Shown here: positions 1 to 64,000 of the stretch, piece after piece
Layout: every line of letters begins with the position of its first letter
Numbering within the stretch: the stretch's first letter is position 1
NCBI GenBank assembly: GCA_964413115.1
Contig: CAYPSQ010000002.1
Location: forward strand, 8,639 to 72,638
Length of the DNA: 64,000 bases
Reading direction: 5' to 3'
From: an uncultured Rhizobiaceae bacterium
Lineage (GTDB): Bacteria > Pseudomonadota > Alphaproteobacteria > UBA828
The notes under the pieces: generated by a model
Seen by the model: the letters and a program-made list of their open reading frames with translations, nothing else
Told to the model about the DNA's origin: nothing
Databases searched by the model: none
Made by a program: the position numbers and the translations under genes

Positions 1-1007
1 ATTTCCGCGCGCCGCGGCACGCTCGGCTCCGACGTGTAGGATCCTTCAGGCGGCTGAGCGATGACATCGAGCGTGATGCCGGCGTGCCGATGCGCCGCCG
101 CCGCGGCCTCGGCCAGGCCGCTGACCGGAAGGCGACCATAGGGCTCATCCGCTTCACCTTCACCGAGTGCACTCAGGCGGCCAAGAATCTCGCGGCACCG
201 GGCAACCTCGCTGACCAATAGTTTTGCGTCTTCCAGATGCGGGCTGTCGCCGGGCAGATCGCGCTCAAGCTCGCGTGAGACTATGGCGATGGTCGCAAGC
301 GGAGTGCCCAATTGGTGCGCGGCAGCAGCGGCAAGTGCACCCAATGCTGAAACGCTCTGTTCCTGCCTGAGCGCCATTTGCGTGGCACTGAGCGCGTTTG
401 CCATTCGCCGAGCATCGCTGGCGACGCGCCAAGCGTATGCGGTGATAAATAGCGTGCCCAGAACCACGGCGATCCAGATTGCGAGAAGGTAGAGCTGCGG
501 CAGTGCCGGCGCGTCGCCAAGCCAGGGCAGCGGAAGGTGCAGGAAGGCGACAATCGAAACGCAGACGATCACCAGGCCGACAAGTGCCATGGTGGAGCGC
601 AGACCGAGTATTGTCGCCGAGATACTAGCGGGCACCAGAAAAAGGATGGCGAAAGGATTTTCAAGCCCGCCCGTCAAGGCGATCAAAAAGGCGAGTTGGA
701 TCACGTCGTAGGCAAGAAATATTGCTGCCTTAGCATTGCTGAGGCGGGCATCCGCCGGGCTTAGCGCCGTGGCGAGAAGATTGATCGCCGCCGAAAGGGC
801 GACGGCGCCCAAAAGTGATCCGAGCGGCAGCGTAAACCCGAGCCAAACATGGACCACTAGAATGCTGACAAGTTGGCCGCTGATGGCAACCCAACGGATC
901 AAAACCAAGGTGCGCAGCCGCACGTGGCGGACTTCTGGTTGGGTATCGCCGGGCTTGGTATCACTCAAGCGCATCATGCCTTTCACGGCCGGATTGTGGC
1001 CCGCGAC
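1..1007 (-). CDS. regB: Redox-responsive sensor histidine kinase RegB/PrrB/ActS family. C-terminal part runs off the left window edge.
   Basis: Reverse-strand translation gives the N-terminus MIVAGHNPAVKGMMRLSDTKPGDTQPEVRHVRLRTLVLIRWVAISGQ, several TM helices, then the H-box ALGALAAAAAHQLGTPLATI, which is diagnostic of RegB/PrrB. Absent from the ORF track because no stop lies in the window. Start at 1007 or 977. Confidence 0.7.
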
Positions 1008-1075
1008 AATCATGCGCCGGAATAGCAGGGGCGACAATTGGCCTGACCTGTTCGTTGCGGCATATTACAGTGATC

Positions 1076-1822
1076 ATGACGCAACACACACTCGAAGTTG
1101 ATGATCTGTGCAAGCGATTCGGCACCGTTCAAGCGGTCGAAGGGCTCAGCCTTGCCGTGCCACGCTGCTCGATCACAGCCCTTCTTGGTGGCAATGGTGC
1201 TGGCAAGACGACGACCATGGCGATGATGCTCGGCTTGGTGCTGCCAAGCTCCGGGTCGATTCGCATCTTTGGCAAGAATTTTGCGCGCAACCGTTATCGT
1301 TTGTTGGCGCGAATGAATTTTTCCTCGCCTTATGTCGACCTACCGCACCGCCTGACTGTCAGAGAAAATTTGACAGTATATGCCCGTATTTACGGTGTGG
1401 TCGGCGTCCGCGCGCGCATTCAACAGTTGGCCGAAGATTTGGACATCGTCGATTTTCTGAAACGACCGGTGGGTAAGCTTTCGGCCGGACAGCGTACCCG
1501 AGTCGCCTTGGCCAAGGCGTTGATCAACAATCCGGAATTTCTGTTGCTGGACGAGCCCACTGCATCGCTTGATCCGGACAGCGCTGATTGGGTGCGAAGC
1601 TATCTCGAAAGGTGGCGAGCACAGAGTGGTGCCACCATCTTGTTGGCATCGCACAATATGTCTGAAGTCGAACGCCTATGCGATCAAGTCTTCATGTTGC
1701 GCCGCGGCCGCTTGGTGGACAGCGGTAGCCCCAACGAATTGACCGCGCGTTATGGCCGCGAAAGCTTGGAAGAAGTCTTTCTCGATATTGCGCGTGAGCG
1801 CCCCGACGCAGCGGCGCTATGA
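1076..1822 (+). CDS. ABC transporter ATP-binding protein (ABC-2 exporter type)
   Basis: Walker A GGNGAGKTT, ABC signature LSAGQRTRV, Walker B LLLDEPTASLD. ATG at 1076 (MTQHTLEVDDLCKRFG) preferred over the TTG at 1055. Confidence 0.85.
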   Translation: MTQHTLEVDDLCKRFGTVQAVEGLSLAVPRCSITALLGGNGAGKTTTMAMMLGLVLPSSGSIRIFGKNFARNRYRLLARMNFSSPYVDLPHRLTVRENLTVYARIYGVVGVRARIQQLAEDLDIVDFLKRPVGKLSAGQRTRVALAKALINNPEFLLLDEPTASLDPDSADWVRSYLERWRAQSGATILLASHNMSEVERLCDQVFMLRRGRLVDSGSPNELTARYGRESLEEVFLDIARERPDAAAL

Positions 1823-2646
1823 GTACACTTTGGCTACGGCGCGGAGCGGTACGCGCCTCGGCCGGCAGAATTGGCGCCATGGTACTGCGCCATCTTTACC
1901 TCCTAAGAACCTCCTGGCCTCGGCTTTTGGAGCTGATGTACTGGCCAACCGTGCAAATGATCCTGTGGGGGCTGGTCTCGACTTTCCTACTTACCAACAG
2001 CTCGTGGGTTGCTCAGGCAAGTGGCGTGCTGTTAGCCGGCGTCATATTGTGGGACGTCCTATTCCGCGGCCAACTCGGCCTCTCGCTGGTGTTCATCGAA
2101 GAAATGTGGTCGCGCAACCTTGGCCATTTGTTTTCCAGCCCCCTTCGACCATGGGAATTGATCGTGGCGTTGATGATGATCAGCTTATTACGTACGCTGA
2201 TCGGCATGGGCAGCGCAGTGGGTTTTGCCATTTTGCTCTATCATTTTTCGATATTCGATCTCGGTCTGCCGCTCATCGCTTTCTTTTTCAATCTTATATT
2301 CATGGGTTGGGCGGTTGGGCTTGTCGTGTGCGGGCTGGTGCTGCGCTACGGCCTCGGTGCCGAAAGCCTCGCCTGGTTCATGATCTTCGCCTTCGCGCCC
2401 GTAAGCTGTATTTACTACCCCTTAGAAATTTTGCCCGACTGGCTCAAACATGTCGCGGAGGCGTTGCCCTCAGCGCTGGTATTTGAAGGCATGCGCTCGG
2501 TGCTGTTTGATGGCGTATTCCTTTACGATTTGTTGTGGCGCGCCATGGCTTTAAATGCGCTCTATATGGCGCTCGCCGTGGCCGCCTTCATGGCTTTTTT
2601 CCATTCGGCGCGGAAGCGCGGATTGTTGCACCAAATCGGTGAGTAG
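1819..2646 (+). CDS. ABC-2 family transporter permease
   Basis: Multi-TM protein, translationally coupled to the upstream ATPase (4-nt overlap). Typical ABC-2 permease size. Confidence 0.75.
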   Translation: MSTLWLRRGAVRASAGRIGAMVLRHLYLLRTSWPRLLELMYWPTVQMILWGLVSTFLLTNSSWVAQASGVLLAGVILWDVLFRGQLGLSLVFIEEMWSRNLGHLFSSPLRPWELIVALMMISLLRTLIGMGSAVGFAILLYHFSIFDLGLPLIAFFFNLIFMGWAVGLVVCGLVLRYGLGAESLAWFMIFAFAPVSCIYYPLEILPDWLKHVAEALPSALVFEGMRSVLFDGVFLYDLLWRAMALNALYMALAVAAFMAFFHSARKRGLLHQIGE

Positions 2647-3669
2647 CTAGTCCACCGGGCCGCTCACTCCGGCACTATCGAAGGTAGCCATCCCGTTATG
2701 GACTTGCGCTGCCGCGCATACCATCCCGGCCGCAAGGACCGCGCCTGAGCCCTCTCCAAGGCGCAGGGAAAAATCAAGCAGCGGCCGTTGGTCGATTTTT
2801 TCGAGCAGGCGGGCATGGCCGGGCTCAACCGAATTATGCGCGATCAGGCAATGATCGAGCGCGCCCGGCTTGGCAGCATGGAGCGTGGCAGCGCCGGCGG
2901 TGCAGGCAAAGCCATCTAGAAGCACTGGAATCCGGGCGTGGCGGGCGGCAAGAGTAGCGCCAGCGATGGCTGCAAACTCACGTCCGCCAAGCCGTCTCAA
3001 CGCTTCCAGCGAATCGGCAATGGGAGCGCCGTGATGGGCCAGGGCATCGTCAATAGCGGTGATCTTGCGCGCCAAACCGGCATCATCAATCCCGGTGCCG
3101 CGGCCGGCCCAGTCACGGCCATCACCGCCAAACAGAGCTGCCGACAACGCCGCGGCGATGGTCGTATTGCCGATTCCCATTTCGCCGAGGCAGACCAAGT
3201 CAGCCTCGCCATCGAGCGCTGTCATGCCGGCGTGCCACGCCGTAAGACAGGCATCTTCGTCCATTGCGGCTTCGTGCGTGATGTTGCCAGTCGGTGTTTC
3301 AAGGGATAGGGGGACCACCTGAAGAGTAGCGCCGAGCCAGCCTCCAAGCTGATTGATCGCGGCGCCGCCGGCGGTGAAGTTTGCCACCATTTGCGTTGTT
3401 ACTTCGCTCGGATAGGCCGAAATACCGTGGGCGGCGATGCCGTGATTGGCGGCAAAGACGATAATCTGAACGCGTTCGGTGCGGGGCGGGTGGCGGCCTT
3501 GCCAGGCAGCAAGCCATTCGGCGATTTCCTCCAATCGGCCGAGCGCGCCAGGCGGTTTCGTCAGTACCGCTTGGCGCTCCCGTGCTATCCGCAGCGCCTC
3601 TTGGTCTGCCGGTGGAACATTTTCTATGAGCCGGCGCAACTCCGACACGGATTTGACAGCATCATTCAC
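2647..3669 (-). CDS. cobT: Nicotinate-nucleotide--dimethylbenzimidazole phosphoribosyltransferase
   Basis: N-terminus ...KPPGALGRLEEIAEWLAAWQG and overall CobT (P. denitrificans CobU) family similarity. 340 aa. Confidence 0.9.
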   Translation of the reverse strand: MNDAVKSVSELRRLIENVPPADQEALRIARERQAVLTKPPGALGRLEEIAEWLAAWQGRHPPRTERVQIIVFAANHGIAAHGISAYPSEVTTQMVANFTAGGAAINQLGGWLGATLQVVPLSLETPTGNITHEAAMDEDACLTAWHAGMTALDGEADLVCLGEMGIGNTTIAAALSAALFGGDGRDWAGRGTGIDDAGLARKITAIDDALAHHGAPIADSLEALRRLGGREFAAIAGATLAARHARIPVLLDGFACTAGAATLHAAKPGALDHCLIAHNSVEPGHARLLEKIDQRPLLDFSLRLGEGSGAVLAAGMVCAAAQVHNGMATFDSAGVSGPVD

Positions 3670-3779
3670 CTAGTTTGCCTTATACTTGCGCGCCGTGCGA
3701 GCGTGCTTGGCGCACCGCCCCGGCTGTCCTATAACCGGTGGTGAGGACTCCCATACAACAAAGCCGGAGGCAAGCGGGA

Positions 3780-4634
3780 ATGCCTTTCGATTCGGAGCCC
3801 GAGGGAAAATTTGAGCGCCGGATATTTTTTTCCGCGCGCGCTTGGTGGCAGGATATTAGGAGCGCGCTGCGCTTCTTAACCCGCCTGCCGTTGCCGCGCG
3901 CGCCCGATCCGGCCGAGCTGGATTTCTTCGACGAAGTCGAAGAAGATGAGCAGGAGACACCCGCGCGCAGGCCTTTGGGCCGCGCGGTCCGCGCCTTCCC
4001 CTTGATCGGTGCCCTATTGGGCATCGCCGCCGGCTTTGCGTTTGCCATCGCCACCGGTGTCGGCCTGCCGGCTCTGGTGGCAGGTGTTATCGCAGTCGCG
4101 CTGTTGGCGTTGATGACTGGCGCCATGCATGAAGATGGCCTTGCCGATATGGCTGACGGCTTCGGCGGCGGGCAGACGGTCGAAAAGAAACTCGCCATCA
4201 TGCGCGACAGCCGTATCGGCGCATATGGTGTGATGGCCCTGGTCATGGTGCTGGCGGCGAAGGTCGGCGCCGTGGCGGACTTAAGTGATATTGGCGTCGT
4301 GATGTCAGGGCTGATTTGCGCTGCCGCCGCGTCGCGTGCGGCGATGCCGGCCATGATGTGCTGGCTGCCGGCGGCGCGCCCAGATGGTCTCGGCGCTGAG
4401 GCCGGGCGCCCGTCCAGTGAACATGTGTGGACCGGCATCATCATCGCTGTCATTCTTTCGGTTATCCTCCTCACTTGGTCGGGGTTGGTAGCGCTCCTCA
4501 TCGCGGCTCTTGGTACTTTCGCCGTTGGGCTCTTGGCGCGCAGGCAGATCCGCGGACATACAGGTGATGTCCTCGGCGGTGCGCAGCAAATTTCCGAACT
4601 CCTTTTCCTTCTCGCATTGGCGGCAATCAGATGA
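3780..4634 (+). CDS. cobS: Adenosylcobinamide-GDP ribazoletransferase (cobalamin 5'-phosphate synthase)
   Basis: Conserved ALRFLTRLPLP start motif and polytopic membrane protein with the MHEDGLADMADGFGGG motif. ATG at 3780 has a GGAGG SD 8 nt upstream. The ORF track start at 3738 is a GTG. Confidence 0.85.
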   Translation: MPFDSEPEGKFERRIFFSARAWWQDIRSALRFLTRLPLPRAPDPAELDFFDEVEEDEQETPARRPLGRAVRAFPLIGALLGIAAGFAFAIATGVGLPALVAGVIAVALLALMTGAMHEDGLADMADGFGGGQTVEKKLAIMRDSRIGAYGVMALVMVLAAKVGAVADLSDIGVVMSGLICAAAASRAAMPAMMCWLPAARPDGLGAEAGRPSSEHVWTGIIIAVILSVILLTWSGLVALLIAALGTFAVGLLARRQIRGHTGDVLGGAQQISELLFLLALAAIR

Positions 4635-5305
4635 ATGCATTAAGCGATCTTCCGGCGACAAGTTGGTGGTGGGTGCGCCATGCGCCGGTCACCACCCATC
4701 ACGGCCGGCTTTATGGCCAGTCTGATGTGCCGGCCAACACCGAAGACAGCGAAGCCTTCAAAGGCTTGGCCGAGCAATTGCCGAAAGGCGCGCTTTGGAT
4801 AACTAGTCATCTGCAGCGCACCCATCAGACCGCAAACGCCATCGTTGAAGCTGGCCATGCGGCGGAAAAGCCGCTGATCGAGGAAGATCTGGCGGAACAG
4901 AGTTTCGGCGATTGGCAGGGCTTGAGCTATGCCGAGGTCGAAGCCGAGCGGGCGGGGGCGGGTCATCCTTTTTGGATTGCACCGGCGGATTTTGCCGCGC
5001 CCAACGGCGAAAGTTTCGCTGCCGTCATGACGCGCGTGTCTAAAACGATCTCACGCCTCAGCACACACCATACAGGGCGCGATATCGTCGCCGTCGCGCA
5101 TGGCGGCTCGATCCGGGCGGCACTTGGCCATGCGCTCGGCATCGCACCAAATCAAGCGCTTTCCTTCACCATCGATAACCTTTCGATCACACGAATCGAC
5201 TGTTTCCACGGCGCGGACGGGCGTCAGGATTGGTGCGTGATCGGCGTCAATCTGCCGCCTAGTAAAAGCGCTGCGCATGGGGTAGTTTTCCCCCCAAGAC
5301 GCTGA
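4631..5305 (+). CDS. cobC: Alpha-ribazole-5'-phosphate phosphatase (histidine phosphatase family)
   Basis: RHAPV...HGRLYGQSD (RHG catalytic motif) and a downstream AHGGSIRA His motif. Overlaps cobS stop by 4 nt. Confidence 0.8.
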   Translation: MNALSDLPATSWWWVRHAPVTTHHGRLYGQSDVPANTEDSEAFKGLAEQLPKGALWITSHLQRTHQTANAIVEAGHAAEKPLIEEDLAEQSFGDWQGLSYAEVEAERAGAGHPFWIAPADFAAPNGESFAAVMTRVSKTISRLSTHHTGRDIVAVAHGGSIRAALGHALGIAPNQALSFTIDNLSITRIDCFHGADGRQDWCVIGVNLPPSKSAAHGVVFPPRR

Positions 5306-5510
5306 GTCAGGGAAACCGGTGACGCGCTCCGTTCGGGAGCGTCAGGCCGGTGCTGCCCCCGCAACTGTAAACGGCGAGGTAGTCCCCTTTTGTGCGGGAT
5401 GTGTTCCGCACGCGCCACTGGCGGCGAAAGTCGCCGGGAAGGCGGGGGACTTGCCCTTGACCCGAAGCCAGGAGACCTCCTCGGCGTCGCCCCGGAACGG
5501 TCCTCGGAGG
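5296..5510 (+). promoter_or_regulatory. Cobalamin (AdoCbl) riboswitch in the 5' leader of the cobU operon
   Basis: GGGAAACCGGTGA at 5310-5322, GCTGCCCCCGCAACTGTAA, and the B12-box AAGCCAGGAGACCTCC at 5465-5480. A ~200-nt leader between cobC stop and cobU start. Confidence 0.85.
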
Positions 5511-5514
5511 GAGG

Positions 5515-6048
5515 ATGATGCCGCTTTCGACGGACACGGCACGTACGACATTGGTGATCGGCGGCGCTCGCTCGGGCAAAAGCCGCTACGCCGAACAGCT
5601 GTTGGCCGCGCATGACGGAACCCGCATTTACATCGCCACGGCTGAAGCCGGTGATGCGGAAATGGCGGCGCGCATCGCCGCACATCAAGCACGCCGTGGC
5701 GCCGGTTGGCGGACGATCGAGCAGCCGCTCGATCTAGTGACGGCGCTGGAGACCCATTGCCGCCCTGCCGGCGCGGTGCTGGTTGATTGTCTGACCCTGT
5801 GGCTGAGCAATTTAATGGCGGCGTCACGCGATATCGCGGCGGCAACCAGCCGGCTCGTGCGCGCTGTGCAGCGCCTGGAAGGGCGCACGGTGCTGGTGTC
5901 GAACGAAGTTGGCCTTGGCATCGTTCCCAACCATCCCCTCGGCCGTGAATTCCGCGACCATGCCGGGCGCCTCAATCAGGCAGTGGCCGCCGCCGTCGAC
6001 GAAGCGGTGTTCATCGCTGCCGGCCTGCCGCTTAGGCTGAAACCGTGA
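5515..6048 (+). CDS. cobU: Adenosylcobinamide kinase / adenosylcobinamide-phosphate guanylyltransferase
   Basis: P-loop LVIGGARSGKSRYAE. 177 aa, typical CobU/CobP size. Confidence 0.9.
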   Translation: MMPLSTDTARTTLVIGGARSGKSRYAEQLLAAHDGTRIYIATAEAGDAEMAARIAAHQARRGAGWRTIEQPLDLVTALETHCRPAGAVLVDCLTLWLSNLMAASRDIAAATSRLVRAVQRLEGRTVLVSNEVGLGIVPNHPLGREFRDHAGRLNQAVAAAVDEAVFIAAGLPLRLKP

Positions 6049-6998
6049 GCATAGCGGAACTTCGCATCGTCACCCTGCTGCCGAGCGCGACAGAAATCGT
6101 CGCGGCCCTCGGTCTCGGTGCGCAGCTTGTCGGGCGGTCGCACGAATGCGATTGGCCACCCGGGGTGGCAGAGCTTCCCGTCTGCACCCGTTCGCGCGTA
6201 GCTTTAGACGGAAGCAGCGCTGAAATCCACCGCCAGATTTCTGAATTTGTTGGCCAGGCGCTCAGCATTTACGAGCTCGATAGAGACATGCTGCGCGCAC
6301 TGCGGCCGACCCATATCGTGACCCAGGATCAGTGCGAGGTCTGCGCAGTCAATCTGAAAGACGTTGAAGCGGCGCTAGCGAAAGACATCGGCAACGCGGT
6401 CGAGGTCGTCTCGCTCAGCCCGCTCCGTCTCGGTGAAGTGTGGGCCAGTATTCGCCAGGTCGGCCGCGCGCTCAGCGTGGACGCCGATTCATATTGCCGC
6501 ACCCTGACCGGTCGCATTGCGCGCATCGCTGCTGCAGGAACGGAATTGCCCGGAGCGCCACCATCTATCGCGACCATCGAGTGGTGCGATCCACTCATGG
6601 CGGCGGGAAACTGGTTGCCCGAGCTTGTCGCCATCGCCGGAGGCAATAATTTGTTCGGCGCCGCCGGCGAGCATTCGCCGCGCCTAGAATTCGATGATTT
6701 GCGCGCCGTCGAGCCCGATATCCTGATTTTCATGCCGTGCGGCTATGACTTGATGAAAACCGCCGAAGAGGCCGAGCAGTTGTTACAGGCACCCACCTGG
6801 GCGGCGCTCGCCGCCGTTCGTGACAGTCGGGCCTTTGCCGTGGACGGCAATGCCTATTTTAACCGTCCGGGACCGAGACTGGTTGAATCGGCGGAAATAC
6901 TGGCCGAGATATGCCATCCGGAAAGCCACAATTTTGGTCATGAAGGATCGGCATGGCGCCGTCTTGGCGCCAGCCCCGAAACTGACAACCGTGAATAG
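6045..6998 (+). CDS. BtuF/FhuD-like (class III periplasmic-binding-protein fold) cobalamin-binding protein with no evident signal peptide
   Basis: N-terminus RIVTLLPSATEIVAALGLGAQLVG matches the BtuF family start motif. No hydrophobic leader. Overlaps cobU stop by 4 nt. Confidence 0.65.
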   Translation: MSIAELRIVTLLPSATEIVAALGLGAQLVGRSHECDWPPGVAELPVCTRSRVALDGSSAEIHRQISEFVGQALSIYELDRDMLRALRPTHIVTQDQCEVCAVNLKDVEAALAKDIGNAVEVVSLSPLRLGEVWASIRQVGRALSVDADSYCRTLTGRIARIAAAGTELPGAPPSIATIEWCDPLMAAGNWLPELVAIAGGNNLFGAAGEHSPRLEFDDLRAVEPDILIFMPCGYDLMKTAEEAEQLLQAPTWAALAAVRDSRAFAVDGNAYFNRPGPRLVESAEILAEICHPESHNFGHEGSAWRRLGASPETDNRE

Positions 6999-7005
6999 GA
7001 CAGAT

Positions 7006-8058
7006 ATGACCTACCAAAATATGGCGAACCGCAAGATTCCGACCACCGTTATTTCCGGCTTTTTAGGTGCCGGAAAAACCAGCCTGATCCGCCATGTATT
7101 AGCAACTGCGAATGGCCGCCGTGTCGCGCTAATCATCAATGAGTTCGGCGACCTCGGCATTGATGAATCGGTGTTGCGTGGCTGCGGTGACGAATCCTGC
7201 GTGGAAGGCGAAATAATCGAGCTAGCCAACGGCTGCATCTGCTGCACCGTGGCGGACGATTTCGTGCCCACGATCGAAGCGTTGCTGGCGTGCGATCCCG
7301 CCCCGGAGCATATCGTCATCGAGACCTCAGGTCTCGCTTTGCCTAAGCCGCTTGTCGCCGCCTTTAGTTGGCCAGAAATCCGCAACAGGGTGACAGTCGA
7401 TGGTGTCATCGCCGTGGTCGACGGTCCAGCCGTCTTGGCCGGCCGCTTCGCGTCCGACCCGGCAGCACTGCAAGCGCAGCGCGAAGCCGATGACGCACTC
7501 GATCACGAGAGCCCCCTGGAAGAGGTCTTCGAGGATCAGTTGGCCTGCGCTGATCTGGTAGTGCTCAACAAGGTGGACCAGCTTGAAGAGGACGAACTCA
7601 CACGCACCCATGCCCTGCTGGCCAGAGAATTGCGCCCCGGCGTGAAATTGGTCGAGGCAGAGCAGGCCCGCATTGACGCCGATATCCTATTGGGATTGGC
7701 GGCCGCCGCCGAAGATGATTTGGCGGCGCGCCCCTCGCACCATGATGAATTTGACGGTGAGCATGATCATGACGAATTCGATAGCTTCATTCTCAACCTC
7801 GGTGCGGTGGCCGATCCCGACGCGCTGGAAACCCGCCTGGTGGCCGCCATCGAGACGCATGATATTTTGCGCATCAAGGGTTTCGTCGACGTGCCGGGCA
7901 AGCGCCGGCGCCATGTGATTCAGGCGGTCGGCAGCCGTATCGGGCGCTATTTCGACCGCGATTGGCAGGCTGGCGAAGTGCGCGAAAGCCGCCTCGTGGT
8001 GATCGGTTTGAGCCCGCTCGACCGCACCGCCATCAGCGCTGCGCTCGGCAGCGTCTAA
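7006..8058 (+). CDS. cobW: Cobalamin biosynthesis GTPase CobW (COG0523 metallochaperone)
   Basis: GFLGAGKTSLIRHVL Walker A, CICCT metal-binding motif, His/acidic tract HHDEFDGEHDHDEFD at 7738-7782. Start at ATG 7006 (MTYQNMANRKIP), immediately after the btuF-like stop. The 6820 ORF-track start is rejected. Confidence 0.9.
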   Translation: MTYQNMANRKIPTTVISGFLGAGKTSLIRHVLATANGRRVALIINEFGDLGIDESVLRGCGDESCVEGEIIELANGCICCTVADDFVPTIEALLACDPAPEHIVIETSGLALPKPLVAAFSWPEIRNRVTVDGVIAVVDGPAVLAGRFASDPAALQAQREADDALDHESPLEEVFEDQLACADLVVLNKVDQLEEDELTRTHALLARELRPGVKLVEAEQARIDADILLGLAAAAEDDLAARPSHHDEFDGEHDHDEFDSFILNLGAVADPDALETRLVAAIETHDILRIKGFVDVPGKRRRHVIQAVGSRIGRYFDRDWQAGEVRESRLVVIGLSPLDRTAISAALGSV

Positions 8059-8068
8059 GGGCCGGCGC

Positions 8069-11000
8069 ATGCATCTGCTGGCGGCGCAACCGGGCGGCAT
8101 TGCCGATGGCAATGCGGCGGTCGATCTCGGTCAGAGTCCGGGCGATATCGTTTTCGCTTCCGCCGCCGACACTGAACTTGCTTGCCTGGCGCGCGCCCAC
8201 GCCTCTCTCGGCGATGCCGCTCCCAGCCTGCGCCTCGCCAATTTGATGAATCTCGGCCACAATTTGTCGGTCGATAATTGGCTGGACGCCACGGTCTCCG
8301 GCGCGCGTCTAGTGATCGTCCGCGTGCTCGGCGGGGAGAGTTATTGGCCCTATGGCGTCGAGCGTCTGGCGCAGCTGTGTCGCGACCAGAATATCGCCCT
8401 GGCACTCCTGCCCGGCGACGACAAGCCGGATAGTGAGCTCGCCCGGCGGGCCACCCTGCCGCCGGAAGCGTGTGAGCGGCTGTGGCGCTATTGCGTCCAT
8501 GGCGGCCTGGAGAACGCCACCGAATGCCTGCGCTATATCGCCGATCTAATCGGTGACACCACCCAGTGGCGCGAACCGGCGCCATTGGCCCGTGCCGGGC
8601 TTTATCGGACAGGCGCACGGCAGGTTGATCTCGACGAAATCGCGGCGGCGCAAAGGCGCGAGGATCGCCCATTCGCGCTGGTGCTGTTTTACCGCGCCCT
8701 GGTTCAAGCGGCGGACACCGCGCCAATTGATGATCTACTCGCGGCGCTCGAACAAAATGGGCTGGCCGCCGTTGGGTTGTTCGTTTCCAGCCTCAAAGAT
8801 CCACCCTCGGCGCGTTTTGTCGAAAGCGTGCTCGACGCATCGCGGCCCGACATCATCCTCAATGCCACCGGCTTCTCGGTGTCGCGCCCCGGCGTGATCG
8901 AAGCGAGCCCGCTCGACCGCGCGGGCGTGCCGGTCCTGCAAGTGGTGTTGGCGGGTGGCACCGAAGCCGCCTGGGTGGCGGGTACGCGCGGGCTCTCGGC
9001 GCGCGATATCGCGATGAATGTCGCCCTCCCCGAAGTCGATGGCCGCATCCTAACCCGTGCAGTATCGTTCAAGAGCGAACGCAGTTTTGATGCCGCGACC
9101 GAATGCGGCATTGTCGCCCACATGCCGCGCGCCGACCGCATCGATTTTGTCGCCCAGCTGGCGAAGAATTGGGCTCGCCTGGCCAGGACCGCCGCAAGCG
9201 AGCGCCGCGTCTGTGTGGTACTGGCCAACTATCCCAACAAAGACGGCCGTATCGGCAACGGCGTGGGCCTCGACACGCCGGCGAGCGCGGTGCGCTTACT
9301 CGCCGCCCTGCAGGCAGAAGGCTACAGTTTGGATGGGCTCCCCGCTGACGGTGCGGCGCTGATGGCAGCGCTGCAGGCCGGCCCGACCAACGCCCTATCG
9401 ACTTATGCTAAATCGACCGGCGGCGCGCGTTTCAGTCTGGACGACTATCAGGATTTTCTCTCGGGTTTGGACAGCCATGCAAGGTTGCGCGTCGCCGAAC
9501 GTTGGGGCGCGGCAGAATCCGATCCTTTCTTTCGCCCGGAGTATAATTCCTTCGTCCTACCGGTGCTGTCGTTCGGCAATGTGATCGTGGCGATCCAGCC
9601 GGCGCGTGGCTACAACATTGATCCCGCCGCCAGCTATCACGACTCCGACTTGCCGCCGCCGCACGGTTATCTTGCGTTCTATGCCTGGCTGCGCCGCGCG
9701 TTCGATGCCCATGCCGTGCTCCATCTCGGTAAGCATGGCAACCTCGAATGGTTGCCGGGTAAGGCTTTGGCGCTTTCCGCCGCCTGCTTCCCCGAAGCAG
9801 CGCTCGGGCCCCTGCCACATATCTATCCGTTTATCGTCAACGATCCGGGCGAAGGCAGCCAGGCCAAGCGGCGCAGCGCCGCGGTGATCATCGATCACCT
9901 GACACCGCCTCTCAGCCGCGCCGAAAGCTACGGGCCGTTGCGTGAATTAGAAGCGATGGTCGATGAATATTATGAGGCCAGCCAACTGGACCCGCGGCGC
10001 TGTCCACCCCTGGCCGAGCGTATCCTGGAGTTGGCGCGCAGCGAAGGCATCGATTTGGATTGCGGTATCGCACCCGATGATGGCCGCGCACAAGCCTTGA
10101 CCAAGCTCGATGGCTATATGTGCGAACTGAAGGAAATGCAGATTCGCAACGGCTTGCATATTTTTGGCGCGGCACCGGAAGGCGGGTTGCGCAGTGATCT
10201 GCTGTTGGCGATTGCGCGGAGCCCGCGCGGCACCAGCGCCGGCGACGCGTCATTGACGCGCGCCCTGGCCGCCGATCTCCGTCTTGATTTCGATCCGCTC
10301 GATTGCGACATGGCGGCGCCCTGGGACGGCGCGCGCCCGGACGCGCTGGCCGGTCCCGATGCATGGCGCAGCCATGGCGATAGCGTTGAGCGGCTGGAAG
10401 CGCTGGCACTTGCGTTGATTGCCGGTGAGCGTGTGGTGGAAGCGAATTGGTCGCGTACACATGATGTGTTGCAGGAAGTGCGCGAGCGCATCGCGCCGGC
10501 CCTAGATGCCAGTGGCGTAGGGGAGATTGCAGGTGTGGCGCTCGGCCTTGCCGGGCGCTTCGTGCGGCCGGGGCCGTCCGGCGCGCCGAGCCGCGGCCGA
10601 CCCGAGGTTCTGCCCACCGGGCGCAATTTCTATTCGCTCGATAGCCGCTCCGTGCCGACGCCGGCGGCCTGGCAATTGGGCTGGAAATCGGCTCAGCGTC
10701 TGGTCGAATATCATGCCCAACGACACGGCGATTGGCCAAGGCGCATGGCGCTCAGCGCTTGGGGCACCTCCAACATGCGCACCGGCGGTGATGATATTGC
10801 GCAAGCTCTGGCGCTGCTCGGCGTACGGCCGCGATGGGATGCCGCGAGCGGGCGGGTGATCGGTTTTGAAATCCTGCCGCTCTCGCTCATTGACCGCCCG
10901 CGCGTCGACGTGACCCTGCGCATTTCAGGATTCTTCCGCGATGCGTTTCCTGCCTTGATCGATCTCTTCGATTCGGCGGTCCGCGCCGTGGCGGCGCTGG

Positions 11001-11821
11001 AGGAAAGCGCCGAAGACAATCCACTCGCCGCCGATGTGAAGCGCGAAACATCAGCCTTGGTGGCGGCCGGGGAATCCTCGGAAGACGCGGCGCGCCGGGC
11101 CGGCTGGCGCGTATTCGGCTCCAAGCCGGGCGCCTATGGCGCTGGCTTGCAGGCTTTAATTGACGAAGGGGGCTGGCAGGGACCGGAGGATTTGGCCGAT
11201 GCCTATCTCGCTTGGGGAGGCTGGGCCTATGGTGCTGGCCGCGAAGGCGTAGCCGGGCGCGCCGATTTTGAGCGCCGCCTGAGCGCCGTCGAGGTGGTGG
11301 TGCAAAACCAAGACAACCGGGAGCATGACCTCTTGGACAGCGACGATTATTATCAATTCGAAGGCGGCCTCGCGGCGGCGGTGACGGCGCTCTCGGGGCG
11401 TGCCCCAGCGAGCTATCACAACGATCATTCGCTGCCCGAGAACCCAAAAATCCGCACCCTCGAAGAGGAGATCGGCCGCGTCGTGCGCGCCCGCGCGGTT
11501 AATCCCAAATGGCTCGCCGGCGTGATGCGGCACGGCTACAAAGGCGCCTTCGAAATCGCCGCCACGGTGGATTATTTGTTCGCCTTCGCCGCCACCACGG
11601 GCGCGGTCAAGGATCACCATTTGGATGCCGTGTTCGATGCCTATATCGCCGACGACAATGTGCGCGAATTCATGGCCAGCGCCAATCCGGCGGCTCTGGC
11701 GGAGACGGCGGCACGGCTCGGCGAAGCGCTCCGCCGCGGTCTGTGGAAGCCGCGGTCCAACCGTGCGCATGATCTCTTGAGCAGTTTGAGCCAAGCGACA
11801 TATGGGGAGGCAGCGCAATGA
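8069..11821 (+). CDS. cobN: Cobaltochelatase large subunit CobN
   Basis: 1250 aa with end-to-end CobN family similarity. Confidence 0.92.
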   Translation: MHLLAAQPGGIADGNAAVDLGQSPGDIVFASAADTELACLARAHASLGDAAPSLRLANLMNLGHNLSVDNWLDATVSGARLVIVRVLGGESYWPYGVERLAQLCRDQNIALALLPGDDKPDSELARRATLPPEACERLWRYCVHGGLENATECLRYIADLIGDTTQWREPAPLARAGLYRTGARQVDLDEIAAAQRREDRPFALVLFYRALVQAADTAPIDDLLAALEQNGLAAVGLFVSSLKDPPSARFVESVLDASRPDIILNATGFSVSRPGVIEASPLDRAGVPVLQVVLAGGTEAAWVAGTRGLSARDIAMNVALPEVDGRILTRAVSFKSERSFDAATECGIVAHMPRADRIDFVAQLAKNWARLARTAASERRVCVVLANYPNKDGRIGNGVGLDTPASAVRLLAALQAEGYSLDGLPADGAALMAALQAGPTNALSTYAKSTGGARFSLDDYQDFLSGLDSHARLRVAERWGAAESDPFFRPEYNSFVLPVLSFGNVIVAIQPARGYNIDPAASYHDSDLPPPHGYLAFYAWLRRAFDAHAVLHLGKHGNLEWLPGKALALSAACFPEAALGPLPHIYPFIVNDPGEGSQAKRRSAAVIIDHLTPPLSRAESYGPLRELEAMVDEYYEASQLDPRRCPPLAERILELARSEGIDLDCGIAPDDGRAQALTKLDGYMCELKEMQIRNGLHIFGAAPEGGLRSDLLLAIARSPRGTSAGDASLTRALAADLRLDFDPLDCDMAAPWDGARPDALAGPDAWRSHGDSVERLEALALALIAGERVVEANWSRTHDVLQEVRERIAPALDASGVGEIAGVALGLAGRFVRPGPSGAPSRGRPEVLPTGRNFYSLDSRSVPTPAAWQLGWKSAQRLVEYHAQRHGDWPRRMALSAWGTSNMRTGGDDIAQALALLGVRPRWDAASGRVIGFEILPLSLIDRPRVDVTLRISGFFRDAFPALIDLFDSAVRAVAALEESAEDNPLAADVKRETSALVAAGESSEDAARRAGWRVFGSKPGAYGAGLQALIDEGGWQGPEDLADAYLAWGGWAYGAGREGVAGRADFERRLSAVEVVVQNQDNREHDLLDSDDYYQFEGGLAAAVTALSGRAPASYHNDHSLPENPKIRTLEEEIGRVVRARAVNPKWLAGVMRHGYKGAFEIAATVDYLFAFAATTGAVKDHHLDAVFDAYIADDNVREFMASANPAALAETAARLGEALRRGLWKPRSNRAHDLLSSLSQATYGEAAQ

Positions 11822-12444
11822 GCGCGAAAAAACAAATGACCGAGGCCGAGCGCGACAGCCATCACGCTGACCGAATGGCCAAGCGCAAGGCCGCGCGCGA
11901 TCGCATGTTGGCCACCAAGAACAAAGAAAAGGGCCTCTTAATGGTCCATACCGGCAAGGGCAAAGGCAAATCGACGGCGGCGTTCGGTCTTGTCATACGT
12001 GCCATGGGCAATGGCATGCGGGTCGGGGTGGTACAATTCGTCAAAGGTAAATGGCAAACCGGCGAGCGCGACATTCTCGAAAATTTTCCCGACCGCGTGA
12101 CAATCCGCACCATGGGTGAGGGCTTTACTTGGGATACCCAGGACCGCCAACGCGACATCGCCGCCGCCAAGGCGGCGTGGCAAGTCTCGTGCGAGATGAT
12201 AGCCGATGAAAGCTACGATCTCATCCTGCTCGACGAACTCAACATCGTGCTGCGCTACGATTATTTGCCGCTGGCAGAGATCGTGCAAGCGCTCGATGCG
12301 CGGCGCGACGGCCTCCATGTTGTCGTTACTGGGCGCAACGCCAAGGATGAATTGATCGAGGCCGCCGATCTAGTGACCGAGATGCTGGAGGTCAAACATC
12401 ACTTCAAGGCCGGCGTGAAAGCGCAGACCGGTATCGAATTTTGA
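11818..12444 (+). CDS. cobO: Cob(I)yrinic acid a,c-diamide adenosyltransferase
   Basis: [36 protein letters not shown]-loop, characteristic of CobO/BtuR. Confidence 0.9.
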
Positions 12445-12451
12445 AACGCTG

Positions 12452-13936
12452 ATGACGGCGCGCACCCCCTCACTCATGCTGCAGGGCACCGGCTCCCATG
12501 TTGGCAAATCGCTGCTGGTGGCTGGTCTCTGCCGCGCTTTTGCCACGCGCGGCCTGGCTGTGCGCCCGTTCAAGGCGCAGAATATGTCGAACAATGCGGC
12601 GGTGACGGAATCGGGCGCCGAGATTGGCCGCGCTCAGGCGTTGCAGGCGCGCGCCGCCGGCGTTCCGCCTACTAGCGATATGAACCCGGTGCTACTCAAA
12701 CCAGAAAGCGAAACCGGCGCCCAGATTATTGTCCAGGGCAAGGTCAGCGGCAAGGCCGATGCGCGCGCCTACCATGCACTGAAACCCCGCCTCATGCCGG
12801 CCGTGCTGGAAAGTTTTGAGCGCCTTTCGCGTGAGGCTGATATCGTGCTGGTGGAAGGCGCCGGCAGCCCGGCGGAAGTCAATCTCCGCAAGGGCGATAT
12901 CGCCAATATGGGCTTCGCCTTGGCGGCAGAGGTGCCCGTCGTGCTGATCGGCGATATCGAGCGCGGCGGCGTCATCGCCAGCCTGATCGGCACGGCGGCC
13001 TTGCTCGAAGCCGATGAGCGCGCGTTGGTGAAAGGATTTACGATCAACAAATTCCGCGGTGATCCCAGTCTTTTCGACGATGCCGTGCCGGTGATCGAAG
13101 CGGGCCTCAGCGCGCCTTGTCTCGGCATTGTACCCTATTTCGAAGCGGCCTGCATGCTACCGGCGGAGGATGCGGTCAGCCTCGACGGCGCCGGCACACG
13201 GCTTGCGCTGGGCGGCGCGCGCGCCATTCGCATTGCCGTGCCGCGCCTCGCGCGGATCGCCAATTTCGACGATCTCGATCCTTTGCGCGCCGAGCCCGAT
13301 GTCGATTTGGTGATTGTCGAGCCCGGTCGGGCGCTGCCGGGCGATGCCGATTTGGTGCTGCTGCCGGGCTCCAAATCGACACGCGCCGATCTGGCGCAGC
13401 TCCGCGCTCAGGGTTGGGATATTGACATCCAGGCGCATCTTCGGCGCGGCGGCAGTTTGTTGGGCCTCTGTGGTGGCTATCAAATGCTCGGCCGCAGCAT
13501 CGCCGATCCCAACGGCGTCGAGGGCACGGCCGGATCGTCCGAAGGGCTCGGCTATTTGGATGTAACAACCGAACTGGCAGGCGAGAAGCGCCTCGAAGCC
13601 GTAGCCGGATGCGAGCTTGAAAGTGGTGAAGCGGTGCGCGGTTATGAAATGCATATGGGCGCGACCGCAGGGCCTGACCGGGCGCGCCCGATGCTCGAGC
13701 TGGCGCACGGTCAGGAAGGTGCGCGCTCCCGGGACGGCAAAGTTTCGGGCAGTTATGTCCATGGCCTGTTCGTCGCCAATGGCTTCCGCCATGCCTTCCT
13801 GAGCCGTCTCGCGCAACGCCAGCGCAGCGGCATCGATTGGGAATCAAGCGTTGAACAGACGCTCGACGCGCTGGTCCGTCATCTCGAAAACGCGCTCGAT
13901 CTCGACCGTCTGTTGGAGATTGCCCGTGCCAGGTGA
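12452..13936 (+). CDS. cobQ: Cobyric acid synthase
   Basis: N-terminal [16 protein letters not shown]-binding domain and C-terminal glutamine amidotransferase domain. 494 aa. Confidence 0.9.
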
Positions 13937-13943
13937 CACCAAA

Positions 13944-14972
13944 TCAGCGCGCCTGGATCAGCAACGCGATCAACGCCACCAGTGCGGCCGCCAAAAAGCA
14001 GGCCACAGCAAAGAGCGCCAGCATGCGGCGGATATCGCTGAGTGTGGCGCGGGTGCGCCCGTCGCCCAGCCAGTCAGCCTTGGCGTCGCCGCCGGCATAG
14101 CGCCTGGGCCCGAGCAGCACCAGGTCGAGCGCGCCGGCGCTCGCCGCTTCGGGCCAGCCGGCATTGGGCGAGATATGCTTGCCCGCATCACGCAGCATGA
14201 TGCGCAGCGCTTTGCTAGGTGCGGCGCCCGGCACGAAGAGCGCGGCGCACACAATCAGCGCGCCGGATATTCGCGCCGGCAGCCAGTTCAGCGCATCGTC
14301 AAGGCGCGCGGCGACCATGCCGAACGCCGCATAGCGCTCGTTCCTATGGCCGATCATGCTGTCCATGGTATTGACCGCCTTATAGGCCATCAGACCCGGC
14401 AGGCCGAGCAGGAGATACCAAAAAATTGGCGCGATGATGCCGTCGGAATAGCTTTCGGCGCAGCTCTCAATGGCCGCGCGGGCGACGCCAGGCTCGTCGA
14501 GTTCAGCGGTCTCGCGGCCGACGATCTCGGCAACTGCTTTGCGCCCGCCCGCCACGCCGTCGTGCTTGAGGGCCCGGATAACACGAACGGTGTGGCTCAC
14601 CATGCCGCGCTGGGCGACCAGCAAGGTCACCAGCGCCAGTTCGCCAATCCAGCCAAACGGCAGCGCGCCAATGAAATTGGCCACCGCCCATCCCGCCAGC
14701 GCACTCAAGGCCAGGACCGCGAGCACCGCCAACAGGCCGCGCATGATGCGTTCTCCGGCGCCGCGTTTGGCGTGGTTGAGGCGGGCGTCGAGAAACGCCG
14801 TGGTGGCGCCCATCAGGCGTACCGGATGGGGCAACCAGCGCGGATCGCCGATCAGCCAATCGAGGGCGAGCGCGATCAACAGCAATATGGCACCGCCCGG
14901 CCCCACCGCCCAATCGAGGCCGGCCAACGAAGGCAGCTGCCAAATACCCCAAATATCCGCAGCGAATTCCAT
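13944..14972 (-). CDS. cobD: Adenosylcobinamide-phosphate synthase (CobD/CbiB), membrane protein
   Basis: ALDWLIGDPRWLPHPVRLMG motif and multi-TM topology. Start at MEFAADIW (14972) preferred. The ORF track extends to 14999. Confidence 0.85.
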   Translation of the reverse strand: MEFAADIWGIWQLPSLAGLDWAVGPGGAILLLIALALDWLIGDPRWLPHPVRLMGATTAFLDARLNHAKRGAGERIMRGLLAVLAVLALSALAGWAVANFIGALPFGWIGELALVTLLVAQRGMVSHTVRVIRALKHDGVAGGRKAVAEIVGRETAELDEPGVARAAIESCAESYSDGIIAPIFWYLLLGLPGLMAYKAVNTMDSMIGHRNERYAAFGMVAARLDDALNWLPARISGALIVCAALFVPGAAPSKALRIMLRDAGKHISPNAGWPEAASAGALDLVLLGPRRYAGGDAKADWLGDGRTRATLSDIRRMLALFAVACFLAAALVALIALLIQAR

Positions 14973-15031
14973 GGCGCGAGCATGGGTGCGCGATCCCAAA
15001 CCGTCAACGCAACAAAGAAAAGAGCAACGAA

Positions 15032-15988
15032 ATGACTCAACCCGCCATTCTGTTATGCGGCCACGGCAGCCGTGACGTACAGGCGATCTCGGAATTCGAG
15101 GCGCTGGCCGGACATATATCCCGCCATTTGCCGGGGCGCCGGGTGGTGCATGGCTTTCTCGAATTCGCGCGACCGACGATTGGCGAACGGCTCGACGATC
15201 TGCGCGCCGCGGGCGCCAGCGACGTGCTCGCCGTGCCCGGCATGCTGTTCGCCGCCGGCCATGCCAAGAACGATATACCGTCCGTGCTCAACGACTATGC
15301 CGCCCGCCATGATGGTTTCTCGATTCGCTATGGCCGCGACCTGGCGATTGATCTCAAGCTGTTGAGCGCCGCGCGCGAACGCATTGCCGCAGCTGAAGCC
15401 AGTGTTGAGGCCGAGGCCGGCGACGGGATTTTCCGCGCCGACACTCTGCTGATGGTCGTCGGGCGCGGCACCAACGATCCGGACGCCAATTCCAACATTT
15501 CCAAGGTCACCCGCATGCTGTGGGAAGGCATGGGTTTCGGCTGGGCCGAGACCTGCTATTCCGGCGTTACCCAACCGCTGGTTGCGGATGCACTCAGCCG
15601 CGTCGTCGGCCTGGGCTTCAAGCGCATCCTCGTCTTTCCCTATTTTCTCTTCACCGGCGTTCTGGTGAAGCGCATCTACGCCGCCGCCGATGCGCTGGCC
15701 GAACAACATCCCGATATTGAAATCGTCAAGGCGAGCTATCTCAACGATCACCCGTTGGTGATTGATTCCTTTCTCGAGCGCCTCGATGAAATTCCGCGGG
15801 GGGACAATCTGATGAACTGCCAATTGTGCAAATACCGCGAGCAGATCATCGGCTATGAGCAGGATCAAGGCGCGGCGCAGGTCGGCCACCACCATCATGT
15901 CGAAGGCATCGGCACGGATGGTGACCAGGCCGACCATGCGCACGGCCACGACCATCACCACAGTCACGTCCCGGACAAACATGAATGA
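15032..15988 (+). CDS. cbiX: CbiX long-form sirohydrochlorin cobaltochelatase family protein, with MxCxxC Fe-S motif and His-rich C-terminal tail
   Basis: Class II chelatase N-terminus LLCGHGSRD. MNCQLCKY (MxCxxC) at 15812-15829. C-terminal HHHHVEGIGTDGDQADHAHGHDHHHSH tract. Confidence 0.8.
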   Translation: MTQPAILLCGHGSRDVQAISEFEALAGHISRHLPGRRVVHGFLEFARPTIGERLDDLRAAGASDVLAVPGMLFAAGHAKNDIPSVLNDYAARHDGFSIRYGRDLAIDLKLLSAARERIAAAEASVEAEAGDGIFRADTLLMVVGRGTNDPDANSNISKVTRMLWEGMGFGWAETCYSGVTQPLVADALSRVVGLGFKRILVFPYFLFTGVLVKRIYAAADALAEQHPDIEIVKASYLNDHPLVIDSFLERLDEIPRGDNLMNCQLCKYREQIIGYEQDQGAAQVGHHHHVEGIGTDGDQADHAHGHDHHHSHVPDKHE

Positions 15989-16613
15989 CTATGTCCGCGA
16001 CCCGGCGGAGATCACGCGGCTGTCCTTCGCCACCATCCGGCGCGAGGCCGATCTCTCGGCCCTGCCCGAGGATATCGTGCCGATGGCGCTCAGAATGATT
16101 CATGCCTGCGGCATGGTCGATGTGCCCGCCGATTTGGCGTTCTCAAAGGGAGCGGGAGCGGCCGGCCGAGCGGCGTTGGCAGCCGGCGCGCCGATCCTCA
16201 CCGATGTGAACATGGTGGCCCACGGCATCGCTGCCCGGCGCCTTCCGGCAGCAAACAAAGTGATCTGCCTGCTGTATGAAGCCGGCGTTCCGGATCGCGC
16301 GCGCGCTTCCGGCATGACACGCTCGGCGGCGGCGGTCGAATTATGGCGCCCGATGTTAGCCGGCGCGGTCGTCGCCATCGGTAACGCGCCGACGGCGCTG
16401 TTCCGCCTGTTGGAACTATTGGCAGAGCAGGCGGCGCGGCCGGCCCTGGTGATCGCCACACCGCCTGGCTTCATCGGCGCCAAAGAATCGAAAGAAGCGC
16501 TGATCGCAAATGCATTTGGCGTGCCTTATCTCGCACTGTGTGGTCGCCGCGGTGGCAGCGCGCTCGCCGCCGCCGCCGTCAATGCGCTGGCAATCGAAGA
16601 GGAGATGGCATGA
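15981..16613 (+). CDS. cobH: Precorrin-8X methylmutase
   Basis: MNDYVRDPAEITRLSFATIRRE CobH/CbiC N-terminus. 210 aa. 8-nt overlap (ATGAATGA) with cbiX. The 15855 ORF-track start is rejected. Confidence 0.88.
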   Translation: MNDYVRDPAEITRLSFATIRREADLSALPEDIVPMALRMIHACGMVDVPADLAFSKGAGAAGRAALAAGAPILTDVNMVAHGIAARRLPAANKVICLLYEAGVPDRARASGMTRSAAAVELWRPMLAGAVVAIGNAPTALFRLLELLAEQAARPALVIATPPGFIGAKESKEALIANAFGVPYLALCGRRGGSALAAAAVNALAIEEEMA

Positions 16614-17824
16614 CCGTATCGACTCCCTGGCTGATCGTCATCGGGCTCGGCGAAGACGGCCTCGACGCTTTGCCGGCGGCGTTCCGCGCCTTGGTGGATA
16701 GCGCCGAAGTACTGCTTGGCGGCGAACGCCATATCGCCATGGTCCCGGATAGCGTCGCCGAACGCCTGACCTGGCGCACGCCGCTGGTCGACAGTATGGC
16801 CGATATCGAAGCCCATCGCGGCAAACGCGTGGTCGTGTTGGCGACCGGCGATCCCATGCATTACGGTATCGGTGTGACTCTGGCGCGCCATTTTGCGCCC
16901 GAAGAGATGCTGATCCTGCCCACCGCCGGCGCGCTCAGCCTGGTCTGTGCCCGCCTTCGGTGGCCGGTGGCGGAAGTCGAATGCCTGACGCTGCATGGCC
17001 GGCCGCTCGAGACCTTGCGCGCCTATCTCGCGCCTGGCCACCGCCTGGTGATTCTGTCGCAGGACGGCACCACGCCGGCCGCCGTTGCGGCCGAACTTGT
17101 CGCTGCCGGCTACGGCGCCAGCGAGATCAGCGTGTTTGAGCATATGGTCGGCGACAAGGAACGCCGGCTCGACGGGCGCGCCGACGGCTGGCCGGCGCAG
17201 AAAACCGCTGATCTCAACAGCATTGCCGTTACTTGCCGGGGCGGCAGCCGGGCCAAGCGCTATTTTGGTGCCCCGGGTCTGCGCGACCGCGCCTTCGAAA
17301 ATGACGGCCAACTCACCAAGCGCGAAGTGCGGGCGCTTACCCTGAGCGCGCTGGCGCCCTCGCCCGGTGCAATGCTGTGGGATATCGGCGCGGGTGCCGG
17401 TTCGATCGCGATCGAGTGGATGCTGGGCGCGCGCGGCGCCGAGGCCATCGCTATCGAGCGCGATGCTGAGCGCGTGGCGCGCATCGCCCGCAATGCGACG
17501 GCGCTCGGCGTACTCGGCCTCAAGCCCGTGCATGGCGACGCCCCCGACGCGACGGAATTGCTGCCGCCGCCCGACGCGATCTTCATCGGCGGCGGCTTGA
17601 CCGTCCCGGGAATGGTCGAGACATGCTGGGCACGGCTCAAGCCGGGCGGGCGGTTGGTGGCCAACGCCGTCACTCTTGAAAGCGAGGCGCTGCTTGTCCG
17701 CTGGCGCGAAGAGTTCGGCGGCAACATGGTGCACATCAATATCTCGCGCGCCAAGGGCGTTGGAACCCGCACGCTATGGCGCCCGCTGACGCCGGTGACG
17801 CAATGGGCCGCGATCAAGGATTGA
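16610..17824 (+). CDS. cobL: Precorrin-6Y C5,15-methyltransferase (decarboxylating), CbiE/CbiT-like fusion
   Basis: MTVSTPWLIVIGLGEDG start. Two methyltransferase halves. ATGA overlap with cobH stop. Confidence 0.88.
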   Translation: MTVSTPWLIVIGLGEDGLDALPAAFRALVDSAEVLLGGERHIAMVPDSVAERLTWRTPLVDSMADIEAHRGKRVVVLATGDPMHYGIGVTLARHFAPEEMLILPTAGALSLVCARLRWPVAEVECLTLHGRPLETLRAYLAPGHRLVILSQDGTTPAAVAAELVAAGYGASEISVFEHMVGDKERRLDGRADGWPAQKTADLNSIAVTCRGGSRAKRYFGAPGLRDRAFENDGQLTKREVRALTLSALAPSPGAMLWDIGAGAGSIAIEWMLGARGAEAIAIERDAERVARIARNATALGVLGLKPVHGDAPDATELLPPPDAIFIGGGLTVPGMVETCWARLKPGGRLVANAVTLESEALLVRWREEFGGNMVHINISRAKGVGTRTLWRPLTPVTQWAAIKD

Positions 17825-17843
17825 GAAATGAAAGACGGCCAAC

Positions 17844-18563
17844 ATGAGTGACGGTAAGAACCGGCGCGGCACGTTATATGGGCTCGGCGTCGGGCCGGGC
17901 GATCCGGAATTGCTGACCCTGAAAGCACTCCGTATCTTGCGCGCGGCGCCGGTGCTGGCCTATCCGGCGCCGATCGAGGGTGACAGCATGGCGCGCGCTA
18001 TCGCCGCGCCGCACATGCCGGGTGGCCAAACCGAAATAGCCATCCGCATGCCCCTCGACGCAGCGCGTTTTCCGGCGGAAGAAGTTTACGCCGCTGCGGC
18101 GCAGGACATCGCCGGTCATCTTGATTCCGGGCGCGATGTCGCGGCGCTGTGCGAGGGCGATCCGTTTTTCTACGGCTCCTTCATGTATCTGTTTGCGCGC
18201 CTGGCCGAAGCGCACCACATCGAGGTGGTGCCGGGTGTATCCTCGCCGATGGCTTGCGCGGCGGCCTTGGGTATGCCGCTCGCCGCGCGCAACGACGTGC
18301 TAAGCGTATTGCCCGCGCCGCTCGCGGAGGAACTTTTGAAGGCACGGCTTGAAGCCTGCGATGCTGCCGCCATCGTTAAGGTCGGGCGACATATCGCCAA
18401 GGTGCGCCGCCTGCTGAAGGAGCTCGGCCTCGAGTCACGCGCGCGCTATATCGAGCGTGCCAGCCTCGTCGCTGAGCGCATCCTGCCGCTGTCCGAGGCC
18501 GCGGATCCAGCGCCTTATTTTTCCATGATTTTGGTGCATCATCGCGGCGAGGCATGGTCATGA
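17844..18563 (+). CDS. cobI: Precorrin-2 C20-methyltransferase
   Basis: LYGLGVGPGDPELLTLKA class III tetrapyrrole methylase motif. 239 aa. Confidence 0.88.
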   Translation: MSDGKNRRGTLYGLGVGPGDPELLTLKALRILRAAPVLAYPAPIEGDSMARAIAAPHMPGGQTEIAIRMPLDAARFPAEEVYAAAAQDIAGHLDSGRDVAALCEGDPFFYGSFMYLFARLAEAHHIEVVPGVSSPMACAAALGMPLAARNDVLSVLPAPLAEELLKARLEACDAAAIVKVGRHIAKVRRLLKELGLESRARYIERASLVAERILPLSEAADPAPYFSMILVHHRGEAWS

Positions 18564-20389
18564 ATGCCACGCAACCGGCACCAGCCGTTATCGTGCTTGG
18601 GCCATCGGGGATGGCGACGGCGCGCTGTGCCATGGCTCTGTTCCCGGCGGCGGAGCTGCATGGCTTTGCCAGGCGGGTGGTGCAAGCGGATGTCCATTTC
18701 GACGATACCGCGCAGCATCTCGGCGCACTTTTCTTGGCCGGGCGACCGGTCATCGCGCTCACCGCCGCTGGCATCGTTATTCGCTGTCTCGCGCCACATC
18801 TTGGCGATAAGAAGAGTGAGCCACCGGTTATCGCCCTGGCTGAAGATGGCAGCCATGTGGTCCCGCTGTTGGGCGGCCATCGGGGCGCCAACCGCATGGC
18901 GGCGCAATTGGCCGCGGCGCTCGGCGGTACGGCGGCAATCACCACGGCGGGCGAACTCAGCTTGGGGTTCGCCCTCGACGATCCGCCCGAGGGTTGGCGC
19001 GCCGAGCCCAGTGCGGACGTGAAGAGAGTGACAGCGGGTTTGCTGGCCGGCGAAGCCGTGGCGCTCCACGACCCGCAGGAGCTGGGCGATTGGCTGCATG
19101 ACGGGCCGGCCCGATTCGCGCCTGGCGCAGCGCTCAAACTGGCAGTCTCCGATATGGCTGACACCGAGGCCGATAGTGTCCTCCGTCCGCAAACTCTGGC
19201 CATGGGCATCGGATGTGAGCGCGGCGTGGAAGCCGACGAAGTGGCGGCGTTGGTGAATCAAGTACTTACCAGCGCCGGCCTCAGCCCGCTTTCCATCGCC
19301 TGTTTGGCATCGATTGATGTCAAAATGGATGAGCCCGCGCTACGTGTGGTGGCTGGGCGTTTCGGTCTGCCGCTTCGGTTCTTCGATGCCGCCCGGCTGG
19401 AGCGCGAAACACCGCGCCTGGCCAATCCGTCCGAAGCCGTGTTTCGCGCCGTCGGCTGTCATGGCGTGGCCGAAGCCGCGGCGCTGGCCAGCGCCGGCCC
19501 TGGCGGCAAGTTGATCGTCGCAAAAACCAAATCCGCGCGCGCTACCTGCGCCGTCGCCCGGGCCGATGCCATCATCCACCCGCAAGTGCTCGGGCGCGGC
19601 CTGGGGCAGCTCACAATTATCGGACTCGGACCCGGCGCTGCGGCGTGGCGCACACCGGCGGCCAGTGCTGCCTTAGCGCGGGCCAGCGATTTGGTAGGCT
19701 TTCGCGATTATCTCGACCTCGTTGCGCCGCTGGCTAAAGACAAGCGGCGGCATGAATTCGCCATCGGCGAAGAAGAGGCACGTGTGCGCGCCGCCCTCGA
19801 CCTGGCGGCCGAGGGTCGCGAGGTGGCGCTGGTATCCTCCGGCGATGCCGGCATCTATGGCATGGCAGCGCTAGCGTTCGAGCTCTTGGAGCGCGTGGCG
19901 GCGCCGGCGTGGCGCGGCGTAAAGATCACGGTCGAGCCCGGCATATCCGCGTTGCAGGCGGCGGCGGCACGGGCCGGTGCGCCGCTCGGCCATGATTTTT
20001 GCACCATATCGCTGTCCGACCTGATGACGCCTTGGGCGGTTATTGAGGCGCGCTTGCGCGCCGCAGCGGCGGCGGATTTCGTCGTCGCACTTTACAATCC
20101 CGCGTCCAAACGCCGGCGCCAGGGATTAGTGCGAGCGATGGAGATTTTTGCTGCCGCCCGCCCACCCGATTGCCCGGTCATCGTGGCGCGCAATCTTGGC
20201 CGGGCGGAAGAGACCGTGCGCATGGTGGCGCTCGGCGATATAGACCCCGATGTCGTCGATATGCTGACCCTGGTGATGGTCGGCGGCAGGGAAACGCGCT
20301 TGATCGAAACCGGTGACGGCCCGCGCATCTATACGCCGCGTGGCTATGGCGCGCCGGTTGAGAATAAATCGAAACGCACCGCGCCATGA
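18554..20389 (+). CDS. cobJ: Fusion protein: CbiG-like (cobalt-precorrin-5A hydrolase family) fused to precorrin-3B C17-methyltransferase CobJ/CbiH
   Basis: N-terminal ~345 aa has CbiG hallmarks (LLGGHRGAN, MGIGCERG). C-terminal ~260 aa begins LTIIGLGPGAAAWRTPAA (methylase fold). Confidence 0.8.
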   Translation: MVMNATQPAPAVIVLGPSGMATARCAMALFPAAELHGFARRVVQADVHFDDTAQHLGALFLAGRPVIALTAAGIVIRCLAPHLGDKKSEPPVIALAEDGSHVVPLLGGHRGANRMAAQLAAALGGTAAITTAGELSLGFALDDPPEGWRAEPSADVKRVTAGLLAGEAVALHDPQELGDWLHDGPARFAPGAALKLAVSDMADTEADSVLRPQTLAMGIGCERGVEADEVAALVNQVLTSAGLSPLSIACLASIDVKMDEPALRVVAGRFGLPLRFFDAARLERETPRLANPSEAVFRAVGCHGVAEAAALASAGPGGKLIVAKTKSARATCAVARADAIIHPQVLGRGLGQLTIIGLGPGAAAWRTPAASAALARASDLVGFRDYLDLVAPLAKDKRRHEFAIGEEEARVRAALDLAAEGREVALVSSGDAGIYGMAALAFELLERVAAPAWRGVKITVEPGISALQAAAARAGAPLGHDFCTISLSDLMTPWAVIEARLRAAAAADFVVALYNPASKRRRQGLVRAMEIFAAARPPDCPVIVARNLGRAEETVRMVALGDIDPDVVDMLTLVMVGGRETRLIETGDGPRIYTPRGYGAPVENKSKRTAP

Positions 20390-21162
20390 CCGTGCATTTC
20401 ATCGGCGCCGGCCCGGGCGCGCCTGACCTCATGACGGTGCGCGGCATGGCGCTGCTGCGTGCCGCCCCAATGGTGCTTTATGCCGGCTCGCTGATCCCTG
20501 AGGCCGTCATCGCTGAGGCCAATAAATCAGCGCGCGTGGTCGATACTGCGCCGCTGACGCTCGACGAAATTATCGCCCTGATCGAGACCGCGCACGCCGC
20601 CGGCCAGGATGTGGCGCGCCTACATTCCGGCGATCCCTCGCTCTACGGTGCCATCGCCGAGCAAATTCGCCGGCTCGATGCCCTGGGCATTGGCTATGAC
20701 ATCACCCCGGGGGTTCCCGCCTATGCCGCCGCTGCGGCGGCGCTGGGCTGCGAGCTGACGCTGCCGGGCATTGTCCAGAGCGTTATCCTGACGCGCACGT
20801 CCGTCCGTGCTTCGGCGATGCCGCCCGGTGAGGAATTGGGAAAGCTGGCTGCGACGGGTGCCACGCTGGCGGTACACCTGTCGATCAATAATCTGGCCAA
20901 GGTGGTGCGCGAGATAACTCCGCATTACGGTGCCGACTGCCCCGCCGGTATCGCCTACAGGGTGAGCTGGCCAGATGAGATTTTGTTGCGCGGCACGCTC
21001 GGCGATATCCGCGCTAAGACCAAACCACTGCGCTTGACACGAACCGCGCTTATTCTCGTCGGCCGGGCGCTCGGCGCTGAGGGTTTCGACGACAGCAAGC
21101 TCTACGATCCCGGCCATCATCATGTGCTCCGACCCAAGTCGGCGGACCCCGATCCGTCTTAA
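20386..21162 (+). CDS. cobM: Precorrin-4 C11-methyltransferase
   Basis: VHFIGAGPGAPDLMTVRG ... LHSGDPSLYGA motifs. 258 aa. Confidence 0.88.
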   Translation: MTVHFIGAGPGAPDLMTVRGMALLRAAPMVLYAGSLIPEAVIAEANKSARVVDTAPLTLDEIIALIETAHAAGQDVARLHSGDPSLYGAIAEQIRRLDALGIGYDITPGVPAYAAAAAALGCELTLPGIVQSVILTRTSVRASAMPPGEELGKLAATGATLAVHLSINNLAKVVREITPHYGADCPAGIAYRVSWPDEILLRGTLGDIRAKTKPLRLTRTALILVGRALGAEGFDDSKLYDPGHHHVLRPKSADPDPS

Positions 21163-21941
21163 CGGCTGAGGCCTCGTGCCAGCCAATCAAGCGCGGCTGC
21201 GATGGTCTCGACCGTCTCGCCTGGCGGAGGAGCGGGGCGGCGCACCATAATTACCGGCAATCCCAGATCGCGCGCCGCGTCGATCTTGCCTTCGGTCGCC
21301 GCGCCGCCGCTGGCCCGCGTGACCAGCAAATCGATACGGTGTTGTTCAAGAAGTCGGTGCTCGCTGGTGGCGTCGAACGGCCCGCGGCCGGTGATTAGCT
21401 TTGCTTGCGGCAAGGGCAGCGGATCATCCAGCGTGTCGATCAACCGCACCAGAAACCACCTGTCGCTCAAGCCGGAAAAATATTCGAGTGAACGCGCACC
21501 GACGCTCAAAAACACCCGTCTCCCGAGGCTGGGAACCAGCGCCGCGGCGGCGGCCATGTCCGCCGCCTCATACCAGCGATCACCCGCCTGTATGCGCCAT
21601 GCCGCGCGCGCGAGCACGCATCGCGGCGTCGCGGTGGCGGCGGCAGCGAGGCAGGCATGTTGCGAGATTTGCGCTGAAAAGGGATGGCTGGCGTCGATCA
21701 GAAATTCGACGCCAATGTCTCTGAGATATCCCGCCAGCCCTTCGACGCCGCCGAAGCCGCCAATTCGCACCTCGCCGCTCACTTTGGCAGGGTTGCGCGT
21801 GCGCCCAGCGAGGGAGGATATTACCCGCAGTTGATCGCCCAGTTCGGCCACGGCAGCGCGCGCCAGCAAGAGCGCTTCTCCGGTACCGCCGAGAATTAGG
21901 AGCGTTGGTTTACGGGTTGTCATTTGGGCCCGCTCGGCCAA
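21159..21941 (-). CDS. cobK: Precorrin-6A reductase
   Basis: LLILGGTGEA N-terminus and CobK/CbiJ family similarity. Convergent with cobM (4-nt overlap). Start at 21941 or 21923. Confidence 0.85.
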   Translation of the reverse strand: MAERAQMTTRKPTLLILGGTGEALLLARAAVAELGDQLRVISSLAGRTRNPAKVSGEVRIGGFGGVEGLAGYLRDIGVEFLIDASHPFSAQISQHACLAAAATATPRCVLARAAWRIQAGDRWYEAADMAAAAALVPSLGRRVFLSVGARSLEYFSGLSDRWFLVRLIDTLDDPLPLPQAKLITGRGPFDATSEHRLLEQHRIDLLVTRASGGAATEGKIDAARDLGLPVIMVRRPAPPPGETVETIAAALDWLARGLSR

Positions 21942-23022
21942 TCAGCGCGCCGGCGCGGTCGAAAATCGTCACATCGACCGCGATATCCGCACCACCGAGA
22001 GTCTCTTTCACTATGCCGAGGGCCGCAGCCGCCACCCGGTCGCCTAGCGGCAGATCGCCGGCGAATGCCAGGAGGGCACCGGCCGAATGGGCGGAACGCG
22101 CCTGGGTGAGAATTTCTGTTGTCCCACCGAGTTCCGCGAGATGCTCGGAGAGCACCCCAATGTCCACTTGGCTGCGCCCGGAATGGAGGTCCAAATGGCC
22201 CTGAGCAAGCTTGGATATTTTGGCAAAACCGCCGGCCACAGTTAGGCGCGCTACCGGATTGCGACAGATATATTTTAACAACGCCCCGGCGAAATCTCCC
22301 ATCTCCAGCAGCGCCTGTTCCTCCAGCCCGTATAGGGCGCGCACTGCGTTTTCTGAAGTTTTTCCTGTTGTCCCGGCGACATGGGCCACTCCGGCGGCGC
22401 GTGCCACATCCACGCCTTGATGAATGGAAGCGATCCAGGCAGCACATGAATAGGGCGTGACGATGCCGGTCGTGCCCAATATGGAAACGCCGCCTAGAAC
22501 ACCGAGCCGGCCGTTCATCGTATGAGCGGCAAGCGCTTCGCCGTCATCCACCGAGATGGTGATTTCTACATCACCCGTCGCACCGTGCCGTGTCGCGAGT
22601 TCTTCCACGACTTCCGCCATCATGCGGCGCGGGACAGGGTTTATGGCAGGCTCGCCGACACCGATCCGTAAACCGGGCAGGGTCACCGTGCCGACGCCGT
22701 CACCGGCGTGAAACGACACACCTGCGCCTCTTGCGCCGATTCGCACACTGGCGCGGACTATTGCGCGATGGGTGACGTCGGGATCGTCACCAGCATCCTT
22801 GACAATTGCAGCCATAGCAGAGCCACTGCTTAATTTCGTCTCGTGCAACACAAATACGGGGGTTTGTCCGCGTGGTAAGGTGATAGTGACACGGTCTTCA
22901 AAGTTACCAGTCAACAGCGCGCTATAGGCGGCACGTGTGGCAGCCGTGGCGCAGGCACCGGTGGTCCAGCCCTTACGTAACGGGTGGCGTTCATCGGGTT
23001 TACGAGGATTTGCGCCTGACAT
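21910..23022 (-). CDS. cbiD: CbiD-type (cobalt-)precorrin-5B C1-methyltransferase
   Basis: LRKGWTTGACATAATRAA N-terminus diagnostic of CbiD. 370 aa. Confidence 0.85.
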   Translation of the reverse strand: MSGANPRKPDERHPLRKGWTTGACATAATRAAYSALLTGNFEDRVTITLPRGQTPVFVLHETKLSSGSAMAAIVKDAGDDPDVTHRAIVRASVRIGARGAGVSFHAGDGVGTVTLPGLRIGVGEPAINPVPRRMMAEVVEELATRHGATGDVEITISVDDGEALAAHTMNGRLGVLGGVSILGTTGIVTPYSCAAWIASIHQGVDVARAAGVAHVAGTTGKTSENAVRALYGLEEQALLEMGDFAGALLKYICRNPVARLTVAGGFAKISKLAQGHLDLHSGRSQVDIGVLSEHLAELGGTTEILTQARSAHSAGALLAFAGDLPLGDRVAAAALGIVKETLGGADIAVDVTIFDRAGALIGRAGPNDNP

Positions 23023-23071
23023 TGTGCCAGTTTAGCTCGCCGCTCCCGTGGAGCGGGTGTAAAATCGTCTC

Positions 23072-23950
23072 ATGTCCGAAAACAACAAAACATCTCTCGA
23101 GATCGCTGCCTCTACACTGCCGGCAATGCCGTCTTTTCAGCCCGGCAGCGTTTGGTTGGTCGGCGCCGGGCCAGGTGATCCAGGCCTCCTGTCGTTACTG
23201 GCCTTCCACGCCCTCGGTGCAGCGGACGACATCGTTTATGACGCCTTGGTTGGGGAGGACATTCTCGCCCTAGCAGGTGCGGACGTCGATCTGCATTATG
23301 CGGGCAAACGTGGCGGCAAACCCTCGGCAAAGCAAGGCGACATCAGCGATAAATTGATCAATCTAGCGCGTGCCGGGCGCAAGGTGCTTCGCCTCAAGGG
23401 CGGCGATCCCTTCATCTTCGGACGCGGCGGTGAGGAAGCGCTGGCACTGGCAGCGGCAGGCGTGCCGTTCCGCCTAGTGCCGGGAATCACCGCTGCGGTG
23501 GCCGGCCTAGCCTATGCCGGCATTCCGATTACTGACCGGCGTGTTAATTCAGCGGTGACGTTTATAACCGGCCATGAATCAGGTGGCGGACCACCGGCTG
23601 GGCTCGATTGGCCCGCCCTCGCATCTGGCGCGCCGGTATTGATCCTTTATATGGCGCTCCGGCATCTAGCGTGGATGGCCGAGCGCTTGGTGGCGGCCGG
23701 GCGCGCCGCGGATACGGCGGTGATTCTGATTAGCAAGGCAACGCTCGCTGGTCAGCAAATCGTCGAAACAAGCCTGGAGCGCGCCGCCGAGGATGCTGCA
23801 GCGGCCAATCTTGAGGCGCCGGCAATAATCGCGATCGGCGATGTGGTCGGCCTCCGAGCAGCGCTCGACCCCGGCGCCACCCCTGAGTCACGCGCCCGCG
23901 CAGCGCTCAAATTTCTGGCGACGCGCGCTATTGAAGAGACCGCACCCTAG
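23072..23950 (+). CDS. cobA: Uroporphyrinogen-III C-methyltransferase (SUMT)
   Basis: VWLVGAGPGDPGLLSL and LKGGDPFIFGRGGEE motifs. Confidence 0.88.
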   Translation: MSENNKTSLEIAASTLPAMPSFQPGSVWLVGAGPGDPGLLSLLAFHALGAADDIVYDALVGEDILALAGADVDLHYAGKRGGKPSAKQGDISDKLINLARAGRKVLRLKGGDPFIFGRGGEEALALAAAGVPFRLVPGITAAVAGLAYAGIPITDRRVNSAVTFITGHESGGGPPAGLDWPALASGAPVLILYMALRHLAWMAERLVAAGRAADTAVILISKATLAGQQIVETSLERAAEDAAAANLEAPAIIAIGDVVGLRAALDPGATPESRARAALKFLATRAIEETAP

Positions 23951-23964
23951 CGCCACCGCACTGC

Positions 23965-24672
23965 TTGAAGCGCCTGCCCGAGGCGCTTATCTTCACCGCT
24001 CAAATGGATTTTATTCGTCTAAAAAAACCGCGCTCTGATAATCACCCGGGCTTTTCCCGCGATCCACGCGGCTTGCGCCGCAATCCACTCGTCTGGATCG
24101 CCTTGCTCGGCGCTATTGTTCTCTATACCCAAATGGACGGCTCCTTGTTGGGCGATCTTGATGAGGCGCAGCGCCCAGTAGTTCATTTGACCGATGTCGG
24201 CGGCGCTTTCACGCTGATCGATCACCATGGCCGTGCGGTGACGGAGCAGGATTATGTCGGCCGCTACATGCTTATTTATTTCGGCTACAGCTGGTGCCCG
24301 GATGTGTGTCCAACCGAACTGCTTTTGATGAGTCAAGTTGTGGACCTACTGGGCGAGGCCGGCGAGAAGGTCCAGCCTATATTTATCACCGTCGATCCGG
24401 CGCGCGATACGGTCGAGTCACTAGCCAAATATGTGGTGAATTTTCACCCGCGTCTAACCGCGCTGACTGGTAACGAGGCGCAAATTTTGGCCGTGGCGGA
24501 TGCCTACAAAGTCTATTTCAGTAAGGGCGAGGAACTTGATGCGGCGGACGATTATGTCGTAGATCACTCTGATATCATGTATTTTATGGGCCCCGATGGC
24601 GCTCTTTTAAAATATTTCCAAACTGGACAGCGGCCTGTCGATATCGCCCAGGCGATAGGGCAGCATTTGTGA
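23965..24672 (+). CDS. SCO1/SenC family thiol-disulfide/copper chaperone-like protein, membrane-anchored
   Basis: Single TM helix LVWIALLGAIVLY, thioredoxin-like CxxxCP motif CPDVCP, conserved downstream His in DHSDIMYFMGPDG. Stop overlaps the cobB GTG start. Confidence 0.8.
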   Translation: MKRLPEALIFTAQMDFIRLKKPRSDNHPGFSRDPRGLRRNPLVWIALLGAIVLYTQMDGSLLGDLDEAQRPVVHLTDVGGAFTLIDHHGRAVTEQDYVGRYMLIYFGYSWCPDVCPTELLLMSQVVDLLGEAGEKVQPIFITVDPARDTVESLAKYVVNFHPRLTALTGNEAQILAVADAYKVYFSKGEELDAADDYVVDHSDIMYFMGPDGALLKYFQTGQRPVDIAQAIGQHL

Positions 24673-25982
24673 GCACGGCGCGGGGACTCCTTCTCGCTGC
24701 TCCCAAGTCGGGCTCCGGCAAGACCGTTCTCACACTTGGCCTGTTGCGCCATTGGTCGCGTTCAGGGATCGCTGCGGTGCCGTTCAAGGCCGGGCCAGAT
24801 TATATTGATGCCGCGTATCACTCCGCAGCAGCAGGGCATGCTTGTATTAATCTCGATAGCTGGGCAATGCGCGCCGAAAGCCTTGATGCTAGCGCCGCAG
24901 CACTGGCGCAAGGCGCCGAATTCGTTCTCGGCGAGGGTGTGATGGGGCTCTTTGACGGGGCCGTCGGTGGTGGCGGCGCGACTGCCGATCTTGCTGCCCA
25001 TTTTGCTCTTCCCGTGGTTCTAGTTATCGATGTGCGCGGCCAGGGCGCTTCTGTGGCGGCGTTGGTGCAAGGGTTTACTAGTCACCGCGCCGATGTTGAA
25101 GTCGCCGCGGTCATCTTCAACCATGTCGCCAGCCCTCGCCACGCGGACATCTTGAGCTCCGCCTTGGCACCGACAGGCATTGCCGTTTTGGGGGCGCTGC
25201 CGCGCGACGCGGCATTGGCCTTGCCGGCGCGCCATCTCGGGCTGGTTCAGGCCGGTGAATCAGAGGATTTAGAGGCATTCCTGAATGCTGCGGCCAATCA
25301 TGTCGCCCGCCATGTTGATGGCGAAGGATTGCGCGCGCTCGGCCGACCGCTTCACGCACGGCACGGCGCCGCACCACCTTGCCTGCTCAAGCCGCTTGGT
25401 CAGAAAATCGCCGTCGCCCGCGACATGGCGTTTGCCTTCAGCTATGAAGCGGTGTTGGCGGGCTGGCGCCAGGCTGGCGCGGCACTCAGCTTTTTCTCGC
25501 CGCTCGCTGACGAAGCGCCGGACACAGGTGCAGACGCTATATATCTGCCCGGCGGCTATCCAGAAAATCATGCCGGGCGGCTCGCCACCAATAGCAATTT
25601 TATCGGCGGGTTACGCCGCGCGGCGAACAACAATGTCTATATTTACGGAGAATGCGGCGGTTACATGGTGTTGGGCGATGGTCTGGTTGATGCGGTGGGC
25701 CAGCGCCATGCCATGGCCGGACTGTTGCCGCTTGAGACGAGTTTCGCCGCACCCCGTCTCGATCTTGGCTACCGCGAGGTAGAGATGCTGTGCGATGCAC
25801 CATTTGCCGCTACAGGCGCACGTTTTCGCGGTCATGAATTTCACTATGCCGCAGTGACACAGGAAGGCGGCGCCCACCCACTTTTTCGCTGTTCTGATTC
25901 AGGCGGCAAAGATCTTGGGCAAATGGGCTTGGCAGCGGGCACTGTGATGGGGTCGTTCATTCACTTGATCGATCGCCGTTAA
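24669..25982 (+). CDS. cobB: Hydrogenobyrinate/cobyrinate a,c-diamide synthase
   Basis: LLAAPKSGSGKTVLTLGLL P-loop plus C-terminal GATase domain. GTG start. Confidence 0.88.
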   Translation: MSTARGLLLAAPKSGSGKTVLTLGLLRHWSRSGIAAVPFKAGPDYIDAAYHSAAAGHACINLDSWAMRAESLDASAAALAQGAEFVLGEGVMGLFDGAVGGGGATADLAAHFALPVVLVIDVRGQGASVAALVQGFTSHRADVEVAAVIFNHVASPRHADILSSALAPTGIAVLGALPRDAALALPARHLGLVQAGESEDLEAFLNAAANHVARHVDGEGLRALGRPLHARHGAAPPCLLKPLGQKIAVARDMAFAFSYEAVLAGWRQAGAALSFFSPLADEAPDTGADAIYLPGGYPENHAGRLATNSNFIGGLRRAANNNVYIYGECGGYMVLGDGLVDAVGQRHAMAGLLPLETSFAAPRLDLGYREVEMLCDAPFAATGARFRGHEFHYAAVTQEGGAHPLFRCSDSGGKDLGQMGLAAGTVMGSFIHLIDRR

Positions 25983-27862
25983 CGTAAGGCGTGGGTCATA
26001 AATTCGCGCCAGATAGCGGCTGCTGTGCCGCCGCCGGTGACGCCTCGCATCGGCTTGCCATTGTCATTGCCGAGCCAAACACCTACCACCACATCACCTG
26101 CGAAACCGACGAACCAGGCGTCGCGGAAATTCTGGCTGGTGCCCGTCTTACCGTAGGCCGGGCCGAGCTCAGGCGGCAACGTCGCGTCGCGCCCGGTCCC
26201 GCCAGCGATTACGGCGGCGAGCAGCTCGCGCATGGCGGTGGCGGTTTGTGGCTCGATTACCCGCCCGGCGCCGGAGCCAGAGCGGGTGTAAAGAATTTGG
26301 CCGCCACGGTTTCTCACCTCTCGGATACCGTGTGGCAGGGCGAGCTTACCGTTGCCAACGAGCGGTGCATAGGCGGCGGTCAACTCGATCAGGCTCAAAT
26401 CGCCGCTACCAAGGCTGAGGCTGGCATCGTGCGGCAGATCACTTTGGATGCCGAGTCGGCGCGCCAATTTGGCGACGTTGTTGATACCAGCCTTTTGACC
26501 GACACGCACGGCAACACTGTTGATCGAAGCGGCAAACGCGTCGCGTAATGAAACCGGCCCTCGGTACGTACCGTTATAATTACGCGGCGCCCAGCCGGCG
26601 ATTTCGATCGGCGCATCTTCGAACACGTCTTCGGGCGTTAGTCCGGCCTCTATGCCGGCGAGATAGACTATGGTTTTGAACGCGGAGCCTGGCTGACGCA
26701 GCGCTTGGCTTGCCCGGTTGAACTGGCTCTTGCCGTAGTCCCGGCCGCCCACCATGGCAAGCACTGCGCCGTCCGGTGCGAGTGCCACCAGAGCGCCTTC
26801 GCCGACGGCGCGGCTGGATGCGTCTTTGAGCCCACGCGCCACTGCCGCCTCCGCGGCGCGCTGCATTGCCGGATCAAGCGTTGTGTGGACGGTGAGCGCC
26901 GGCGCCCCGCGCCCCGCATAGGCTGGTACTTGTCCCCTGACCCAATCATTGAAATAGCGCGCTACACCGGACGGTTTTTTTTGTTTGATGAGGCTGGCCG
27001 GCGTAGATTTGGCGCGTGAGGCATCCGCCGCGGAGATGAACCCGGCGGCTACCATACTGTCGAGCACCAGCGCCGCGCGACGCCGCGCTGCCTCAAGATC
27101 GCGCGCCGGTGAGAGCCGTGACGGCGCCTTCAACAGGCCGGCCAGCACAGCCGCCTCGGCGAGATTGACGTGCCGCGCGGACTTGCCAAAATAGCGCGTT
27201 GCTGCCGCATCGACACCATAGCTTCCGGCGCCGAGATAAACTCGGTTGAGATATAGGGTGAGGATTTCGTCCTTGCTGAATTCGCGTTCCAGGCGGAAGG
27301 CTAAAAATAGTTCTTGAATTTTGCGTTCAAGCGATTTTGCCGGGGTGAGAAAGGCGATTTTAGCCAATTGTTGGGTGATGGTGCTGCCGCCTTCGCGCAA
27401 GTGTCCGGATGTGATATTGCGCCATAGCGCCCGCAGAACGCCTATCGCGTCCATGCCGCCATGCTCATAGAACCGTCGGTCCTCAATGGCGACAACGGCC
27501 TGCGTCAGTAACGGCGATATCTCGTGTACGGTAACGAAGTCGCCCCAATGCGTACCGAACCTGGCCAGAGTCGAGCCGTCCCTGGCCAAGAGGGTGATAG
27601 CGGGGGCGCTTTTGGGGCCGGTGAGACTATCGCTCTCAGGCAGGTCATGGGCGACATAGGCAGTGAAGCCGGTGGCTACAAGGGTCAGCCAAATTAGCGC
27701 AATTAGCGCTACCCGGATTTCTCGCCAGGGAGACTTACGCCGCTGTTTGGGGGTTTTGTTTTGGTCGGTGGGCTTCGATTTGGTACTCGCAGTCTTGGGC
27801 CTGGCGTTCGCGGTGCCGGGTTTCGCCTTTTTCCCTCGGGAAGCGCCCCTAGATCTGGCCAT
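25979..27862 (-). CDS. Class A penicillin-binding protein (peptidoglycan glycosyltransferase + transpeptidase)
   Basis: GT51 motifs EDRRFYEHGG, GGSTITQQ. Transpeptidase motifs SAFK, KTGT. N-terminal basic tail and TM anchor. Stop codon overlaps the cobB stop (convergent). Confidence 0.85.
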   Translation of the reverse strand: MARSRGASRGKKAKPGTANARPKTASTKSKPTDQNKTPKQRRKSPWREIRVALIALIWLTLVATGFTAYVAHDLPESDSLTGPKSAPAITLLARDGSTLARFGTHWGDFVTVHEISPLLTQAVVAIEDRRFYEHGGMDAIGVLRALWRNITSGHLREGGSTITQQLAKIAFLTPAKSLERKIQELFLAFRLEREFSKDEILTLYLNRVYLGAGSYGVDAAATRYFGKSARHVNLAEAAVLAGLLKAPSRLSPARDLEAARRRAALVLDSMVAAGFISAADASRAKSTPASLIKQKKPSGVARYFNDWVRGQVPAYAGRGAPALTVHTTLDPAMQRAAEAAVARGLKDASSRAVGEGALVALAPDGAVLAMVGGRDYGKSQFNRASQALRQPGSAFKTIVYLAGIEAGLTPEDVFEDAPIEIAGWAPRNYNGTYRGPVSLRDAFAASINSVAVRVGQKAGINNVAKLARRLGIQSDLPHDASLSLGSGDLSLIELTAAYAPLVGNGKLALPHGIREVRNRGGQILYTRSGSGAGRVIEPQTATAMRELLAAVIAGGTGRDATLPPELGPAYGKTGTSQNFRDAWFVGFAGDVVVGVWLGNDNGKPMRGVTGGGTAAAIWREFMTHALR

Positions 27863-27879
27863 AGAAGGCGCCTGTGGTG

Positions 27880-31570
<3,691 letters not shown>

Positions 31571-32692
31571 CTAAACCCGCATGGGCATGATGACATAAAC
31601 GGCGTTTTCATCTTCCGAATCGCGTACCAAGGTGGGCGACGCTGAATCCGCAAGATGAAATTCGATGGTTTCGCCTGCTATCTGTTTAGCCATATCGAGC
31701 ACATACCGGGAGTTGAAGCCAATATCTATTTTTTCCAAGTTGTACTGCGCGTCGAGTTCTTCCGACGCTGCACCTGCATCCGGACTAGTCGCCGACAAAG
31801 TCATTTGAGAGTCTTCGAGAGCGATTTTTATGGCCCGCGATTTCTCTGTCGAAATCGTCGAGACGCGATCGACCGCTTTTATGAAGGCCTGCTTGTCGAC
31901 GGTCATGATCTTATCGTTCGCCGACGGAATAACGCGCTCATAATCAGGAAAAGAGCCGTCGATCAATTTAGAAGTCAGGATCGCGCCATCGAAGGCGAAG
32001 CGGACCTTGCTATCTGAAAGTGCAATCATCACGTCACCATCGCTCTCATCGATCAGCTTTCGCAGTTCGGCCACGGTCTTACGTGGAATGATGACTCCGG
32101 GAATGTTTTCCGCACCCGCCGGTAAGGCGGTATCAACCCGCGCTAGGCGATGTCCATCCGTTGCCACGGCGCGCAAACACTTGGCGCCTTCGCCGTCCAC
32201 CGCATGCAAATATATGCCGTTCAAATAATATCGCGTTTCCTCAGTCGATATTGCGAAGCCGGTCTTGTCGATCAGACGCTTGAGATCGCTGGCAGAGATC
32301 GCAAATCGGTGGTCTAGCTCGCCCTCGGCCATGACCGGGAAATCTTCGACGGGTAGACACGCCAACATAAATCGCGAACGGCCCGAACAAATTTGCAACT
32401 TGCCGCCATCCTGGATCAATGAAATCTCGACTTGGGCGCCTTCGGCCAACTTGCGTACGATATCATACAACATTTGGGCAGATGTTGTTGTAGCACCGGA
32501 TTGCACCACATTTGCGGGCGCCGCTTCGATCACCGCCAGGTCCATGTCCGTGGCCGTCAGGTGTAACTTCTCATCGTCCCCTACATCGAGCCGGACATTA
32601 GAGAGAATTGGAATCGTGTTGCGTCTCTCGACGACGCTCTGAACATGCCCGAGGGACTTCAGCAGCGCACTCCGTTCAATGGTTAATTTCAT
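31571..32692 (-). CDS. dnaN: DNA polymerase III beta subunit (sliding clamp)
   Basis: MKLTIERSALLKSL N-terminus. 373 aa. Confidence 0.93.
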   Translation of the reverse strand: MKLTIERSALLKSLGHVQSVVERRNTIPILSNVRLDVGDDEKLHLTATDMDLAVIEAAPANVVQSGATTTSAQMLYDIVRKLAEGAQVEISLIQDGGKLQICSGRSRFMLACLPVEDFPVMAEGELDHRFAISASDLKRLIDKTGFAISTEETRYYLNGIYLHAVDGEGAKCLRAVATDGHRLARVDTALPAGAENIPGVIIPRKTVAELRKLIDESDGDVMIALSDSKVRFAFDGAILTSKLIDGSFPDYERVIPSANDKIMTVDKQAFIKAVDRVSTISTEKSRAIKIALEDSQMTLSATSPDAGAASEELDAQYNLEKIDIGFNSRYVLDMAKQIAGETIEFHLADSASPTLVRDSEDENAVYVIMPMRV

Positions 32693-32896
32693 AGCAATAC
32701 AATGCGTGTTATCGATTTAAAATCAGCTGGGCTTAGGTTCCGAATCCAGCCGTTCCGGCGTCATTCGAGTTGCAGCGAATCGGAACTTTAAAACCATGGT
32801 TAAATATAACAGATAGGGGTCAGATTCGGCACTAAAAACACGCGTTGAAGGTGCGCTGGGTCAGCCCTGGAAATAGCGTTCCAGGTGGCCGATTTT

Positions 32897-34333
32897 CTAG
32901 CTTTCGAGGGTGCGTTTGAGAAGTTCCACGTCTTCCGCGATGGCCGCGTCGCTGAGGCGCAACTCTTCGATCTTCCGCACCGCGTGCATGACGGTTGTAT
33001 GATCGCGTCCCCCGAACTTGCGACCGATTTCAGGCAGCGAGCGCGAAGTCAATTGCTTGCTTAGAAACATCGCCACTTGGCGCGGACGGGCGACCGCACG
33101 AGCGCGACGTTCGGACGACATTTCCGATAGTTTGATATTGTAATGCTCGGCCACCCGGCGCTGGATTTCCTCAATCGTGATGCGCCGCTCGCTTGCTCGT
33201 AACACGTCGCGCAGGACTTCTTTTGCCATTTCCAGATCGATTTGGCGCCCTACCAGGGTGGAATGGGCGGTCACCCGGTTGAGGGCCATTTCTAATTCTC
33301 GGATATTGCTAGTGATTCGCCGCGCCAGGAATTCCAACACGTCGCGGGGCACGTCGACAGAGCCGATCGTTTCAATTTTCGCCAGAAGAATGCCGAGCCG
33401 GAGCTCGTAGGTGGTGGCGTGAATATCCGCCACCAGCCCCCAGCCGAGACGGGAGCGCAAGCGTTCCTCCATGGCGTCGAGATCGGATGGCGACCGGTCA
33501 CCGGATATCACAACCTGCCGGTTGTGATCGATCAACACGTTGAATGTATGGAAGAACTCTTCCTGAGTACTGTCCTTTCCGCAGATGAATTGGACATCGT
33601 CAATCATCAAGACATCAGCGGAGCGGAACTGTTCCTTGAACTCCATGGTGTCTTTGTAGCGAACCGCCCGAACGAAGTGATACATAAACTTCTCGGCCGA
33701 TAGATAGAGCACCCTACGGCTCGGGTCGCGTTCGCGGATATGACGCGCCATGGCGTGCATAAGATGAGTCTTGCCGAGGCCGACGCCGCCATACAGATAA
33801 AGTGGGTTAAACGGCACCTTGTCCGCTTCGGCCACGCGGCGCGCTGCAGCATGCGCGAATTCATTAGGTTTGCCGACAACAAATTCCGAAAATCCGAATC
33901 GTGGGTTAAGCGGTGAAGAGAGGGTGTCGACTTCCTCTTCAATCGCACGCAGGTGTAGGAAAGAACCACGTCCCGGTGCTTCGTCCAGCACCGGGGTCGA
34001 TGAAGTCGGCCGCTGCGGATTGATTTTCTGCAGCGTGCCTAGAGCTGGCGAGATAGCACTAAAGGTGACCACCTCGATCGTTACGACGCGGACATCGGGG
34101 TTCATCTCATGCCACAATTCAGCAATGCGGTCGGCATAGCGGGCGCTCACCCAGTCGCGCAGAAATCGCGTTGGCGCCGCTACCAGGGCCTTGCCATTCT
34201 CAATGTGGCGCAGTTTCAGGGGCTTCAACCAGCTGCGAAAAGCGGCATCGCCCAACTCTTCTTGGAGGCGCGCGCGGATGGCGGACCATTGGGCTTCATG
34301 GGGCGGATACGCAGATTTAGTTGTATTCGGCAT
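32897..34333 (-). CDS. dnaA: Chromosomal replication initiator DnaA
   Basis: AAA+ Walker A GGVGLGKTHLMHA and C-terminal DnaA-box binding domain. 478 aa. Confidence 0.95.
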   Translation of the reverse strand: MPNTTKSAYPPHEAQWSAIRARLQEELGDAAFRSWLKPLKLRHIENGKALVAAPTRFLRDWVSARYADRIAELWHEMNPDVRVVTIEVVTFSAISPALGTLQKINPQRPTSSTPVLDEAPGRGSFLHLRAIEEEVDTLSSPLNPRFGFSEFVVGKPNEFAHAAARRVAEADKVPFNPLYLYGGVGLGKTHLMHAMARHIRERDPSRRVLYLSAEKFMYHFVRAVRYKDTMEFKEQFRSADVLMIDDVQFICGKDSTQEEFFHTFNVLIDHNRQVVISGDRSPSDLDAMEERLRSRLGWGLVADIHATTYELRLGILLAKIETIGSVDVPRDVLEFLARRITSNIRELEMALNRVTAHSTLVGRQIDLEMAKEVLRDVLRASERRITIEEIQRRVAEHYNIKLSEMSSERRARAVARPRQVAMFLSKQLTSRSLPEIGRKFGGRDHTTVMHAVRKIEELRLSDAAIAEDVELLKRTLES

Positions 34334-34336
34334 CTG

Positions 34337-34852
34337 CTAGCCTTGAACCCATGGCAGCGCATGCATTTTCCAGCCGGATATTGTGCCACGGTGTTTGTCC
34401 GCGTCTGGCACGCCTTCAAACCCTTCCATGATATTGTAACAATTAGCGAAACCTTCAGCCGTACAGTGTTCTGCCGCCGCTGCGGAGCGCGCGCCGCTAC
34501 GGCATATAAAAAGAGCTGGTGCTGAGGATGGAACGCCGGCGCGCGCCAGGTCGAACGCAAATTCGTGGTTTTGCGACATGTCCGGAAAGCGCTGCCAGGA
34601 AATCAGCATCGGTTCTTTATTCAGTGAGCTGAGCTCGGGCACACCGACAAAATTCCACTCAGCATCGGTGCGCACGTCTACAAGCACGGCGTTAGTGTCG
34701 TCCGCGAGAATCTGCCAAGCTTCGCCCGGCGTGACATCACCGGCATAAGAAAACCCGGGCGCAAGCCGTTCCTTGGCTGTGCGCCACAAGCTGTCCCAAT
34801 CGACTCCCACCGTTGCTCCAGGCGCAATATTATTGTTGGTTACACTGCTCAT
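34337..34852 (-). CDS. Single-domain rhodanese-like protein (putative sulfurtransferase)
   Basis: Rhodanese fold with active-site loop CRSGARS. Stop codon is one codon upstream of, and in frame with, the dnaA ATG. Confidence 0.75.
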   Translation of the reverse strand: MSSVTNNNIAPGATVGVDWDSLWRTAKERLAPGFSYAGDVTPGEAWQILADDTNAVLVDVRTDAEWNFVGVPELSSLNKEPMLISWQRFPDMSQNHEFAFDLARAGVPSSAPALFICRSGARSAAAAEHCTAEGFANCYNIMEGFEGVPDADKHRGTISGWKMHALPWVQG

Positions 34853-35151
34853 GTCTGCTGAAAATTGGCCAAATCTCCCCGTTTGCGGCGCCTATTTTTT
34901 TAGCGCACCGCAAATTTACCCTTCTAAATTTTGTTGCCCCGCCAAGTTTTTTGGCGAGTGATCTTAGAGTAATGGCGTGGTGAAGGACTGGCAACAGGTC
35001 CGAAATAGGAACGTCAAATTTATTTTGCGCTTTTTCATGTCGCCAGCGTGAGCCTCGAACTGAGCGGTTAAAGCTAAGCGATTGGACTCTCAGCACAAGC
35101 CGCGATTGCTGGGTAATTTAGAGCTCAGGCTGATAGCGCGGGAAATATGTC

Positions 35152-35195
35152 ACAGGAAAATTTTTTTGCCCGGCGATATTATCAGCGCGGGCGGT
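35152..35195 (-). terminator. Putative intrinsic terminator downstream of rpsT (weak stem GCCCG/CGGGC followed by an A7U4 run)
   Basis: Inverted repeat at 35168-35192, flanked by an A/T homopolymer run at 35154-35167. Confidence 0.35.
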
Positions 35196-35208
35196 AGTGT
35201 TTATAATA

Positions 35209-35472
35209 CTAACTGAGCGCCTTGATGCGTTTATTGAGGCGGGAGATACGCCGTGCGGCCATGTTTAGGTGTAACACGCCCTTGGTGACGCCACGCATGA
35301 TTTCCGGCTGAAACACCTTCAAGGCTTCTTGCGCCGCTGGCTTGTCGCCGCTTTGGATCGCGTGTTCGACGTTCTGCATATAGGTCCGAATCCGGCTCAT
35401 CCGCGTGCGGTTGATTTCCGTACTCTTTACCAGTTGCCGAATTCGTTTTTTGGCCTGCACGGTGTGCGCCAT
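35209..35472 (-). CDS. rpsT: 30S ribosomal protein S20
   Basis: [13 protein letters not shown]... 87 aa, basic. Typical S20. Confidence 0.92.
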
Positions 35473-35561
35473 GGCGTACCTATGAAAATCTGTTTCGGGA
35501 AGCGCGGTTATATCGGCACGTCAAGCTGGCGTCAACCGCGCTCACCGCTTTGATCGCGCGG

Positions 35562-36335
35562 CTATTTATTGCTGAATGAGGGCTCACGTTTGTTGACAAA
35601 GGCGGCCATGCCCTCTTTCTGGTCTTCAGTGGCGAACGTCGAATAAAATAGTGCCCGTTCATAGCGCACTCCCTCCGCCAAAATCGTCTCGTACGCTGAA
35701 TTTACGGCGGATTTTGCCATTGCAACAATGGGTTGCGAGAGATGAGCGATGCGCTCAGCGACCTTCATCGTTTCGCCCGCTAATTCCGCCGCCGGTACTA
35801 CCCGACTAACTAAATTGGCGCGCTCCGCTTCCTCGGCACCAATCATGCGCCCGGAGAGAATCATTTCCATGGCTTTAGCCTTGCCGATTGCACGGGTCAG
35901 GCGTTGTGTCCCACCGGCGCCAGGAATGACCCCCAGGGTGATTTCCGGCTGGCCAAATTTGGCGGTATCGGCGGCGATGATAAAATCACACATCATGGCA
36001 AGTTCGCAGCCGCCACCAAGCGCATATCCCGCGACTGCGGCGATCACCGGCTTGCGGCAACGGGTGACTCGCTCCCACGGGCCAATGAAATCTCCCGAAT
36101 AGGCATCGGAAAATCCCTTGCTCTGCATTTCCTTGATGTCGGCGCCGGCGGCAAAGGCTTTTTCGCTTCCGGTTATGACAATCACGCCAATCGCCTTGTC
36201 CGCTTCGAGGTCATCTAACGCCGCGTTGAGTTCAACGATCAATTCAGCATTGAGGGCGTTGAGCGCTTTTGGTCGGTTGAGGGTGATTTTCGCGACCCGT
36301 TCCGTGCGGTCGAGGATGATGTTTTGATAAGACAT
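35562..36335 (-). CDS. Enoyl-CoA hydratase (crotonase family)
   Basis: [13 protein letters not shown] ... [11 protein letters not shown] crotonase motifs. 257 aa. Confidence 0.88.
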
Positions 36336-36377
36336 GGCCGTTGCTCCGTCTTTTGCGCCTGCCTATCGAGGCGGCCT

Positions 36378-36794
36378 TTATTGCGATGAATTGGGGGAAA
36401 GCACGAACCGAACCACCAGCAAGCGCCCTTCTGGAATGAGATCTATGCGTAACATCTCTCCTTCGCGCGAAAATACAAGCCCGTCGATGATATACCAGCC
36501 GAGTTCCGGCAATACGGCGCGGTAAAACGCGGCGGCATCTTCCGCCGTGATTTTGCCGTAAGCGTAGGTTTCGACAAGACGCCCGTCCGGTTTGTCGAAG
36601 TTGAGCGCTGGCGTTCTTTCTTCCGTAAGGCCACTCATCAAGGGGACTTCCTCGATGGCGATGAGAAACGCTGGGGGGTCGGTCGCGGTAAAGGCGACGG
36701 ATGGTGTGGCGACTAGCGAGACTGCTAAGAGACCAGCAGACAGCATAGTCCAACCCACTACAGCCCAACAAAATAGTAGCACGCGTCCGGGCAT
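36378..36794 (-). CDS. Hypothetical exported/membrane-anchored protein
   Basis: N-terminal hydrophobic segment followed by a ~100-aa soluble domain. Start placed at MPGRVLLF (36794) so that it abuts the fpg stop. The ORF track extends to 36881. Confidence 0.45.
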   Translation of the reverse strand: MPGRVLLFCWAVVGWTMLSAGLLAVSLVATPSVAFTATDPPAFLIAIEEVPLMSGLTEERTPALNFDKPDGRLVETYAYGKITAEDAAAFYRAVLPELGWYIIDGLVFSREGEMLRIDLIPEGRLLVVRFVLSPNSSQ

Positions 36795-37624
36795 CAGCAC
36801 TGACGTCTGGCGCAATAGAAGGTTGAGCGCCCGCTTTGCACGATGCGTTTTACTGCCTGTTCGCAATCGCATTTCGGGCACGGCTCCCCTTCGCGTCCAT
36901 AGACCGAGAATTGATGCTGAAAATAGCCTAATTCGCCGCTCGTTTGAACATAATCACGCAGCGAGGAGCCACCGGCCCGAAGCGCTCTATCGAGAACTTT
37001 ACGTATCGTCGCTACCAATCGTTCAGCACGAACACCCTGCACCGTATGGGCTGAGCGCCGCGGGCTGATGCCGGCACCGAACAGTGCCTCGCAAACATAA
37101 ATATTGCCGAGCCCGGCGACGACTCTCTGGTCCAACAGCGCCGCTTTAATGGGTGAATGCTTACCTGCCAACCGGGCTGCCAAACTGGGGCCATTGAACG
37201 CATTGCCGAGAGGATCAGGCCCCATTTTGGCGAGCAATCGATGGTCCTCCACCTCGGATTCTAGGCATATCGTCATCAGGCCGAAGCGGCGCGGATCGGT
37301 ATAGGTGACGATAGTGCCGTCGGCCATGCGGAAAACCACATGATCATGTGGCCCTTCTGGCAATGCGCCTGCTTCACCGAGGGTAAAGCGGCCCGACATG
37401 CCTAAATGGATGATCAGCACGTTCCTGTCATCAAGATAGGCGAGGATGTATTTACCGCGCCGCTCCAACCGTTCAATGCGCTGGCCCGTCATGCGCGTGG
37501 CAAAATTGTCCGGTAATGGGATGCGCAGGGTCTGCCGGCGCGTTTCGGCATAGGCGATGCGCTGGCCAAGAAGGCGCTTCTCCAGGCCGCGCCGGACCGT
37601 TTCCACTTCGGGCAATTCTGGCAT
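36794..37624 (-). CDS. fpg: Formamidopyrimidine-DNA glycosylase
   Basis: [15 protein letters not shown]-terminus (catalytic Pro2, Glu3). C-terminal zinc finger CPKCDCEQ. Confidence 0.93.
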
Positions 37625-37670
37625 GGACCGTAACGTAGCGCCTTCGGGAGTGCTAGGCTATCCTTCGCTA

Positions 37671-38441
37671 ATGTCAGATACGGAAAATCACGGCGGCGAC
37701 AGCGAACAGGTAGATTTCGGATATCGGCGCATCGAGGCCGGGGCAAAAACACAGCTCGTGCGCGGCCTGTTCGACCGCGTAGCCAAACGCTACGACCTCA
37801 TGAATGACCTCATGAGCGCCGGTGCTCATCGCGTATGGAAGCGCCAACTGATCGATTGGCTGGCCCCCAAGCCGGGGTTGCGTCTTCTGGACGTCGCTGG
37901 CGGCACTGGTGATATCGCCTTTCGCGTGAACGCGCGCCTCGCCGGTGAAGCTGAGATCACCGTCTGCGATTTGAGTGAAAACATGGTTTCCGAAGGGCGC
38001 ATGCGGAGCTGGGACCGGGGTATTGTCACCGGTATCGATTGGCTAGTCGGTGATGCTGAAGCCCTGCCAATGGCCGCCAACAGTGCCGATGTTTACACCA
38101 TCGCCTTTGGCATTCGCAACGTGACCCATATCGACAAAGCCTTAGCGGAGGCGGCGCGGGTGTTAAAGCCGGGTGGGCGCTTTCTTTGCCTGGAATTCAG
38201 CCCCGAACAGGCGCCGGGCCTAGATCGCCTATACGAGATTTATTCCTTTTCAGTCATTCCGCTACTTGGTGGGATCGTCGCCGGGGATCGTGACTCATAC
38301 CGTTATTTGGTGGAAAGCATCCGCCGCTTCCCAGCACCTGGACCTTTTGCCGAGATGATCCGCCAAGCCGGCTTCGGCGGGGTTAACTGGCGCCCGTTAA
38401 GCGGTGGTATCGCGGCAATGCATTCCGCTTGGCGTGTCTAA
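37671..38441 (+). CDS. ubiE: Ubiquinone/menaquinone biosynthesis C-methyltransferase UbiE
   Basis: VAKRYDLMNDLMSAGAHRVWK and SAM motif LLDVAGGTGD. Start at MSDTENHGG (37671) preferred over the 37557 ORF-track start. Confidence 0.85.
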   Translation: MSDTENHGGDSEQVDFGYRRIEAGAKTQLVRGLFDRVAKRYDLMNDLMSAGAHRVWKRQLIDWLAPKPGLRLLDVAGGTGDIAFRVNARLAGEAEITVCDLSENMVSEGRMRSWDRGIVTGIDWLVGDAEALPMAANSADVYTIAFGIRNVTHIDKALAEAARVLKPGGRFLCLEFSPEQAPGLDRLYEIYSFSVIPLLGGIVAGDRDSYRYLVESIRRFPAPGPFAEMIRQAGFGGVNWRPLSGGIAAMHSAWRV

Positions 38442-38450
38442 CCGCGGCAC

Positions 38451-39992
38451 TTGGAGATGCGACGGACGGTAAAAAACATTTGGCGCTTGGTGCGAGTCAC
38501 CTGGATTCTCGGGCGCTATGACGCGCTCTTTCTGTTGACGGACGCTAAGATTGCGCCCTTCATCACCTGGATTGCGGGCCTAGCGCCACGGCGCCGAGGA
38601 TTAGGCCGCAAAGGCGAACGCCTAGCCGCCGCGCTCCAGGTCCTGGGCCCGAGTTTCATAAAGTTTGGCCAGGCGCTTTCCACCCGCCCCGACTTGATCG
38701 GCGAGGAAGTGGCGAGTGAATTGTCCGAATTACAGGACCGCTTGCCGCCGTTCAGCGGTCGGGCCGCGCGGCAAATTGTCGAGCGCGAGCTCAACCAACC
38801 GCTCGACACGCTATTCGCCGAATTCGATATTGAGCCGGTCGCCGCTGCCTCCATCGCCCAGGTGCATCTCGCTCGCACGATCGAGGGTGATGCCGTTGCG
38901 GTAAAGATCTTACGCCCTGGTATCGAAAACGCGTTTGCTCGCGATCTCGAGCTGTTTTATTGGCTGGCGGGGCTCTCTGAGCGTGCCCTGCCCGCTTGGC
39001 GCCGTCTCAAGCCTGTCGAAGTGATCCGCACCTTCGCCGACAGTGTGGCGATGGAAATGGATTTGCGCATCGAGGCTGCGGCGGCGTCAGAAATACGCAG
39101 GAATTTTTTGGACGATCCCATGTATAGTGTGCCGAAAGTGGATTGGCAGCGCACCAGCCAGCGCGTCCTGACGCTGGAGCGGGTCGAGGGCTTGTCGATC
39201 GATGAACGCGAAAAGCTAGAAGAGTCTGGTTTTGATCCGTGCGAAATTCTGAAAGTCACCGCTGGTGCGTTCTTCCGACAAGTCTTTCGGGACGGATTTT
39301 TCCATGCCGATCTCCATGCCGGCAATCTCCTGGTTGATGCAGAAGGCCGGGTGAATGCAGTTGATTTTGGTATCATGGGCCGGCTTGACCGCGATACGCG
39401 GCGCTATTTGGCGGAAATGCTATTGGGTTTTCTGCTCCGCAATTACGAGCGCGTCGCCGAGGTGCATTTTGAGGCCGGTTATGTTCCGAGGCATAAATCC
39501 AAAGCCGCTTTCACCCAGGCAATTCGCTCGATCGGAGAGCCGATCCTTGGCAAACCACTTCATGAAATCTCGCTCGGGCAACTACTCGGGCATCTTTTCA
39601 AAGTTACCAAAACTTTTGAAATGGAAACCCAACCACAGCTTCTGCTGTTGCAGAAAACCTTGTTGATGGCTGAGGGCCTTTGCCGGCGCCTCAACCCGGA
39701 AGCAAATATGTGGGCCCTGGCGCAACCGCAGATCGAGCGCTGGGCGCGCGAAAACCTTGGTCCTGAGGCGCGCTTGCGCGATTCCGTGGTGGAATCCGTG
39801 GCGGCGCTCCGGCTCGTGCCGCGGGTGCTGGAGCGCGCCGAAAGTGCGCTGGAAAAATTTGAAAACGGAGACACCGGGGGTGGTGGCGCGCAACATGGCA
39901 CTCGGCGCAGAGGCCGTCTTGACGGCTTGCATGTGGCGCTTGGCTTGATAGCCGCTCTCTTGGCGGCGCTATTGATTCTACAATTGACTTAA
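38451..39992 (+). CDS. ubiB: Ubiquinone biosynthesis protein UbiB (ABC1/ADCK kinase-like)
   Basis: KFGQALSTRPDLIGEE and AAASIAQVH ABC1 motifs. 513 aa with C-terminal TM segment. Confidence 0.88.
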   Translation: MEMRRTVKNIWRLVRVTWILGRYDALFLLTDAKIAPFITWIAGLAPRRRGLGRKGERLAAALQVLGPSFIKFGQALSTRPDLIGEEVASELSELQDRLPPFSGRAARQIVERELNQPLDTLFAEFDIEPVAAASIAQVHLARTIEGDAVAVKILRPGIENAFARDLELFYWLAGLSERALPAWRRLKPVEVIRTFADSVAMEMDLRIEAAAASEIRRNFLDDPMYSVPKVDWQRTSQRVLTLERVEGLSIDEREKLEESGFDPCEILKVTAGAFFRQVFRDGFFHADLHAGNLLVDAEGRVNAVDFGIMGRLDRDTRRYLAEMLLGFLLRNYERVAEVHFEAGYVPRHKSKAAFTQAIRSIGEPILGKPLHEISLGQLLGHLFKVTKTFEMETQPQLLLLQKTLLMAEGLCRRLNPEANMWALAQPQIERWARENLGPEARLRDSVVESVAALRLVPRVLERAESALEKFENGDTGGGGAQHGTRRRGRLDGLHVALGLIAALLAALLILQLT

Positions 39993-40015
39993 ACGATATC
40001 TCTCTTCAAAACGCG

Positions 40016-41044
40016 TTACACCGAAATGCTGGATTCGGAAATTTGATCTTCCCGGGCCTTGAGCGTTGTTACTGCTTCTTCAAGTGACGTTCGCACAAAG
40101 TTTGCCGATTGAAACGGTTGCAATTGACCAACTGCCGACATGTCGCTTGAAATCACGACCCCAATCCTGGCGTAGCCGCCGATACTCGGCGAATCCACGC
40201 CAAGGACAATGGGCTCGACCCCAGATGGTACCTGAATTGTGCCCACTGGCGCGCCGGGATCAATCACCAGATTTGATGGGTCCTCGCCGGCCTCTTCCAC
40301 CAAATAGCCTGGCCGACCCGGGCGAAAGCCTAGCTCCGGGCCAATAAACCGCATTCCGGTGCGGTCCGATCTTGGGTTGAGTTTCCACGTGCTGGCATAG
40401 AATTCCGCCTCGCTCTCTGCACTGAAGTGATGCGCCTCGGGCCCACGCACCACCCTTACCTGGCGCTGGCCGGTATACGACGGCACCAACTCTGGCCGCA
40501 GTCGGCGCCCGGCAAGAGCGGGCAATTCGACGCGAGGCAGGCCCACTGGTACGTCATCACCGGTCTTGAGGGGGCGCCCTTTGAAGCCGCCGAATTTTCC
40601 ACGCGCATGGGTGGCGCGGCTGCCGAGATAGAGCGGCACATCAATGCCGCCATGAACGGCCAAATAGGCGCGCGCCCCGGATGTTGCCATACCGAAGGCT
40701 AACACCTGGTCGGCGCAGAGGACGAACGCCTGCCACAATGGTATCGGTGCACCGTCGCAAGTAGCGCCCATATCTGCCCCGGTAACCGCGACCAACAGGT
40801 CCGATCGGGCGCGGATTTCAAGCCCGGCCATGGTAATTTCGAGCCCGGCAGCGCCGGGGTCGTCTCGGATGATGAGCGGTCCGCCGGGCGAATTGCCGAC
40901 CAGCAGGTTGGCGATGCGCAAGGCGAAGCCATCCTGCGCGCCCGAGGGTGGGATGCCGAGCGATTGGCCACCCCGTCGGCCCATGTCCTGCACCGTCGTA
41001 TGAAGCCCGCCCTGTAGGACTTCGAGCATCACGCCAGGCTCCAC
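40016..41044 (-). CDS. pxpC: 5-oxoprolinase subunit C / KipA (allophanate hydrolase subunit 2 family)
   Basis: N-terminal LEVLQGGLHTTVQDMGRRGGQSLGIPPSGAQD matches the PxpC N-terminal signature. Confidence 0.75.
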   Translation of the reverse strand: MEPGVMLEVLQGGLHTTVQDMGRRGGQSLGIPPSGAQDGFALRIANLLVGNSPGGPLIIRDDPGAAGLEITMAGLEIRARSDLLVAVTGADMGATCDGAPIPLWQAFVLCADQVLAFGMATSGARAYLAVHGGIDVPLYLGSRATHARGKFGGFKGRPLKTGDDVPVGLPRVELPALAGRRLRPELVPSYTGQRQVRVVRGPEAHHFSAESEAEFYASTWKLNPRSDRTGMRFIGPELGFRPGRPGYLVEEAGEDPSNLVIDPGAPVGTIQVPSGVEPIVLGVDSPSIGGYARIGVVISSDMSAVGQLQPFQSANFVRTSLEEAVTTLKAREDQISESSISV

Positions 41045-41901
41045 GAACTGTTCCGGTCGGTTTTCTCCACCGCCTCGCCCAGGCTTTCAAGCCAGGTGAT
41101 GTACTGAGCACAGTCGAAGCTATCCTCTTCGATTTGATATTCGTAGGTTCCAGCTTCTACCAATTCACGAATATGGTCGTATTCATCGCGTGTAATCGCG
41201 CGGTAGCGGTGCCGGTCGCCAGCTCTGGCGAGTACCGGGCCACCAGCAAAAACTGCGTTCTTCTGCTGTGGTTCGAAAATATTTACCGGCGTACGGCCGA
41301 ACAGTTGGCCGCCGCCGGGAACTCGGATCGGGTAAATCGTTGACGTGGTACCGCCGAAATTTAACAGCCGCGAATACGTCCAGCTGCGCGGCGTGCGGTA
41401 GAGCGGTGCACCGATGCGTTGGCGTGGATCCATCGCGTAGGACATGAAAGCGCCGGGTACAAAGCCAACCCCGGTGACCCAATAATCGCTGGCGGTGTGC
41501 GCCTTGATCACTTGCTCCGGCTTCATATTATTGAATTCAGCAATATATTCCATGTTGTTGCGGACACCGAAGGCTTCGGCGCACTCGCGCGACCAGGGGT
41601 CGTCATAGAGTGCCGGAATGGTCATTTTGCGGCTCGGTAGGTTTGGGACCTCGCTAGCTGATTCGATTAACTCCTGCAACGCAGCAATCAATTTGCCGCG
41701 CGTCGTCGCCAGCGGGTTGAACACGATGCCGAGTGTGCGGACTTGTGGGTTTGTTTCCACCAACCCGTTCGGCGGATTTGCGCGCAGGCTGATATCGAGG
41801 GCGAGGATACGAAAATTTAGGGCGATGCTGGTCTCGTCGCCGAACTCGATATTGAGCGCGGTATCACCCAAAGTCCGGAACATGGGCTGGTGATAGATCA
41901 T
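41029..41901 (-). CDS. pxpB: 5-oxoprolinase subunit B / KipI (allophanate hydrolase subunit 1 family), long variant
   Basis: MIYHQPMFRTLGDTALNIEFGDE N-terminus typical of PxpB. Start 41901 preferred. The ORF track extends to 41985. Confidence 0.65.
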   Translation of the reverse strand: MIYHQPMFRTLGDTALNIEFGDETSIALNFRILALDISLRANPPNGLVETNPQVRTLGIVFNPLATTRGKLIAALQELIESASEVPNLPSRKMTIPALYDDPWSRECAEAFGVRNNMEYIAEFNNMKPEQVIKAHTASDYWVTGVGFVPGAFMSYAMDPRQRIGAPLYRTPRSWTYSRLLNFGGTTSTIYPIRVPGGGQLFGRTPVNIFEPQQKNAVFAGGPVLARAGDRHRYRAITRDEYDHIRELVEAGTYEYQIEEDSFDCAQYITWLESLGEAVEKTDRNSSWSLA

Positions 41902-41962
41902 TGTCCACTTTGATGTAATTGGCTGTAGCGATATCCACCGCGCCTCAAAGGTACCGATACAG

Positions 41963-43294
41963 ATGGCTACCCGCAACGATCCCATCTTGCCCTTTGAAGC
42001 TCAGCAAATTAGGGTATCTACAGATTCAAGTTGGGAATTAAATGGAATTACGTCCGTGCTGAAAAATTTGCGTGTCTTGCTGATTATTTCTGGCGGCATA
42101 GCGGCTTATAAGAGTTTGGAGCTTATACGCGGACTGCGTGCCGGCGGTGCGCATGTGCGCCCAATTTTGACCAAGGGCGGAGCACAGTTCGTGACGCCGC
42201 TCTCCGTCGCCTCGTTGGCGTGCGAAAAGGTCCATAGCGAGCTGTACTCGCTCACCGATGAAAGTAAAATCGACCATATCCGATTGGCACGCGAGGTCGA
42301 TCTCGTTGTTGTCGCACCGGCAACGGCGGATATTCTGGCCAAGATGGCAAACGGCATCGCCGATGATCTTGCGACCACCGTACTGCTCGCCACCGACCGG
42401 CCGATATTGGTCGCGCCGGCGATGAATAGCCGCATGTGGGACAACGCCGCAACCCGGCGCAATTTGGCGCATTTGCAGGGTGATGGGGTGATGACGGTTG
42501 GGCCAGCACATGGCGAGCTTGCCGAGGGCGAAATTGGCCTCGGGCGCATGGCCGAACCGGCACAAATTCTCGCGGCGATTGATAATGCGCTGGGCGGCCC
42601 GCTGCTCGGACTGTGTGCTATTGTGACCAGTGGCCCCACCTATGAGCCTATCGATCCGGTACGTTATATAGCCAACCGTTCCTCCGGCAAGCAGGGACAT
42701 GCTATCGCTGGTGCCTGTGCTCGCCTCGGCGCCGCTGTTACCCTAGTGTCGGGGCCGACTGCTGAAGCTGATCCACCTGGGGTGGCGATGGTGCGTGTTG
42801 AAACAGCCCGAGATATGCTGGCAGCATGTCTCGAGGCGCTACCAGCCGATGTTGCTATCTGTGCCGCGGCGGTATCGGATTGGCGTCCGGCAGAGGCGCG
42901 GGTGCAGAAAATTAAGAAGGACAAGAGCGGTGCGGCCGCAGCTCCGGCTGATTTAAAACTGGTAGAAAACCCGGATATCCTGGCTGCCTTGGCGGCACAC
43001 GAGAACGAACGCCCGCGTCTGGTCATCGGATTTGCCGCCGAGACCGACGATGTCGTCGCTTATGCGCAGTCGAAACTTGTAACCAAGGGCTGCGATTGGA
43101 TTCTTGCTAATGACGTATCGCCGGAGACTGGCACCTTCGGTAGCGATCATAACAAAGTACATCTCATCAGCGTCGCGGCGGATGGCCAATCTGGCGATGC
43201 AGCCACAGTTGAAGAGTGGGCCTACGCCAGTAAATTAGACGTCGCCGCTCGCCTGGCGCAGCGCATTGCCCATACCTTGGGCAGCGCGGCATGA
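41963..43294 (+). CDS. coaBC: Bifunctional phosphopantothenoylcysteine decarboxylase / phosphopantothenate-cysteine ligase
   Basis: Flavoprotein domain [15 protein letters not shown] and C-terminal CoaB ligase domain. True start may be the GTG near 42056. Confidence 0.88.
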
Positions 43295-43755
43295 TTGACC
43301 AGGTCGAAGTAGCAGTTCGGCGGTTGCCGCACGGTAGCGATCTAGCTCTACCTGCCTATGCTAGTGGCGGCAGCGCTGGGCTTGATCTTCTAGCGGCCAT
43401 TGAGCGCGAGAAGGTTTTGGCTCCCGGCGAACGCTGCCTCGTGCCGTGCGGGATATGCTTGGCGCTTCCTGACGGCTATGAGGCGCAGGTGCGCGCGCGG
43501 TCCGGCTTAGCGCTGAAACACGGTCTCACGCTTCTCAATAGCCCGGGTACCATCGATTCTGATTATCGCGGCGAAATTGGGGTAATTCTTATAAATCACG
43601 GTGATGCGCCCTTCACCGTTGCGCGCGGCATGCGCATCGCGCAATTGGTTTTGGCGCCAGTGGTGCGCGCCGTCCTGGCGGAGACGCATTGTTTGCCCAA
43701 GACCGCGCGCGGCGCCAATGGTTTTGGCTCAACCGGCCTCAGTGCTAAAAATTAA
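43291..43755 (+). CDS. dut: dUTP diphosphatase
   Basis: GSAGLDL ... [15 protein letters not shown] dUTPase motifs. 154 aa. Confidence 0.92.
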
Positions 43756-43768
43756 TAGTTCATCCCTT

Positions 43769-44224
43769 ATGCTGGAACCTTCCAAAAAGCTTGTTTATGC
43801 GGTCGAATCGGTGGTCGATATCGCCTATAACGGCGGCACCGAGCCTGTGCGCAGCCGTGAAATTGCCAAGCGCCAGGGCGTACCGCACCGTTATTTAGAA
43901 CAAGTAATGCAGAGTCTCGTACATGGGGGCGTGTTGCGCGGCGTGCGCGGTCCGCGCGGTGGATATCTGCTGGCGCGGGAGCGCCGGCGCATCACGCTTG
44001 GTCATATCGCGCGGGTGGTGCTTGAACTTGAAAAGATGGACCACAAAGAAGCCAAAGGTGCTGCTTCTGATTTGGCAGATTACGTGCTTCAACCAATATG
44101 GAACGAGATGCAGGAAGATATGATGACCCGCCTCGACAAGATTACGATCGAAGATCTTTGCCAGCGTGCGATGAGTCTCGGTATCGAGCGCGCCTCTGAC
44201 ACGAAACTTGATTTTACAATTTAA
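43769..44224 (+). CDS. Rrf2 family transcriptional regulator (CymR-like, lacks the three-Cys cluster ligands)
   Basis: [42 protein letters not shown] winged-helix signature of Rrf2. Only one Cys. Start at MLEPSKKL (43769). Confidence 0.8.
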
Positions 44225-44238
44225 GGGCGGAAAATATC

Positions 44239-45207
44239 GTGACAGATCAAGACCAAAAAACATTCTCGCGCGGCCGAATTTACGAAAATTTCATAGAAAC
44301 GGTCGGTGGCACGCCGCTGGTACGGTTCAATCGGCTGCCGCAGCAGGCTGGCTGTAAGGCCGAAATAATTGCCAAGCTTGAATTTTTCAATCCCTTGGCC
44401 TCGGTTAAAGACCGTATAGGCTTCGCCATGATCGACGCTGCTGAAGAAGTGGGGCAGGCGGTCCCAGGAAAGACAATTTTGGTCGAGCCGACCTCGGGAA
44501 ATACCGGGATCGCGCTGGCCTTTGTCGCCGCGGCGAAAGGCTACCGCTTGATTCTGACTATGCCGGAGAGCATGTCTCAGGAACGGCGTAAGCTTCTCAA
44601 GCTGCTCGGCGCCGAACTCGAGCTGACACCACCGGAATTGGGGATGAAAGGTGCTATGGCAAGGGCTCAGGAAATCGTTTCGGAAAATGACGGTGCACTG
44701 ATGCTTCAGCAATTCGCCAACCTCGCCAATCCGGCAGTTCACCGCCGCACAACGGCGGAAGAAATATGGAACGATTGCGACGGCAAGTTGGATGTGTTTG
44801 TGGCTGGCGTCGGCACCGGCGGTACCATCACCGGTTGCGCCCAGGTGCTGAAACCCCGCTTGCCGAATTTGCGCGTGGTTGGGGTTGAGCCCGAGGACAG
44901 TTCCGTGCTGTCTGGCGGCGCACCGGGCCCGCATAAAATTCAAGGAATCGGGGCAGGATTCTTACCGGACATTCTGGAGACGTCGCTGATCAACGAATAC
45001 CTATCCATTGGTAACGAGACCGCATTCGAAACGGCGCGCCAAGTCGCCCGGATGGAGGGCATCCCGGTCGGGATTTCGTCGGGCGCCGCGGTGGCGGCAG
45101 CGCTTGAGGTCGGCTCCCGCGCCGATATGGTGGGCAAGCGCATCGTGGTCATCATACCGTCCTTTGCCGAGCGTTATCTGTCGACCGATCTCTTCAGCGG
45201 CGTCTAG
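44239..45207 (+). CDS. cysK: Cysteine synthase (O-acetylserine sulfhydrylase, PLP-dependent)
   Basis: PLP-lysine motif NPLASVKDR and [10 protein letters not shown] loop. Confidence 0.88.
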
Positions 45208-45227
45208 GACGGGATAGGGATCACCAC

Positions 45228-46049
45228 ATGGGCTTCGATGAATCCCAAATCGAGCGATATGCGCGCCATATCATTCTTCAAGAAGTCGGCGGGCGCGGGC
45301 AGGCCAAGCTGCTCAATTCGAACGTGCTTGTGGTCGGCGCTGGTGGCTTGGGCTCGCCGCTACTGCTCTATCTCGCTGCGGCTGGTGTTGGCACGCTGGG
45401 AATTGTCGATGATGACCGGGTAAGCTTATCAAATTTGCAGCGCCAAGTTATTCACACCAGTGATGGGTTGGGCGACCTCAAGGTCGAAAGTGCCGAGCGC
45501 ACTATCCATGCGATTAATCCCGACGTCACCGTGGTCGCGCATAACGAGCGGCTGACCGCGGAAAACGCCATGGATTTAATCTCTGCCTATGATTTGGTGG
45601 CCGATGGCAGCGATAATTTTGAAACACGGTTTCTGATCAACGATGCCTGCTATCTGGCTAAACGTACTCTTGTGTCGGCGGCGATCCTGCGGTTCGATGG
45701 CCAGCTCTCCACCTTTAAGGCGCATCTCGGTGAGGGCCATCCTTGCTACCGCTGTATTTTTCGCGAACCGCCACCGCCTGGTCTCATTCCGTCCTGCGCC
45801 GAGGGCGGCATTCTTGGCGCCGTGGCGGGCTCGATGGGTTCTCTGCAATCGACTGAAGTGCTGAAGGAATTACTCGACATCGGAGAAAGTCTATCCGGCA
45901 CGCTTATCATCTATGATGCGTTGAGCGCGACCTTCCGCAATGTGCGTGTCAAACCCGACCTGACCTGCCCGCTGTGCGGCGAGACTCCGACGATCACAGA
46001 CCTCACATCGCACTTGGCGAGCGCCGGCGAAGGCTGTGCGATGCCCTGA
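45228..46049 (+). CDS. moeB: MoeB/ThiF-type E1-like adenylyltransferase (sulfur-carrier protein activating enzyme), no rhodanese domain
   Basis: Nucleotide-binding VLVVGAGGLGSP and the two zinc CxxC pairs (CYRC, CPLC). Confidence 0.8.
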   Translation: MGFDESQIERYARHIILQEVGGRGQAKLLNSNVLVVGAGGLGSPLLLYLAAAGVGTLGIVDDDRVSLSNLQRQVIHTSDGLGDLKVESAERTIHAINPDVTVVAHNERLTAENAMDLISAYDLVADGSDNFETRFLINDACYLAKRTLVSAAILRFDGQLSTFKAHLGEGHPCYRCIFREPPPPGLIPSCAEGGILGAVAGSMGSLQSTEVLKELLDIGESLSGTLIIYDALSATFRNVRVKPDLTCPLCGETPTITDLTSHLASAGEGCAMP

Positions 46050-46079
46050 TTCGCGGCACGTTGCGCCAGCTGCGCTTGC

Positions 46080-46373
46080 TTGTCACACTCCTTAAGTCAT
46101 CAAGTGAAAGCGGAGACACGTGCGGTGCTGAGAGACGAAATCGTTGATATCGCAGATATCTATGTTCCCTTGAAGCGGCGCAATAGCCTGAATCAAGAGA
46201 CCGTGGCCGCGCTCGCTGAAAGCATTTTGGAAGATGGCATGAAAGTGCCGATACAATTGCGCAAGGACGGCGGCCGTTTTGTCCTCGTCGAAGGATTACA
46301 CCGGCTAGAGGCATGCCGCGCGCTTGGCGATGAAAATATTACTTGCATCATCGTTGACGCACGCAAATCGTGA
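46080..46373 (+). CDS. ParB N-terminal (ParB/Srx-fold) domain-only small protein
   Basis: ADIYVP...LAESILEDGMKVPIQLRKDGGRFVLVEGLHRLEACRALG parallels the ParB N-domain GERRxRA region. TTG start in the ORF track. A GTG at ~46105/46126 is more likely. Confidence 0.55.
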   Translation: MSHSLSHQVKAETRAVLRDEIVDIADIYVPLKRRNSLNQETVAALAESILEDGMKVPIQLRKDGGRFVLVEGLHRLEACRALGDENITCIIVDARKS

Positions 46374-46451
46374 GGTACCCTTTAAAAATTTCAATCTCCC
46401 AGGTAGGGAGTTCTAGAAAAATTTGACTATCATATTGGTGCACGCGGCCCG

Positions 46452-46724
46452 ATGCGGCGCGTACATGAGTACAAATACCGTCGGGTGTTCGCCTATCTCG
46501 GGCCGCTTGAAAGTAAAAGTGTGGATTGGGCGGAATGGGTCACCGGTGATTCGCCCGGGCGCCTAACAAAAATTAGCAACAGGCTTTACGCCCAAAAAGT
46601 GAGTCTGGAGAAAAAGCAGGAGCGCGACAACAACCAGGCGGCAATTACCCATTATGATCGCGGCCTGGAATTTCTGAAATTTACCTGTTACTGCGGGGAC
46701 TTCAGTTGTAATTGGCCGGATTGA
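46452..46724 (+). CDS. Orphan hypothetical protein, Cys-rich C-terminus (FTCYCGDFSCNW), in a low-GC islet
   Basis: 90-aa ORF in a locally AT-rich region. No recognisable family. Confidence 0.35.
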   Translation: MRRVHEYKYRRVFAYLGPLESKSVDWAEWVTGDSPGRLTKISNRLYAQKVSLEKKQERDNNQAAITHYDRGLEFLKFTCYCGDFSCNWPD

Positions 46725-46779
46725 TAACACCAGATCGTTAGTGCCGAGTGGTTGAGTTAGTGGCCCGGCTCTTCATCTT

Positions 46780-47772
46780 TCAGGCTGTACTTTCGATTAC
46801 CCGATCGGGCGGCATGTGACCATCAGCCCAAGTTTGAATGTTGATCAACACTTTTTCGCCCATATCGAGGCGGCCTTCGACGGTTGCTGAGCTCATATGC
46901 GGTAGCAGGACAACATTTTCGAGCTTGAGGAGTTTAGCGTTGATTGCCGGTTCGTTCTCGTAAACGTCGAGACCGGCGCCGGCGATGCTTCCTTGTTCCA
47001 ACAGCATAGCGAGCGCGGTCTCATCAATAGCATGGCCGCGCGATGTATTGACGATATAGCTGGTCGGGCGAATGAGCTTGAGCCGGCGCGCCGACAGTAA
47101 ATGGAAGGTTGCCGGCGTGCTCGGGCAATGGATAGTGATAAGGTCCATGTGAGCCAGCATCTGGTCAAGGCTTTCCCACCACGTGGCATCAAGTTCTTCT
47201 TCGATCTCGGCATGCACGCGTTTGCGGTTGTGATAATGGATCGTCAGCCCAAAACCGAGCGCGCGCCGTGCAACCGCCTGGCCGATCCGGCCCATGCCGA
47301 TGATGCCGAGGCGTTTGCCCCAAATGCGCTGACCAAGCATCGAGGTCGGTGCCCAACCTTGCCAGCTTCCGTCACGTACCAGCCGGTCGCCTTCGGTCAA
47401 CCGCCGGGGCGCAGCCAAGAGCAAAGCCATTGCCATATCGGCGGTGTCCTCAGTCAAGACACCTGGGGTGTTGGTGACCAGTATATCGTGCTCCCTGGCA
47501 GCAGCTAGATCGACATGATCAACTCCGGTACCGAAACTGGCGATCAGTTTGAGCTGCGGGCCAGCGGCGGCAATGACCTTGCGATCGATCGAATCGGTGA
47601 CCGTCGGCACGACGACATCGGCGCTTTGTACGGCCTGAATCAACTCGCCCTGGCTGAGCGGCGTGTCTGATTCGTTGAGACGCGTATCGAACAGCTCCAT
47701 CATGCGTGCCTGAATCTGATCCGGCAGGCGGCGGGTGATGAATACCAGCGGCTTTTTACTCGACAGCGGCAT
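46780..47772 (-). CDS. D-isomer-specific 2-hydroxyacid dehydrogenase (glyoxylate/hydroxypyruvate reductase-like)
   Basis: NAD-binding GIIGMGRIGQAVARRA and catalytic domain motifs. Start at MPLSSKKPLVF preferred. Confidence 0.85.
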   Translation of the reverse strand: MPLSSKKPLVFITRRLPDQIQARMMELFDTRLNESDTPLSQGELIQAVQSADVVVPTVTDSIDRKVIAAAGPQLKLIASFGTGVDHVDLAAAREHDILVTNTPGVLTEDTADMAMALLLAAPRRLTEGDRLVRDGSWQGWAPTSMLGQRIWGKRLGIIGMGRIGQAVARRALGFGLTIHYHNRKRVHAEIEEELDATWWESLDQMLAHMDLITIHCPSTPATFHLLSARRLKLIRPTSYIVNTSRGHAIDETALAMLLEQGSIAGAGLDVYENEPAINAKLLKLENVVLLPHMSSATVEGRLDMGEKVLINIQTWADGHMPPDRVIESTA

Positions 47773-47940
47773 GATTTTCCTTGTTCTACTCTTTGGCGTG
47801 CGTACCACCGCTAATTTCGGCGAAACCGCCTCTCTTGTCTAGCAAAGCAGGCTCATCGAGACAATTGAGCGCGGCGCCGATGATCTAGTATAAGCTGAGT
47901 GGTCGAATAATTAACCTGAGTCTGAAAGATCAACACCCGA

Positions 47941-48447
47941 ATGTGCCTTGCACGCCTAATTACATCGCTTCTTGCTGCTGTTGGCCTGATTGCCTGCTTG
48001 TGGCTGTGGTCACTGGCGGCGACGGGCGCTGCGGATTCCTTGCCGCTGCCGCGCTTCGTTTCGCTGAAATCGTCGGAGGTAAATCTGCGCACTGGCCCCG
48101 GGAAACGATATCCCATCGATTGGGTCTATCATCGCCGCGGGCTGCCGGTAGAGATAATCGCTGAATTCGACAATTGGCGTCGGGTGCGCGATTCAGAAGG
48201 CGTCGTGGGGTGGGTTCATCATGCGCTTTTATCGGGCCGCCGCGGCGCTCTGGTCGCGCTGCCAGAACGCATCTTTCGCCGCGCGCCGGAAATCGGCGCA
48301 CAGGCCTTATTTCAGGCTGCGACTGGCGTACTGGTGGAAATTATTTCCTGCGATGGCGTGTGGTGTAAAGTTTCGCACGACGATACCAATGCCTGGACAA
48401 AACAAAGCGGGCTTTGGGGCGTTTATCCTGGAGAGGTGATAGAGTAA
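47941..48447 (+). CDS. Secreted bacterial SH3-domain protein (two SH3b repeats)
   Basis: Signal peptide LLAAVGLIACLWLWSLAATGAA, then two ~60-aa repeats with VNLRTGPG... / WVHHALL and W..V signatures. Confidence 0.7.
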   Translation: MCLARLITSLLAAVGLIACLWLWSLAATGAADSLPLPRFVSLKSSEVNLRTGPGKRYPIDWVYHRRGLPVEIIAEFDNWRRVRDSEGVVGWVHHALLSGRRGALVALPERIFRRAPEIGAQALFQAATGVLVEIISCDGVWCKVSHDDTNAWTKQSGLWGVYPGEVIE

Positions 48448-48457
48448 GGCTGGGTAA

Positions 48458-49051
48458 TCAGTCGAAATCCGTGCCGAGCGCGCGCCGGGCGGTTTCCGGA
48501 ATGACCGCCATATGGCCGTAATTGGAATGATTTATGGATATCACGGTGCGCACCGCGTTATCGAGAAATCTCTCTATTTTGTCGGGGCTGAATTCAAACT
48601 GTAGAAAATGCACCGCGGATGTTTTGCCTTCGCCGGTGGTACGCTTAACCGTGTCGGCAATCGGCTGAGCCGCAATAGCGTTATCGCCAAGCTCAATGCG
48701 AATAGTTTTCTCGATGCCGCCGAGGCGGGCCAATTCACGCGCCCGCACGGTGCCGTCTGCAATTTCCAACATGAGTGTCGCGACGAGATTTCTTCCATTT
48801 GGAATCAATGGATTGTAAGCGTTCAATTCGCCTGAAACCTGTTCCTCTCCACCGCGCTCGACAAACAACATCTCGTGAATCTGCATCCACATAGTGTCGT
48901 AGCTCTCGAAATAAAATGTTGCAAATGGGCCGACGGCAATGCGCCGGGCGCGTTTAACACCGCTGATTTGCGCACGCCTTGCAGCTCGCTCGTCGGCATA
49001 TGTGGCCATATCCATGATATCGGAAGGAAATATTTTACGTTTAGTCGCCAT
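48458..49051 (-). CDS. DUF3501 family protein
   Basis: 197-aa protein, last gene of the rubrerythrin operon. Assigned to DUF3501 by recall of its sequence pattern and its conserved neighbourhood, not by a search. Confidence 0.55.
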   Translation of the reverse strand: MATKRKIFPSDIMDMATYADERAARRAQISGVKRARRIAVGPFATFYFESYDTMWMQIHEMLFVERGGEEQVSGELNAYNPLIPNGRNLVATLMLEIADGTVRARELARLGGIEKTIRIELGDNAIAAQPIADTVKRTTGEGKTSAVHFLQFEFSPDKIERFLDNAVRTVISINHSNYGHMAVIPETARRALGTDFD

Positions 49052-49060
49052 GTAAATTTC

Positions 49061-50434
49061 CTATTTGCCGAGTTCGTAGGCCCGGGCGAAGAGCTCGATG
49101 GGGTGATAGGCGCGCGTAACTTTCGGTAATGCCGAGGCGCCGTCCTTATGTTCTTTGCTTTCTGCCGCGAGCAGTTCCATGCCGGCGACAATATGGCTGG
49201 CGGCAAGCGGGCATTCAGATGCGATGAAGCGGCTGCCGTTTTCCAGAGCGCGCCGTGCCGTGGGTTTGCCGACCTTGAGCGCAATCTCGTGGAAATCCCG
49301 GGTGACGCCAATCGAGCCACCATGGCCTGAGCAACGCTCGATCACTTCAATTTCCGCGTTCGGCACGAGCTTTAGCATGTCTGCCGCCTTATTGCCGATA
49401 TTCTGCGCGCGGGCGTGGCATGCCATATGCAGAGTCACACCGCCCTCGAGGGTTCCCATGCCCTCGGCTAATCCTTCATCGCGGGCAATGGCGACGATGT
49501 ATTCGGTGATGTCGAAGCTGTGTGCTGCCAGCCGCGCTACCTTGGCATCCTCAGGCAGCAGGAGCGGCCATTCAAGTTTGAGCATGAGTGCGCAGCTCGG
49601 CACTAAGGCGACGACGTCGTAGCCCTTGTCGATCCAATTTCCGAGCTCAGCGGCGGTTTTCATGGCGTTTTCAGCAACTCGCGCAATATCTCCCTGTTCG
49701 AGCTGTGGCATGCCGCAGCAGCGTGGATACACTACCTCGCAGGTCACCCCATTATGGGCAAGAACCGCCAGCGCCGCCTCGCCGATGGCGGGAGAATTGT
49801 AATTGGTGAAGCAAGTGGCATAGAGCGCGACCTTGCGCCCTTGGGCTGGAGCTGAGCCGTTCACCGCTGGTGGGTTCTTGCGTGCTCGGCGCAGAAATGT
49901 CGGGTTGCGAAATCGCGGTAGGCGCGCTTCGCGGTGAATACCGGCCAGCTTTTCCATCGCTAACCGGCTGAGGCGGTTGCTTTTTTGTGCTCCCCAATTC
50001 ATCAGCGGTGCAAAAATGCGCGCAAGACGCCCATTCTTATCTGTTTCGGCGAGTCGTGGACTGGCCGAGGTCGGTGCCTGCCCGTTGCGATGCTGGTTGG
50101 CGCGGTAGCGCAACATGAGATGCGGAAAATCGATATTCCATTCATGTGGTGGGGTATATGGGCATTTGGTCATGAAGCACATGTCGCACAGTGTGCAGGC
50201 ATTGACGACACTGGCGAAGTCCGCCGATGCAACGCCATCGACTTCACCGGTCTTTGAGTCGTCTACCAGATCGAACAGGCGGGGGAAGGAATCGCACAGG
50301 CTGAAACAACGTCGGCAGCCATGGCAGATGTCGAACACCCGCCGCATTTCCACATCGAGCGCTGGCGCATCGAAAAATTCAGGATCGCGCCATGCGACAG
50401 GATGGCGTATCGGTGCACCGGGATCCACAGCCAT
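49061..50434 (-). CDS. Heterodisulfide-reductase/GlcF-like iron-sulfur protein (2x[4Fe-4S] ferredoxin motifs + two CCG domains)
   Basis: CHGCRRCFSLCDSFP and CTLCDMCFMTKCPYTP ferredoxin-type motifs. CCG-domain cysteines (PRCCGMP, CSGHGG, ECPLAAS). Confidence 0.8.
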   Translation of the reverse strand: MAVDPGAPIRHPVAWRDPEFFDAPALDVEMRRVFDICHGCRRCFSLCDSFPRLFDLVDDSKTGEVDGVASADFASVVNACTLCDMCFMTKCPYTPPHEWNIDFPHLMLRYRANQHRNGQAPTSASPRLAETDKNGRLARIFAPLMNWGAQKSNRLSRLAMEKLAGIHREARLPRFRNPTFLRRARKNPPAVNGSAPAQGRKVALYATCFTNYNSPAIGEAALAVLAHNGVTCEVVYPRCCGMPQLEQGDIARVAENAMKTAAELGNWIDKGYDVVALVPSCALMLKLEWPLLLPEDAKVARLAAHSFDITEYIVAIARDEGLAEGMGTLEGGVTLHMACHARAQNIGNKAADMLKLVPNAEIEVIERCSGHGGSIGVTRDFHEIALKVGKPTARRALENGSRFIASECPLAASHIVAGMELLAAESKEHKDGASALPKVTRAYHPIELFARAYELGK

Positions 50435-50530
50435 CTCTCTTGCCAGTCTAGTTGGGTGTGGTGGAAGTCAGCGCAGCGGGGCTCCCGACGAAAACTGTCG
50501 GCAGCCCCGGCGCCATGTGCCTAGTCTCGA

Positions 50531-50947
50531 TTAAAGTGAATCGAGAGCTTGTTGGAAGCGGCCGGCGTGGGATTTCTCAGCCTTAGCGAGAGTTTCGAAC
50601 CAGTCAGCGATTTCATCGAAACCTTCATCGCGCGCGGTGCGCGCCATGCCGGGATACATATCAGTATATTCATGTGTCTCGCCGGCGACAGCAGCGGCGA
50701 GATTGTTTGACGTGTCACCAATCGGCAAGCCTGTGGCCGGATCTCCGGTTTCTACCAAATAATCTAGGTGGCCGTGTGCATGGCCGGTTTCACCCTCGGC
50801 GGTGGAGCGAAATACGGTCGATACATCGTTGAAACCTTCAACATCCGCCCGGCGCGCGAAATAGAGATAGCGCCTGTTCGCTTGACTTTCGCCCGCGAAA
50901 GCGTCTTTCAAATTTTGTTCGGTCTTGGAACCCTTCAATGCCGGCAT
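50531..50947 (-). CDS. Rubrerythrin-family diiron protein (ferritin-like domain only, no rubredoxin domain)
   Basis: [18 protein letters not shown] start typical of rubrerythrin, and the four E/ExxH diiron ligand helices. Confidence 0.85.
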
Positions 50948-51060
50948 CGGCTTCTCTCCTAATTTGTTTTTTTCGCTCAGCGACGACCGCGACGGTTATC
51001 CACCGCGGCACCATGCTAGGCAGCCTTTTATGCAGTAGGCGGGCAGCGCCGTCAAGTTCA

Positions 51061-51077
51061 TTTAGAATGATTCTAAG
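51061..51077. promoter_or_regulatory. Irr-box / iron control element (ICE) palindrome TTTAGAA-TGA-TTCTAAG
   Basis: 16/17 match to the alphaproteobacterial ICE consensus TTTAGAA-N3-TTCTAAA. Lies ~115 bp upstream of the rubrerythrin start and ~80 bp downstream of the irr stop. Confidence 0.7.
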
Positions 51078-51155
51078 GACTATCCGCGATGCCCCTCTTG
51101 CGGCCAAATTCAAAAAATACGGAGAAGGTTCGGGGACGGTGGCTGCTAGGCGCTG

Positions 51156-51587
51156 TCACTGCGCGGCGGGCGCGCCGTTTCTGACACGAATAATTATGTC
51201 GATGCGCGAAATTTCGGCTCCTTCAGGGAGCGCAGGTAATTCGCCGATGGCGATATTATCGCCGGAGACGTCACGTAATTTTCCACTGTCCTCAAAATAC
51301 AGGTGGTGGTGGGCGCTGATATTAGTGTCGAAATAGGACCGACCGGCATCGACGACCAATTCCCGCAACAATCCCGCACTGGTGAATTGGTGCAGCGTGT
51401 TGTAGACGGTCGCGAGAGAGACACTGACCCCTTGGCCGAGCGATTCGGAGTGGAGCTGTTCGGCGGTGACGTGCCGGTCGTTGCCCGAAAACAGTTGCTG
51501 CGCCAGCGACCGGCGTTGACGCGTCGGCCGCAGTCCGGCATCGCGGAGCAACTCCATGATATCGTCTGATGTCACGTTCTGGCGCAT
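51156..51587 (-). CDS. irr: Fur-family iron response regulator Irr (heme-responsive)
   Basis: LRPTRQRRSLAQQLF ... VSLATVYNTLHQFTSAGLLRELVVDAGRSYFDTNISAHHHLYFEDSG closely parallels Bradyrhizobium Irr, including the HHH heme-regulatory motif. Confidence 0.8.
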   Translation of the reverse strand: MRQNVTSDDIMELLRDAGLRPTRQRRSLAQQLFSGNDRHVTAEQLHSESLGQGVSVSLATVYNTLHQFTSAGLLRELVVDAGRSYFDTNISAHHHLYFEDSGKLRDVSGDNIAIGELPALPEGAEISRIDIIIRVRNGAPAAQ

Positions 51588-51714
51588 ACCTAGTCTCAGC
51601 TAATGAACACTTGTCTTGATCTCCAGCACACAACATAGAGTTGAACAATTCTAAATCAAGAAGGGATTATAAATTGCTACCCTAGGGGCGGTTTCCCGCA
51701 GCCCTTTACAGGCG

Positions 51715-53115
51715 CTAGTCGCCCGTTACCATGCGGCTGACAAGTTCCTTTACTGACGGAATGAAGCCGTTGGAGTAAAAAGGATCCGTCGCAAATTGGT
51801 AAGCGCCGTGGCCGGAGAACATCAGTTGATCCTCGACATCGTCTTCGTCATGGATGATCACCTGTAGAGTCTTTTGGATACAAAAGCTGCGCGGATCGGC
51901 CTTCTTGCCGGTGGTGAAATCAGGGTTTGTTGACCAATTGCTGAACCGGCACGATGATAGGCAGCCCATGCAGGCGGCCTGATCGTTGCGGATTTCCCGG
52001 GCCTTGTCGTCGGTCACAAATATTAGGGTCGAATCGGGCGTTTTCATGACCCGTTTGAAGCCGCTACCTAGCCATTCCTGAGCGCGTTTAAAATCGCCCT
52101 TGGTGAGATAAAACGACCGACCGCGCGGGCCTGGGGTGAGCTTTTGGTCATGATCTCCGAGCGGCTCCGAGGTGAACGCTACTTGATGCTGTTCGCGTTG
52201 TTCCAGGTCGTTGATAAATTTATTTCTAACGGCTGATGAATAGAACCCGGTGGGGCTGAATTTGTTGAGGCCGACATCGCCTTTTTTCAGGGTCAACAGG
52301 CGGCGCTTCCAGCTATCGGATATAGGGCTTTCCTTGGTCACCAACGGACGCGTGCCCAATTGGAAAGCGATGGGACCGATTTCCGGATTATCTATCCAAT
52401 CTTGCCACTCTCGTAGATACCAAACGCCACCGGCCATGATAATTGGCACCTTATGCAGGCCGATGCTGTTCATCAACCTGCGTAGGTCACGCACGCGCGG
52501 ATAGGGATCTTCCGGTTTGTTGGGATCTTCGCTGTTGGAGAGGCCGTTATGGCCACCGGCGCGCCACGGGTCTTCATAGACGACACCGCCGAGCAAATCC
52601 GAGAATTTGTGATAAGCGCGTTTCCACAGCGCCCGGAATGCGCGGCCCGAAGAAACGATAGGGTAATAATGCACCTGATATTGATTGGCGATCTCGGCGA
52701 TTCGGTACGGCATGCCAGCGCCGCAGGTAACCCCATGAATCAGGCCTTTGCCGCGCTCGAGGATGGCGCGAAGGATTCGTTCGCTAGCTGCCATCTCCCA
52801 CAGGATGTTCATGTGCAGGCGGCCTTTGCCGCCGGACGTTTCATGGGCGATGCGGGCTTGCGCCAAACCGCCTTCAACCGCGTATTTCACCAGCTCTTCG
52901 TGGCGTTCGCGGCGTGTTCGGCCGTGATAGATTTGCGGTATCAACTGGCCGTCCGCGTCGTAAGAATCAGCATTGACGCCCGAGAACGTGCCAACTGCGT
53001 CGGCTGCCGCCCACGCACCCGAAGACAGCCCATTGGTGACGCCAATGCCTTTGCCGCCTTCGATCAATGGCAACACTTCTTTGCCTGAAACAATCAGTGG
53101 ATGAAGCGCCTTCAA
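51715..53115 (-). CDS. NMO/FabK/PfaD-like FMN-dependent oxidoreductase family protein, long (466 aa), with a C-terminal Cys cluster
   Basis: PLIEGGKGIGVTNGLSSGAWAAADAVGTFSGV and IIMAGGVW resemble the nitronate monooxygenase/enoyl-reductase TIM-barrel motifs. C-terminal CMGCLSSC. Confidence 0.5.
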   Translation of the reverse strand: MKALHPLIVSGKEVLPLIEGGKGIGVTNGLSSGAWAAADAVGTFSGVNADSYDADGQLIPQIYHGRTRRERHEELVKYAVEGGLAQARIAHETSGGKGRLHMNILWEMAASERILRAILERGKGLIHGVTCGAGMPYRIAEIANQYQVHYYPIVSSGRAFRALWKRAYHKFSDLLGGVVYEDPWRAGGHNGLSNSEDPNKPEDPYPRVRDLRRLMNSIGLHKVPIIMAGGVWYLREWQDWIDNPEIGPIAFQLGTRPLVTKESPISDSWKRRLLTLKKGDVGLNKFSPTGFYSSAVRNKFINDLEQREQHQVAFTSEPLGDHDQKLTPGPRGRSFYLTKGDFKRAQEWLGSGFKRVMKTPDSTLIFVTDDKAREIRNDQAACMGCLSSCRFSNWSTNPDFTTGKKADPRSFCIQKTLQVIIHDEDDVEDQLMFSGHGAYQFATDPFYSNGFIPSVKELVSRMVTGD

Positions 53116-53250
53116 TTCATCCTCTCTGTTTAGCTCAGCAACCGGGCATACAATCTAAGCCAATGTCGATCAAATGTCGCCCGTTTGCGTCCAATAATAA
53201 ATGTAAACGTCTCGCCGCCCACCTCTAGCCCAAGTCAACTTTCCCTCAGA

Positions 53251-53284
53251 CCCGCAGCATAATCATAACGGATTATGCTGCGGG
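53251..53284 (-). terminator. Perfect 14-bp inverted repeat (CCCGCAGCATAATC-N6-GATTATGCTGCGGG), probable pnp 3' stem-loop/terminator
   Basis: Located 24 nt downstream of the pnp stop on the minus strand. No U-tract. Confidence 0.55.
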
Positions 53285-53307
53285 GCCGCGAGCTTTGATT
53301 GTTCGGG

Positions 53308-55428
53308 CTAACCGGCCTCAGTTTGTTTGGTGATGTCTTCGCCGGTCTCCTGGTTGACTACCTTCATGCTCAGTTTGATCTTGCCGCGGTCGTCGATTCC
53401 CAACACTTTGACTTTGACAATATCGCCTTCTTTTAGAACGTCGCTCACCGCGCCGATCCGACCGGCTGCGACCTCGCTGATATGAACGAGGCCGTCGCGC
53501 TTTCCTATAAAATTTACGAACGCACCAAAATCCATGATCTTCACGACCTTACCGTCATAAATCTCACCGATCTCAGGCTCCGCGATGATATCGCGAATCA
53601 TATCGATCGCGGCTTGGCCAGCCGCCGCTTCCACCGCGGCGACCTTGATTGTACCATCATCTTCAATGTCGATCTTGGTACCCGTAGTCTCGCAGATTTC
53701 ACGCACCACTTTGCCGCCCGGTCCAATAATCTCGCGAATACGGTCTTTGGGCACGGTGATCGTTGTGATACGCGGCGCGGTGTCGCTCACGGTATCGCGC
53801 GCTGATCCGATTGCTTTAACCATTTCGCTCAAAATGTGGAGCCGGCCTTCGTTCGCCTGTTCGAGCGCCACTCGCATGATTTCCTCGGTGATGCTGGTGA
53901 TCTTGATATCCATTTGCAACGACGTGATGCCGTTTTCCGTTCCAGCCACCTTGAAATCCATGTCGCCGAGGTGATCCTCATCGCCGAGAATGTCGCTCAA
54001 CACGGCATAATCATCACCCTCTTTGATCAGCCCCATGGCGATTCCCGCTACCGGACGGGCTAGTGGAACGCCAGCGTCCATCAGTGACAAAGAAGTACCG
54101 CACACGGTCGCCATTGAAGACGATCCGTTTGACTCAGTAATCTCCGAAACCACGCGGATGGTGTAAGGAAATTCCTCGGGTGTTGGCAGCAGCGGATGAA
54201 CGGCGCGCCAGGCGAGCTTGCCATGGCCAATTTCGCGCCGGCCGGGACCGCGTAGAAAGCGTGCCTCGCCCACTGAATAAGGCGGAAAATTATAGTGCAG
54301 CATGAAGCGTTCGCGGTACTCGCCTTCGAGCACATCCATGATTTGCTCATCCTGGCCAGTGCCGAGCGTTGCAACCACCAGCGCCTGCGTTTCGCCTCGG
54401 GTAAAGAGCGCCGAGCCGTGGCTGCGGGGCAGCACGCCGACCTCGCTTACAATTTGGCGTACATCCCGCGTGCCGCGCCCGTCGATTCGGGCGCCGGTTT
54501 TAATAATCTCGGAGCGCACAATGTCGCGTTCGATATCCTTGAGGATAGAGCCCATATCTCCCGGCGTCTGGCCATCCGCATCAGCCAAGCTTTCGGCGAT
54601 CGACTTTTTCACGTTGCCAATGCGGTCCTGACGCTCAGATTTGGCCTGAATAGCATAGGCCTCGCGCAGTCCGTCACTCGCCAAACCGTCGATCTTGGTG
54701 ACTAGGTCTGGGTCCTTCTCGACGCTTGGGACGTCCCACGGTTCCTTGGCGCAGGCTTCTGCAAGCTCGATAATCACGTCGAATACCGGCCGCATTTCAG
54801 CATGGCCGAAGGTGACTGCGCCAAGCATAATGTCTTCGTTCAACTCTTTGGCTTCAGATTCGACCATGAGCACGCCATCCTGGGTGCCGGCGACCACCAG
54901 ATCGAGCGCCGATTCGAGGCGTTCATCCGATGTCGGATTGAGAACATATTTGCCGTTGATATAACCCACTCGGGCGCCAGCAATCGGACCCATGAAGGGA
55001 ATGCCGGAAATGGTTAGGGCAGCGGACGCGCCGACCATTGCGACCATATCTGGATCGTTTTCCATATCATGAGAGACAACGGTGCAGATAACTTGCGTTT
55101 CATTGCGGAAGCCAGCGGCAAACAGCGGCCGAATTGGCCGGTCAATCAGGCGGCAGACCAGTGTTTCTTTTTCACCGGGCCGCCCTTCACGTTTAAAAAA
55201 CCCGCCGGGGATCTTCCCTGCGGCAAATGCTTTTTCTTCGTAATTGACGGTAAGGGGGAAAAAATCCACACCCTCCCGCGGGGTTTTTTGCGCCACCACG
55301 GTGCACAGCACAGCCGTCTGGCCGTAGGTCACCATTACAGCGCCATCGGCCTGGCGCGCTATTTTGCCGGATTCGATTACCAACGGGCGCCCGCCCCATA
55401 CGGTTTCTTTTCTCGTAACATTAAACAT
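53308..55428 (-). CDS. pnp: Polyribonucleotide nucleotidyltransferase (PNPase)
   Basis: 706 aa. Two RNase PH domains, KH and S1 domains. Confidence 0.95.
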
Positions 55429-55500
55429 TTTCTATTTCCCTTTTCCTGCGGCCGATGCGCCCCGCCCCGCTCGAGGAGACCAGGATGATCCCCTCGTCTT

Positions 55501-55601
55501 TTTCATTGGCTGTGACACTCTGTCCTTAGCCAATGAACCATATGGCTTTTGCCCGCACCTTGTGTTCCGCGGCTCAGTCTCAGACGTTCATCTAACGTCT
55601 G
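55501..55601 (-). promoter_or_regulatory. rpsO-pnp intercistronic leader with two stem-loops (10-bp TTCATTGGCT/AGCCAATGAA and 8-bp CAGACGTT/AACGTCTG)
   Basis: Inverted repeats at 55501-55537 and 55580-55600, in the position of the RNase III/PNPase-autoregulatory hairpin and rpsO terminator known from enterobacteria. Confidence 0.5.
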
Positions 55602-55650
55602 CACCTTCGATCGGTACCAGTGAGGATGGTCTGCGAAGCCAGTCAAAAAT

Positions 55651-55920
55651 TTACTTACGCAGACCCAAGCGTTGGATAACGTCGGCATAACGCTCGGCGT
55701 CTTCTCGCTTAAGATAATCCAACAGACTACGACGGCGGCTCACCATCTTCAGGAGGCCACGGCGCGAATGCCGGTCTTTCTTGTGGGTTTTAAAATGCCC
55801 CGTTAGATTGTTGATGCGCTCGGTCAAGATTGCGACCTGGACTTCCGGGGAGCCGGTATCACCGGCCGTTTTTCCGAACTCGCCCATGAGTGCGGACTTC
55901 CGCTGCGCGGTAATCGACAT
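55651..55920 (-). CDS. rpsO: 30S ribosomal protein S15
   Basis: [57 protein letters not shown]. 89 aa. The ORF-track N-extension is rejected. Confidence 0.93.
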
Positions 55921-55936
55921 CTCTGTACTCCAATTC

Positions 55937-56833
55937 CTAAAGGTTGAAGACGCGAAGCGGCCTGAGGTTGCCCGTTTCAATTCTGGCCAAGGCCACAAGA
56001 CGCCCGCCACATGTGGCACGGATGGTTTTGATATCCGCATCCTTTACTGCTATTACCTGGCCACATTGCAGCCGGTGCGCGTCACTTTCAGTCAATTCCA
56101 ATGCCGGGATGTCGGCCAGCGGGGCCTCGACCGGAAGAACGTGCGCAGCAAGGCGCGCACTATGCACGAGCGACTCCACTATATCCAGCGAAATCGCCGC
56201 ATTTTCAGTAAACGGGCCGACTGCAGTTCGGCGTAACGCCGAAACATGGCCAAAAGTGCCAAGATAACGCGCGATATCGCGCGCCAAGGCTCGAATATAG
56301 GTGCCTTTGCCGCAGATGACATCAAAACAGGCGGTTTCTTCGTCATTTTCAACAAGCAACAGGCTGTCTATGCGAATTTTCCGGGATTCTAAGGTGACGG
56401 GCTTGTTGCGTCGCGCCAAGGCATAGGCGCGCTGACCATTGACTTTCAGGGCCGAATATTTGGGCGGTATTTGACTAATCTCGCCGGTAAATTCGGGCAA
56501 CACCTCATTAATTTCCTGACGTGACGGGCGAATATGGCTGGCGTGGACAATCTTGCCTTCGCTGTCATCGGTATCGCGTGCTTCGCCCCATTTCAATGTA
56601 AAATGGTAGCCTTTGCTTCCAAGCATGGCATAGGCCGCGGTCTTGGTGGCTTCTCCGATGGCAATCGGCAGAACGCCTGTGGCGAGCGGGTCGAGCGTGC
56701 CGCCATGGCCAACTTTTAGTCCGCCCGTGAGGCGTTTTATCCGGCCGACGATTTGCGCTGAGCTGTAGCCAGGTGGTTTGTCGATGATCAGCCAGCCATT
56801 GAGGCACGCTGCTGCGCCGGTAGGCTCATTCAT
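55937..56833 (-). CDS. truB: tRNA pseudouridine(55) synthase
   Basis: [17 protein letters not shown] ... [16 protein letters not shown] motifs with catalytic Asp. Confidence 0.92.
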
Positions 56834-57212
56834 CGGGCAGTGATACCTCTTTCAAGAGTTCGTCGATGGAGTTCGACTCATCGAATGAATGGTCGAACAC
56901 GAATTTGAGAGCCGGCGCGTGCCGCAGTTTCACCCGCCGCGCAACTTCGGCACGCAGAAATGGCGCCGCGCGCGATAGCGCCTCGACAACAGGCGTGCCG
57001 TCGCCACCACCCAACGGCATGACAAATACTCTGGCTTGCTTGAGGTCGGGTGAAGCGCGAACTTCGGTAACTGTTATTGGTGTGGTGCTCAAAATAGGAT
57101 CACGAATCGGTGCGCGCGCGAATGTATCGGTCAGCGCTTCGCGCAGAAGTTCGCCTACTCGTAATTGGCGCTGACTGGGAGCTCGCGATTTTGGTGCGTT
57201 GCCGCGTGCCAT
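56826..57212 (-). CDS. rbfA: Ribosome-binding factor A
   Basis: RQLRVGELLREALTD ... TVTEVRASPDLKQARVF, KH-like RbfA signature. Confidence 0.9.
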   Translation of the reverse strand: MARGNAPKSRAPSQRQLRVGELLREALTDTFARAPIRDPILSTTPITVTEVRASPDLKQARVFVMPLGGGDGTPVVEALSRAAPFLRAEVARRVKLRHAPALKFVFDHSFDESNSIDELLKEVSLPDE

Positions 57213-57261
57213 GGTTCAAGCTTCCGCCGCGTGGGACGTCATACCTTTAATTGTTCCTGGA

Positions 57262-59888
<2,627 letters not shown>

Positions 59889-59892
<4 letters not shown>

Positions 59893-60629
59893 TCGATTCC
59901 TACTCGATCCGCAAATTCGTTTTGCTGTTTAGCTGATAGGGAACCGACGTGGATATCCCATTTCTCTGCTGGTAGGCGAGATTCTCCGGCAGCGCGGAAG
60001 CCGGCGAGACGACCGCATTCGCGCAAAAACATGTCACAAAGGCGTGACGGACGGAGGGCCACATGCACCGCGTCGGCGCGTCCTAGAGCCTGCGATAATT
60101 CACCGCGCGTAAACATCTCTATAGCGGGCAGGCCATTGGCAAGTGCGCGCAGGCGGGCTCGGGCAGGCGCCGCGCCGTCAGCAGCCTGCACCAACACTAC
60201 TGCCTGCTGGGTGCTCAAATCGTTGCGAACCTGTTCATGCCCAATGACGGTGGCGCTGGCGCGTGAACTGAGGCCGAGATAATTGAGGGCGCGTGCGGTA
60301 AGTTGTTCACACACCTGCTCGGCTAGTTCCTGTTCTAGTATAACGGCGCAGCGCGCAGCTCGGGCAAAAGTGCCATTGGCTCGGGCCTCGTCTAGGGCTG
60401 CAAGGTTGGAACTTAACCATAAGCCTCGGCCGGGCAGGCGTTCAGCAAGGTCGGGCACTATTATGTTGTCTGGGCCGACGACAAAGCGGATAAGATGTGC
60501 TGTCGAGCAATCGCGCCGTGACAGGATACAGCGCCGCTGTTTGGCAGGTGAACTCTCCGCTGCGCGGGGCGCTTTTGCCGGGCTGCTACCACGCGGTTTG
60601 CGCACGCTATTTGGCTTCGTTCTGTTCAC
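59889..60629 (-). CDS. YlxR (DUF448) RNA-binding domain fused to an L7Ae-like domain
   Basis: [30 protein letters not shown]...PGRGLWLS, conserved position between nusA and infB. Longer than stand-alone YlxR. Confidence 0.7.
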
Positions 60630-62239
60630 GGCGTACCCGTTTCTTGGCCCCGCACTGTACCGTCGTTTTCCTTAGCCGAGGTGGCCGACGGCTCCGTAGC
60701 TTCGTCTTCTTCCCGGTTCAAATCCGCCGGTTCATCATCAAACCAATGTGCTCGGGCGGCCATAATGATGGCGTTCGCATTATCGAGATTAGGTGCGATA
60801 GTGCCTAAAATTTCGATCAACTCATCGCCGGCGAGATCGCCCAGATCGTCCAATGTTTTAATCTCTGCTTCGCCCAGGATAACGAGTGCTACCGGACTCA
60901 AACCCTCAAGTTCAGCTAATTCATCCTGCACGCCCAATGCAATACGTTTTTCAGACATTTCGTTGTTGAGATTTTCCACATACTCCGTCGCGCGGCGCCG
61001 CAGTTCCTCTGCGATCTCCTCATCGAAACTCTCCACTGACGCCAATTCTTCGGTCGGTACGAATGCCACTTCTTCGACGCTGGCGAATCCTTCGGTAACC
61101 AGCAGGTGGGCAATTACATCGTCTACGTCGAGGGCCTGCATAAATAGCTCGGTGCGGCTACGCACCTCCTCTTGGCGGCGATCCGATTCTTCCGCTTCAG
61201 TCAATATGTCAATGTCCCACCCCGACAGCTGGGAGGCCAGTCGGACATTTTGACCGCGCCGACCGATGGCCAGGCTAAGCTGATCATCGGGCACCACGAC
61301 TTCAATGCGCTTGGCCTCTTCGTCGAGGACGACCTTGGATACTTCCGCCGGTGCCAAGGCGTTGACGATCGAGGCGGCAGGATCGGGCGACCACTGGATA
61401 ATGTCTATTTTTTCACCTTGCAGTTCGCTGACTACCGCCTGTACGCGCGAGCCTCGCATGCCGACGCAAGCACCCACCGGGTCGATGCTGGCGTCGTTCG
61501 AAAAAACGGCGATTTTTGCCCGGCTGCCGGGATCCCGCGCGACCGACTTGATTTCGATGATGCCATCATAAATTTCAGGCACTTCCTGAGCGAATAATTT
61601 GGCCATGAAATTGGGGTGAGTGCGCGAGATAAAAATCTGCGGCCCGCGTTGTTCGCGCCGGACGTCGTATATATAACCGCGGACGCGATCGCCATTGCGG
61701 AACGATTCGCGCGGCAGCAAATCCTCTCGCCGGATAACACCTTCGCCGCGGCCGAGATCGACAGTCACGCCACCAAATTCGGCGCGCTTGACCAAGCCGC
61801 TGGCAATTTCACCGACACGGTCCTTGTATTCCTCATACTGACGCGCTCGCTCTGCCTCACGGACCTTTTGTACGATCACTTGTTTGGCGGTTTGCGCAGC
61901 GATGCGCCCGAAATCGATGGGTGGCAGGGCATCTGCCAGGTAATCGCCGATTTGCGCCGCGGGATTACGCTCTTGCGCGCTCGGAATGCTAATCTGTGTG
62001 GCTTCGTTCTCCACTGGATCGGCCACTTCGAGATAGCGCATCAAGCGAATTTCACCAGTTTCGCGGTCGATCTCGGTTCGGATATCATGTTCCTGGCCAT
62101 ATTTCCGCTTGCCGGCGTGGGTAATTGCCTGTTCCATTGCCTCGAGCACGAGATCGCGCTCGATTCCTTTTTCTCGCGCTACTGCGTCAGCAACCTGCAG
62201 CAGCTCGTGGCGAGCCAGACCAACTGTTTCCGTTTCCAT
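60626..62239 (-). CDS. nusA: Transcription termination/antitermination factor NusA
   Basis: 537 aa. N-terminal domain, S1, KH1/KH2, and C-terminal acidic repeats. Confidence 0.95.
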   Translation of the reverse strand: METETVGLARHELLQVADAVAREKGIERDLVLEAMEQAITHAGKRKYGQEHDIRTEIDRETGEIRLMRYLEVADPVENEATQISIPSAQERNPAAQIGDYLADALPPIDFGRIAAQTAKQVIVQKVREAERARQYEEYKDRVGEIASGLVKRAEFGGVTVDLGRGEGVIRREDLLPRESFRNGDRVRGYIYDVRREQRGPQIFISRTHPNFMAKLFAQEVPEIYDGIIEIKSVARDPGSRAKIAVFSNDASIDPVGACVGMRGSRVQAVVSELQGEKIDIIQWSPDPAASIVNALAPAEVSKVVLDEEAKRIEVVVPDDQLSLAIGRRGQNVRLASQLSGWDIDILTEAEESDRRQEEVRSRTELFMQALDVDDVIAHLLVTEGFASVEEVAFVPTEELASVESFDEEIAEELRRRATEYVENLNNEMSEKRIALGVQDELAELEGLSPVALVILGEAEIKTLDDLGDLAGDELIEILGTIAPNLDNANAIIMAARAHWFDDEPADLNREEDEATEPSATSAKENDGTVRGQETGTP

Positions 62240-62244
62240 TTGCT

Positions 62245-62736
62245 CTATATCCGTTTTTGCGACTCGGCGGCATAAATTAGTTCGTCCGTCAGTATCAATT
62301 TAGCTTTCTTGATTGTCTCGAACGGCACCTCCGCGCTACCTTCGTTGGCGAAAATCCGCACCTTGCCGTTTTCTACGCCGAGTACCTGTCCTCGCAAGCG
62401 CGTGCGGCCGTCAATTGGCGCCGTCATTTCGATCTTTGCATGGAAGCCGGCGAAGCGTTCGAAATCGCTGATCCGAGTCAACGGGCGGTCCAGGCCGGGC
62501 GAGCTAACCTCCAGGTTATAAGCGCCGCCGATAGGGTCTTCGACATCAAACAAGGCCGAAATTGATTTACTGGCGGTTGCGCAGTCGTCCACCGTCATTG
62601 GCTCGTGGTCTCGTCGTTCGATCATGATCTGGAGGGTTGGGCGTCCGGAGCCGCCGTAGCGCACGCGGACCAGCTCAAAGCCAAGGGCTTCAAGAGACGG
62701 TGCAATCAACTCCTCGACACGGTGCGTCTGTTCCAT
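62245..62736 (-). CDS. rimP: Ribosome maturation factor RimP
   Basis: ELIAPSLEALGFELVRVRY N-terminus. Upstream of nusA as usual. Confidence 0.9.
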   Translation of the reverse strand: MEQTHRVEELIAPSLEALGFELVRVRYGGSGRPTLQIMIERRDHEPMTVDDCATASKSISALFDVEDPIGGAYNLEVSSPGLDRPLTRISDFERFAGFHAKIEMTAPIDGRTRLRGQVLGVENGKVRIFANEGSAEVPFETIKKAKLILTDELIYAAESQKRI

Positions 62737-62881
62737 GGTTGCACCACATCGCTAACGTGCCGACAGCACAAATGAAAAAGCGGGCCCGCAGCCCACCTCA
62801 AACTTCATCACAAATACTAACCTCGTTAATAATTACGCCTAACCTATATCTGTTTTGGCCGATGCTTCAAGCGCTTTATGG

Positions 62882-63637
62882 TTATCTAGCGGATCGCGCC
62901 CTGTTTGCGGTCTCCGCCGCGGCTTGCGGCTGGCGCAGGTAACGCAGAAAAATCGCTGCTCTTCCGGCTTCGCGTGCTTTCTGTTCGTATCGTGTTTCAG
63001 GCCAATCTTCAGGCCGCTCGCGCCAGTCCAGCGAGTGCTCTGCTAGCCAGTTAAATCGCCGTTCCCGGTGCATGTGCATCATCGTCCAACGAGCGAGTTC
63101 AGTATGGTCTGTGGCAAACCTAAACTCGCCGCCGGTGGCAAGAATATCGGCACTGCGGGCGATTATCTCCGGGTTGACGATGCGCCTTTTGTGGTGCCGT
63201 TTCTTCGGCCATGGGTCGGGAAAAAGCATAGCCAGCCGCGACACTTGTCCGGCGCCAAGGCGGGCCAGGAGGAGACGCGCGTCGTCAGGGAATATTCTGA
63301 TATTGGTCAGATTGCCGTCTACGATCCGGCTGAGGAGCGCGGCGACACCGTTCATAAAGGGTTCACAGCCGATAAAACCGACATCAGGTCGCCGCGCTGC
63401 CTGCCATGCCAGATGCTCGCCAGCGCCAAAACCGATTTCGAGCCAAATTTCATCGATACCGGAGCCGAAATAACGGTGCGGGTCGATGACATCCCCGCTC
63501 TCCTCTAAATCAATTTTGATTTCCGGCAACAGTTTGCGCACGAGCGCTTGGCGTTTGGGGCGCAATTTGTGGCCCTGGCGGCGGCCGAAAACAAGGCTGC
63601 GGCGGACTACCTTGTCTTTTGCCTGGTCGCCTATCAT
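62882..63637 (-). CDS. trmB: tRNA (guanine46-N7)-methyltransferase
   Basis: LEIGFGAGEHLAWQAARRPDVGFIGCEPF SAM-binding region and FPDPWPKKRHHKRR motif. Confidence 0.9.
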   Translation of the reverse strand: MIGDQAKDKVVRRSLVFGRRQGHKLRPKRQALVRKLLPEIKIDLEESGDVIDPHRYFGSGIDEIWLEIGFGAGEHLAWQAARRPDVGFIGCEPFMNGVAALLSRIVDGNLTNIRIFPDDARLLLARLGAGQVSRLAMLFPDPWPKKRHHKRRIVNPEIIARSADILATGGEFRFATDHTELARWTMMHMHRERRFNWLAEHSLDWRERPEDWPETRYEQKAREAGRAAIFLRYLRQPQAAAETANRARSAR

Positions 63638-63668
63638 GCCCTATCGCCATTCACACAATACTTCACGC

Positions 63669-64000
63669 TTAAATGAGAGCGCGCTTCAACTCCGCAGCCA
63701 AATCGGTTCGCTCCCAGGAAAAGCCACCGTCAGGTTCTGGTTCGCGGCCAAAATGGCCATACGCCGAGGTGCGCGCATAGATTGGCCGGTTAAGTTTCAA
63801 ATGCTGACGAATGCCGCGCGGCGTGAGGTCCATTGCCTCGCCCAGGGTCGAAGCGAGCTTACCTTCGTCTACCTGACCAGTATCGTGGGTATTGACATAG
63901 ATCGACAGCGGTTTGGCCACACCGATGGCGTAGCTGAGCTGAATAGTGCAGCGCGTGGCGAGCTCGGCGAAGACGATATTCTTGGCGAGGTAACGCGCTG
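63669..64000 (-). CDS. metK: S-adenosylmethionine synthetase, C-terminal part. Gene continues past the right window edge.
   Basis: C-terminal ...[33 protein letters not shown] is MetK-specific. Confidence 0.85.

What the first reader, a model, noticed from the sequence alone, without database searches (positions are those of the whole stretch)
34331..34852. Rhodanese ORF directly upstream of dnaA: stop codon one codon from, and in frame with, the dnaA ATG
In alphaproteobacteria dnaA usually follows rpsT with a long regulatory leader. Here a 171-aa rhodanese (active-site CRSGARS) is wedged in between. Its TAG stop is separated from the dnaA start by a single CAG codon in the same frame, so dnaA has no independent promoter or SD space and must be translationally coupled to, or read through from, the rhodanese. 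The implication is that a sulfurtransferase/redox-sensing domain gates expression of the replication initiator.
Basis: seen in the sequence. Interest (0 to 1): 0.5.

Follow-up and report, generated by a model that had tools for sequence, protein, structure and literature searches.

The report
Conserved rhodanese–dnaA coupled operon
In this marine alphaproteobacterium and many relatives, the gene for the replication initiator DnaA starts three bases after a small sulfurtransferase (rhodanese) gene and appears to share its promoter: an ordinary tightly packed operon in form, but an old, conserved and unexplained pairing of partners.

Summary
On the minus strand the order is rpsT, a 356-bp spacer, a 171-aa rhodanese, TAG-CAG-ATG, then dnaA, dnaN, recF and gyrB. 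The arrangement is not a quirk of this genome. All 27 related loci in its clade keep stop-NNN-ATG. These give 21 distinct junctions that use all three stop codons and nine different spacer triplets. Eight more distant alphaproteobacterial lineages also place this rhodanese directly before dnaA, with ATGA overlaps, direct abutment, or gaps of 4 or 9 nt, and one with a longer or uncertain gap. Five lineages with the same synteny lack the rhodanese. A 20-nt promoter-region element found upstream of dnaA in three rhodanese-less relatives lies upstream of the rhodanese here. The rhodanese therefore sits inside the dnaA transcription unit. A Shine-Dalgarno-like AAGG lies in its last two codons, 7 nt before the dnaA ATG. 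Read-through or fusion is rejected: the frame relation is not conserved, the stop codon varies, and no fused protein was found among 5.8 billion. Nothing supports the idea that the rhodanese "gates" DnaA. No cysteine is conserved in DnaA, and tight junctions are the norm in this genome. The adjacency appears, unanalysed, in one published figure. The finding is real and conserved, and moderately interesting.

The parts
35209..35472 (-). rpsT (ribosomal protein S20), the gene upstream of the unit
   Evidence: PF01649 E=1.8e-25; TIGR00029 88 bits.
35060..35103 (-). Conserved 44-nt block in the rpsT-rhodanese spacer: GCGGCTTGTGCTGAGAGTCCAATCGCTTAGCTTTAACCGCTCAG. It contains a GANTC site (35085-35089). 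It may be a distal, methylation-sensitive promoter or a regulator site; that role is inferred.
   Evidence: The block is nearly invariant in 8 clade loci. The GANTC is kept even where N changes (GAGTC/GACTC).
34992..35011 (-). 20-nt element TTCCTATTTCGGACCTGTTG, which overlaps the -35 of the putative promoter. It is shared with relatives that lack the rhodanese.
   Evidence: It occurs once in the window (0.01 expected). It is found upstream of dnaA in the rhodanese-less loci L102, L104 and L105, and upstream of the rhodanese in L101, L103 and the clade.
34966..34994 (-). Putative sigma-70-type promoter of the rhodanese-dnaA unit: -35 TTGCCA (34994..34989), 17-nt variable spacer, -10 TACTCT (34971..34966). 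This is inferred; no transcript data exist.
   Evidence: The hexamers are conserved, the spacer is variable in sequence but constant in length, and the site is positionally conserved in the clade loci.
34853..34958 (-). Leader of about 105 nt. It carries hairpin 1 (34958..34938), hairpin 2 (34914..34882) and a conserved GGGGAG-TTTGGCC stretch (34884..34867). No Rfam family matches.
   Evidence: RNAalifold gives -23 kcal/mol, with 4 covarying pairs in hairpin 1. Rfam finds nothing here. Locus L084 has a 54-nt deletion that removes hairpin 2.
34337..34852 (-). Single-domain rhodanese-like sulfurtransferase gene, 171 aa from ATG 34852 (alternative start GTG 34810, 157 aa). Active-site Cys117 lies in CRSGAR. 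The stop is TAG at 34339..34337.
   Evidence: PF00581. PDB 2FSX at E=2.6e-37 and 8W14 at E=2.2e-22. AF2 model with pLDDT 90 and TM 0.93 to 2FSX. dN/dS is 0.11-0.24. C117 is invariant in 42 homologues.
34341..34344 (-). Shine-Dalgarno-like AAGG for dnaA, inside the last two rhodanese codons (Gln-Gly), 7 nt before the ATG.
   Evidence: The sequence is CA(A/G)(G/A)G(C/T) in all 21 distinct junctions.
34331..34339 (-). The junction TAG-CAG-ATG: rhodanese stop, 3-nt spacer, dnaA start.
   Evidence: Stop-NNN-ATG in 21 of 21 distinct junctions. Stops are TGA 12, TAA 6, TAG 3. There are 9 different spacer triplets.
32897..34333 (-). dnaA (478 aa), the downstream cistron.
   Evidence: TIGR00362 552 bits; PF11638, PF00308 and PF08299.
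31571..32692 (-). dnaN, after a 204-bp spacer that holds three GANTC sites. It is followed by recF (abutting) and gyrB (8-nt overlap). This is context and is not claimed as part of the unit.
   Evidence: Pfam; GANTC list; junction distances.

Best explanation
The rhodanese gene is the promoter-proximal cistron of an old, vertically inherited rhodanese-dnaA operon. Transcription most likely starts at the ancestral dnaA promoter region, about 110-160 nt upstream of the rhodanese. That region is a conserved 20-nt element overlapping -35 TTGCCA, then 17 nt, then -10 TACTCT. The mRNA carries a structured leader of about 105 nt, the whole rhodanese ORF, and then dnaA. DnaA initiates at an ATG 3 nt past the rhodanese stop and uses a weak SD formed by the last two rhodanese codons. 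Ribosomes finishing the rhodanese are thus delivered directly onto the dnaA start, which is translational coupling by proximity or re-initiation. In effect the usually untranslated dnaA leader is occupied here by a translated sulfurtransferase cistron, so the two proteins are made from one message in a linked ratio. Shown: the anatomy, its conservation, purifying selection on the rhodanese, the position of the shared promoter element, and the absence of fusion. Inferred: the transcription start, co-transcription, and real dependence of DnaA translation on rhodanese translation. Unknown: why a sulfurtransferase is the partner.
For: (1) The same order mutM-ech-rpsT-rhodanese-dnaA-dnaN occurs in 7 genome loci and in all 20 metagenome loci retrieved with the DnaA N-terminus alone. 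(2) The junction length is invariant across 21 distinct sequences while the stop and spacer letters change. dS reaches about 2. In the same loci the neighbouring spacers vary: rpsT-rhodanese about 345-595 nt and dnaA-dnaN about 175-285 nt. (3) Eight more distant lineages (DnaA 57-72% identical) keep the rhodanese directly before dnaA. L103, L107 and L108 have ATGA overlaps. L101 has TAG|ATG. L109 and L110 have +4 gaps and L012 has +9. (4) dnaA-linked rhodaneses group together on a rhodanese tree. On a DnaA tree the rhodanese-less lineages are nested among the linked ones, which suggests ancestral linkage with at least 2 losses. (5) The 20-nt element plus -10 lies upstream of dnaA in the rhodanese-less L102, L104 and L105, and upstream of the rhodanese in linked loci. 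(6) No positionally conserved promoter-like site lies in the rhodanese body. The only such sites are at -121 and at codons 6-8. (7) An SD-like motif sits 7 nt before the ATG in all junctions. (8) The rhodanese is a real protein under purifying selection, with omega 0.11-0.24, an invariant catalytic Cys and a confident rhodanese fold.
Against: There are no transcript or ribosome data, so the promoter and co-transcription rest on conservation alone. The promoter scan used the E. coli consensus, and an atypical internal promoter could be missed. Because dnaA has its own SD, independent initiation is possible. No conserved RBS-occluding hairpin was found. RNAalifold gave -8.9 kcal/mol with 1 covarying pair, and RBS accessibility was 0.47 against 0.43 for shuffled flanks. 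Tight junctions are the rule in this genome (20 of 38 same-strand pairs), so the packing may reflect general compaction and not selected coupling. Five related lineages manage without the rhodanese. One linked lineage, L017, may have a gap of about 160 nt.
Confidence: 0.65

Rival explanations
1. Passenger gene. The rhodanese landed (or was retained) in the dnaA leader and simply rides on a well-regulated promoter. The tight junction reflects genome compaction and is then locked in because any change risks the essential dnaA. There is no functional link between sulfur transfer and replication.
For: Tight or overlapping junctions are the norm in this window. Five related lineages lack the rhodanese, with no remnant in the spacer. 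Homologues elsewhere sit next to sulfur-metabolism genes: an ABC transporter in L063 and a Cys/Met PLP enzyme in L111. No DnaA residue distinguishes linked from unlinked lineages, apart from one column in the variable domain II.
Against: The linkage persists across lineages whose DnaAs are only 57-72% identical, and the partner and its position are always the same. Neutral hitch-hiking is usually broken by rearrangement over such distances.
Confidence: 0.4
2. Independent expression. dnaA has its own promoter inside the rhodanese coding sequence and its own SD, so the two genes are merely adjacent.
For: An SD-like motif precedes dnaA. Alphaproteobacterial promoters are hard to recognise by consensus. 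A conserved AATAAT/TATAAT-like hexamer lies at rhodanese codons 6-8.
Against: That hexamer is at the very 5' end of the ORF, so any transcript from it would still carry nearly the whole rhodanese. No positionally conserved promoter-like site lies in the remaining ~480 nt, and no promoter-sized block of suppressed synonymous variation was seen. The element shared with rhodanese-less relatives lies upstream of the rhodanese.
Confidence: 0.2
3. The rhodanese protein senses sulfur or redox state and thereby gates DnaA production or activity, for example by persulfidating DnaA.
For: The only evidence is the conserved, exclusive pairing. The family includes proven sulfurtransferases, such as Ab-RLD (PMC10925157).
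Against: Operon membership gives co-expression, not control. No cysteine is conserved in DnaA across linked lineages, and the L109 DnaA has none. The rhodanese has no DNA- or RNA-binding domain. No riboswitch or known RNA element lies in the leader.
Confidence: 0.1
4. Stop-codon read-through produces a rhodanese-DnaA fusion protein.
For: In this window and its clade the two ORFs are in frame and separated by one sense codon.
Against: The stop is TGA, TAA or TAG with no common context. In L103, L107 and L108 the genes overlap out of frame (ATGA), and in L109 and L110 they are +4 apart. None of the 120 best DnaA homologues carries PF00581. A chimeric rhodanese-C-terminus plus DnaA-N-terminus query found no protein that covers both halves.
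Confidence: 0.02

Closest known systems
Translationally coupled cistrons in bacterial operons (ATGA/TAATG overlaps or gaps of a few nt; termination-reinitiation, as classically described for trp and ribosomal-protein operons; from general knowledge)
   Same: The genes share a strand. The stop and start overlap or lie 0-9 nt apart. The SD is embedded in the end of the upstream gene. The geometry is conserved among orthologues.
   Different: The downstream partner is the replication initiator, which is normally a promoter-proximal gene with a long untranslated leader. Dependence of its translation on the upstream cistron has not been tested. No RBS-masking hairpin was found.
Caulobacter crescentus dnaA post-transcriptional control: a 155-nt 5' leader is required for nutrient-dependent down-regulation of DnaA translation (Leslie et al. 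2015, PMC4489657), and there is N-terminal nascent-peptide control (Felletti et al. 2021, PMC8443254)
   Same: DnaA synthesis is governed by what lies between promoter and start codon. GANTC sites are depleted in the window, and one is conserved in the upstream region.
   Different: Here about 520 nt of that interval is a translated, conserved enzyme gene. No sequence similarity of the leader to rhodanese-less relatives was found beyond the promoter element. No regulation has been shown.
Rv0390 / Ab-RLD family of single-domain rhodaneses with a CRSG/AxR active site (PDB 2FSX, 8W14; Benisch and Giessen 2024, PMC10925157)
   Same: About 50% identity to Rv0390 and TM 0.93. It shares the six-residue Cys loop and the C-terminal GW..LPW tail. 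An N-terminal helix (residues 19-28) resembles that of Ab-RLD. That paper's network figure already colours some members by a 'DnaA' neighbour and lists S20 in the neighbourhoods.
   Different: The characterised members sit next to sulfur-metabolism genes (OSHase, encapsulin/cysteine desulfurase). The paper states that no link to sulfur metabolism could be proposed for the clusters with varied neighbourhoods, and it does not analyse the DnaA junction.
Cdc25-type rhodanese-fold phosphatases (eukaryotic cell-cycle activators; from general knowledge)
   Same: A rhodanese fold associated with cell-cycle control.
   Different: Cdc25 and Acr2 have a seven-residue CX5R loop. This protein has the six-residue CX4R loop (CRSGAR) of sulfurtransferases, and its structural neighbours are all sulfurtransferase-type. 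The resemblance is only an analogy.

Membership tests
Rhodanese-like single-domain sulfurtransferase (PF00581; Rv0390/Ab-RLD subgroup) | Rhodanese domain above the curated score | tested here: met
   PF00581 at 35.7 bits against a cut-off of 22.2.
Rhodanese-like single-domain sulfurtransferase (PF00581; Rv0390/Ab-RLD subgroup) | Catalytic Cys at the start of a six-residue loop (CRSG/AxR) | tested here: met
   C117-R-S-G-A-R. C117, R118 and R122 are invariant in 42 homologues and in 18 clade orthologues.
Rhodanese-like single-domain sulfurtransferase (PF00581; Rv0390/Ab-RLD subgroup) | Rhodanese alpha/beta fold | tested here: met
   AF2 model with pLDDT 90.1. Foldseek to 2FSX gives TM 0.93, rmsd 1.7 A and 50% identity; to 8W14 it gives TM 0.84-0.88.
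Rhodanese-like single-domain sulfurtransferase (PF00581; Rv0390/Ab-RLD subgroup) | Sulfur-transfer activity (for example thiosulfate:cyanide) | not testable with these tools
   Activity has been shown only for the relative Ab-RLD (PMC10925157).
Translationally coupled operon pair | Same strand, with stop and start overlapping or a few nt apart and no room for a terminator or promoter between them | tested here: met
   The gap is 3 nt here. In relatives it is -4, 0, +4 or +9.
Translationally coupled operon pair | Junction geometry conserved among orthologues despite sequence turnover | tested here: met
   21 of 21 distinct junctions have a 3-nt spacer, with 3 stop types and 9 spacer triplets. 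dS reaches about 2.
Translationally coupled operon pair | Co-transcription from an upstream promoter | tested here: inconclusive
   The conserved promoter element lies upstream, and no conserved promoter-like site lies in the ORF body. There are no RNA data.
Translationally coupled operon pair | Downstream translation depends on upstream translation | not testable with these tools
   This needs reporter or ribosome-profiling experiments.
Translationally coupled operon pair | Downstream RBS masked by mRNA structure (one subclass of coupling) | tested here: not met
   The consensus fold is weak (-8.9 kcal/mol). RBS accessibility is 0.47 against 0.43 for shuffled flanks.
Programmed stop-codon read-through / gene fusion | Conserved stop identity and context, conserved in-frame relation, and existence of fused homologues | tested here: not met
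Cdc25/Acr2-type rhodanese-fold phosphatase | Seven-residue CX5R active-site loop | tested here: not met
   The loop is CRSGAR (CX4R).
Chromosomal origin (oriC) or DnaA-box cluster at the locus | Cluster of DnaA boxes (TTATCCACA with at most 1 mismatch) | tested here: not met
   There are 6 matches in 64 kb (6.3 expected), and none lies between 30.2 and 45.4 kb.
Known riboswitch or cis-regulatory RNA in the leader | Match to an Rfam covariance model | tested here: not met
   No match in 34853-35208, even at E<=5.

The most novel reading that the evidence does not exclude
In a broad group of (mostly marine) alphaproteobacteria the untranslated dnaA leader has been replaced by a translated sulfurtransferase cistron. 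DnaA synthesis is then set by ribosome flux through that cistron. The rhodanese protein itself feeds sulfur or redox status into replication initiation. Together these would form a metabolic checkpoint on initiation that has not been described.
Probability: 0.15. Interest if true: 0.7.

Novelty: new variant of a known kind. Interest (0 to 1): 0.4.

Why it matters
How bacteria tie DnaA synthesis to physiology is still only partly understood. In Caulobacter the answer lies in the dnaA leader and the first codons. Here the same interval is filled by a conserved enzyme gene whose stop is packed against the dnaA start. This holds across lineages whose DnaAs are only 57-72% identical. If the coupling is real, DnaA output depends on translation of another gene. 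If the partner choice is functional, it points to an unstudied link between sulfur transfer and replication control. Even if the rhodanese is a passenger, annotators and people mapping dnaA promoters in these groups should look about 650 nt upstream of dnaA, not next to it. A relative in a described genus (Emcibacter) carries the same arrangement, so the question may be open to experiment.

Tried and rejected
Read-through or fusion is rejected.

An origin of replication at the locus is rejected. There is no DnaA-box cluster. The GC-skew sign change near 51 kb has the wrong polarity for an origin, and that region holds fur, what looks like a small minus-strand gene, and a CCG-domain protein gene.

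CtrA boxes (TTAA-N7-TTAA) are absent from the window.

A riboswitch or known RNA in the leader was not found. A sub-threshold AsdA hit inside dnaA (29 bits against 52) reflects coding-sequence similarity.

An RBS-masking hairpin at the junction is not supported.

I looked for an embedded promoter through suppressed synonymous variation. No promoter-sized block was seen, and the measure is biased where the amino acid varies.

Rhodanese remnants in the rpsT-dnaA spacers of rhodanese-less relatives were not found, so gain versus loss rests only on trees.

Leader similarity between this window and rhodanese-less relatives, beyond the promoter element, is not significant.

DnaA residues or cysteines specific to linked lineages were not found.

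A single-sequence AF2 model was useless (pLDDT 33). The alignment-based model was used instead.

Literature searches for rhodanese together with dnaA found only the Benisch and Giessen figure legend.
Full report
OBSERVATION

On the minus strand the window reads as follows. rpsT is at 35472..35209. A 356-bp spacer follows. A 171-aa ORF at 34852..34337 matches the rhodanese domain (PF00581, 35.7 bits against a cut-off of 22.2) and carries CRSGARS. Then come TAG (34339..34337), CAG, and the ATG of dnaA (34333), all in one frame. dnaA runs to 32897 (TIGR00362, 552 bits). It is followed by dnaN, recF and gyrB, and the unit is preceded by an enoyl-CoA hydratase gene and mutM. No other in-frame start codon lies between that ATG and DnaA domain I, so the dnaA start is secure.

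IS THE RHODANESE A REAL GENE?

Yes. It is about 50% identical to M. tuberculosis Rv0390 (PDB 2FSX, E=2.6e-37). It is related to the biochemically confirmed sulfurtransferase Ab-RLD (8W14). An alignment-based AlphaFold model is confident (pLDDT 90) and superposes on 2FSX at TM 0.93. The catalytic Cys117 and the CX4R loop are invariant in 42 homologues. Within the clade dN/dS is 0.11-0.24. The loop length is that of sulfurtransferases, not of Cdc25-type phosphatases.

The first 14 residues are disordered in the model and show only weak codon periodicity. One subclade lacks the ATG and must start at the GTG of codon 15, so the N-terminus is uncertain.

HOW CONSERVED IS THE ARRANGEMENT?

A scan of one genome per species with the rhodanese gave 80 loci. 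Seven close relatives (marine MAGs; DnaA 84-89% identical, rhodanese 61-79%) have exactly the same gene order. A metagenome scan used only the first 130 residues of DnaA, so it was blind to the rhodanese. It returned 20 loci, and all 20 have the rhodanese directly upstream.

Across these loci there are 21 distinct junction sequences, and every one is stop-NNN-ATG. The stops are TGA 12 times, TAA 6 times and TAG 3 times. There are nine different spacer triplets. The last rhodanese codons always read CA(A/G)(G/A)G(C/T). This places an SD-like AAGG/AGGG 7 nt before the ATG.

Synonymous divergence in the clade reaches about 2 per site, and the neighbouring spacers vary by 100-250 nt. The fixed 3-nt spacing is therefore maintained by selection and not by recency.

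BEYOND THE CLADE

I looked up the genomic context of DnaA and rhodanese homologues just outside the clade. Eight further lineages carry the rhodanese immediately before dnaA:
- L103, L107 and L108 have a 4-nt ATGA overlap.
- L101 has the stop abutting the start.
- L109 and L110 have 4-nt gaps.
- Emcibacter sp. (L012) has a 9-nt gap.
- L017 has a longer or uncertain gap.

Five lineages with the same mutM-ech-rpsT-dnaA-dnaN synteny lack the rhodanese: L102, L104, L105, L106 and Oleisolibacter albus (L112). Their rpsT-dnaA spacers are 323 to about 730 bp.

The dnaA-linked rhodaneses cluster together on a rhodanese tree. They sit apart from the Acetobacteraceae homologues, which lie next to an ABC transporter, and from a Rhodospirillales homologue that lies next to a Cys/Met PLP enzyme. 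On a DnaA tree the rhodanese-less lineages are nested among linked ones. The simplest reading is an ancient linkage with at least two losses. That reading rests on single-gene neighbour-joining trees only.

WHERE IS THE PROMOTER?

The rpsT-rhodanese spacer contains strongly conserved blocks. One of them, TTCCTATTTCGGACCTGTTG at 35011..34992, overlaps a -35-like TTGCCA. It is followed by a 17-nt variable spacer and a -10-like TACTCT. This pattern of conserved hexamers and a variable spacer of fixed length is what a promoter looks like. The 20-nt element occurs once in the window (0.01 expected).

The same element occurs 200-300 nt upstream of dnaA in three rhodanese-less relatives, and upstream of the rhodanese in linked relatives. 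So the ancestral dnaA promoter region lies upstream of the rhodanese, and the rhodanese sits inside the dnaA transcription unit.

A position-by-position scan of 16 gap-free orthologues found conserved promoter-like sites at only two places. One is this site. The other is an AATAAT/TATAAT-like hexamer at rhodanese codons 6-8, and none lies in the remaining ~480 nt. The leader has three predicted hairpins, the first with four covarying pairs, and no Rfam match.

MECHANISM

The best-supported picture is a bicistronic message on which DnaA initiation is physically packed against rhodanese termination. The variety of junctions in relatives (ATGA overlap, abutment, +3, +4, +9) is the classical repertoire of translational coupling. 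What is conserved is proximity, not reading frame.

I found no conserved hairpin that masks the dnaA RBS. Any coupling would therefore work by ribosome hand-over or re-initiation and not by unmasking. Because dnaA keeps a weak SD of its own, some independent initiation is possible.

The degree of dependence cannot be computed here. I put co-transcription at about 0.8 and true translational dependence at about 0.5-0.6.

WHAT IS NOT SUPPORTED

Read-through or fusion is rejected. The stop varies, the frame relation is not conserved, and none of the 120 best DnaA homologues carries a rhodanese domain. A chimeric query that spanned the junction found only stand-alone rhodaneses in a 5.8-billion-protein collection.

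The idea that the rhodanese gates DnaA has no support. No cysteine is conserved in DnaA across linked lineages, and one linked DnaA has none. No DnaA residue separates linked from unlinked lineages. The rhodanese has no nucleic-acid-binding domain.

A 3-nt gap is also not special in this genome. About half of same-strand neighbours overlap or lie within 10 nt, including dnaN-recF (0 nt) and recF-gyrB (8-nt overlap).

COMPARISON WITH WHAT IS KNOWN

In form this is an ordinary translationally coupled operon pair. The unusual feature is the identity of the downstream gene. In Caulobacter, dnaA has a 155-nt untranslated leader that controls its translation in response to nutrients (PMC4489657). 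Its first codons add a second layer of control (PMC8443254). Here the corresponding interval is mostly a translated enzyme gene.

The adjacency has been seen before. Figure 1 of Benisch and Giessen 2024 (PMC10925157) colours some members of this rhodanese family by a DnaA neighbour and lists S20 in the neighbourhoods. The text says only that no link to sulfur metabolism could be proposed for those clusters. A search for papers that mention both rhodanese and dnaA found nothing else relevant. The conserved junction, the position of the promoter element and the phylogenetic spread appear not to have been described.

VERDICT

The feature is real and old. It is a new variant of a known kind: a translated cistron occupying the dnaA leader. 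Interest is moderate (0.4), because the form is ordinary and only the partnership is unexplained.

The most novel reading still open is that DnaA synthesis or activity is tied to sulfur or redox status through this cistron. I give it about 0.15 probability.

Noticed in passing
window 5261-5498 (+): A cobalamin riboswitch (RF00174, 82 bits, E=1e-18) lies directly upstream of a run of plus-strand ORFs that starts at 5515 and includes a 1250-aa ORF at 8069-11821. The ORFs were not annotated here.
   Followed up: no
whole window; 35085-35089; 32742-32827: GANTC sites are strongly depleted: 161 against 256 +/- 13 expected. One GANTC in the rpsT-rhodanese spacer is conserved across the clade even where its middle base changes. 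Three GANTC sites lie within 86 bp of the 204-bp dnaA-dnaN spacer. This would fit CcrM-type cell-cycle methylation control, but that was not tested.
   Followed up: partly
window 34992-35011 (-); also L101-L105: The 20-nt element TTCCTATTTCGGACCTGTTG is conserved upstream of the dnaA transcription unit in lineages with and without the rhodanese. It matches no DnaA-box or CtrA-box consensus. What binds it is unknown.
   Followed up: partly
window 36378-36881 (-): A small ORF between mutM and the enoyl-CoA hydratase gene has no Pfam match. A gene of 118-128 aa with no Pfam hit occupies the same position in L101, L104, L106, L107, L109 and L110, so it may be a conserved hypothetical gene; the sequences were not compared.
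   Followed up: no
L084 (metagenome contig Ga0115002_10000723), leader upstream of the rhodanese: A natural 54-nt deletion removes leader hairpin 2 and keeps the promoter block, hairpin 1 and the GGGGAG-TTTGGCC stretch. This shows that hairpin 2 is dispensable.
   Followed up: no
L006, L007, L096 (rhodanese 5' end); window 34808-34852: One subclade lacks the rhodanese ATG and has an in-frame stop just upstream, so it must start at the GTG of codon 15 (preceded by GGAG). L093 lacks that GTG and needs the ATG. The start site therefore differs between close relatives. Residues 1-14 are disordered in the model.
   Followed up: partly
window 30365-32692 (-): The dnaN stop abuts the recF start (0 nt), and recF overlaps gyrB by 8 nt. 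The replication genes downstream of dnaA are packed as tightly as the rhodanese-dnaA junction.
   Followed up: no
window about 50-52 kb: Cumulative GC skew peaks near 51 kb (a + to - change), which is the polarity expected of a terminus and not of an origin. The region holds what looks like a small minus-strand gene (~50530-50948, read from the sequence only), fur (51156-51587) and a CCG-domain protein gene. This is probably a local gene-orientation effect in a short window.
   Followed up: partly
window 33724-33793 (+): A sub-threshold Rfam match to AsdA (antisense RNA of dnaA mRNA; 29 bits against a 52-bit gathering score) lies inside the dnaA coding region. It most likely reflects conserved dnaA coding sequence.
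   Followed up: no

Follow-up and report, generated by a model that had tools for sequence, protein, structure and literature searches.

Organization of the locus

The window, that is, the whole stretch of 64,000 nucleotides analyzed here, carries the locus between two core genes, a moeB and a 2-hydroxyacid dehydrogenase gene, as the first-pass annotation had proposed (Table 1). The former is the final gene of a conserved Rrf2-cysK-moeB run whose synteny is kept in all the relatives compared. Both of the open reading frames reported between the flanks are present, at 46080-46373 (+) and 46452-46724 (+), the latter ending in FTCYCGDFSCNWPD; in several distant relatives the dehydrogenase gene is directly beside moeB, with a gap of 22-78 bp. 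The leader that precedes the first gene is strongly conserved in alignments with the relatives, and the terminator scan found no terminator-like site between moeB and the ParB-like gene. The locus probably comprises one live gene (46125-46373) and one dead gene (46377-46724), an annotation that corrects the earlier one to a single real 82-aa gene with a GTG start followed by a pseudogene.

Table 1. Features of the moeB-dehydrogenase interval in window coordinates
Feature	Coordinates	Strand	Remarks
moeB/ThiF-family adenylyltransferase	45228..46049	+	Upstream flank; Pfam ThiF E 4e-77; NCBIfam MoeB subfamily 297.8 bits, above cutoff
Conserved 75-nt intergenic leader	46050..46124	+	Shine-Dalgarno GGAG 46112-46115, 9 nt before the start codon
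ParB-like gene, most likely encoding an 82-aa stand-alone ParB/Srx-fold protein, GTG start	46125..46373	+
Dead 5' part of the partner gene	46377..46451	+	Conceptual translation compared with the intact form
ORF90, pseudogene remnant judged to be codons 27-116 of the 117-aa partner gene	46452..46724	+	Frame still open
D-2-hydroxyacid dehydrogenase / glyoxylate reductase-like gene	46780..47808	-	Convergent downstream flank; Pfam 2-Hacid_dh_C E 8e-57

As for base composition, the region 46050-46780 has a GC content of 0.512, while the window averages 0.595 (sd 0.041); it was described as a low-GC islet, and it is indeed the lowest 731-bp stretch in the window, but the dip amounts to only about -2 sd and four other stretches are almost equally low (0.508-0.514). 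The ParB-like gene, with a GC of 0.520 (z -2.1) and a GC3 of 0.573 (z -1.6), is at the low edge among the genes of the window. The AT-rich runs and part of the dip may be the residue of the Lys/Phe-rich N-terminal coding sequence of the partner gene.

The ParB-like protein, its family and its fold

The ParB-like gene most likely starts at GTG 46125, because the 2796 homologues of its product are nearly all 81-82 aa long and because of the position of the GGAG; two upstream starts, TTG 46080 (97 aa) and GTG 46104 (89 aa), were rejected on the same grounds. The product, first described as a 97-aa protein made only of a ParB N-domain, is domain-only as claimed, but its length is most likely 82 aa.

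The ParB/Srx fold, composed of a strand, helices, a beta-hairpin, the P-motif helix and a further strand, is recognized both by profile and by structure. The protein matches Pfam ParB_N (PF02195) with an E value of 3e-5 and 24.4 bits, a borderline score just under the 26.3-bit cutoff, and phrog_3264 with an E value of 1e-17, while the family profile reaches 4e-8 against PDB sequences. Its AF2 model has a pLDDT of 91.6, and Foldseek assigned a probability of 1.00 to 51 solved chains, with the ParB-CDP structure 6sdk and 7bm8 among the matches. In an alignment of 38 diverse family members (A2), 23 columns are invariant. By the definitions of Box I, Box II and Box III in PMC12704722, residues 24-42 of the protein form a Box I-like helix and loop, and residues 57-60 form the Box II P-motif GLHR; G57-L58-H59-R60 is invariant across the 38 members and contains the GxxR pattern, and GLHRLEAC aligns with GERRLRA of ParB and with GCHRYEA of sulfiredoxin. 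The family also has an invariant arginine cluster (R18, R19, R46 and R51). The protein stops at residue 82, five residues past the strand after Box II. Profiles, Foldseek and alignment thus agree with the initial description of a mini-protein of the ParB/Srx fold with a GxxR in the Box II position, and its family of stand-alone ParB/sulfiredoxin-fold proteins is large and mainly alphaproteobacterial. A literature search found no paper on this small ParB-like family.

Descent of the ParB-like gene

The ParB-like gene occupies exactly the same moeB-dehydrogenase junction in relatives with 95, 87, 83, 80 and 69% identity, and its position behind cysK-moeB is maintained over a dS above 2. Against L081, dS is 0.246 for the ParB-like gene, 0.235 for moeB, 0.245 for cysK and 0.187 for the dehydrogenase gene; the ω of the ParB-like gene, 0.07-0.15, indicates strong purifying selection, and its GC tracks that of the host, from 0.48 to 0.60, across the relatives. 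In the population sample it has seven synonymous and no nonsynonymous variants, and the identical protein occurs on 27 contigs and the exact ORF90 on a single one. The shared position, the ω of about 0.1, the dS equal to that of the neighbors and the GC that follows the host argue for vertical inheritance and against a recent import; as judged from these sequence comparisons, the gene is a long-resident one. Other traits of a recent islet were not found either: the gene is present in close relatives, and there are no signs of mobility.

Among 80 GTDB loci of more distant relatives (MoeB identity of 75% or less), the junction has no ParB-like gene and is either empty or occupied by other small genes; therefore, the gene was inserted at some point. 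It would have entered the junction in the ancestor of the clade, with vertical inheritance since. The horizontally acquired cassette of the first-pass annotation is right to the extent that an insertion took place once, but not as a recent event, and conservation of the position across relatives, which that annotation had named as an argument against itself, is essentially what is seen for the ParB-like gene. Elsewhere, the members of the family are solo genes without a conserved partner, in unrelated chromosomal contexts such as luciferase-like/GFA/amidohydrolase, amidase, DctP, PQQ dehydrogenase and desaturase genes.

The decayed partner gene and its domain

In sister lineages, the ParB-like gene is followed by a translationally coupled partner (TGAggcATG). 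This 117-aa gene is intact in L086, L090 and L101, with an ω of 0.14-0.16; it is a clear pseudogene in L081/L082 and is absent in L105. It would have been inserted directly behind the ParB-like gene with the TGAggcATG coupling; from the few lineages at hand, its history would be either a gain after L105 split off or a loss in L105.

The intact 117-aa protein retrieved 19 proteins in a word-indexed homology search; an exhaustive profile search gave 1248 representative proteins over the full length, 349 of them at an E value of 1e-10 or better. The shared domain, of about 110 aa, has the motifs GYxVG ... WGxPxSxxRLxK ... DLxWLKxxYYxGxFxFWP, with G18, Y19, G22, R31, L35, W55, G56, R63, L64, K66, D97, L98, L101, Y106, F112, W114 and P115 near-invariant. 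In most members it forms the C-terminus of proteins of 150-610 aa, and the intact partner is a stand-alone copy. The domain has no coverage in Pfam-A, NCBIfam or PADLOC, and its profile found no significant match among PDB sequences; an alignment of 10 sequences gave a poor AF2 model of the 117-aa partner (pLDDT 54). No Rosetta-stone fusion of ParB_N with this domain was found among 144 domain-bearing proteins, and at three plasmid loci with domain proteins no member of the ParB_N family lies beside them.

In the window, ORF90 aligns to positions 27-116 of the intact protein, and the spacer 46374-46451 corresponds by homology to the first 26 codons, rich in Lys, of the 117-aa gene in the relatives. 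This spacer had been taken for a promoter-like, AT-rich one; the promoter scan gave no match on the + strand, and the segment is the dead 5' end of the partner gene. The former ATG reads ACC at 46377-46379, two in-frame stops follow (TAA at 46383-46385 and TAG at 46404-46406) and the GY motif has become DY, so that the conceptual translation is GTL*KFQSPR*GVLEKFDYHIGARGPM versus GMAEKIFKSPKQGVLKKFGYQVGARGPM in the intact form; indels in this part distinguish the window from its closest relatives. The partner would have lost its start codon and gained the stops in an ancestor that the window has in common with its closest relatives, and it would have drifted neutrally since.

The state of ORF90 agrees with this course. 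Within the lineage of the window its ω is 1.2-1.4, and it has 27 nonsynonymous and 5 synonymous variants versus 0 and 7 in the ParB-like gene (Fisher p 5e-5). Disabling alleles also occur among near-identical genomes, namely W29* (L113), a 1-bp frameshift (L116) and D83* (L118-L120), each beside an identical ParB-like protein. With regard to the domain, ORF90 is homologous but degraded: R31H, L35Y, G56V, D97G and F112C fall on near-invariant residues, G18, Y19 and G22 lie upstream of the stops, and R63, L64, K66, L98, W114 and P115 are kept. There is no Shine-Dalgarno sequence before ATG 46452. Cysteines in the C-terminal tail occur only in the lineage of the window and in one further variant with the same tail (P0124), and their positions differ among the closest relatives (CYCG, CYYG, CCCG and CHYG). 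On the evidence of its codons and homologues, ORF90 is an N-truncated, neutrally drifting pseudogene remnant of the 117-aa partner gene, and not the orphan Cys-rich gene of the earlier reading, for it has homologues and its cysteines are lineage-confined and variable. The orphan status was rejected as a product of the word-indexed search, which gave only six close proteins, the wider domain family being revealed by the exhaustive profile search.

Alternative readings of the second gene and of the gene pair

A reading in which ORF90 encodes a working small protein, neofunctionalized after the truncation that shortened it, newly rich in Cys and translated from ATG 46452, can point to the 90-codon frame, which the window shares with at least four close relatives as an open frame and which a gene caller called there, and to the C-terminal cysteines, which could in principle bind metal. 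It is scarcely credible, given an ω above 1, nonsense and frameshift alleles that segregate among genomes whose ParB-like protein is identical, cysteines whose own positions vary, the disappearance of the GYxVG motif and of five near-invariant residues, and a frame with neither a Shine-Dalgarno sequence nor the original translational coupling. The other reading, proposed initially, is a recently acquired, mobile two-gene cassette, toxin-antitoxin-like or for anti-phage defence, with the ParB-fold protein and the Cys-rich frame as its components. It draws on the lowest GC of the window, on a junction that is variably occupied and lacks the locus in distant relatives, on the coupling of the two genes in sister lineages, as in many toxin-antitoxin pairs, on the existence of ParB-fold toxins and defence components, on weak PADLOC matches of the ParB-like protein, and on the partner's domain being carried by conjugative plasmids close to genes for restriction and defence; the few annotated domain-bearing examples found lie mostly on such plasmids. 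The PADLOC matches are local (MTase_II, E 3e-4; PD-Lambda-5_A, E 1e-3 or worse) and cover only the generic fold; there is no match for ORF90, and the intact partner reaches an E value of 0.025. Synteny, dS parity and GC tracking speak for long vertical residence, and no integrase or tRNA lies at the locus; scans of 45800-47000 gave no Rfam RNA family and no flanking repeats, and the promoter/terminator scan found no signal of an inserted element. Moreover, L105 and the unrelated contexts have the ParB-like gene without the partner, and the partner is absent, pseudogenized or null-polymorphic while the ParB-like protein stays identical, which fits neither toxin/antitoxin polarity; family members elsewhere are solo genes. 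The cassette is thus very improbable, and a false lead is removed, as the locus appears to be neither an island nor a toxin-antitoxin/defence module; one gene under constraint beside one decayed gene remains the preferred description.

Comparison with known ParB/Srx-fold systems

Among solved structures, the best match of the ParB-like protein is the Arabidopsis sulfiredoxin 6ky4 (TM 0.82/0.76, rmsd 1.8 Å, 32% identity), which is also the best sequence-profile match (E 3.8e-8 over residues 7-77). Both are single ParB/Srx-fold domains of similar size, with a match that spans both proteins (TMq 0.82, TMt 0.76); sulfiredoxins are single-domain proteins of about 90-140 aa, against 82 aa here, and the human one is represented by 1xw3/3cyi. 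The His-Arg of the nucleotide-phosphate motif is kept in the family. Differences concern the catalytic Cys of GCHR, which is an invariant Leu (GLHR), and with it the signature F-G/S-G-C-H-R, in place of which the family has V-E-G-L-H-R; in addition, Thr stands at the position of Lys61, which contacts ATP in sulfiredoxin, and human Srx exceeds the protein in length by about 20 residues. Finally, Srx is reported to be near-absent from bacteria outside cyanobacteria (PMC12704722), whereas the present family is bacterial (alphaproteobacterial).

The CTP-dependent DNA clamps of the ParB/Spo0J/Noc/KorB type share with the protein the N-terminal ParB-CTPase fold, the Box I-like helix/loop and the Box II GxxR, and the Box I Arg (R19) aligns with the arginine of QPR. 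In contrast to them, the protein lacks Box III (ENLQR), an HTH and a C-terminal dimerization domain, the catalytic Glu of GERR is an invariant Leu in the family, and the fold matches span only the first ~80 residues of the ParB chains (TMt 0.3-0.4), with an identity to ParB N-domains of only ~22-28%. No ParA-binding motif was found, nor any parA, parB or parS in the neighborhood, which consists of moeB and the 2-hydroxyacid dehydrogenase gene in the window and in all syntenic relatives. As background, orphan ParB proteins frequently have no Box III (PMC12704722).

Phages and archaea have short ParB-CTPase-fold proteins with a single domain of ~100 aa (PMC12704722; 84-117 aa among the BFVD entries), and these share the fold-only architecture; their identity to the ParB-like protein is 31% or less, a tblastn of the phage collection with it found nothing at E 1e-6, and the present family differs from them in being chromosomal or chromid-borne in Alphaproteobacteria and vertically inherited. 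In the same survey, the bacterial "single-domain" ParB-fold matches were mostly 300 aa or longer (PMC12704722).

Function of the 82-aa protein

The lack of the HTH, Box III and the dimerization domain means that the ParB-like protein cannot be a DNA clamp, and with Leu in place of the catalytic Cys it cannot be a sulfiredoxin of the classical kind either. It could still be an ATP-dependent enzyme of the sulfiredoxin type whose substrate contains sulfur, functionally linked to the neighboring Rrf2-cysK-moeB genes of sulfur metabolism and with Cys64 as the reactive residue, for example in the repair of an oxidized cysteine or in the phosphorylation of a small molecule. The end-to-end match to the plant sulfiredoxin in sequence and fold, the invariance in the family of both Cys64 and the His-Arg that corresponds to that of GCHR, the place kept behind cysK-moeB and the continuity with moeB, which has no terminator after it, all fit. 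Nevertheless, this enzyme is unlikely: the defining cysteine is replaced throughout the family, other members stand in unrelated gene contexts, and Cys64 occupies the small Ala/Ser position of the ParB GERRxRA(A/S) helix, where it may be structural. A free N-domain that modulates a canonical ParB or another ParB-fold protein, by forming a heterodimer or as a decoy/regulator of N-engagement, is a different option. ParB N-domains dimerize face to face upon CTP binding, as established for ParB and Noc, the fold matches include 6sdk and 7bm8, the Box I and Box II surfaces are retained, and Microvirga replicons carry a ParA-family gene at a distance of 1.2-1.9 kb. This option is quite improbable in view of the low identity to ParB N-domains and of the lack of a parA/parB neighborhood in the window and in most contexts. 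The Microvirga link was discarded, as the genes do not adjoin each other and the two loci, being probably orthologous, do not count as independent evidence.

The reading preferred here is that of a minimal fold acting on its own. The ParB-like protein would bind a nucleoside triphosphate through the Box I helix/loop, the Box II G57-L-H-R60 and the invariant arginines, and, as a small NTP-dependent enzyme or switch, would then act on a partner whose gene lies elsewhere; its gene is probably co-transcribed with the Rrf2-cysK-moeB genes. The fold alone does not guarantee nucleotide binding, as 17 of 28 ParB-fold proteins failed to bind any NTP in vitro after purification, and nucleotide specificity is not predictable from sequence or AlphaFold3 (PMC12704722). 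The Thr at the Lys61 position, the Leu in place of the GERR Glu and the Pfam score slightly under the cutoff also count against this reading. Tentatively, the family may represent a large, constrained bacterial class of free-standing ParB/Srx-fold proteins, neither clamp nor sulfiredoxin, in which the minimal fold is an autonomous NTP-dependent enzyme or switch; separately, and with the same caution, the decayed neighbor may derive from an undescribed ~110-aa domain present in >1200 representative clusters, a sizeable unnamed family that could merit description. Minimal ParB-fold forms have been described mainly in phages and archaea (PMC12704722) and, as noted above, Srx is reported to be near-absent in bacteria, which makes the 82-aa family a compact and tractable candidate for studying what the minimal fold does: many Alphaproteobacteria maintain, under strong selection, a free-standing protein that is nothing more than the ParB/sulfiredoxin fold.

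The 82-aa protein

The junction of moeB and the D-2-hydroxyacid dehydrogenase holds one live gene, a minimal ParB/sulfiredoxin (Srx) fold under strong constraint, and a dead one, ORF90, and the locus is vertically inherited; the annotation is accordingly corrected to an 82-aa gene and a pseudogene.

Coordinates of the junction and of loci from relatives (L numbers)
Feature	Locus	Position	Strand	Remark
moeB/ThiF	window	45228-46049	+	upstream flank
ORF with ParB-like gene	window	46080-46373	+	97 aa counted from TTG
ORF90	window	46452-46724	+	90 aa, C-terminal end FTCYCGDFSCNWPD
D-2-hydroxyacid dehydrogenase	window	46780-47808	-	convergent downstream flank
Junction slot	L002	2035-2543
Junction slot	L004	6780-7288
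Junction slot	L006	6789-7207
Junction slot	L018	6747-7295
Junction slot	L027
Junction slot	L061
ParA-family gene; 82-aa gene	L109	86-751; 4001-4249		Microvirga
ParA-family gene; 82-aa gene	L110	2145-2810; 4001-4249		Microvirga
Partner domain	L108	5001-5324
Partner domain	L122	6001-6321
Partner domain	L123	6001-6282

Regarding its start, a word-indexed search with the ParB-like protein returned 2796 homologous clusters, nearly all of 81-82 aa, so that translation most likely begins at GTG 46125, preceded by GGAG 9 nt upstream, and the 97 aa of the first-pass annotation shrink to 82. Most homologues come from Alphaproteobacteria and Rhodospirillales MAGs, and databases already list the family, under the sole name "ParB N-terminal domain-containing protein". 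Aligning 38 members (59-96% identity) leaves 23 columns invariant: Y13, P15, R18, R19, V27, A31, G38, P42, R46, R51, L54, G57-L-H-R-L-E-A-C64, L67, G68, V77 and A79.

As for the fold, which is well known, profile, AF2 model and Foldseek agree with the initial proposal of a ParB/Srx domain standing alone. The top match of the family profile among solved structures was Arabidopsis sulfiredoxin (6ky4, E 3.8e-8, residues 7-77), followed by ParB, Noc, SbnI, PadC and KorB; the AF2 model has high confidence (pLDDT 91.6), and Foldseek against the PDB paired it with 6ky4 (TMq 0.82 / TMt 0.76, rmsd 1.8 Å, 32% identity) and with ParB-CDP 6sdk (TMq 0.84 / TMt 0.37, the ParB chain being much longer), while BFVD gave the generic fold only, at identity ≤31%. 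With the nucleotide-binding motifs defined as in PMC12704722, the protein keeps the helix and loop of Box I and, as an invariant GLHR, the GxxR of Box II; Box III, the HTH and the dimerisation domain are absent from the 82 aa. An invariant Leu stands where ParB has the Glu of GERR and where sulfiredoxin has its catalytic Cys. By these features the protein belongs to the fold superfamily without being a ParB clamp or a sulfiredoxin. A recent survey of the fold records minimal forms chiefly from phages and archaea (PMC12704722); no paper was found on this small family, and tblastn found no member in the phage collection. What novelty there is lies in the role of this large, tightly conserved minimal-fold family and in the unnamed domain of the former partner.

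Elsewhere, family members occur singly, in unrelated contexts and with no constant partner: response regulator / DctP, luciferase-like / GFA / amidohydrolase, hydrolase / amidase, and Microvirga and Ruegeria chromids. Several paralogues of the 82-aa gene are present on Microvirga replicons (15 places in 10 plasmid records, 8 of them Microvirga), and two Microvirga loci have a ParA-family gene 1.2-3.3 kb upstream in opposite orientation.

Age and descent of the locus

MoeB, at a best identity of 75%, led to the orthologous region in 80 GTDB species representatives. Many of these keep the order cysK-moeB-[gap]-dehydrogenase-SH3-DUF3501, and neither the ParB-like gene nor the partner was detected at the junction in any of the 80 by tblastn or HMM. 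The gap measures 22-78 bp in four loci and is filled in others by unrelated small genes; the junction is therefore a variable slot over long distances. Across Rhodospirillales and relatives, its occupants include a ~150-aa ORF, DsrE-like as judged by eye, in three loci; one locus has a GNAT-like ORF in reverse orientation, two have another small protein, and further loci have inserts of 1.6-3.8 kb.

In all close metagenomic relatives the 82-aa gene sits at exactly the window's site, 76 bp downstream of moeB (95 bp in L105), with protein identities of 95% (L081), 87% (L086-L089), 83% (L090-L092), 80% (L101/L102, including a TARA scaffold and GCA_030746645.1) and 69% (L105). Its pairwise dS matches that of the flanking genes (window vs L081: 0.246 vs 0.235, 0.245 and 0.187), its ω of 0.07-0.15 is comparable to that of housekeeping neighbours, and its GC, consistently a few points under the neighbours', follows the host from 0.48 at 55.6% genomic GC to 0.60 at 64.8%. 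The gene is therefore an old resident, inherited vertically, and the idea of a recent horizontal import fails; for this gene, the outcome is essentially what the first-pass annotation had named as evidence against its own reading. No flanking repeats, RNA families or mobility genes surround the locus. The low-GC islet was there (0.512 over 46050-46780 vs a window mean of 0.595, sd 0.041, in 731-bp windows) and is the window's lowest such stretch; the dip is real and only modest, because equivalents exist at 34791-35521 (0.508), 32201-32931 (0.513), 51561-52291 (0.514) and 48341-49071 (0.514) and, measured against 46 long window ORFs, the ParB-like gene stands at their lower edge (GC 0.520, z -2.1; GC3 0.573, z -1.6).

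The surroundings are redox, sulfur and iron themed, in the tightly kept order coaBC-dut-Rrf2-cysK-moeB ... 2-hydroxyacid dehydrogenase-SH3 protein-DUF3501-CCG-domain protein-rubrerythrin-Fur (window ~41963-49051 and beyond; L081, L086). The 75-nt leader from moeB (46050-46124) is near-invariant among relatives with synonymous dS of 0.2-0.9, which points to a conserved signal, regulatory or translational, in addition to GGAG.

ORF90, remnant of a partner gene

In L086-L092 and L101/L102, a 117-aa ORF, the intact partner, begins 4 nt past the ParB-like stop (TGAggcATG) and is under purifying selection (ω 0.14-0.16). What had been read as a promoter-like AT-rich spacer is, by nucleotide alignment, the homologue of its first 26 codons: the window's frame GTL*KFQSPR*GVLEKFDYHIGARGPM... 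corresponds to GMAEKIFKSPKQGVLKKFGYQVGARGPM... in the intact partner, the ATG has become ACC, and TAA and TAG stand in frame. ORF90 is the part still open from an internal Met. The start loss is common to L081/L082, which add a 54-bp deletion and frameshifts; in L105 no second ORF follows the ParB-like gene.

Within the window's lineage, the 4-5 differences in the ParB-like gene are without exception synonymous, and of the 11-12 in ORF90, 8-9 are nonsynonymous (ω 1.2-1.4); the exact ParB-like protein occurs on 27 contigs, and the exact ORF90 on one. Among 11 related loci compared with the window, the ParB-like protein is identical in all 11; variant codons, counted without L121, which ends before ORF90, are 7 synonymous and 0 nonsynonymous in the ParB-like gene vs 5 and 27 in ORF90 (Fisher's exact test p = 5e-5). 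ORF90 alleles include W29* (L113), a 1-bp frameshift (L116) and D83* (L118, L119, L120), and the tail cysteines vary between sampled genomes (CYCG, CYYG, CCCG, CHYG). The supposed orphan Cys-rich ORF is a pseudogene of the 117-aa gene.

The 90-aa protein P0124 resembles intact 117-aa lineages in its N-terminal part (ENILRRVFAF...EIEGVDW), and its C-terminal tail FTCYCGDFSCNWPD is identical to the window's; lineages may have recombined here, or the metagenome assembly may have produced a chimera.

Possible roles

The first-pass annotation suspected a horizontally acquired two-gene cassette and pointed to defence and toxin-antitoxin-like contexts. Both toxin-antitoxin polarities are disfavoured, because the partner can disappear while the ParB-like protein remains unaltered, and the latter is constrained on its own; the interpretation as an island, or as a defence or toxin-antitoxin module, is rejected. 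The 82-aa protein may instead bind an NTP via Box I, GxxR and the invariant arginines (nucleotide specificity is not predictable; PMC12704722), and would be a small enzyme or switch whose target is a partner encoded elsewhere. Co-transcription of its gene with Rrf2-cysK-moeB is probable, given the conserved leader and the lack of a terminator-like site behind moeB. The alternatives of a sulfiredoxin-like enzyme, tied to this sulfur-metabolism operon and using Cys64, and of a protein that acts on canonical ParB as decoy or modulator both have a low probability.

The domain family of the partner

The intact partner matched nothing in Pfam, NCBIfam or PADLOC and phrog_20201 only weakly, and its AF2 model is poor (pLDDT 54). 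An exhaustive profile search with it returned 1248 representative proteins, 349 at E ≤1e-10, in which its entire sequence corresponds to one domain of ~110 aa with the motifs GYxVG ... WGxPxSxxRLxK ... DLxWLKxxYYxGxFxFWP (P0143-P0286; alignments A3/A4). This domain has no model in Pfam-A, NCBIfam or PADLOC and no solved relative by sequence among PDB entries; in A4, ORF90 is without GYxVG and has lost R31, L35, G56, D97 and F112. The domain mostly forms the very C-terminal end of proteins of 150-610 aa, with a median of 4 residues behind it, and also stands alone (113-121 aa). In 104 proteins examined, the N-terminal regions are mostly unrecognised, with WYL in five and Sel1, pentapeptide repeats, HEAT or Mrr_N in single proteins. 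Annotated examples are "hypothetical proteins", mostly on conjugative plasmids and near defence-type genes: one on a Rhizobium plasmid adjoins IS91, a recombinase, SLATT plus nucleotidyltransferase and DUF4365, those on Proteus conjugative plasmids adjoin RadC, DUF2787 and a restriction/helicase/methylase block, and another is on a Pseudomonas conjugative megaplasmid.

Finally, in multidomain proteins a second motif, F-x-W-P-S/T-T, with W, P and T nearly invariant, occurs ~20 residues upstream of the domain (alignment A3; P0144 residues ~131-137, P0149, P0146, P0147); it mirrors the domain-ending F-x-W-P, so that the domain is bracketed by the same short motif.

What the first reader, a model, noticed from the sequence alone, without database searches (positions are those of the whole stretch)
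48458..51587. Irr-linked rubrerythrin / HdrD-like FeS-CCG / DUF3501 three-gene module, a candidate uncharacterised iron/redox system
Three co-directional minus-strand genes lie immediately downstream of an irr-type Fur-family regulator: a rubredoxin-less rubrerythrin (50947-50531), a protein with two [4Fe-4S] ferredoxin motifs plus two CCG domains (50434-49061), and a DUF3501 protein (49051-48458). The second and third are separated by only 9 nt. CCG-domain heterodisulfide-reductase-like proteins normally partner with flavoprotein or electron-transfer subunits (HdrABC, GlcDEF, LutABC). Here the only partners are a diiron protein and a domain of unknown function, which suggests a self-contained peroxide/thiol- or iron-linked redox module with no assigned biochemistry. 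The adjacent heme-responsive regulator and the ICE box in the promoter tie it to iron/heme status.
Basis: partly seen in the sequence, partly recalled or inferred. Interest (0 to 1): 0.72.

Follow-up and report, generated by a model that had tools for sequence, protein, structure and literature searches.

The report
Irr-controlled aerobic-type rubrerythrin operon
This is a real, strongly conserved three-gene unit (rubredoxin-less rubrerythrin, an Fe-S "RFO" protein and DUF3501) that was already described and named in 2016 as the aerobic-type rubrerythrin system; here it sits under an iron-regulator (Irr) binding site, and its biochemistry is still untested.

Summary

The module is not new. Cardenas et al. 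2016 named it the aerobic-type rubrerythrin system (RBR + RFO + DUF3501; 185 genomes). Gray et al. 2020 found it in protist mitochondria. Rodionov et al. 2006 predicted Irr/ICE control of rubrerythrin genes in some Alphaproteobacteria.

My own scan confirms and extends this:
- 57 of 71 alphaproteobacterial loci carry irr-rbr-RFO-DUF3501 in this order.
- The ICE box abuts a perfect TTGAC -35 element in 49 of 50 sequences.
- All 38 near-perfect ICE matches in 870 kb lie upstream of rbr.
- Burkholderia keeps the triad without irr or ICE.

RFO is not GlpC. It falls below the curated cut-offs, is 25% identical, and its second CCG domain reads C-S-G-H instead of C-C-G. DUF3501 has no cysteines and matches only an orphan fold (3fjv).

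Most likely function: a peroxide reductase in which RFO wires electrons to the diiron site, DUF3501 acts as adaptor, and Irr represses the operon when iron is scarce. The electron donor is unknown.

Verdict: a new member of a known, biochemically open system.

The parts
51156..51587 (-). irr: Fur-family iron response regulator (143 aa). It has an HHH motif at residues 93-95 and no cysteine, so no Cys-Pro heme regulatory motif.
   Evidence: NCBIfam IrrA 194.9 bits (cut-off 150) and Irr 180.5 bits (cut-off 170); Pfam FUR. Cys count 0. Lies directly upstream of rbr on the same strand in 57 of 71 related loci.
51061..51077 (-). ICE box (Irr-binding palindrome) CTTAGAATCATTCTAAA
   Evidence: One mismatch to the consensus. 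A site with 3 or fewer mismatches is found in 48 of 58 orthologous spacers versus 3 of 1,160 shuffles. All 38 matches with 1 mismatch or fewer in 870 kb of loci are upstream of rbr.
51027..51056 (-). Predicted rbr promoter: -35 CTTGAC (51051-51056), 17-nt spacer, -10 CATAAA (51027-51032). The ICE box ends 5 nt upstream of TTGAC.
   Evidence: TTGAC lies 0-6 nt (usually 3) after the ICE box in 49 of 50 aligned sequences, followed by a CATA-type -10. The generic sigma-70 scan did not call it because the -10 lacks a final T. The transcription start is not mapped.
50986..51009 (-). GC-rich hairpin in the predicted rbr 5' leader
   Evidence: The consensus fold of the window plus 4 close relatives keeps the stem; 6 of 20 pairs show compensatory changes. 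Coordinates. Small sample; function unknown.
50531..50947 (-). rbr: aerobic-type (rubredoxin-less) rubrerythrin, 138 aa, the diiron peroxidase component
   Evidence: PF02915. E=7e-70 to Burkholderia pseudomallei Rbr structures 9onm and 4di0; E=2e-51 to sulerythrin 1j30. The classical Rbr model matches positions 1-143 of 194 only and scores 136 against a cut-off of 200.
50478..50508 (-). Stem-loop in the 96-nt rbr-RFO spacer (12-bp stem, 1 mismatch, no U-tract)
   Evidence: The 101-nt stretch that contains the spacer folds at -36 kcal/mol, z=-2.3. No terminator was called there. The rbr-RFO spacer is at least 60 nt in all 60 loci (median 106), with median fold z=-2.65.
49061..50434 (-). [quoted passage not shown]
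   Evidence: PF02754 in two stretches. GlpC models score below their cut-offs. 15 invariant Cys. AF2 model pLDDT 87; structural neighbours are LutA, EtfD and HdrB. CCG-2 reads C339...C368-S-G-H371...C408, against C...CCG...CxxC in E. coli GlpC.
48458..49051 (-). DUF3501 protein (197 aa). It has no cysteine. The fold is a beta-sandwich plus helices. Proposed here as an adaptor or assembly subunit.

Best explanation

Proposed mechanism:
1. The rubredoxin-less rubrerythrin reduces H2O2, and probably organic hydroperoxides, to water at its diiron site. This is shown for homologues, not for this protein.
2. RFO replaces the missing rubredoxin domain. It acts as a four-cluster Fe-S electron wire that takes electrons from a cytoplasmic donor and delivers them to rubrerythrin. 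This is inferred.
3. The donor is not encoded in the operon. A ferredoxin or flavoprotein type donor is most likely; quinol or thiol is less likely. This is inferred.
4. DUF3501 has no redox-cofactor motif and is translationally coupled to RFO. It probably works as an adaptor or assembly subunit that docks rubrerythrin onto RFO. This is inferred.
5. Irr binds the ICE palindrome that abuts the -35 element of the rbr promoter and represses the operon when iron or heme is scarce. That spares the roughly 13-18 Fe atoms per complex. Repression is released when iron is plentiful or Irr is degraded, which is when Fenton risk is highest. The binding site and its conservation are shown here; the sign of regulation is inferred by analogy.
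6. A structured spacer after rbr probably yields more rubrerythrin than RFO and DUF3501 from one transcript. This is inferred.
For: Identity of the parts.

The triad is a unit:
- 57 of 71 alphaproteobacterial loci have irr-rbr-RFO-DUF3501 in this order and on one strand.
- Burkholderia multivorans has rbr-RFO-DUF3501 in the same order.
- The literature reports 185 genomes with all three genes, DUF3501-RFO fusions in Nitrosomonas, and all three proteins co-distributed in eukaryotes (PMC5114695; PMC7050145).

Peroxidase role of the Rbr type:
- Ferriperoxin of Hydrogenobacter thermophilus is a single-domain Rbr that needs an external NADPH-FNR donor and is essential for aerobic growth (PMC3317640).
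- Sulerythrin shows peroxidase activity, and BpRbr is reported to be induced by oxidative stress (PMC12154734).

RFO as an electron wire:
- It has two complete ferredoxin motifs plus CCG domains whose cysteine sets are incomplete (4 and 3 Cys, with invariant His340, His371 and His414).
- The whole model superposes on the soluble part of EtfD (TMq 0.51) and on LutA and HdrB.
- In EtfD, a CCG motif with C-T in place of C-C carries a linear [3Fe-4S] cluster, and a His-completed cluster is non-catalytic (PMC13083937).

Soluble complex and docking: there are no transmembrane helices, Rbr has charge -10, and the RFO linker has charge +15.

DUF3501 is not a redox protein: it has 0 Cys, only R22, F48 and E60 are invariant across 54 diverse members, and its fold is an orphan.

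Irr control:
- ICE sites with 3 or fewer mismatches occur in 48 of 58 spacers versus 3 of 1,160 shuffles.
- The ICE box is followed by TTGAC in 49 of 50 sequences.
- All 38 best ICE matches are upstream of rbr; the ICE box is kept in L040 although irr is not adjacent; it is absent in Burkholderia.
- In Rhodobacter sphaeroides, ccpA has an ICE box about 40 nt upstream of the mRNA 5' end, binds Irr in vitro and is mildly de-repressed in the irr mutant (PMC3413700).

Operon structure: 9-nt RFO-DUF3501 gap, no terminator called in the rbr-RFO spacer, and a conserved structured spacer.
Against: - No experiment exists for any RFO or DUF3501 protein, so electron flow from RFO to Rbr is untested.
- Ferriperoxin works in vitro with FNR alone, so RFO is not strictly required for Rbr reduction.
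- Thermoproteales, and Roseomonas here (L080), have Rbr and DUF3501 without RFO.
- 12 of 71 loci have RFO-DUF3501 with no rbr in the 12.5-kb locus, so RFO and DUF3501 may have a role beyond serving Rbr, or rbr lies elsewhere in those genomes.
- In Pelagibacter ubique the rbr transcript rose 1.57-fold under iron limitation (PMC2864753), the opposite of simple Irr repression.
- An ICE box centred near -47 could also fit activation.
- Co-transcription and the transcription start are not mapped.
- I could not compute cluster geometry or a complex model with these tools.
Confidence: 0.6

Rival explanations
1. Iron-handling module rather than a peroxidase. Rubrerythrin would act as a ferroxidase or small iron buffer. 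The carboxylate-rich DUF3501 would act as an iron chaperone. RFO would act as the reductase that mobilises or inserts iron, analogous to Bfd-Bfr. Irr would regulate it like the storage and export genes bfr and mbfA.
For: - Irr/ICE targets are typically iron storage and export genes such as bfr and mbfA.
- The Pelagibacter paper annotates Rbr as a hypothetical ferroxidase.
- The near-invariant residues of DUF3501 are mostly Glu and Arg plus His175 and Tyr178.
- BpRbr binds several metals promiscuously.
Against: - In the literature read here, aerobic-type Rbr and sulerythrin are described as domain-swapped dimers, not ferritin-like cages, so storage capacity is negligible.
- Measured activities of homologues are peroxidase or catalase.
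- No conserved His or Cys metal site spans the DUF3501 family.
Confidence: 0.12
2. Thiol- or quinol-driven peroxide reductase. The CCG domains of RFO would be catalytic, as in HdrB/HdrD, TfrB or SdhE/GlpC. They would oxidise a low-molecular-weight thiol pair or membrane quinol and pass the electrons through the ferredoxin clusters to rubrerythrin.
For: - The architecture matches HdrD and GlpC. RFO's best curated-model hits are GlpC, LdhH and TfrB, and HdrB is a structural neighbour.
- No flavoprotein is encoded in the operon.
- The strongly basic linker could mediate peripheral membrane association.
Against: - Neither CCG domain has the full C...CC...CxxC set needed for Hdr-type catalytic noncubane clusters. 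CCG-2 has C-S-G and C-x-x-A with conserved His.
- In EtfD, comparable substitutions give fully ligated, non-catalytic clusters.
- There is no transmembrane or heme-b partner gene in the locus.
Confidence: 0.15
3. Irr activates rather than represses the operon, so the system is made under iron limitation. It would then serve, for example, as a low-heme substitute for catalase and cytochrome c peroxidase.
For: - The ICE box lies upstream of, not over, the -10 and start region, centred near -47.
- Pelagibacter rbr mRNA rose 1.57-fold on iron limitation.
- Rbr is a non-heme peroxidase, which would be useful when heme is scarce (inference).
Against: - The complex is very iron-costly (four Fe-S clusters plus a diiron site), which argues for iron-sparing repression.
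- The ICE box ends 3-5 nt from the -35 hexamer, a position suited to blocking RNA polymerase.
- The R. sphaeroides ccpA promoter has similar geometry and is de-repressed in the irr mutant.
Confidence: 0.2
4. [quoted passage not shown]
For: JGI and NCBI name many homologues 'glycerol-3-phosphate dehydrogenase subunit C'. GlpC models are the best NCBIfam hits.
Against: - Scores of 178.7 and 104.2 fall far below the curated cut-offs of 278 and 279.9.
- Identity to E. coli GlpC is 25%, and the CCG-2 ligand set differs.
- No glpA or glpB lies in the locus.
- The gene sits next to DUF3501 in all 77 of 80 loci that keep DNA upstream of DUF3501; the only locus with ample upstream DNA and no RFO is L080.
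Confidence: 0.01

Closest known systems
[quoted passage not shown] Examples include the Burkholderia pseudomallei BpRbr operon and the Sulfolobus tokodaii sulerythrin operon.
   Same: Same three protein families, and the same gene order as in Burkholderia. Rbr aligns with BpRbr at E=7e-70, with about three quarters of residues identical in the printed alignment. DUF3501 is homologous to the B. pseudomallei structure 3fjv.
   Different: Here, and in most Alphaproteobacteria sampled, the operon is preceded by irr and an ICE box fused to the promoter. Burkholderia has instead an ECF-type sigma factor gene and no ICE box. The host is an uncultured alphaproteobacterium whose nearest species representatives share only 64-68% DUF3501 identity.
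Ferriperoxin (Fpx) of Hydrogenobacter thermophilus, a characterised single-domain rubrerythrin
   Same: A rubredoxin-less diiron four-helix-bundle protein. It acts as a peroxidase and needs an external reductase (PMC3317640).
   Different: Fpx was assayed with NADPH plus FNR. In H. thermophilus the RFO gene is separated from rbr and DUF3501. No role of RFO or DUF3501 was tested there.
Classical rubrerythrin with a C-terminal rubredoxin domain (Desulfovibrio vulgaris, Pyrococcus furiosus), reduced by rubredoxin and NROR
   Same: Homologous diiron domain with the same ligands (E=4.5e-31 to 1b71). Peroxide reductase chemistry. A Fur-family regulator gene is often predicted in the same operon.
   Different: The window protein stops after the four-helix bundle: it matches model positions 1-143 of 194, has no Cys, and scores below the equivalog cut-off. 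The electron input must therefore come from a separate protein.
HdrD/GlpC/EtfD-type Fe-S proteins (two ferredoxin clusters plus two CCG domains); LutA and HdrB for the CCG pair alone
   Same: Same domain order and fold: EtfD TMq 0.51 over 413 columns, LutA TMt 0.79, HdrB TMt about 0.6. Both ferredoxin motifs and the CCG-1 cysteine pattern match E. coli GlpC.
   Different: There is no membrane or heme-b domain, and no flavoprotein (GlpAB, ETF, HdrA) gene in the operon. CCG-2 has C-S-G-H and C-P-L-A where GlpC has C-C-G and C-x-x-C. The partners are a diiron protein and DUF3501.
Irr/ICE regulon of Alphaproteobacteria (Bradyrhizobium bfr and blr7895/mbfA; Rhodobacter sphaeroides mbfA and ccpA)
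   Same: Irr orthologue above the curated cut-offs, and an ICE palindrome matching TTTRGAAYNRTTCYAAA with one mismatch. The target is an iron-containing oxidative-stress protein, like ccpA and mbfA.
   Different: The regulator gene is physically fused to its target operon, and the ICE-to--35 spacing is nearly fixed across families. blr7895/mbfA is a membrane ferritin-like exporter, not this soluble rubrerythrin.

Membership tests
Aerobic-type rubrerythrin system (RBR-RFO-DUF3501) | Rubrerythrin with intact diiron ligands and no rubredoxin domain | tested here: met
   138 aa, 0 Cys, E20/E53/H56/E90/E93/E124/H127 present. E=7e-70 to BpRbr and 2e-51 to sulerythrin.
Aerobic-type rubrerythrin system (RBR-RFO-DUF3501) | Co-localised DUF3501 (PF12007) gene | tested here: met
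   PF12007, 179 bits against a cut-off of 25, located 1.5 kb downstream of rbr on the same strand.
Aerobic-type rubrerythrin system (RBR-RFO-DUF3501) | Co-localised COG0247-type Fe-S oxidoreductase with CCG domains, related to GlpC but distinct from it (RFO) | tested here: met
   CCG in two stretches, two 4-Cys ferredoxin motifs, GlpC models below cut-off, 44.6% identical to the Burkholderia RFO over 453 aligned residues.
Aerobic-type rubrerythrin system (RBR-RFO-DUF3501) | The three genes are conserved as a collinear cluster across genomes | tested here: met
   58 of 71 alphaproteobacterial loci carry all three genes (57 of them with irr), and Burkholderia has the same order.
Aerobic-type rubrerythrin system (RBR-RFO-DUF3501) | The proteins act together as a peroxide-reducing complex | not testable with these tools
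   No biochemical data exist for RFO or DUF3501. It is still a hypothesis in PMC12154734.
GlpC (anaerobic glycerol-3-phosphate dehydrogenase subunit C) | Scores above the curated equivalog cut-off | tested here: not met
   NF008369: 178.7 bits against 278. TIGR03379: 104.2 bits against 279.9.
GlpC (anaerobic glycerol-3-phosphate dehydrogenase subunit C) | Encoded with glpA and glpB; full C...CCG...CxxC set in the second CCG domain | tested here: not met
   No glpA or glpB in the locus. CCG-2 is C...C-S-G...C-x-x-A, and identity to E. coli GlpC is 25%.
Heterodisulfide reductase HdrD/HdrB | Two complete CCG motifs (Cx31-39CCx35-36CxxC, motif recalled from established knowledge) that bind catalytic noncubane [4Fe-4S] clusters | tested here: not met
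   Invariant Cys are 208/239/240/281 and 339/368/408 only, that is 4 + 3 instead of 5 + 5.
Heterodisulfide reductase HdrD/HdrB | Partner subunits HdrE, or HdrA and HdrC, encoded nearby | tested here: not met
   The neighbours are rbr, DUF3501, irr, an NMO-like gene, an SH3 protein gene and a 2-hydroxyacid dehydrogenase gene.
Irr regulator / ICE regulon | Regulator passes the Irr/IrrA equivalog models | tested here: met
   IrrA 194.9 bits against 150; Irr 180.5 bits against 170.
Irr regulator / ICE regulon | ICE palindrome (TTTRGAAYNRTTCYAAA) in the target promoter, conserved in orthologous promoters | tested here: met
   One mismatch at 51061-51077. Sites with 3 or fewer mismatches occur in 48 of 58 orthologous spacers versus 3 of 1,160 shuffles. 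The ICE box is followed by TTGAC in 49 of 50 sequences.
Irr regulator / ICE regulon | Heme-responsive elements: the HxH motif and the Cys-Pro heme regulatory motif | tested here: inconclusive
   HHH is present at residues 93-95 (read from the sequence). There is no Cys at all, so no Cys-Pro motif. From my own knowledge, some Irr proteins, such as that of Rhizobium leguminosarum, also lack that motif.
Irr regulator / ICE regulon | Irr binds the site, and expression responds to iron or heme | not testable with these tools
   Needs EMSA or footprinting, plus expression data in the wild type and an irr mutant.
Classical two-domain rubrerythrin | C-terminal rubredoxin-like Cys4 domain | tested here: not met
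   The NF045767 match covers model positions 1-143 of 194 and scores 136 bits against 200. The protein has no Cys.

The most novel reading that the evidence does not exclude
The irr-ICE-rbr cassette may be the ancestral core of the Irr regulon. On this reading, Irr began as a PerR-like local regulator dedicated to the aerobic-type rubrerythrin operon and was only later recruited to global iron control in Rhizobiales, which kept the fab-irr linkage but lost the adjacent triad.

A second part of the reading concerns RFO. Its second CCG domain (C-S-G-H...C-P-L-A...H) may carry an unusual His-ligated or linear Fe-S cluster that hands electrons to a diiron site through DUF3501. That would be a new type of electron-transfer chain that was also present in early mitochondria.
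Probability: 0.25. Interest if true: 0.6.

Novelty: new member of a known kind. Interest (0 to 1): 0.35.

Why it matters
The aerobic-type rubrerythrin system is widespread. My pattern scan hit at least 582 species, the family has 1,987 clusters at 50% identity, and the literature reports it in protist mitochondria. Even so, its electron donor, the role of DUF3501 and the cluster chemistry of RFO are all unknown.

This window adds no new kind of system, but the analysis gives three concrete handles:
- A nearly invariant Irr-operator/promoter fusion predicts iron- or heme-dependent expression across many alphaproteobacterial families.
- An RFO-specific ligand signature separates RFO from GlpC, under whose name it is widely mis-annotated.
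- The operon architecture (structured rbr-RFO spacer, coupled RFO-DUF3501) suggests unequal stoichiometry of the three proteins.

If the proposed chain were shown, it would explain how aerobes run rubrerythrin without rubredoxin.

Tried and rejected
- NMO-like flavoprotein gene (51715-53115) as the 'missing' flavoprotein partner of RFO. It lies upstream of irr in 28 of 52 loci. Where it is absent, the slot holds fabA/fabB or fabB-fabI, and the protein is of the FabK/nitronate monooxygenase type. It therefore looks like part of a fab-irr linkage. Rejected as a partner, though not disproved.
- Weak ICE-like site upstream of irr (51639-51655, 3 mismatches) as an autoregulatory site. It is not conserved; the best sites in 31 NMO-irr spacers mostly have 4-7 mismatches.
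- Fold-based function for DUF3501. Only the orphan structure 3fjv matches; all other hits are generic beta-sandwiches. No conserved Cys/His metal site appears across the family.
- Sequence search of RFO against PDB: no hit.
- Rfam scan of 50380-51720: no family.
- Natural DUF3501-RFO fusions for modelling: none among the best 150 representatives, where the longest is 320 aa. The fusion claim therefore rests on PMC5114695 alone.
- The afdb50 fold library was unavailable.
- The Rudolph 2006 ICE paper (PMC1347296) and the Rodionov supplementary tables are not held.
- The plasmid collection gave only Burkholderia secondary replicons with no usable annotation, so I located the genes there by tblastn.
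- Transmembrane segments: none convincing in any of the three proteins.

Full report
**1. Observation**

All four minus-strand ORFs exist at exactly the reported coordinates.
- DUF3501 (48458-49051) matches PF12007 end to end at E=1.3e-52.
- The 457-aa protein (49061-50434) has two CCG stretches in Pfam. It carries two ferredoxin-type motifs, C37-x2-C40-x2-C43-x3-C47 and C80-x2-C83-x2-C86-x4-C91-P, all invariant in 41 homologues.
- The 138-aa protein (50531-50947) is a rubrerythrin (PF02915). It contains no cysteine, so it has no rubredoxin domain, and it keeps every diiron ligand.
- The 143-aa protein (51156-51587) passes the curated NCBIfam cut-offs for IrrA and Irr.
- The RFO-DUF3501 gap is 9 nt.
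- A near-perfect ICE palindrome, CTTAGAATCATTCTAAA, lies at 51061-51077, 114 nt upstream of the rbr start codon.

**2. It is already a described system**

A full-text search for DUF3501 led to Cardenas, Quatrini and Holmes 2016 (PMC5114695). [quoted passage not shown] In their survey:
- all three genes co-occur in 185 finished genomes;
- Rbr and DUF3501 occur without RFO in 25;
- DUF3501-RFO fusions exist in Nitrosomonas.

They proposed that RFO compensates for the lost rubredoxin domain. Gray et al. [quoted passage not shown] They find all three proteins with mitochondrial targeting in Andalucia and other protists, and they trace RFO and DUF3501 to Alphaproteobacteria. A 2025 preprint on the Burkholderia pseudomallei rubrerythrin (PMC12154734) still only hypothesises that the operon partners are the electron-transfer partners. 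The biochemistry is therefore open. Rodionov et al. 2006 (PMC1698941) predicted that the minimal Irr regulons of Pelagibacter, Rhodospirillum rubrum and Magnetospirillum contain only a cytochrome c peroxidase or a rubrerythrin-like gene.

**3. Independent test of conservation**

A pattern scan of one genome per species with a DUF3501 alignment found at least 582 species. The 80 best loci are all alphaproteobacterial: Azospirillum, Parvibaculum, Tepidicaulis, Roseomonas, Ferrovibrio, Tagaea, Sneathiellales, Kiloniellaceae and many MAGs. The nearest loci share only 64-68% DUF3501 identity, so the window comes from an uncultured lineage. The identical protein lies on a 967-kb metagenome contig.

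tblastn with the window proteins gave these counts for the 71 loci that have at least 2.7 kb upstream:

| Gene content | Loci |
|---|---|
| irr-rbr-RFO-DUF3501, collinear on one strand | 57 |
| rbr-RFO-DUF3501 without irr (L040) | 1 |
| irr-rbr-DUF3501 without RFO (L080, Roseomonas) | 1 |
| RFO-DUF3501 only | 12 |

The 12 RFO-DUF3501-only loci keep the window's downstream neighbours, an SH3 protein and a 2-hydroxyacid dehydrogenase, so they are orthologous positions that lost or relocated irr-rbr. A Burkholderia multivorans replicon has rbr-RFO-DUF3501 in the same order. It has no irr and carries an ECF-type sigma factor gene upstream. The triad is therefore the conserved core, and irr is an alphaproteobacterial addition.

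**4. Regulatory architecture**

- In 48 of 58 irr-rbr spacers the best ICE match has 3 or fewer mismatches, against 3 of 1,160 shuffled spacers.
- When the spacers are aligned on the ICE box, a perfect TTGAC follows 0-6 nt later (3 nt in 35 cases) in 49 of 50 sequences. A CATA-type -10 follows about 17 nt further on.
- In the window the elements are: ICE 51061-51077, CTTGAC 51051-51056 and CATAAA 51027-51032.
- All 38 ICE matches with 1 mismatch or fewer in 870 kb of locus DNA lie within 260 nt upstream of rbr.
- L040 retains the ICE box without an adjacent irr. Burkholderia and the rbr-less loci have none.

This shows a conserved Irr operator fused to the rbr promoter. The sign of regulation is inferred. 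An operator ending 3-5 nt from the -35 hexamer should hinder RNA polymerase. The R. sphaeroides ccpA promoter has an ICE box about 40 nt upstream of the mRNA 5' end, binds Irr in vitro, and is mildly de-repressed in the irr mutant (PMC3413700). The 1.57-fold rise of Pelagibacter rbr mRNA under iron limitation is a caution. A weak ICE-like site upstream of irr (51639-51655) is not conserved.

**5. Operon structure**

- The rbr-RFO spacer is 96 nt and contains a 12-bp stem-loop (50478-50508) with no U-tract. The 101-nt stretch that contains it folds at -36 kcal/mol with z=-2.3.
- No terminator or promoter was called in that spacer.
- Across 60 loci this spacer is never shorter than 60 nt (median 106) and is unusually structured: median z is -2.65 and 65% fall below -2, measured against mononucleotide shuffles in my own script.
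- The RFO-DUF3501 gap has a median of 21.5 nt across the same loci.

The simplest reading is one transcript with a stabilising or attenuating hairpin that yields more rubrerythrin than RFO and DUF3501. This is inferred.

**6. RFO**

Many database records call RFO homologues 'glycerol-3-phosphate dehydrogenase subunit C'. The window protein does not support that name:
- It scores 178.7 and 104.2 bits against GlpC cut-offs of 278 and 279.9.
- It is 25% identical to E. coli GlpC.
- It has no glpA or glpB neighbour.

The alignment with GlpC shows shared ferredoxin motifs and a shared CCG-1 pattern (C208, C239-C240, C281). In CCG-2, however, GlpC has C...C-C-G...C-x-x-C, while RFO, including the Burkholderia copy, has C339...C368-S-G-H371...C408-P-L-A...H414. 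These histidines are invariant in 41 RFO sequences.

The AlphaFold model (pLDDT 87.1, pTM 0.89) superposes on three structures:

| Structure | Score |
|---|---|
| LutA (CCG pair) | TMt 0.79 |
| Soluble part of mycobacterial EtfD | TMq 0.51 over 413 columns |
| HdrB | TMt about 0.6 |

The EtfD structure paper (PMC13083937) shows that a CCG motif with C-T in place of C-C holds a linear [3Fe-4S] cluster. It also shows that a histidine completes the neighbouring noncubane cluster and makes it non-catalytic. The authors interpret this as an adaptation to oxygen. By analogy, RFO's CCG clusters are more likely electron-transfer centres than thiol or disulfide catalytic sites. This is inference only.

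RFO has no transmembrane helix. Its linker (residues 100-200) has a net charge of +15, and rubrerythrin has -10, which suggests electrostatic docking.

**7. DUF3501**

- The family is large: 2,280 hits at 90% clustering and 1,987 clusters at 50%.
- Across 54 diverse members only R22, F48 and E60 are invariant. Near-invariant residues are mainly Glu and Arg, plus His175 and Tyr178.
- The window protein has no cysteine, and no cysteine column is conserved in the family alignments.

DUF3501 therefore carries no recognisable redox-cofactor motif. It pairs with Rbr where RFO is absent (Thermoproteales; Roseomonas here). It is fused to RFO in Nitrosomonas. It is translationally coupled to RFO here. 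The most economical role is an adaptor or assembly factor between RFO and rubrerythrin. An iron-chaperone role cannot be excluded.

**8. Mechanism, and how sure I am**

- Identity as an aerobic-type rubrerythrin system under Irr/ICE control: about 0.9.
- Full mechanistic model: about 0.6. The model is a peroxide reductase, with RFO as an Fe-S wire fed by a ferredoxin- or flavoprotein-type donor, DUF3501 as adaptor, and Irr repressing at low iron.
- Rivals: an iron-handling role (0.12), catalytic thiol or quinol oxidation by the CCG domains (0.15), Irr as activator (0.2, a variant of the regulatory step) and the GlpC annotation (0.01, refuted).

**9. Side leads**

The NMO-like gene upstream of irr (51715-53115) looked like a candidate flavoprotein partner. 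In loci that lack it, the slot holds fabA/fabB or fabB-fabI. I therefore read it as an enoyl-ACP-reductase-type member of a fab-irr linkage. After its own family, Irr's best matches are PerR models (76.7 bits) rather than Fur models (49.3 bits). Classical rubrerythrin operons of anaerobes are reported to include a Fur-family gene. This supports a speculative reading in which Irr began as the local, PerR-like regulator of this operon.

**10. Verdict**

It is an instance of a system already named and surveyed in the literature, and its link to Irr was already predicted for some species. What remains open is the biochemistry, and that is open for the whole family, not for this locus in particular. 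Novelty: new member of a known kind. Interest: 0.35.

Noticed in passing
window 51715-53115 (-); L022, L057, L036, L074 upstream of irr: A 466-aa NMO/FabK-like flavoprotein gene lies directly upstream of irr here and in 28 of 52 related loci. Where it is absent, the slot holds fabA+fabB or fabB+fabI. A fatty-acid-synthesis to irr linkage therefore seems conserved across alphaproteobacterial families. The NMO-like protein has a C-terminal C-x2-C-x3-C...C pattern of unknown meaning.
   Followed up: partly
L006, L007, L008, L011, L013, L015, L017, L018, L019, L021, L023, L024: Twelve alphaproteobacterial species loci carry RFO-DUF3501 with no rbr, irr or ICE box anywhere in the 12.5-kb locus. They keep the window's downstream neighbours (SH3 protein, 2-hydroxyacid dehydrogenase). 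The 2016 survey reported RFO+DUF3501 without RBR in only one genome. Whether rbr sits elsewhere in these genomes is unknown.
   Followed up: partly
L080 (Roseomonas genomospecies 6), about 4967-6558: The locus has irr-rbr-DUF3501 with no RFO between them. This is a bacterial example of the two-gene form otherwise reported for Thermoproteales.
   Followed up: no
window 50478-50508 (-): A 12-bp GC-rich stem-loop without a U-tract lies in the rbr-RFO spacer. A long (at least 60 nt), unusually structured spacer at this position is conserved in 60 loci although its sequence is not.
   Followed up: partly
window 50986-51009 (-): A hairpin lies in the predicted rbr 5' leader. The window and four close relatives keep it with some compensatory changes (6 of 20 pairs). 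There is no Rfam match.
   Followed up: partly
window 49061-50434 (-), residues 339-414: RFO family signature in the second CCG domain: C-H...R-C-S-G-H-G-G...C-P-L-A...H, with invariant histidines, where E. coli GlpC has C-C-G and C-x-x-C. It could serve to separate RFO from GlpC in annotation. Many public records name RFO homologues 'glycerol-3-phosphate dehydrogenase subunit C'.
   Followed up: partly
window 51639-51655: An ICE-like half-site (TTTAGAA, 3 mismatches overall) lies upstream of irr. It is not conserved in 31 orthologous spacers, although several Azospirillum-type loci have a ...GAAATCGTTCTAAA half-site there.
   Followed up: yes
window 24606-24622 (+): An ICE-like sequence, TTTAAAATATTTCCAAA (2 mismatches), lies inside the 3' end of a 235-aa ORF that looks SCO1/SenC-like to me (not run against family models). 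It sits just before a 437-aa ORF resembling a cobyrinate a,c-diamide synthase. It may be a chance match.
   Followed up: no
L081 1461-2918 (+) (Burkholderia multivorans): An ECF-type sigma factor gene (Sigma70_r2 and r4 plus DUF6596) lies immediately upstream of the Burkholderia rbr-RFO-DUF3501 cluster. This suggests a different, lineage-specific regulator for the same triad.
   Followed up: no
window about 43770-44225 (+), mapped from L082: An Rrf2-family regulator gene sits next to the cysK-like gene (44239-45207) and a ThiF/MoeB-like gene. Rrf2 regulators include iron and Fe-S sensors in Alphaproteobacteria. I did not examine it.
   Followed up: no
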